The notes: generated by a model from the sequence alone, not told the origin. A stretch of DNA of 16,905 nt from Candidatus Iainarchaeum sp. (GCA_038736825.1 JAVYME010000025.1:1-16905), one strand, 5' to 3'; counted from the stretch's first letter, positions 1 to 16,905 are shown. Made by a program: numbers and translations.

Positions 1-961
1 AAAAAATCTCGCTTTCACTTTGCAACAAGCCATTACTGGAAACCACCCGGTAAAAATACTTGGTTTTCGGAGTCAAACCGTAAACCACAATACTGTGCTC
101 GGATGTCTTAACACCATCAAATTCTGAAAAGCCAAGGCTTGCAGTGGTTCCATATTCAACCAAAGAGTCTGACTCAAAAGAGGTTTGCCAGTAAAAAACA
201 GCATAAGAAGAAAAAGGCAGAACTTTAACACTGCCAGGCAAAATTTCCAATGATTTCTTGACCAAAACGCATTGGTTGAAAGCATTGCACTCAAAGCCTG
301 TCTCGCAAGAACCACACTGTATTGATTGCCCGCATTCATTGCTTTTAGCGCCGCACTCGCCTGCCTTGCATGAAACCAGCGAACAACACTTGCCATCCAC
401 GCAATTCTTTCCCGAATTGCAACCACAAATAATTGTTCCATTGCAGTTGTTGCTGAAAGAACCGCATTTTCCAGAAAAGGCGGAACAGTCAACAGGCTTG
501 CACAAGCAAACACCTGCAAGGCAGCCTCCCTCGCAAAACTCTTCTTTTTCCCACGAACAATCAGAAGCCTGGTAACCACGCCAATTCTCCTTGCCAGGCA
601 AACACTTCCAGCCCACAACACACTGCAAAGGAGAAGGGGTAACAGTGGGAGTAGGAGTAGAACCACCACCAGGCTCCTCAGTACCAGGCTGAAAACTAGT
701 AGGAGTAGGAGTGGGCGTACCATCACTCGAACCATCATCCCCAGAACCACCACCAGGCTCCTCAGTACCAGGCTGAAAACTAGTAGGAGTAGGAGTGGGC
801 GTACCATCACTCGAACCATCATCCCCAGAACCATCATCGCCAGAGCCGCCAGAGCCCGGGCCAAAAGCCAAAATAGCTGGCTGGATTAATATAATCAAAA
901 CCAGAAGAAAGAAAAAAAACAAGGAAAGGCGAACGCCAAGCCAATTTTTATTTGAAGGCAT
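1..961 (-). CDS. Secreted Cys-rich surface protein, first 320 codons only (gene continues past the left edge)
   Basis: Absent from the ORF track because there is no stop inside the window. My hand translation of the minus strand from ATG 961-959 stays open to position 1. It reads MPSNKNWLGVRLSLFFFFLLVLIILIQPAILAFG (signal/anchor), then 2 x GSGDDGSSDGTPTPTPTSFQPGTEEPGG, then a Cys-rich region with two similar modules (KCGSFSNNCNGTIICGC... and ECGAKSNECGQSIQCGSC...). The last part is LPGSVKVLPFSSYAVFYWQTSFESDSLVEYGTTASLGF...HSIVVYGLTPKTKYFYRVVSSNG, which fits the W-x-T...YG...H...L-x-P-x-T-x-Y-x-YRV pattern of Fn3-like / purple-acid-phosphatase N-terminal domains. A TATA-like AAATATATATT lies at 990-1000 on the minus strand. 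Confidence 0.8.
   Translation of the reverse strand, partial: MPSNKNWLGVRLSLFFFFLLVLIILIQPAILAFGPGSGGSGDDGSGDDGSSDGTPTPTPTSFQPGTEEPGGGSGDDGSSDGTPTPTPTSFQPGTEEPGGGSTPTPTVTPSPLQCVVGWKCLPGKENWRGYQASDCSWEKEEFCEGGCLAGVCLCKPVDCSAFSGKCGSFSNNCNGTIICGCNSGKNCVDGKCCSLVSCKAGECGAKSNECGQSIQCGSCETGFECNAFNQCVLVKKSLEILPGSVKVLPFSSYAVFYWQTSFESDSLVEYGTTASLGFSEFDGVKTSEHSIVVYGLTPKTKYFYRVVSSNGLLQSESEIF
659..833 (-). repeat. Perfect 84-bp tandem duplication (about 2.1 copies) inside the CDS, encoding a 28-aa Gly/Ser/Asp + Pro/Thr unit
   Basis: Segments 659-742 and 743-826 are identical base for base by manual alignment. Identity continues 7 nt (827-833) into a diverged third unit. Confidence 0.85.
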
Positions 962-1088
962 TACAATCAACAAATATACACGAATCAGGAATATATATTT
1001 TTTCTTGATAAAACAAACAAAAAAAAACCAAAGAAAAGCTTAATAAAATTAACTGGAATAAGTTATAATTAGCTGGGTGGTGAGGTTC

Positions 1089-2351
1089 ATGAAATTAATT
1101 GAAAAATTCTTTCCAAAATTAAGCCTTTTTTTAATTCTTTTTTTTATTGTTTCAAACACGCATGCAACGAGTTGCAGTGCAGACAGAGACTGCGCACACT
1201 TAAATGAAACAATCAAACTTGACCAAAACTCTTGCGTTGGACAAGCATATACCTTTGAAAACATCCAAAGCAGCCTTCTTGGAAGCACCACTGGTGGAGC
1301 AGCCATTCCATACTTGATGGGCAAACAATACACTCAACAAATCCAAACAGGATACACAAAAACATACAGTTGCCAAAACAGGCAATGCCAGTTAACCTCC
1401 AGAGTGCCAATAATACAAAATTGCACTTATGGTTGCCTAATAACCCCAACACAATACGAAGGAAAAACATGGCATGATCTCTGCATTTGCAAACCAGGGT
1501 GGGTGAAAGACGCAAGGGGAAACCCAATAGTATACTGTGGACCAAACGGAAGCCGTTACGCTTATTACACTCACCTGGACTGGACTTGCGAAAAAATTGA
1601 AAGGATTGCTGGAATTTGCGGGATTGGCGAAAGATGCGTGGTAAAATCAGGGGAAACAACCTGTGAAACAATAGGCGGAGAACAACCAATAAACTATCCT
1701 GATGGAACACAATACACTTTCAAAATACCACACAATCCAACCCAGCCAATCACAATTGCTGTAATCCAAAACGGCAAAACAATCGCCCAAAAAGCAATAA
1801 GCAATCTAAGCGCAGAACAATACTTATTGAAAAACGGTCCAATCACCTCCAGCCAAGCTTATGCTTTTGCGCAAAGCACTGGATTGACTTCAATTGTGGC
1901 TTCAGCACTCCAGCAAAAAACAACAACCACTGCTTCCAGTAAGCCAAGCACAACCTATTCTGCATCATACAATGGCAGCACAAACTATTCTTCAACTCCA
2001 ATAAGAATGCAGGTTGTTGCCAGTGCCACAAACAGCCTTTCAGCCTATAGAGCGCCAACTGCAACCTACAAAACATATTCAACCACAAGCACAGCCAGCA
2101 CTGCAACATACGCTTACAGCACAAGCCAAACCAAAAGCACTTACACAAACAATTATTCTTCAAGCACAACCTATTCGCCGACAAAAACAACTTACAGCAC
2201 TGCAATTTCCCCTTATTCAACTTCAAATTACAGGATTCAAACAACAACCGCTTATAATCCGACAAGGACAGCATACTCTACAAAAAACCCCTACACAAGC
2301 GCTTACCGCGCCACAACTCAAACCACTGCAACAGTTTCAACATACAAGTAA
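1089..2351 (+). CDS. Secreted Cys-rich protein with a C-terminal Thr/Ser/Tyr low-complexity tail
   Basis: The ORF-track entry 1077..2351 starts at GTG. ATG 1089 is preceded by GGTGAGG (1079-1085, 3-nt spacer), so I start there. MKLIEKFFPKLSLFLILFFIVSNTHA/TSC looks like a signal peptide. The mature N-terminal ~270 aa has 14 Cys, including EGF-like CICKPGW (1482-1502). The last 146 aa (1911-2348) are T/S/Y-rich, and there is no C-terminal TM. Confidence 0.8.
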   Translation: MKLIEKFFPKLSLFLILFFIVSNTHATSCSADRDCAHLNETIKLDQNSCVGQAYTFENIQSSLLGSTTGGAAIPYLMGKQYTQQIQTGYTKTYSCQNRQCQLTSRVPIIQNCTYGCLITPTQYEGKTWHDLCICKPGWVKDARGNPIVYCGPNGSRYAYYTHLDWTCEKIERIAGICGIGERCVVKSGETTCETIGGEQPINYPDGTQYTFKIPHNPTQPITIAVIQNGKTIAQKAISNLSAEQYLLKNGPITSSQAYAFAQSTGLTSIVASALQQKTTTTASSKPSTTYSASYNGSTNYSSTPIRMQVVASATNSLSAYRAPTATYKTYSTTSTASTATYAYSTSQTKSTYTNNYSSSTTYSPTKTTYSTAISPYSTSNYRIQTTTAYNPTRTAYSTKNPYTSAYRATTQTTATVSTYK

Positions 2352-2468
2352 AACTGGCTGGCTGAAAACCTAAAACAGTTTAATTGTTTGAAGATGGTTT
2401 TTGCAGAAATGGCAAAAGCCAAGGGTTTCCTTTAAAAATTTTTTCCACAGCTTTTTTTAAAAGGGGGA

Positions 2469-3422
2469 ATGGCAGTGAATGAAAATTTGACAAAGCTAAA
2501 CATATCCATTTTTTTGACTACAGCGCTGGTTTTCGGCGCAATAGCCGCATTGCTTGGCTTGGTTTTACTGGTTTCAGGAGCCACCGGCGGAGAAGCCATT
2601 CTCTTGTGGATTTTCATTTCATTCTTTTTCATTTTCATTCAATGGTTTTTTGGCCCTGCAATAATCAAATTATTCACTCGCGCGAGAAAGGCTGGCGAGC
2701 AAGAGTTTCCCGAATTGCATGAAATGGTTGCAAGGCTGAGCAAAACCGCGGGAATTCCAAAACCCACTCTTTACATTGTTGAAAACCGTAACCCTAATGC
2801 TTTTGCTTTCGGGCGAACACAAAAAAGCGCTGGAATCGCAGTGCACACTGGGTTATTGCAGGTTTTGAACAAAGAAGAATTGGAGGGCGTTATAGCCCAC
2901 GAAATAGGGCACATAAAGCACCGGGATGTCACAGTAATGACTATTGCAAGCTCTCTGCCAGTGCTCTTGTACTTTTTGGTTGTATTGTTTGCTCCAAGGG
3001 ACCGCAACAAGGGCTTGGCTGGAATGCTGGCAGTCATTGTAGGCGGCATTATTGCCAGACTAATAGGGCAATTGCTTGTAATGTGGCTTTCAAGGAGAAG
3101 AGAATACTATGCTGACGCCTTTGCAGCCCATGCTACAAAAAAACCCTTGAATTTGATGAGCGCTCTCGCAAAAATCACTTACCGCATTGAACCAAAAAAC
3201 GAAAACGAGGGCTTAAAATCACTGTATATTGCCAATCCCTCTTTTGCAGAAAAGCAAAGCATTGCGGAAATAAGTGAAGCCCTGGCAAAAGGAAACAAGC
3301 AGGCAATAGAGGAAGCAATTGAAAGGGAAAAAAAACACGGAGCACTGGAACTATTCATGACACACCCGCTTACAGCAAAAAGGCTTGAAGCCCTCTGGAA
3401 AATAAAAAAAGAAGCCTATTGA
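2469..3422 (+). CDS. htpX: HtpX-like zinc metalloprotease (peptidase family M48), membrane-embedded
   Basis: HEIGH zinc motif at 2898-2912 (VIAHEIGHIKHRD) and a downstream RREYYADAFAA motif typical of HtpX. Hydrophobic segments flank the catalytic region, and the C-terminus reads THPLTAKRLEAL. A TATA-like TTTAAAAA lies at 2431-2438. Confidence 0.9.
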   Translation: MAVNENLTKLNISIFLTTALVFGAIAALLGLVLLVSGATGGEAILLWIFISFFFIFIQWFFGPAIIKLFTRARKAGEQEFPELHEMVARLSKTAGIPKPTLYIVENRNPNAFAFGRTQKSAGIAVHTGLLQVLNKEELEGVIAHEIGHIKHRDVTVMTIASSLPVLLYFLVVLFAPRDRNKGLAGMLAVIVGGIIARLIGQLLVMWLSRRREYYADAFAAHATKKPLNLMSALAKITYRIEPKNENEGLKSLYIANPSFAEKQSIAEISEALAKGNKQAIEEAIEREKKHGALELFMTHPLTAKRLEALWKIKKEAY

Positions 3423-3577
3423 ATTAGCACAAGCAATTTTTCCTGCAAGCAATAAAAAAAACTGCCTGAAAAAAAGCACTATTTCTTTGAATCGCTTTCA
3501 ATTCAGAAAAATAAAGGTTTTAAGGCAGTTTACACAGTTAATTAACACAATAAATTACAACTTTCGAACAGGCTGTT

Positions 3578-5344
3578 TTATTTTATTCCGAGTTGTTTTT
3601 TCATTTCTTGGTGGGGTGGTGGGGTTCTGAGGGCGGCTGCGGCTTTTAGTCTTTGTTTTTGTTTTTCGCTTATTTGGTGTCTTTCAAAGGCTTTTTCTAG
3701 AAAGGTTTCTTTTTTGTGGATTTCTTCCCTTATTTCGTTCCATTGCCAGGGAGTCATTTTTTCGAATGCGTTTTTTTGCGCTGTTTTTAGTGCGGTTCTG
3801 TCTCCAAAGAATAGGCCGCAGAATAAGAAGGCTGTGTTTTTGTCGCCTGTGTTAGTGGGGTTTACGTGAATGTGTTCTTTGCACAAGGGTAGTTTTTTTT
3901 GTCTTGCGATTTCTTGGAATCTTTGAGCGGCTTTTGGATTGGTGGCTATTATTGCGTAGTCTATGTCGCTTGTTGGTTGAGCGTAGCCTTTGGATGTGCT
4001 GCCAAAAACTGTTATGCCTGTGAATTGTTCGCCGAATTCTTGTTTGAGCTGGCTTGCAATGTTTTTTAGTGTGCTGGTTCTTTCAAGGATTTCTTTTAAG
4101 TGGGTTGTTGCTGCAAAGGGTTTTCTGGTTGCAAGCAATAGCCAGCGGGTTTTTTTCTGTCTGGCTAGGGCTTTTTGCGCTTCAATTGAAATTGCGGGGT
4201 TTTCGCTTTTGGCGAGTTTTTCTATTTTTGGGGTTTTTCTTTTTTTTTCAAGGATTTCAATTAAAGATTTTGCGGCAGCTTGGGCTACAAAAGGGTGTGA
4301 ATCTCTTGCGAGTTGTTCGAGTTCTGGAATGGCTTTTTCGCCTATTTTAACCAGTTCTCTTGCTATTTTTTCGCGAAAACTGGCTTTCAAGCCTTTTGCG
4401 ATTTTTTTTAGTTCTTGCAGGTTTCCTTTTTTTGCGTGAAATTCTATTAAGGCGTTTGTTCCGGTTTTGCTTAAAAACGGGTTTGGGTCTTTTGCCATTC
4501 GCTCGAGTTCTGAAAGGTTTTCGTTTTTTAAATGAATTCTGGCTATTTCGCTTGCTGCAATCCAGGGCGCTCTGTCAGAGAATTGTGGAGGGTTTCTTGC
4601 AATTCTTTCAAGTTCTTGGATTTTTCCTTGGCTGGCAAGTATTTGGATTATTGAGTTTGTGGCTGCCTCGCGAACCAAAAGGCTTCCATCTCTTGCAAGG
4701 CGTTCAAGTTCAGGCAAGGCTTTTTTTCCAAGTTTTGCCATTGATATTGCGCTTTGCTGGCGAACCATTTCACTTGAATCTCTTGACAATTCAAACAATT
4801 TTTCTTTTTTTTCACGGATTTGCGCTATCGAGTTTATGGCTTGCCGGCAAACAAAAGAATGGGAATCCCTTGCAAGGCGTTCTAGTTCTGGCAAGGCTTT
4901 TTCGCCCATTAAGCCAAGCGCTCTTGCGGTTGCCTCGCGAACCCGCCATTCTGGATCTCTCGCCATTCGCTCCAATTCCGGCAGGTTTCCTTTTCTTGCA
5001 TGCACTTCTGCCAAAGTGTTCAAGGCAATACTGCTAGTCCGCCATTCTGGATCCCGAGAGAGTTTTTCCAGTGTTTGGGGATTCAAGCATTTCAGGATTC
5101 GCTTGTCAGTTAAGGCTCTTTCAAGCGCAGTTTTTCTAATCACTGGATCACTGCTTTCAAGCATTGCTTGAAGCGCTTTAACGTTAACCCTTGCTTTTTG
5201 CAGTTTTCGCAATGCATGATCGCTTGGCACAAACTGTCTTGGAAAAGTCGAAGGCGGCGGCTTAATGCCTATTGCCATTATTTCCTTTCTGGCTTGCACT
5301 CGTTGCTCGCGCAACCGATTGCACTTTTTTTTCCTTGAAAGCAT
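3578..5344 (-). CDS. HEAT-repeat (PBS-lyase-type) array fused to a C-terminal pol-beta-superfamily nucleotidyltransferase domain
   Basis: About 10 tandem ~30-aa units with consensus LPELERLARD-x3-VR-x2-A (for example LPELERMARDPEWRVREATARALG and LPELERLARDGSLLVREAATNSI). They are followed by the NTase signature ITVFGSTSKGYAQPTSDIDYAIIA (G-S...D-x-D, 3959-4006). The start is uncertain: ATG 5344, or the internal ATG 5278 (MAIGIK...). Confidence 0.8.
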   Translation of the reverse strand: MLSRKKKCNRLREQRVQARKEIMAIGIKPPPSTFPRQFVPSDHALRKLQKARVNVKALQAMLESSDPVIRKTALERALTDKRILKCLNPQTLEKLSRDPEWRTSSIALNTLAEVHARKGNLPELERMARDPEWRVREATARALGLMGEKALPELERLARDSHSFVCRQAINSIAQIREKKEKLFELSRDSSEMVRQQSAISMAKLGKKALPELERLARDGSLLVREAATNSIIQILASQGKIQELERIARNPPQFSDRAPWIAASEIARIHLKNENLSELERMAKDPNPFLSKTGTNALIEFHAKKGNLQELKKIAKGLKASFREKIARELVKIGEKAIPELEQLARDSHPFVAQAAAKSLIEILEKKRKTPKIEKLAKSENPAISIEAQKALARQKKTRWLLLATRKPFAATTHLKEILERTSTLKNIASQLKQEFGEQFTGITVFGSTSKGYAQPTSDIDYAIIATNPKAAQRFQEIARQKKLPLCKEHIHVNPTNTGDKNTAFLFCGLFFGDRTALKTAQKNAFEKMTPWQWNEIREEIHKKETFLEKAFERHQISEKQKQRLKAAAALRTPPPHQEMKKQLGIK

Positions 5345-5392
5345 TCTATTATTACTTTAATGTATTGCTGTTTTTTTATTGGTTGTGCGAAC

Positions 5393-5401
5393 AAAAAAAA
5401 A
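5393..5401 (-). terminator. Oligo-T (T9) tract downstream of the mgtA-like stop
   Basis: The minus strand reads ...GCAAAAACTGCTTTTTTTTTGTTCGC, starting 27 nt after the stop at 5428-5430. Oligo-T tracts act as archaeal intrinsic terminators. Confidence 0.4.
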
Positions 5402-5427
5402 GCAGTTTTTGCATTAATTGCACGCTT

Positions 5428-8043
5428 TCACTCGTAACCGTGTTTTTTAATAAACCAGGATTTCACTCTTTGAACCAGCATTAAATAGGAAGCGGTTATT
5501 CCGGCAAGGAAAAGGAAATATGTTAGAGGCGGCATTACAAACCCAAAATATGGACCCAAAGGAGTAAAAGGCAAAATCAACGCAATAGTGGTAATGTAAA
5601 TCGACATGAAAACCAAAAACTGGCTTGGCTTGCTTTCAATGAAAGGAGTTTTGCCAGTGCGAATGATGTGCACTACAAGGGTTTGAGTGCAAAGCGATTC
5701 CAAAAACCAGCCCGTGTGAAACAAGGCAATGGCTTCAGGGGTTTGCAAGTGCCCTCCAAAAACAAACCACATTACTGCAAAGGTCATAAAGTCAAATATT
5801 GAACTGATTGGACCAATCACTAAAACAAATTTTTTTATGTATTCAACATTCCACAATCTTTCCTTTAACAAGTATTCTTCATCCACTTCATCGGATGGAA
5901 CTGCTATTTGGGAAATGTCGTAAAAAAAGTTGTTTAACAGGATTTGAATTGGCAGCATTGGCAGGAATGGCAAAAACAAGCTTGCTCCAGTCATGCTGAA
6001 CATGTTGCCAAAATTCGAGCTCGCGCTCATTTTAACATACTTCAAAATGTTTCCAAAGGTTTTCCTGCCCTCTTGAACTCCGCCTGCAAGAACATCAAGA
6101 TTGCGCTTCAACAAAATAATGTCCGCTGATTCCTTTGCAATGTCCACTGCATTGTTGACTGAAATGCCAATGTCTGCAGCCTTCAAGGCAAGAGCATCAT
6201 TAATGCCGTCACCCAAAAAGCCAACCGTGTGGCCCTTGTTTTTTAAAACATTGATTATGCGTTCTTTGTGGAATGGGTTGAGTCTTGCAAAGACTGAGGC
6301 TTCTTCTGCAATTCTGCCAAGTTCTGCGTCGGACATCATGTCTATGTCTGCGCCTATAACTATTTTTTTGACTTCAATGCCTACGGCTTTGCAAACTGAA
6401 GCGGTTAAAATTTCGTTGTCGCCTGTCAAGACTTTCAATGTGATGCCGTTTTTCTTTAACAAGGAAATGGATTTTTTTGCAGTTCCTTTGGGTGGATCCA
6501 AAAAGGCTAAATAGCCTTTCAAGATTAAACCGCATTCGTCGGCTCTCGAATAGGTTTTTTTTGATTTGGGTGTGCGCTTGTAGGCTACTGCTATCACTCT
6601 AAAGCCTTGCTCGTTCAATTTCAAGTATTCGTTTCGCAGTTTTTGCAATAAATTGCTGGTGAGAGGTTTTATTTTTCCGTTTTTTTCATATTTGGAGCAT
6701 CGCTTGTAAATGTCTTCTGTTGAGCCTTTTGACACTAAAAGGTTTTTTCCGTTTTCTTCCACAATCACTGTCATTATTTTTCTGTTAAAATCAAAGGGGA
6801 CTTCGTCGACTTTTTTATAGTTTTTAACAGAAATGCTTTCATGTTTTAAAACCGCTTTGTCCAAAGTGCCTTTCAAGCCTGTCTGGTAATAACTGTTAAT
6901 GTATGCAAGGTTGAGAACGCTTTCATCCTCTTCCAAGTCAACATTGCAGTGTTTTTCCAAAACAATTTTGTCTTCGGTTAAAGTGCCGGTTTTGTCAGTG
7001 CACAAAATGTCCATTGCGCCAAAGGTTTGAATTGAACTCAATCGCTTTACAATAACGCCCTTGCGCGCCATTGCGCTAGCGCCCTTTGAAAGGTTTAAAG
7101 TGATAAGCATTGGAAGCGCTTCAGGGGTTAAACCAACAGCAACAGCCAGAGAAAAAAGAAGCGATTCAACCAAAGCGCCTTTCAAAAAATAGTTTATTGC
7201 AAAAATCACCAGTACAAGGCAAACCATGAGTTTTATCATTAACCAAACAAACTTTTTCACTCCCTTTTCAAAACTGCTTTCAACCGCATAACTTGCAAGC
7301 CTTTCAGAAATCGCTCCAAATTGAGTGAAAGCCCCAGTTTTCACTACTACGCCTAATGCGGTTCCGCTTACAACACTTGAGCCCATAAAGGCAATATTGC
7401 TTAGTTCAGAGGGCGAAAGCCTGTTTTTGCAGGAAACCGGTGCAGCGGTTTTTTCAACTGGAAAGGATTCTCCTGTTAGAGAGGACTGGTTCACAAACAA
7501 GTCTTTGGAGGAAACAATTCTGAGGTCTGCTGGAATAATGTCTCCAGCTGACAAGTCAACTATGTCGCCTACAACCACTTCCCTTAAAGGGATTTCCTTT
7601 GGTTTTCCATTCCTGTAAACAGTGCAAGTAGTGCTAACCATTTTTCTAAGCTTTTCAACCTCTTTGCTGGCATTGTATTCTTGGAAAAAACCCATGAAAA
7701 CACTAATAAACGCAATTGCGTAAACCAGCAAAGCGCTGACCTTTTCCCCAAAAAAAAACGAAAAAGTCGCAATAAACAACAAAATAATAATCAAGGGATT
7801 CAAAAACTTTGAAAGGAGTTGGAACAAAATGCCTCGCTTCCGCTTTTTAGCCAGCTCATTAAAACCATATTTTTCAATGCGCTCTCTTGCCTGCTCTTCA
7901 GACAAGCCTTGAAGCGAAGAATCCAGGTTTTTCAAAACCTCAACAGCAGGCGCATTAATGTAATCAAAAGCCCATTTCTGGCTAGCCCTCTTTCTATTAT
8001 TAAAAGAATTCAAAAAATCCAGAAATGCCTGCTTGAAAGGCAT
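5428..8043 (-). CDS. mgtA: Mg2+-importing P-type ATPase (P3B, MgtA/MgtB type)
   Basis: Motifs present: LTGES; TM4 motif GLTPEALPMLITLNLSKGA (MgtA has PEMLP); the phosphorylation site within IQTFGAMDILCTDKTGTLTEDKIVLEKH (DKTGT at 6982-6996); MLTGDN-like VLTGDN; and hinge GDGINDALALKAADIGISV. The block around DKTGT closely matches my recollection of E. coli MgtA. A TATA-like TTATAT lies 25-30 nt upstream of the ATG. Confidence 0.88.
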   Translation of the reverse strand: MPFKQAFLDFLNSFNNRKRASQKWAFDYINAPAVEVLKNLDSSLQGLSEEQARERIEKYGFNELAKKRKRGILFQLLSKFLNPLIIILLFIATFSFFFGEKVSALLVYAIAFISVFMGFFQEYNASKEVEKLRKMVSTTCTVYRNGKPKEIPLREVVVGDIVDLSAGDIIPADLRIVSSKDLFVNQSSLTGESFPVEKTAAPVSCKNRLSPSELSNIAFMGSSVVSGTALGVVVKTGAFTQFGAISERLASYAVESSFEKGVKKFVWLMIKLMVCLVLVIFAINYFLKGALVESLLFSLAVAVGLTPEALPMLITLNLSKGASAMARKGVIVKRLSSIQTFGAMDILCTDKTGTLTEDKIVLEKHCNVDLEEDESVLNLAYINSYYQTGLKGTLDKAVLKHESISVKNYKKVDEVPFDFNRKIMTVIVEENGKNLLVSKGSTEDIYKRCSKYEKNGKIKPLTSNLLQKLRNEYLKLNEQGFRVIAVAYKRTPKSKKTYSRADECGLILKGYLAFLDPPKGTAKKSISLLKKNGITLKVLTGDNEILTASVCKAVGIEVKKIVIGADIDMMSDAELGRIAEEASVFARLNPFHKERIINVLKNKGHTVGFLGDGINDALALKAADIGISVNNAVDIAKESADIILLKRNLDVLAGGVQEGRKTFGNILKYVKMSASSNFGNMFSMTGASLFLPFLPMLPIQILLNNFFYDISQIAVPSDEVDEEYLLKERLWNVEYIKKFVLVIGPISSIFDFMTFAVMWFVFGGHLQTPEAIALFHTGWFLESLCTQTLVVHIIRTGKTPFIESKPSQFLVFMSIYITTIALILPFTPLGPYFGFVMPPLTYFLFLAGITASYLMLVQRVKSWFIKKHGYE

Positions 8044-8067
8044 AGTTTAATCTTACAACACATAAAC

Positions 8068-8073
8068 ATATAA
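8068..8073 (-). promoter_or_regulatory. TATA-like box (TTATAT) 25-30 nt upstream of the mgtA-like ATG, implying a leaderless or near-leaderless mRNA
   Basis: The minus strand reads ATTATATGTTTATGTGTTGTAAGATTAAACT followed by ATG. No SD motif is visible. Confidence 0.35.
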
Positions 8074-8169
8074 TGATTTCTCACCCAAAAAAAAAACAAT
8101 TAAAACCAAAAGAGAACCTTAAAAAAAAAAACAATCAGTCATTGTCTTTACTGAAATACGGGTGTTTGA

Positions 8170-8655
8170 ATGGATGAACCCAAAAAAGAAAAAAATTCCT
8201 CAATATTTCTGATAACCGCAATATTATGGGGTTTTGTGGGAACAGCCTGCTTGTTGGACTTCTTCCTAAAACCAGCCCAATACTTGCGAGCAACAGACTT
8301 GGGTTGGGGGTTAGCCTTTTGCTATCTCGCAATAGTTTTCGCTTACCAATACCATGCAAGCAAATCAGGAAAAGAATTCAAAACAAGCAATAAAAAACTG
8401 GCTGCCCTGATTTTAATCGCAATCCCGATAGCAATAACTTCCACAGTCCTAGCCAAACCCATAATCCATTCAAGGCTTTTGAATGAATGCGAGCAAATCC
8501 CAGTGCTAGCAGCAGAAGGCATGACAAGCCCAGCACTAGAATACTGCTATTACAATGCAGCAATCCAAACAAAAGACGCCACAATTTGCGAAAAAATCAA
8601 AAACCCAGAAACAAAAAAAGACTGTTATAGCAAAACTCGCACCCTAGAAGGCTAA
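8170..8655 (+). CDS. Small membrane protein (3 predicted TM helices) with a C-terminal 4-Cys extracytoplasmic domain; function unknown
   Basis: ATG 8170 is preceded by GGGTG (8160-8164, 5-nt spacer). Hydrophobic segments are SSIFLITAILWGFVGTACLL, GWGLAFCYLAIVFAY and LAALILIAIPIAITSTVLA. The tail is NECEQ...EYCYYNAAIQTKDATICEKIKNPETKKDCY. I recognise no family. Confidence 0.65.
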   Translation: MDEPKKEKNSSIFLITAILWGFVGTACLLDFFLKPAQYLRATDLGWGLAFCYLAIVFAYQYHASKSGKEFKTSNKKLAALILIAIPIAITSTVLAKPIIHSRLLNECEQIPVLAAEGMTSPALEYCYYNAAIQTKDATICEKIKNPETKKDCYSKTRTLEG

Positions 8656-8792
8656 AAGCACTAAACCACATTAACTGCAAACAAAAAAAAAACAATCATT
8701 GCACTCAAAAAACACCAGCCAAAAAAAAATCTTTCCAAAAAAATTCTAAAAAAAAAGGCTGGCAAAAAATCAAACTTTTATCTTAAAAGGTA

Positions 8793-9026
8793 ATTCAATG
8801 GCAATGCCCAAAATGCGGTTCAACCGAAATAGAAAAAGGGCGAACAATCTCTGAAAAAAAAATTGTCTTTAAAGGCGAAACCCAAAGCGCACTCGAAATG
8901 GGACACGAAATAACCCCCCATGCATGCAAATCCCGTGGCTTCACAGAATTCTATACGGAAATCACAAAAAAAAGAAGCTTGGGCTCGCTCTTCACCTTGC
9001 AGCCAGCTGGTCCTCCAAAACAATAA
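8793..9026 (+). CDS. Candidate small Zn-ribbon protein (77 codons) lacking a canonical start codon
   Basis: Absent from the ORF track. The frame from 8793 reads IQWQCPKCGSTEIEKGRTISEKKIVFKGETQSALEMGHEITPHACKSRGFTEFYTEITKKRSLGSLFTLQPAGPPKQ*, with an in-frame TAA at 8784-8786 upstream and the stop at 9024-9026. CPKCGS plus H-x-C...G-F-x-E-F-Y resembles small zinc-ribbon proteins. The only near-N-terminal start options are ATT 8793, or ATG 8798 which is 1 nt out of frame. Confidence 0.4.
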   Translation: MQWQCPKCGSTEIEKGRTISEKKIVFKGETQSALEMGHEITPHACKSRGFTEFYTEITKKRSLGSLFTLQPAGPPKQ

Positions 9027-9173
9027 ATTCGAACAGTAAGCAAAGGAATAGAAGAAACAAAAGAACGCCAAAAACCACGCTCAGCCGCGCCCCCCTTTCA
9101 GCCACACCACTCAACCCATCCAAAAAAAAAACACTACAAAAAAGTGCAAAAAAAATGCCTTTCTCGAATAGGC

Positions 9174-9179
9174 TTTTAA
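9174..9179 (+). promoter_or_regulatory. TATA-like box (TTTTAA) 26-31 nt upstream of the GIDE-like gene ATG
   Basis: GGCTTTTAAGTAGAACGTCTTATTTTTTCTTGCA is followed by ATG. No SD motif is visible. Confidence 0.3.
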
Positions 9180-9204
9180 GTAGAACGTCTTATTTTTTCT
9201 TGCA

Positions 9205-10002
9205 ATGGCTCATGGTTTGATAGGCTTTGCCGCCAGCATTTTTGCCATTTCAACTGTTATCTTTTTTTTCTTGACGGGAATTACCTTTATTCTTTTGATT
9301 TTTTCATTGCTTTTTGGTTTCAACTTTCCTTGGCCTAACCCGTATCTTGATTTTTTCGCGCTTGGCGGTTTTTTTTCTTTGGAATTTTGCCTAGTTTTTG
9401 CTGGCATTGAACGTGTTTTGCTTGCCAGGCTTATAAGGAAAAAGGAAACGTCCAGCATTTTAATGCTTGAAAAGGGTCTTAACGAGGTTTCAGGCACTGT
9501 CGTGCCACTCGAGGGCAAAACAGTTGTTTCACCGCTTTCAGGCAAAAACTGCGTTTATTATTCTTATAAAATTGAAAGGGAAGGGATAAAGGATTGGCAT
9601 ACAGTGAAAGAAGAGGTGATTGCCAACCCCTTTCTTTTAAAGGACAGTTCGGGCCAAATCCTGGTTTTGCCAGAGGATGCAGAAATGCAGTTAGCGGGCG
9701 AGATAAAAAAGAAGGGAAAGGAAAGGCATTCAGAGCAAATAATTTGCCCTGGCGACAGGCTTTTTGCCGTCGGTGTTGTCGACGACGCTGGACGAGTTTC
9801 AAAAGAGATTGGTGTTCCATTTTCATCCAAGTTTGTGTTAAAAAAACGCGGTTTTTTCTTTGCCTCCCCCTGCATCATCTCAAATCAAAGCAAAGAAACA
9901 CTCTTGAAAGAATTAAAGGACGAATCGCTTTCTTTTTTCGCCATAGCAGCGGTTTTCCCGGTTTTAATAATTGTGGTGGCTTTGCTGGAATGGCTGTTCT
10001 AG
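9205..10002 (+). CDS. GIDE-domain-like membrane protein (N-terminal TM helices, soluble domain, C-terminal TM)
   Basis: The stretch VSGTVVPLEGKTVVSPLSGKNCVYYSYKIEREG...WHTVKEEVIANPFLLKDSSGQILVLPEDAEMQ matches my recollection of the GIDE family core (SP-x-SG-x-x-CVYY ... pF-x-l-x-D-x-sG-x-i-x-V). There are hydrophobic N-terminal segments and a C-terminal FFAIAAVFPVLIIVVALLEWLF. A TATA-like TTTTAA lies at 9174-9179. Confidence 0.6.
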   Translation: MAHGLIGFAASIFAISTVIFFFLTGITFILLIFSLLFGFNFPWPNPYLDFFALGGFFSLEFCLVFAGIERVLLARLIRKKETSSILMLEKGLNEVSGTVVPLEGKTVVSPLSGKNCVYYSYKIEREGIKDWHTVKEEVIANPFLLKDSSGQILVLPEDAEMQLAGEIKKKGKERHSEQIICPGDRLFAVGVVDDAGRVSKEIGVPFSSKFVLKKRGFFFASPCIISNQSKETLLKELKDESLSFFAIAAVFPVLIIVVALLEWLF

Positions 10003-10360
10003 TTTACTGCATTGAATGAAAACGTTTTTGGCACGCTAAAAACCTGAAAGAATGGCTCCTTGAAAAAAAAGGATTGGTTTTGGTTTGCCGCCTTTTGCAC
10101 AAAAAAAAAAACGTTAACTCCGGCAAAAAAAAAACATGCAATCACAAACACGCAAAAATAAAACCCTGTTTTTAGGGCTTTAAAACCCACTAAAAAACAC
10201 TTTAAAAAAAAAAGCAAGAATAATGCCAGAGAATTAAAAATTTAAACCCTTAAACCCGCTTTTCACAAAAAAAAGCCAAAAAAAGCCAGAAAAACAATTC
10301 AAGGAAAGCAATTCCAAAAACAAAAACCAAAAGAATTAAAACAACCAAATTTAAACCCGC

Positions 10361-10369
10361 AAAAAAAAA
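10361..10369 (-). terminator. Oligo-T (T9) tract 6 nt downstream of the tRNA-Leu 3' end
   Basis: The minus strand reads ...CCCCGCA CTCTTG TTTTTTTTT GCGGG. Confidence 0.5.
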
Positions 10370-10375
10370 CAAGAG

Positions 10376-10459
10376 TGCGGGGTAGCAGATTCGAACTGCT
10401 GAAGGCACTAAGCCACAAGGCCCTCAACCTTGCCGGTTAGACCGCTCCCGCAACCCCGC
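10376..10459 (-). tRNA. tRNA-Leu (anticodon GAG), type II with long variable arm, no encoded CCA
   Basis: Minus-strand sequence: GCGGGGTTGCGGGAGCGGTCTAACCGGCAAGGTTGAGGGCCTTGTGGCTTAGTGCCTTCAGCAGTTCGAATCTGCTACCCCGCA. My manual fold gives a 7-bp acceptor stem, a 3-bp D stem with A14 and GG in the loop, and anticodon stem CAAGG/CCTTG with loop TTGAGGG (anticodon GAG, G37). It also gives a 15-nt variable arm (GGC/GCC stem), T arm AGCAG-TTCGAAT-CTGCT, and discriminator A. Confidence 0.9.
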
Positions 10460-10486
10460 AATCATAACAATATGTGAAACGATTGC

Positions 10487-10492
10487 TTTTAA
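10487..10492 (-). promoter_or_regulatory. TATA-like box (TTAAAA) 28-33 nt upstream of the tRNA-Leu 5' end
   Basis: The minus strand reads GAATTAAAAGCAATCGTTTCACATATTGTTATGAT followed by GCGGGG. The spacing fits an archaeal box A promoter. Confidence 0.4.
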
Positions 10493-10549
10493 TTCTTTGC
10501 AAAAAGCGTTTTTTACTGCAATGGCTTTTTTGGTTTGGGGTTTTTTTGC

Positions 10550-10559
10550 AAAAAAAAAA
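10550..10559 (-). terminator. Oligo-T (T10) tract 3 nt after the HIT gene stop
   Basis: The minus strand reads TAA AAC TTTTTTTTTT GC. It lies upstream of the tRNA-Leu promoter region. Confidence 0.45.
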
Positions 10560-10562
10560 GTT

Positions 10563-10997
10563 TTATTTTATTTCTCTGGCGATTTTTTTCTGGAATTTTT
10601 GTGCTTCGCCTTCTTGGTAGGAGTGCTTTGGCCACTTGAATCCGGCTTTGTCGTTTTCAAAGCGTGGGATTATGTGCATGTGAAAGTGCATTATTATTTG
10701 TCCTGCTGTGCTGCCATTGGATTGAATGAGGTTGATGCCGTCGGGTTTTAGGGCTTTCTGGATTGCGATTGCGATTTTTTTTGTTGCAATTATTGTTTCT
10801 TTTAGTTCTTTTTCTGGGATTTCTTGAAGGCTTGAAAAGTGTTTTTTTGGAATTACTAAAGTGTGGCCTTTGTTTACTGGGGCTATGTCTAGAAAGGCGA
10901 GAGTGTTTTTGGTTTCATGGATTTTGGTGCTTGGAATTTGTCCTTTGGCGATTTTGCAGAAAATGCATTCACTGGAATTGTTTTTTTTCAATTTCAA
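10563..10997 (-). CDS. HIT-family (histidine triad) nucleotide hydrolase/transferase
   Basis: The motifs are ECIFCKIAKGQIPSTKIHETKNTLAFLDIAPVNKGHTLVIPKKHF and the triad HFHMHIIPR (10674-10688). The ORF-track start at 11126 overlaps the upstream gene and adds 43 non-HIT residues. I prefer TTG 10997, which overlaps the upstream TGA as TTGA, or TTG 10991, which lies 7 nt after GGGTGG at 10999-11004. Confidence 0.85.
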   Translation of the reverse strand: MKLKKNNSSECIFCKIAKGQIPSTKIHETKNTLAFLDIAPVNKGHTLVIPKKHFSSLQEIPEKELKETIIATKKIAIAIQKALKPDGINLIQSNGSTAGQIIMHFHMHIIPRFENDKAGFKWPKHSYQEGEAQKFQKKIAREIK

Positions 10998-11365
10998 GCC
11001 ACCCTTATCTGGGCTAAATTTACGTTTCTGAAAACAAAAGAGACTGGGCCTGCGGCTGTTGCTGCTTTCAGGCTGCCATGGATTGCGCCTGTTCCATTGC
11101 CTCTTACTACAATGGATAAATCCCATAAAAAGCCGTCTGTGAGCGCGTGGATTTTGCCGCTTACTGAACTGATTTCATAGGTTTTGCCGCTCAAGTCTTT
11201 GTGCAACTGGCAGGTTTTGCCAATCATTGAAATCGCTATGTTTTTGATGCTGCCGCTTGCGGTTACTGGCACGAAAACCATTGCTTGTTTTTCGCGCATT
11301 GTTTTTTGGATTGCTTCAATTATGTTTTCGTTGTCGTTTATTTTTATTTCCACTAATTCTTGCAT
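10994..11365 (-). CDS. PPC (DUF296) domain protein
   Basis: MQELVEIKINDNENIIEAIQKTMREKQAMVFVPVTASGSIKNIAIS...YEISSVSGKIHALTDGFLWDLSIVVRGNGTGAIHGSLKAA...VSFVF resembles the PPC/DUF296 beta fold (EI-x-S-x-sG-x-i ... H-x-s ... G-G-x-L pattern). I place the start at ATG 11365, which follows GGGGTGAT (11372-11379) by 6 nt, with TATAAA at 11403-11408. The ORF-track start at 11512 would add 49 basic low-complexity residues. Confidence 0.6.
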   Translation of the reverse strand: MQELVEIKINDNENIIEAIQKTMREKQAMVFVPVTASGSIKNIAISMIGKTCQLHKDLSGKTYEISSVSGKIHALTDGFLWDLSIVVRGNGTGAIHGSLKAATAAGPVSFVFRNVNLAQIRVA

Positions 11366-11517
11366 TACCATATCACCCCGGAAAGAGAATTGCAAAAGAG
11401 CATTTATAGAAGGCGAATAAACTTTTAAACGTTTTTGCTGGCTGGCATTTTTTTGGCGGTTTTTGAAGGCACTAGAAAAAAGTTTTTTCGGGTTTTGCCG
11501 AACGCTGGGCAAACCAA

Positions 11518-11527
11518 TTTAAAATAA
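11518..11527 (+). promoter_or_regulatory. TATA-like box (TTTAAAATAA) 28-37 nt upstream of the A2M ATG, in the divergent intergenic region shared with the PPC gene
   Basis: TTTAAAATAATAAAACTAGTAATTATTGGGTGATTTT is followed by ATG. The PPC gene has its own TATAAA at 11403-11408 on the minus strand. Confidence 0.3.
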
Positions 11528-11554
11528 TAAAACTAGTAATTATTGGGTGATTTT

Positions 11555-14500
11555 ATGAAAAAAATGCTTTGGTTTTTTGTTTTTGGCTTGTTTTTTGGGC
11601 AAGTGTTTGCGCAGGCGGTGGTGGAAGCGCCTGCAGTAAACATTGTTGGTTCAAGTGGTGGCTATTATCCTTACAACCGCTATTTTTACATTAGCATTAA
11701 TGAAAAGTTTTTGTTGGGTGACAGGGTTGAAGCACAGGTTTGCGGTTCAGGCATTGCAACCCTTGAAGTTTACAGGTTTGAGGATTTGTCAGTGTTGATT
11801 AAGCGAATGTCGGCTTATTCCAGCTCGCAACCCGAAGAATTACTGAAAAACGAAAAACCTTTAAAGGTTGTAACGGTTCAGCTTGGAATGGGTGAAGAGT
11901 GCAAGAAAGCGGACCTGCAAATTTCACAGGGAGGGCTTTATTTTGTAAAGGGTTATTCCACAGAGTCAGAGCAAAAACCAACTGCGTTTTTTTCAGTTGA
12001 AGAAATTGCCTTAATGGTGAAATCCGGAAAGCAAAAAAAAGTGTTTTTTGCAGTTGATGCCAAGTCAGGAAAACCCTTAAGCGGGGTCGAAATATTCTTG
12101 ATAGAGGCAAAAAATTCTTGGTTTGAAGAAAAACCGGAAATAATTGAAAAAAGCATTGGTTTCACCAACAATACTGGATTGCTGGAATGGCAGAGCGAAA
12201 AACCAAAGCAAAACTATTCCTTGCAAATGTTTATTGCAAAAAAAGGCAGTTCTCTTGCCTTTGTGACAGACTACACTTACTGGTACGAGCAAGAGCAAAA
12301 AGCATTATACCTTTTCACTGACCGCCCTATTTACAGGCCAAACCAGAGGGTTTTCTTTAAGGGAATTCTTTGGAATACTGGAATTCAAAAAAGCGCTGTT
12401 GAAGGCGAAAAAATAGAGATAAAAATCAGGGATTCAAAGTATGCTGAGGTTTTCAGGGAAACCTATACCACTGGAGCGCTTGGTTCTTTTGAGGGCAGTT
12501 TTTTGCTTGGAGAGGAACCACCCCTTGGATATTATTATGTTGAGGCAAGAAAAGGCGAACAATATTTGGGGAGTGCGTCCTTTCAAGTGCAAGAGTACAG
12601 AAAACCAGAATTTGAAGTGAAAGTGAATCCTTCAAAGGAAGTGTTTGTTGGCGGTGAAAGAGCGCGCGTGGAAATAAAGGCAGAATATTTTTTCAAGGCA
12701 CCAGTGCAAAACGCAAAAACAATGTATAGAGTGTATTCTTCTTACTATCAAAGCCCTTGCTATGGTTATTGGAGGTGCGCTTACTATGAACTCCAAGAAA
12801 CAGGTTATTATGATTCTTATTATCCTCCATATTATTATGGAAGAAACCTGATTATAGAGAGCGAAACCATTACAGACAGTGAAGGCAAAGCCTTTATAGA
12901 GTTTGACACAAACGCTGACAGAGAGAAAAGGTATTATATTGAAGCAACAGTTGTGGATGAAAGCAACCGGCAGGTTAACGGTTCAGGGCAAATAATTGTA
13001 GCGCCAGCGCTTTTCAGGCTAACAGTAATGCCTGACAAGTGGTGGTATGCTGAAAACGAAAAAGCCAGAATAACGGTTTCATTGAACGATTTTGAAGGCA
13101 ATCCGGTTAACGCAGAGGCTTCAGTGAAAATTTTTAAATTAAACTGGAACATTGACTTGAAAAAATACGATCAAACAATAGTGAAACAGGAAACCTTGGT
13201 GGCAAACGAAGGCAAAGCAGAATTCTTTGCAGTTTTGCCGGCAGGAGAATACTTGATAGAAGCAACAGCGGTTGACGCAAAAGGAAACACAGTGAAAGGG
13301 CAAAACTCTTTCAGTGTGAGCTCTCAAGCAATCGAAAGCAAAATCCAAGAATTGCAGGCATCGCTTGACAGGGACATATACTTGGCAGGCGAAAGCGCGA
13401 TTGTGACAATAAAAATGCCAGAGGCACCGTTTTATGCGCTTGTTTCAGTTGAAGGCACAGATCTTTTCTCTTATGAAACGGTTTACTCTGAAAAAAACAG
13501 CCTATCCTATCAAGTGGACATAACAGAAAACCACCAGCCCAACGCATTCGCATACATAACAGGGGTTCAGGGCGGAAAAGTCTTCACAAAAAGCCTTCGC
13601 TTAAACGTTCCACCCAAAGAAAAGAAAATAGATTTAAGCATTCAAACAAACTCCCAATACTACAAGCCAGGCGAAAAAGCAAAATACACAATAAAAGCCA
13701 CATCCCAAGGACAACCCATTGAAACAGAAATCGCAATAATGATAGTGGACGAAGCAATCTACCAGCTAGCAAAAGACAACAAGCAAGACATTTTCAAATT
13801 CTTCTTCAAACCAGAATACAATCAAGTGACAACCCAATGGAACCTGGGAGGATACTATTACGATTACCATGCAAGAAAAACACTGGGCGGCGAAGGCCCA
13901 ATGCCAACGCCTTCTGCGCCTCCAATCATGGAGGAAGCCCAAAAAGTTTCAGGGGAAAAACAGTACGCTCAAGCAGAGGTAAGGAAAACCTTTGCAGACA
14001 CAGCTTACTGGAACGCTTTCCTTAAAACCGATTCCCAGGGAATAGCGGAACTGGAAGTGCCATTGCCGGACAATCTCACAACATGGCGTGCGACAGCAAT
14101 AGCAAACTCCAAAACAAAGGCAGGCGCAAGCGAAAACAAGATTGCAGTCACAAAAAACCTGATTGCAAGACTGATAATGCCCAAGTTTGCAGTGAAAGGC
14201 GACGAATTCACAGTAAAAGCAATAGTGCACAACAGCCTTCCCGAAATGAAAACCGCACTCGTAAAAATTGAAGCCGACAACCTGGAATTCCCGGAAGGAA
14301 ACGAAATGGAAATAACAATTGCAACAGGCAAAAGCGAAACCGCAGAATTCAAGGCAATAGCAAAAAAATGCTGTTCTGCAAAAATAAAACTGCAAGCCCT
14401 AACAGACACAGAATCAGACGCTCTGGAAATAACAATTCCAGTGCTGCCCTGGGGCGTGAAAGAATTTGAAACAATTTCAGGCGAAGCAGGGCAAAAAACC

Positions 14501-16675
14501 ACACTCGACATTGTCATTCCAGAAAACACTGACCGAGAAGCAGACAAAATAATAATTAACCTGAATCCCACGCTTGCAGGCACAATAATTGACTCCCTGG
14601 AATACCTTACCGGATACCCGTATGGCTGCGTTGAACAAACAATGTCAAGGTTTTTGCCGGACGTGGTTGTAGCCCAAACCCTGAAAGACTTGGGCTTAAA
14701 AAACGAAAAACTGGAAACAGAATTACCAGACATGGTGGAAAAAGGATTGCAAAAACTTTACTCAATGCAATCCTCTGACGGAGGCTGGGGCTGGTGGTAC
14801 AACGATTCATCACAACCATATATGACAGCATACGTAATGTACGGTTTAACCCTTGCAAAAAAAGCCGGTTTCAAGGTAAGAGAAACAGAATTCGAAAAAG
14901 GACTAAAAGCCCTCAAAGAAAAATTCCCAAACGCAACATACTCTCACTATTATTACACTGAAAACTCTTACAAAACAGAAAAAGACCGCGAACTCCAAGC
15001 ATTCATTTCCTACGTTTTATACTTGAACGGCGATACAAGGTTCGTGAAAGAAGTGAAAGACTCCAAAAACGAGTTAAGCGATTACGGAAAAGCCCTGCTG
15101 TTATTGCAATTGGACTCAAAAGAAGAAGCAACACCAATACTAGAAGAACTATCCAAAAGCGCTTCCTGTGATCCAGTGTTCTGTTCCTGGAAAGGCAAAA
15201 CCTGGCGCGCTTACTGGAGCGAAAAAGACATGGAAACAACCGCAATGGTTCTAAAAGCACTCGTGAAATGGACACCTGAAAACGAAAAAACAAGAAAGGC
15301 AATAAACTGGCTTTTAAGCAAAAAACAATACAATAGATGGCGATCCACCCAGGACACAGCAACAACAGTAATGGCACTGGCTGACTTCCTGAAATACTCA
15401 GGAGAACTCGAACCAAATTACACTGCAAAGCTTTACATAAACAATGAATTGAAAAAAGAATTCTCTGTCACCAAAGAAAACCTTTTCAATGCAATCGAAA
15501 AAACAGAAATAAAAATGCCTGAAAAACAAACCCAAGTGCGCATTGAAGTAGAAGGAAAAGGCAAACTCTATTACTCCATAACAAAAGAATACTTTTCAAA
15601 ACAAGAAAAGATTCCAGCAAAAAGCAATGGCATTACAATAAAAAGAACAATGGAAAACACAATCAAAACCGGACAGGAAACAAAAATAACACTATCCATT
15701 ACAGCAGACAGAGAATACGATTACGTGGTAATAGAGGACTTTTTGCCAGCAGGAACAATAGCAGTCGACTCAAGGCAAAGAAACAATTATGGATACTATT
15801 ACTGGGACTGGCATCCATACTGGTACTCTCAAATAGAATTCAGAGACCAAAAAACAGTGTTCTTCTTCAACTACCTCAAACAAGGCACAACAGAAGTAAC
15901 CTACACCATAAGAGGAGAAGTGCCAGGCACCTACCAGCACTTGCCAGCACAAGCCCACGCAATGTACAATCCAGAAATAAACGGTTACTCTGAAGGAAAC
16001 ACCTTCACAATAACAACAGAAAAAGCCTTTTCACTGCCAAAAATAGAAGTGCACCCGCACTACATCTGGATTTACCCGCACCCCATACCATTAAAAGAAA
16101 CAATCAAAACAACAATACTGGACTCAACAGGAAAAGAAATAATAACAACAACAACACAACCACAAAACGGAAAAATTGAAGTGCCGCTCCCAAAAGAACT
16201 CGCAAACGGAACCTATTCAGTGAAAGTGTCAACAGAAAACACAAAAACAACAAAAGAATTCCAAGTCGGAAAAGTGGAAATAAAAAAAGCAGACCTTTCC
16301 AGCACAAACTACTTCAACGACTTGCTGGAAAGAACAATCCAGCCAAAAACCGCAAACCCAGCGCAAACCTTTTGCACCAACACCGGCGGCACATGGAACA
16401 ACGGAAAATGCAATTGCCCGAAAGGAAAAAACTGGTTGTTCGGAATAGGCTGCATTGCAAGCGAAACAATCCAAACACCCATTCCGCCACTCCCGCCAAA
16501 ACCAGTGGAAATAAACACTGCATTGCTGGCACTAACCGCAATACTCATATGCTACATAATCCTGGCCTTTGTTTTCTTCATGAAATCAAAGCCTGTGACA
16601 CAAGAAAAAACAACAACAGAAAAAACACAGCAAAAAACAGCAAAAGAATCGCGGTGGAAATTCAAAGAAAAATAA
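11555..16675 (+). CDS. Alpha-2-macroglobulin family protein with intact thioester motif, N-terminal signal peptide and C-terminal TM anchor
   Basis: GGGTGAT (11545-11551) is followed by ATG 11555, giving MKKMLWFFVFGLFFGQVFA/QA. A2M hallmarks are FTDRPIYRPNQRVFFKG, FQVQEYRKPEFEVKV, RKTFADTAYWNAFLKTDSQGIAELEVPLPDNLTTWRATAIA and the thioester site GYPYGCVEQTMSRFLPD (CVEQ at 14627-14638). Further hallmarks are the TED-like SSDGGWGWWYN...YMTAYVMYGL and the C-terminal EFRDQKTVFFFNYL...AHAMYNPE. The TM helix INTALLALTAILICYIILAFVFFM (16511-16582) is followed by a Lys-rich tail. Confidence 0.92.
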   Translation: MKKMLWFFVFGLFFGQVFAQAVVEAPAVNIVGSSGGYYPYNRYFYISINEKFLLGDRVEAQVCGSGIATLEVYRFEDLSVLIKRMSAYSSSQPEELLKNEKPLKVVTVQLGMGEECKKADLQISQGGLYFVKGYSTESEQKPTAFFSVEEIALMVKSGKQKKVFFAVDAKSGKPLSGVEIFLIEAKNSWFEEKPEIIEKSIGFTNNTGLLEWQSEKPKQNYSLQMFIAKKGSSLAFVTDYTYWYEQEQKALYLFTDRPIYRPNQRVFFKGILWNTGIQKSAVEGEKIEIKIRDSKYAEVFRETYTTGALGSFEGSFLLGEEPPLGYYYVEARKGEQYLGSASFQVQEYRKPEFEVKVNPSKEVFVGGERARVEIKAEYFFKAPVQNAKTMYRVYSSYYQSPCYGYWRCAYYELQETGYYDSYYPPYYYGRNLIIESETITDSEGKAFIEFDTNADREKRYYIEATVVDESNRQVNGSGQIIVAPALFRLTVMPDKWWYAENEKARITVSLNDFEGNPVNAEASVKIFKLNWNIDLKKYDQTIVKQETLVANEGKAEFFAVLPAGEYLIEATAVDAKGNTVKGQNSFSVSSQAIESKIQELQASLDRDIYLAGESAIVTIKMPEAPFYALVSVEGTDLFSYETVYSEKNSLSYQVDITENHQPNAFAYITGVQGGKVFTKSLRLNVPPKEKKIDLSIQTNSQYYKPGEKAKYTIKATSQGQPIETEIAIMIVDEAIYQLAKDNKQDIFKFFFKPEYNQVTTQWNLGGYYYDYHARKTLGGEGPMPTPSAPPIMEEAQKVSGEKQYAQAEVRKTFADTAYWNAFLKTDSQGIAELEVPLPDNLTTWRATAIANSKTKAGASENKIAVTKNLIARLIMPKFAVKGDEFTVKAIVHNSLPEMKTALVKIEADNLEFPEGNEMEITIATGKSETAEFKAIAKKCCSAKIKLQALTDTESDALEITIPVLPWGVKEFETISGEAGQKTTLDIVIPENTDREADKIIINLNPTLAGTIIDSLEYLTGYPYGCVEQTMSRFLPDVVVAQTLKDLGLKNEKLETELPDMVEKGLQKLYSMQSSDGGWGWWYNDSSQPYMTAYVMYGLTLAKKAGFKVRETEFEKGLKALKEKFPNATYSHYYYTENSYKTEKDRELQAFISYVLYLNGDTRFVKEVKDSKNELSDYGKALLLLQLDSKEEATPILEELSKSASCDPVFCSWKGKTWRAYWSEKDMETTAMVLKALVKWTPENEKTRKAINWLLSKKQYNRWRSTQDTATTVMALADFLKYSGELEPNYTAKLYINNELKKEFSVTKENLFNAIEKTEIKMPEKQTQVRIEVEGKGKLYYSITKEYFSKQEKIPAKSNGITIKRTMENTIKTGQETKITLSITADREYDYVVIEDFLPAGTIAVDSRQRNNYGYYYWDWHPYWYSQIEFRDQKTVFFFNYLKQGTTEVTYTIRGEVPGTYQHLPAQAHAMYNPEINGYSEGNTFTITTEKAFSLPKIEVHPHYIWIYPHPIPLKETIKTTILDSTGKEIITTTTQPQNGKIEVPLPKELANGTYSVKVSTENTKTTKEFQVGKVEIKKADLSSTNYFNDLLERTIQPKTANPAQTFCTNTGGTWNNGKCNCPKGKNWLFGIGCIASETIQTPIPPLPPKPVEINTALLALTAILICYIILAFVFFMKSKPVTQEKTTTEKTQQKTAKESRWKFKEK

Positions 16676-16715
16676 AGCAAGAGCCTTTAAAAAAGCATTA
16701 CAAGTAAATCCAGTA

Positions 16716-16905
16716 ATGGACAAGGGAAACCTTTACCTTACAGGCTGTGCCTTGCTGTACTCATTGCAGCCAATATTCGTAAAAACATCAATACCGCAAC
16801 TGCCAGCACTGCAATACTATGCATTCCGGTGCCTTGGAATGCTCTTGATATTCTTGCCCATAATAGCGCACTACAAAAACAAAATAGTGAAAGAAGCAAA
16901 ACAAT
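16716..16905 (+). CDS. EamA/DMT-superfamily-like transporter, N-terminal 63 codons only (runs off the right edge)
   Basis: ATG 16716 opens a frame reading MDKGNLYLTGCALLYSLQPIFVKTSIPQLPALQYYAFRCLGMLLIFLPIIAHYKNKIVKEAKQ, which stays open to the window end. The layout is TM1, a short loop, then the conserved Arg in TM2 (AFRCLGMLL), as in EamA domains. It is absent from the ORF track because it is partial. Confidence 0.5.
   Translation, partial: MDKGNLYLTGCALLYSLQPIFVKTSIPQLPALQYYAFRCLGMLLIFLPIIAHYKNKIVKEAKQ

Follow-up and report, generated by a model that had tools for sequence, protein, structure and literature searches.

A C-terminally anchored form of thioester alpha-2-macroglobulin in a small archaeal clade, a putative cell-surface protease trap

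Characterised prokaryotic alpha-2-macroglobulins (A2Ms) are periplasmic lipoproteins of Gram-negative bacteria; their presumed role is to protect the envelope in concert with a repair PBP. The window analysed here, a complete NCBI contig of 16,905 nt labelled 'Candidatus Diapherotrites archaeon', raises the question of how such a protein is held at the membrane of an archaeon, and what it may do there. The window encodes an A2M-type protein with an intact thioester motif and a C-terminal membrane helix as its anchor, and the host is a small (DPANN) archaeon. The protein is a new anchoring form of a known family and no new kind of system. It is probably a covalent protease trap at the cell surface.

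The coding sequence (11555..16675, plus strand) is complete with its stop codon included. The ATG lies at 11555 and the stop codon at 16673-16675, giving 1706 amino acids; the chance of 1706 stop-free codons at the base composition of the window is about 1e-47. The protein is identical to the NCBI protein P0001, 'MG2 domain-containing protein [Candidatus Diapherotrites archaeon]'. An earlier note on this DNA had described the reading frame and its A2M hallmark motifs, and the coordinates and all motif positions were reproduced. GYPYGCVEQT occupies residues 1020-1029, and its Cys1025 is encoded by TGC at 14627-14629. The stretch HARKTLGG...YAQAE occupies residues 772-808 (13868-13978) and adjoins RKTFADTAYW (810-819), while AMYNPE occupies residues 1469-1474. 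Five A2M-family Pfam domains (MG2, A2M_BRD, A2M, TED_complement, and bMG10) were all matched far above the gathering cut-offs, so the profile search suggested in the same note returned strong A2M and TED matches.

A Sec-type signal peptide was predicted at residues 1-22 (11555..11620, plus strand), with cleavage after VFA or AQA and no Cys. The N-terminus, MKKMLWFFVFGLFFGQVFAQA, is Cys-free and contains an n-region, an h-region, and an AxA-type cleavage site; residues 2-19 were modelled as a helix by AF2. Comparable signal peptides were found in 8/8 members of the clade described below. No Cys is present in the first 62 residues of the window protein, and the lipobox regular expression matched 0/8 clade members. 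The hydrophobic N-terminus, the AxA-type site, and the missing lipobox match bear out the Cys-free signal peptide (VFA/QA) that had been read from the DNA.

The N-terminal MG array and bait-region domain scaffold (11687..13855, plus strand) was identified by Pfam, the AF2 model, and structure matches. Pfam placed MG2 at residues 251-345 (89.8 bits), the start of MG3 at residues 347-386 (28.1 bits when the fragment was searched in isolation), and A2M_BRD at residues 600-738 (70.4 bits). The macroglobulin domains appear in the AF2 models as serial beta-sandwiches matching ECAM, SaA2M, and C5, and the best structural matches of the N-terminal half were ECAM 5a42 (E=5e-41) and SaA2M 4u48 (E=2e-38). 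A Tyr-rich disordered loop within the array (residues 403-427) holds the clade-specific C402/C408 pair. The bait region was assigned to the Pro/Gly/charged stretch at residues 768-807 (13856..13975, plus strand) by disorder and hypervariability. It is the sole long low-confidence stretch inside the protein body in the AF2 model (pLDDT 30-41), and it is indel-rich and unconserved among eight relatives that are otherwise 34-63% identical. It directly precedes the conserved RKTFADTAYW block (R-x-x-F-x-D-T-A-x-W) at the start of the A2M (MG7) domain, PF00207, which is the canonical bait position. The earlier placement of the bait before RKTFADTAYW is thus supported by both disorder and hypervariability, and the models support an exposed bait/activation segment between MG6/BRD and MG7, putatively accessible to proteases.

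The MG7 domain (residues 816-904; 14000..14266, plus strand; PF00207, 70.5 bits) is a beta-sandwich with pLDDT >90. The thioester domain (TED; residues 1007-1282; 14573..15400, plus strand; PF07678, 69.9 bits) is an alpha/alpha toroid of 12 modelled helices, mostly with pLDDT >90, and can be aligned with the corresponding domains of TEP1, SaA2M, and ECAM. Alignment and conservation place the thioester motif C1025-V-E-Q1028 (14627..14638, plus strand) within Y1021-P-Y-G-C-V-E-Q-T. Its Cys, Glu, and Gln are invariant in 120/120 best homologues; 111 of them have Y at the position of Tyr1021, and the other 9 have F. YPYGCVEQT aligns residue for residue to YPYGCLEQT of SaA2M and ECAM, and position and alignment together confirm that the thioester site is intact, as had been claimed. 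Tyr1021 is presumably the counterpart of the SaA2M Y1175 'lock' residue, which is mutated in PDB entry 4u4j. C3 and TEP1 have a His in a TED segment that is rich in indels here; a low-confidence alignment showed no conserved His in that segment, which fits an A2M-like preference for amines. The bacterial MG10 domain (bMG10; residues 1340-1474; 15572..15976, plus strand; PF17973, 101.2 bits) ends in AMYNPE; its match spans the full profile and aligns with SaA2M and ECAM through to their C-termini.

Two AF2 models were used, with pLDDT values of 85.9 and 84.5 (84.5 for the N-terminal model) and a pTM of 0.77. The C-terminal half matched native conformers at TMq 0.48-0.57, and the match to activated conformers was much poorer (C3b 0.24, trypsin-activated ECAM 0.33, and induced A2M 0.34). 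The structure comparison proposed earlier therefore finds agreement with native A2M/C3 folds: as modelled, the protein matches the native, unactivated conformation of both bacterial and eukaryotic proteins, although this native-like conformation may simply reflect the dominant training data.

Behind AMYNPE, where about 230 extra residues had been described, 232 were counted, and the beta-sandwich, the 4-Cys module, PIPPLPPKP, the helix, and the Lys-rich tail were all placed. The extra Ig-like beta-sandwich (residues 1482-1571; 15998..16267, plus strand) is mostly modelled at pLDDT >90 and is kept in 8/8 anchored relatives. It resembles MG2, Big_13, and Por_Secre_tail (25-27 bits for Por_Secre_tail and 19 bits for MG2), and giant Big_13-rich proteins repeat the same module up to 26 times. 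A T9SS sorting domain (Por_Secre_tail, TIGR04183) reached 27.4 bits against a cut-off of 23 at residues 1511-1569 when the fragment was searched in isolation. T9SS sorting was rejected, since the domain is internal, about 135 residues including the TM helix follow it, and the host is archaeal. The Por_Secre_tail match appears to reflect a shared Ig-like fold, with MG2, Big_13, and FlgD_ig matching the same region. The 4-Cys module (residues 1607-1633; 16373..16453, plus strand; C-x11-C-x-C-x11-C) is folded in the model at pLDDT 80-90, with the consensus C..TGG.W..G.C.CP.G..W.FG.GC. No Pfam family matched this module. It is kept in P0001-P0005 and missing from P0006-P0008, and it also occurs in tandem repeats of unrelated secreted proteins.

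The Pro-rich juxtamembrane linker PIPPLPPKP (residues 1642-1650; 16478..16504, plus strand) has low pLDDT and leads to the C-terminal transmembrane helix of 23-25 residues (1653-1677; 16511..16585, plus strand), which was identified by hydropathy and modelled as a helix at 1655-1677. Its hydrophobic stretch, as first read from the DNA, lies at residues 1653-1676 (16511-16582). The 19-residue Kyte-Doolittle mean of this helix is 2.92 in the window protein. Among the best 120 homologues, the C-terminal score is at least 2.75 in P0001-P0008 and at most 1.25 in the other 112. The Lys-rich cytoplasmic tail (residues 1678-1706; 16586..16672, plus strand) has 9 K/R versus 4 D/E and is disordered in the model, and a basic stretch follows the helix in 8/8 relatives. 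With the positive-inside rule, this tail indicates a type I topology, the N-terminus outside and the C-terminus inside; hydropathy, the AF2 helix, and that rule are the basis of this prediction. The C-terminal TM anchor, proposed earlier from the DNA, thus holds, with a modelled helix, a basic tail next to it, and an equivalent segment in 8/8 close relatives. Several clade members have very short basic tails, and their C-terminal ends resemble sorting signals.

Phylogenetic analysis was performed on the 120 best homologues. A nine-member clade is the only one with C-terminally anchored proteins; eight members are anchored and the ninth is cut short. In an NJ tree this clade is monophyletic in 60/60 bootstraps (100%) with bacterial sisters (P0012, P0014, and P0016), so the suggested phylogeny yields an archaeal clade next to a bacterial sister group. 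The C-terminal helix and basic tail are found in 8/8 clade members versus 0/112 other homologues. Four extra conserved Cys pairs, seen among the best 120 homologues only in the anchored clade, fit an exposed, oxidising location. All clade members with an assessable source are archaeal, with the NCBI labels Diapherotrites and Altiarchaeota; locus L001 has A-type ATPase genes and keeps a gene order syntenic with the window, and L085 carries an S12-S7-aEF2-aEF1A-S10 cluster. The archaeal context recognised earlier is therefore upheld: the window and its relatives are archaeal and lack pbpC, and the contig is not that of a Gram-negative bacterium with pbpC. A GTDB genome scan with the clade alignment listed at least 600 matches, all bacterial, and none of those listed reaches beyond query residue ~1502. 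A profile search with the C-terminal extension alone returned one fragment and did not recover the query clade itself, presumably because low-complexity sequence (TM helix, Lys-rich tail) swamped the search.

The nearest sequence relatives are bacterial A2Ms annotated as 'MG2 domain-containing protein' or YfaS (P0009-P0120, loci L005-L084) from Acidobacteriota, Armatimonadota, Bacillota, Chloroflexota, and Planctomycetota. They share 27-36% identity over ~80% of the length and the same Pfam architecture, and they carry a GC[VTAI]EQT thioester. Like the window protein, most have a plain signal peptide that lacks a lipobox, and most have no pbpC in the vicinity; a lipobox-like motif was found in ~8/112 homologues and a GT51 gene in 1-2/80 bacterial loci. 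The missing lipobox and pbpC, which the earlier note had stressed, are thus both confirmed for the window but are not distinctive, since lipobox and pbpC are mostly absent from the bacterial relatives of this branch too. What sets the bacterial relatives apart is that they end 19-25 residues past MYxPE of MG10, and 0/111 full comparisons have a C-terminal hydrophobic helix, an extra Ig-like domain, a 4-Cys module, or the clade Cys pairs.

The region around the gene was also analysed. A TATA-like box, TTTAAAATAA (11518..11527, plus strand), lies 37 nt upstream of the A2M start codon, and a Shine-Dalgarno-like GGTGA (11545-11549, plus strand) lies between them. The TTTAAA(A) box recurs at the tRNA-Leu gene and at the start codons of A2M, EamA, and M48, each time at an upstream distance of 31-38 nt, and no sigma-70-type promoter was found in front of the A2M gene. 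The TATA-like box is consistent with an archaeal promoter. The tRNA-Leu was found by ARAGORN; Rfam at gathering thresholds gave no match in the window, tRNA-Leu included. The divergent PCC-domain gene (10994..11512, minus strand; PF03479, 33.6 bits) probably has its true start internally, near 11366. The gene order HIT(-)/PCC(-)/A2M(+)/EamA(+) is common to the window, L001, and L002. A functional link to HIT, PCC, and EamA was rejected, as these genes are syntenic but unrelated in function and are transcribed divergently or separately. Altiarchaeota-type loci have other neighbours (VIT-VWA, DUF371), and no partner is conserved across the clade. No PBP-like gene, transglycosylase domain, or transpeptidase domain was found among the window genes, and an uncalibrated regular-expression scan found no GT51 motifs in the window, L001-L004, or L085. 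Across the window, L001, L003, L004, and L085, the A2M gene has no consistent linkage to genes for proteases, immunity, or envelope repair, so the surrounding genes lend its function no support.

Comparison with known systems places the protein next to the type I A2Ms ECAM/YfhM (PDB 4ziq, 4ziu, 5a42) and SaA2M (4u48). It has the same monomer-sized length of ~1600-1700 residues, a multi-MG, BRD, TED, and bacterial MG10 architecture with the bait before MG7, and the same YPYGC(L/V)EQT block, including the Tyr four residues before the Cys. Like ECAM and SaA2M, the protein is predicted to leave the cytoplasm and to remain attached to the cytoplasmic membrane on its extracytoplasmic side. However, both are remote in sequence (phmmer E=1e-21 to 1e-23; 14-19% identity in structural alignments). 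They are attached by an N-terminal lipobox Cys, whereas the window protein uses a C-terminal TM helix at the opposite end, which puts TED and MG10 near the membrane. It also differs from them in its ~230 extra C-terminal residues (Ig-like domain, 4-Cys module, and linker), four extra Cys pairs, no pbpC neighbour, and an archaeal host without a peptidoglycan-synthesis PBP context. Thus, among the features of type I bacterial A2Ms, the thioester, bait, and MG10 are present, and the lipobox and pbpC adjacency are absent. The MG-BRD-MG7-CUB/TED-MG8-like plan and the GCxEQ thioester are shared with insect TEP1, human A2M/A2ML1/CD109, and complement C3/C4/C5, and the native-state domain packing of these eukaryotic proteins is reproduced by the model (TMq 0.52-0.57). 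CD109 is also membrane-tethered by its C-terminus, via a GPI anchor. Unlike the eukaryotic proteins, the window protein has a bacterial-type MG10 and extra N-terminal MG domains; it lacks anaphylatoxin, C345C, an LRP-receptor-binding function, and the conserved catalytic His, and shows no sign of tetramers.

Bacterial A2Ms are divided into class 1 (type I) and the MagD class (type II); the latter lacks the thioester Cys, and its gene belongs to an operon of six, magABCDEF (PMC3735191). Type II identity was rejected, as the thioester Cys is present and the neighbours are HIT, PCC, and EamA, with no mag genes. Archaeal A2M/TEP homologues have been described, in the available portion of one survey, as proteins that combine Ig/MG domains with a TED in which CxEQ is intact and that usually have a signal peptide (PMC8416519). 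That portion counts 27 proteins of varied domain organisation, from 24 arCOG genomes that belong mostly to Halobacteria and Methanomicrobia; it judges some, in Methanomicrobia, to be recent acquisitions from bacteria, and its genome table includes Diapherotrites genomes (PMC8416519). The same portion does not mention a C-terminal TM-anchored or DPANN form (PMC8416519). The novelty implied earlier for an archaeal A2M was therefore overstated, since archaeal CxEQ homologues were already described there, but it stands for the C-terminal anchor form. In the literature searched, no report was found of a macroglobulin in Diapherotrites or of a transmembrane bacterial alpha-2-macroglobulin. For the CPR epibiont Vampirococcus lugosii, membrane proteins with A2M domains have been proposed, in the available part of the source, to guard against host-released proteases (PMC8080830), and the functional idea of the earlier note is the same. 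Those proteins too are large surface or membrane A2Ms of an ultra-small single-membrane prokaryote, but they are 1871-2368 aa long and belong to a bacterial host (Patescibacteria/Absconditabacterales); that part does not describe how they are anchored, and the likeness is drawn from its description only (PMC8080830).

These features suggest a mechanism. A bacterial-type thioester A2M probably passed from bacteria to an ancestor of the small archaeal clade formed by Diapherotrites and relatives, and would have been re-fitted for the archaeal envelope. The protein would be exported through Sec, with the signal peptide cleaved, and held on the cytoplasmic membrane as a type I protein by one C-terminal helix and a basic cytoplasmic tail. 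The ectodomain of ~1630 residues would point outward from the membrane into the space beneath or around the S-layer. It would be raised on a stalk of the extra Ig-like domain, the 4-Cys module, and the Pro-rich linker, and the clade disulfides may stiffen this ectodomain. Its mode of action may be that of monomeric ECAM or SaA2M: a foreign protease would cut the exposed disordered bait (768-807), the MG/TED body would rearrange, and the buried Cys1025-Gln1028 thioester would be uncovered and attacked by a lysine of the protease. The trapped protease would then be covalently tethered at the cell surface and sterically kept from large substrates such as envelope proteins. By analogy, we infer thioester formation, bait cleavage, and trapping, and also what would be protected, the S-layer or an episymbiont. 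Overall, the re-anchored archaeal A2M as a surface covalent protease trap is rather likely to be the best explanation.

Other readings were weighed against this one. The protein could be a complement- or TEP-like covalent tagging device or adhesin rather than a protease inhibitor, which we regard as improbable. In such a device, bait cleavage or contact would activate the thioester, which would bond the surface of another cell (the host of an episymbiotic DPANN archaeon, or a competitor) as a covalent 'harpoon' or self/non-self marker. Insect TEP1 is the best PDB match by sequence (E=1e-29), ahead of SaA2M (2.5e-23); the membrane anchor retains the reactive domain on the producer cell, as an adhesin needs; and surface proteins (VIT-VWA, PKD/VWA, CarboxypepD_reg) lie near A2M in related loci. 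However, the build is that of bacterial monomeric A2Ms, with bMG10 and an ECAM/SaA2M-like N-terminal half, and a 40-residue disordered hypervariable bait is a hallmark of broad-spectrum protease traps. The TED is near the membrane-proximal C-terminus, badly placed to reach another cell, and a conserved His promoting reaction with surface hydroxyls was not seen at the C3/TEP1 position, a weak piece of evidence. Diapherotrites are described as possibly free-living, which also counts against tagging. In favour of tagging, Makarova et al., in the available portion of their survey, set archaeal A2M/TEP homologues among inter-microbial conflict and surface Ig-domain proteins (PMC8416519). Slightly more doubtful still is a protease-triggered covalent harpoon that is no inhibitor, in which a partner's protease would cut the bait and the TED would bond the partner envelope for host attachment or non-self tagging; if true, it would be a prokaryotic cell-cell device built from the complement fold.

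Two further readings concern the anchor and the activity. There is a small chance that the C-terminal helix and basic tail are an archaeosortase/exosortase or sortase sorting signal instead of a permanent anchor, so that the helix would be cleaved off and the protein moved to lipid or the S-layer/cell wall, or released. The end does look tripartite, with a hydrophobic helix between a linker, Pro-rich or variable, and a basic cluster, and the tail has only 3-9 residues in P0003, P0004, P0005, and P0125. However, the 29-30-residue tail of the window protein and the long tails of P0002 and P0008 do not resemble known sorting signals; the eight relatives share no signature motif ahead of the helix, and the window has no sortase or archaeosortase gene. 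The PGF-, PEF-, PEP-, and other NCBIfam CTERM models gave no match even at E<=10, a null to be read with the fact that HMMER filters can lose short models. An archaeosortase-type signal was rejected on the missing model match and conserved motif. It is likewise unlikely that the protein kept the A2M fold but lost trapping and has a structural or scaffolding role in the envelope, by analogy with the thioester-less MagD of a membrane complex. MagD is part of an envelope complex of several proteins, with an uncertain role as inhibitor, and the synteny here is conserved yet without protease-related neighbours. Against this, MagD-type proteins lack the Cys and belong to the six-gene mag operon, which is not found here, and the clade, at only 34-63% overall identity, strictly conserves its thioester motif together with the Tyr lock and the TED residues around them, which indicates selection on thioester chemistry.

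The anchored clade shows a thioester trap, as we read the protein, moved into single-membrane archaea and re-anchored by its opposite end, with a stalk and predicted extra disulfides gained. It illustrates A2M adaptation to a different envelope and serves as a natural experiment on which parts of an A2M are indispensable, as the bait, TED, MG10, and Tyr lock are all kept. The finding overturns nothing and opens no long-standing question; it is of use to research on the A2M mechanism and on archaeal envelopes. If active, the protein would be the first membrane-integral A2M and would give the first functional evidence of a protease-directed surface defence in DPANN archaea, in parallel to the role proposed for CPR epibionts.

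The A2M (alpha-2-macroglobulin) reading frame runs from ATG to TAA at 11555-16675 (+) and encodes 1706 aa; the chance of an open frame this long at 41% G+C is about 1e-47. The frame described in the earlier note is genuine, and every motif quoted there lies where it was placed. The protein begins with a signal peptide that was indeed found to be free of Cys, with a VFA/AQA cleavage region. A Pro/Gly/charged stretch (residues 772-808) directly precedes RKTFADTAYW, and the thioester block GYPYGCVEQT occupies residues 1020-1029; its Cys1025 is encoded by TGC at 14627-14629 (+). After AMYNPE (residues 1469-1474), 232 residues remain, which include a 4-Cys module (residues 1607-1633, window 16373-16453), PIPPLPPKP (1642-1650), a hydrophobic segment (1653-1676), and a Lys-rich tail at the C-terminal end.

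The family assignment was verified against Pfam, as had been suggested. MG2 (89.8 bits), the bait-region domain A2M_BRD (70.4), A2M (70.5), the thioester domain TED_complement (69.9), and the bacterial macroglobulin domain MG10 (101.2) were all matched, each exceeding its gathering score several-fold. In the PDB, sequence similarity was found to insect TEP1 (E=1e-29), human A2M (1e-25), and the bacterial SaA2M of Salmonella and ECAM (YfhM) of E. coli (1e-21 to 1e-23). These roughly equal distances indicate that the protein is no close YfhM orthologue but belongs to a separate prokaryotic branch of the family. NCBI already lists it under the generic name 'MG2 domain-containing protein'.

The thioester site, claimed as intact, was confirmed by alignment: YPYGCVEQT pairs residue by residue with YPYGCLEQT of SaA2M and ECAM, and the thioester Cys, Glu, and Gln do not vary in any of the 120 homologues compared. 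The Tyr at Cys -4, which corresponds to Y1175 of SaA2M (mutated in PDB entry 4u4j), is Y in 111 homologues and F in 9. No conserved His was found in the segment of the clade's thioester domain that matches the catalytic-His region of C3/TEP1; this segment is variable and partly deleted, a faint hint at an A2M-like preference for amines. The bait assignment agrees with three observations. Residues 768-807 are the sole long low-confidence stretch of the folded body (pLDDT 30-41), among eight relatives otherwise 34-63% identical they show more indels and less conservation than any other block, and they occupy the canonical bait position N-terminal of MG7. A second disordered loop lies inside an MG domain (window 12758-12835, residues 402-427, pLDDT <50). 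It is extremely Tyr-rich (CYGYWRCAYYELQETGYYDSYYPPYYYG) and contains a clade-specific C402/C408 pair, and bacterial relatives have a Tyr-rich stretch at this position too; the loop may represent another exposed site.

Two AlphaFold2 models, covering residues 1-882 and 801-1706, were built from an alignment of 68 sequences (pLDDT 84.5 and 85.9, respectively; pTM 0.77 for both). The proposed comparison with ECAM and SaA2M gave A2M folds in native packing. The best structural matches of the N-terminal half were ECAM (E=5e-41) and SaA2M (2e-38). The C-terminal half matched native C3, C5, A2ML1, CD109, ECAM, and SaA2M with structural-match scores (TMq) of 0.48-0.57; the activated forms were matched poorly (C3b 0.24, trypsin-activated ECAM 0.33, induced A2M 0.34). 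This indicates that the predicted packing is the unreacted state.

Bacterial relatives end 19-25 residues past the MYxPE motif of MG10, and among the matches listed none of the 80 bacterial genome loci shows a match past query residue ~1502. In the model, an additional beta-sandwich (residues 1482-1571), folded with high confidence, comes after MG10. Next are a short 4-Cys module that is also folded (1602-1639), a Pro-rich linker of low confidence, and a helix (1655-1677), and the chain ends in a basic tail that is disordered. Over the last 90 residues, the Kyte-Doolittle maximum is 2.75-3.52 in the window protein and its seven anchored relatives (P0001-P0008) and <=1.25 in the other 112 homologues; both this hydropathy peak and the modelled helix agree with the C-terminal TM segment noted earlier.

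An exhaustive search with the extension only, among 1.84 billion representatives, returned just 17 proteins. The beta-sandwich reappears in giant proteins as a Big_13-like repeat. The 4-Cys module (LC..TGG.W..GkC.CP.G..Wd...GC) is disulfide-rich, about 35-40 residues long, and present in 2-8 tandem copies in secreted proteins (99-2338 aa) that are otherwise unrelated and belong to no Pfam family, one of which additionally bears a cytochrome c domain; it was also found in P0122, P0123, P0126, P0132, P0133, and P0134. Against Pfam the module matched no family, apart from a faint likeness to DUF333 confined to its start. Such reuse indicates that the beta-sandwich and the 4-Cys module are mobile extracellular modules, here probably serving as a stalk. 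A Por_Secre_tail match (27.4 bits) raised the possibility of T9SS sorting, which was rejected because the match lies in the internal beta-sandwich and is explained by its Ig-like fold.

In a neighbour-joining tree built from the top 120 hits, P0001-P0008 and a truncated ninth member, P0022, form one clade in 60/60 bootstraps, with bacterial sisters (P0012, P0014, and P0016, the last from Armatimonadetes). The C-terminally anchored A2M is confined to about ten sequence clusters among 5.8 billion. Four Cys pairs (63/116, 402/408, 939/940, and 1205/1210) are conserved in this clade alone and missing from 111 bacterial homologues, except for a Cys at the 1210 column in 7; they suggest disulfide stabilisation of an exposed ectodomain. 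The vicinal pair 939-940 (window 14369-14374) is invariant in 8/8 anchored members and found in 0/111 bacterial homologues; its two cysteines may bond to each other as a vicinal disulfide or to other cysteines. P0022 (2068 aa, NCBI, on a 17,755-nt contig) lacks most of these pairs. Its C-terminus falls inside MG10, and it has a long Cys-rich N-terminal extension after a signal or anchor sequence (CGYSTNATCSAHSECKSGGGCSGEVCEG...).

A lipobox and pbpC define the ECAM/SaA2M class (PMC3735191). Their absence, stressed in the earlier note, holds here but is not distinctive, since the branch is generally without both: a lipobox-like motif was found in only about 8/112 other homologues, and GT51 glycosyltransferase motifs within 6 kb in only 1-2/80 bacterial loci among the matches listed, by an uncalibrated regex test. 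PMC8416519 describes 27 archaeal A2M/TEP homologues with intact CxEQ in 24 genomes, mainly Halobacteria and Methanomicrobia, and ascribes some to transfer from bacteria. In PMC8080830, membrane A2M proteins are proposed to shield the ultra-small CPR epibiont Vampirococcus from host proteases. No paper tying A2M to Diapherotrites or describing a C-terminally TM-anchored A2M was found outside subscription journals.

The archaeal context proposed for the gene is borne out. The window coincides with a complete NCBI contig whose label is Candidatus Diapherotrites archaeon; P0002 is labelled identically, and the label of P0007 is Altiarchaeota. The 288-kb contig that encodes P0004 carries A-type ATP synthase genes, and the order HIT(-)/PCC(-)/A2M(+)/EamA(+) is common to that contig and the window. 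P0138 lies on a 189-kb contig, adjoining an S12-S7-aEF2-aEF1alpha-S10 cluster and archease. Within the window, the start codons of A2M, EamA, and M48 and the tRNA-Leu gene each have a TTTAAA(A) box 31-38 nt upstream, and no sigma-70 promoter was found in front of the A2M gene. The labels, gene contexts, and shared synteny indicate that the gene, probably acquired from bacteria long ago, has since been inherited vertically within an archaeal lineage. Beside the P0138 gene, the S12 gene (L085 85-2037 (+), 650 aa in total) is split by an intein, with the domain order Ribosom_S12_S23, Intein_splicing, Ribosom_S12_S23.

Next to the A2M gene, the window encodes a HIT hydrolase, a PCC-domain protein, and an EamA transporter. 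At a greater distance it has a tRNA-Leu gene and the genes of a P-type ATPase, an M48 peptidase, a GIDE-domain protein, and a HEAT/nucleotidyltransferase protein. The surroundings differ in Altiarchaeota-type loci, where a VIT-VWA gene lies upstream and, in both L003 and L004, DUF371 and five small unknown genes lie downstream. The gene context gives no help on A2M function. In L004 the VIT + VWA gene (2-2662 (+)) abuts the A2M gene at 2701; this domain pair is that of eukaryotic inter-alpha-trypsin inhibitor heavy chains. The PCC-domain gene (PF03479, 10994-11512 (-)) lies between the HIT gene (10563-11126 (-)) and the A2M gene. Because these two mechanical ORFs overlap, each gene probably has its true start inside the ORF; at the syntenic P0004 locus HIT has 136 aa and PCC 123 aa. 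ARAGORN placed tRNA-Leu(GAG) at 10375-10459 (-), without an encoded CCA end and with a TTAAAA box 33-34 nt upstream; the Rfam tRNA model did not report it at gathering score. The 588-aa protein at 3578-5344 (-) consists of many HEAT repeats in a long array (HEAT_2, 102.7 bits) fused to a Pol-beta-type nucleotidyltransferase domain at the C-terminus, an unusual combination. The 265-aa GIDE-domain protein (PF12483, 43.8 bits; 9205-10002 (+)), preceded by an overlapping ORF at 8924-9220 (+), carries in a DPANN archaeon a domain named for a eukaryotic mitochondrial E3 ubiquitin ligase.

The A2M protein would be exported by Sec and its signal peptide cleaved. The C-terminal helix would then retain it with the basic tail intracellular, as hydropathy, the AlphaFold2 helix, conservation, and the positive-inside rule suggest, and the ectodomain would be raised on the stalk at the membrane's outer face. 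By homology, cleavage of the bait by a foreign protease would rearrange the body and the thioester would react with a protease lysine, so that the protease would be fixed by a covalent bond and hindered sterically, in the manner of the 'snap-trap' of monomeric ECAM. This whole mechanism, a membrane-anchored covalent protease trap, is considered fairly probable.

A rival to the anchor is that the C-terminal end is a cleaved sorting signal. No archaeosortase/exosortase CTERM model matches the protein even at E<=10, and no conserved motif precedes the helix among the eight relatives; with the hydropathy, the end is read as a permanent type I anchor, and a sorting signal is kept as a minor and unlikely rival. 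A complement-like covalent adhesin or tagger is equally improbable, and a non-trapping scaffold role has a similarly small chance. Within the reach of sequence and structure prediction, the membrane-anchored trap is supported. The window A2M represents a known family with a new mode of anchoring and a new architecture, rather than a new kind of system.
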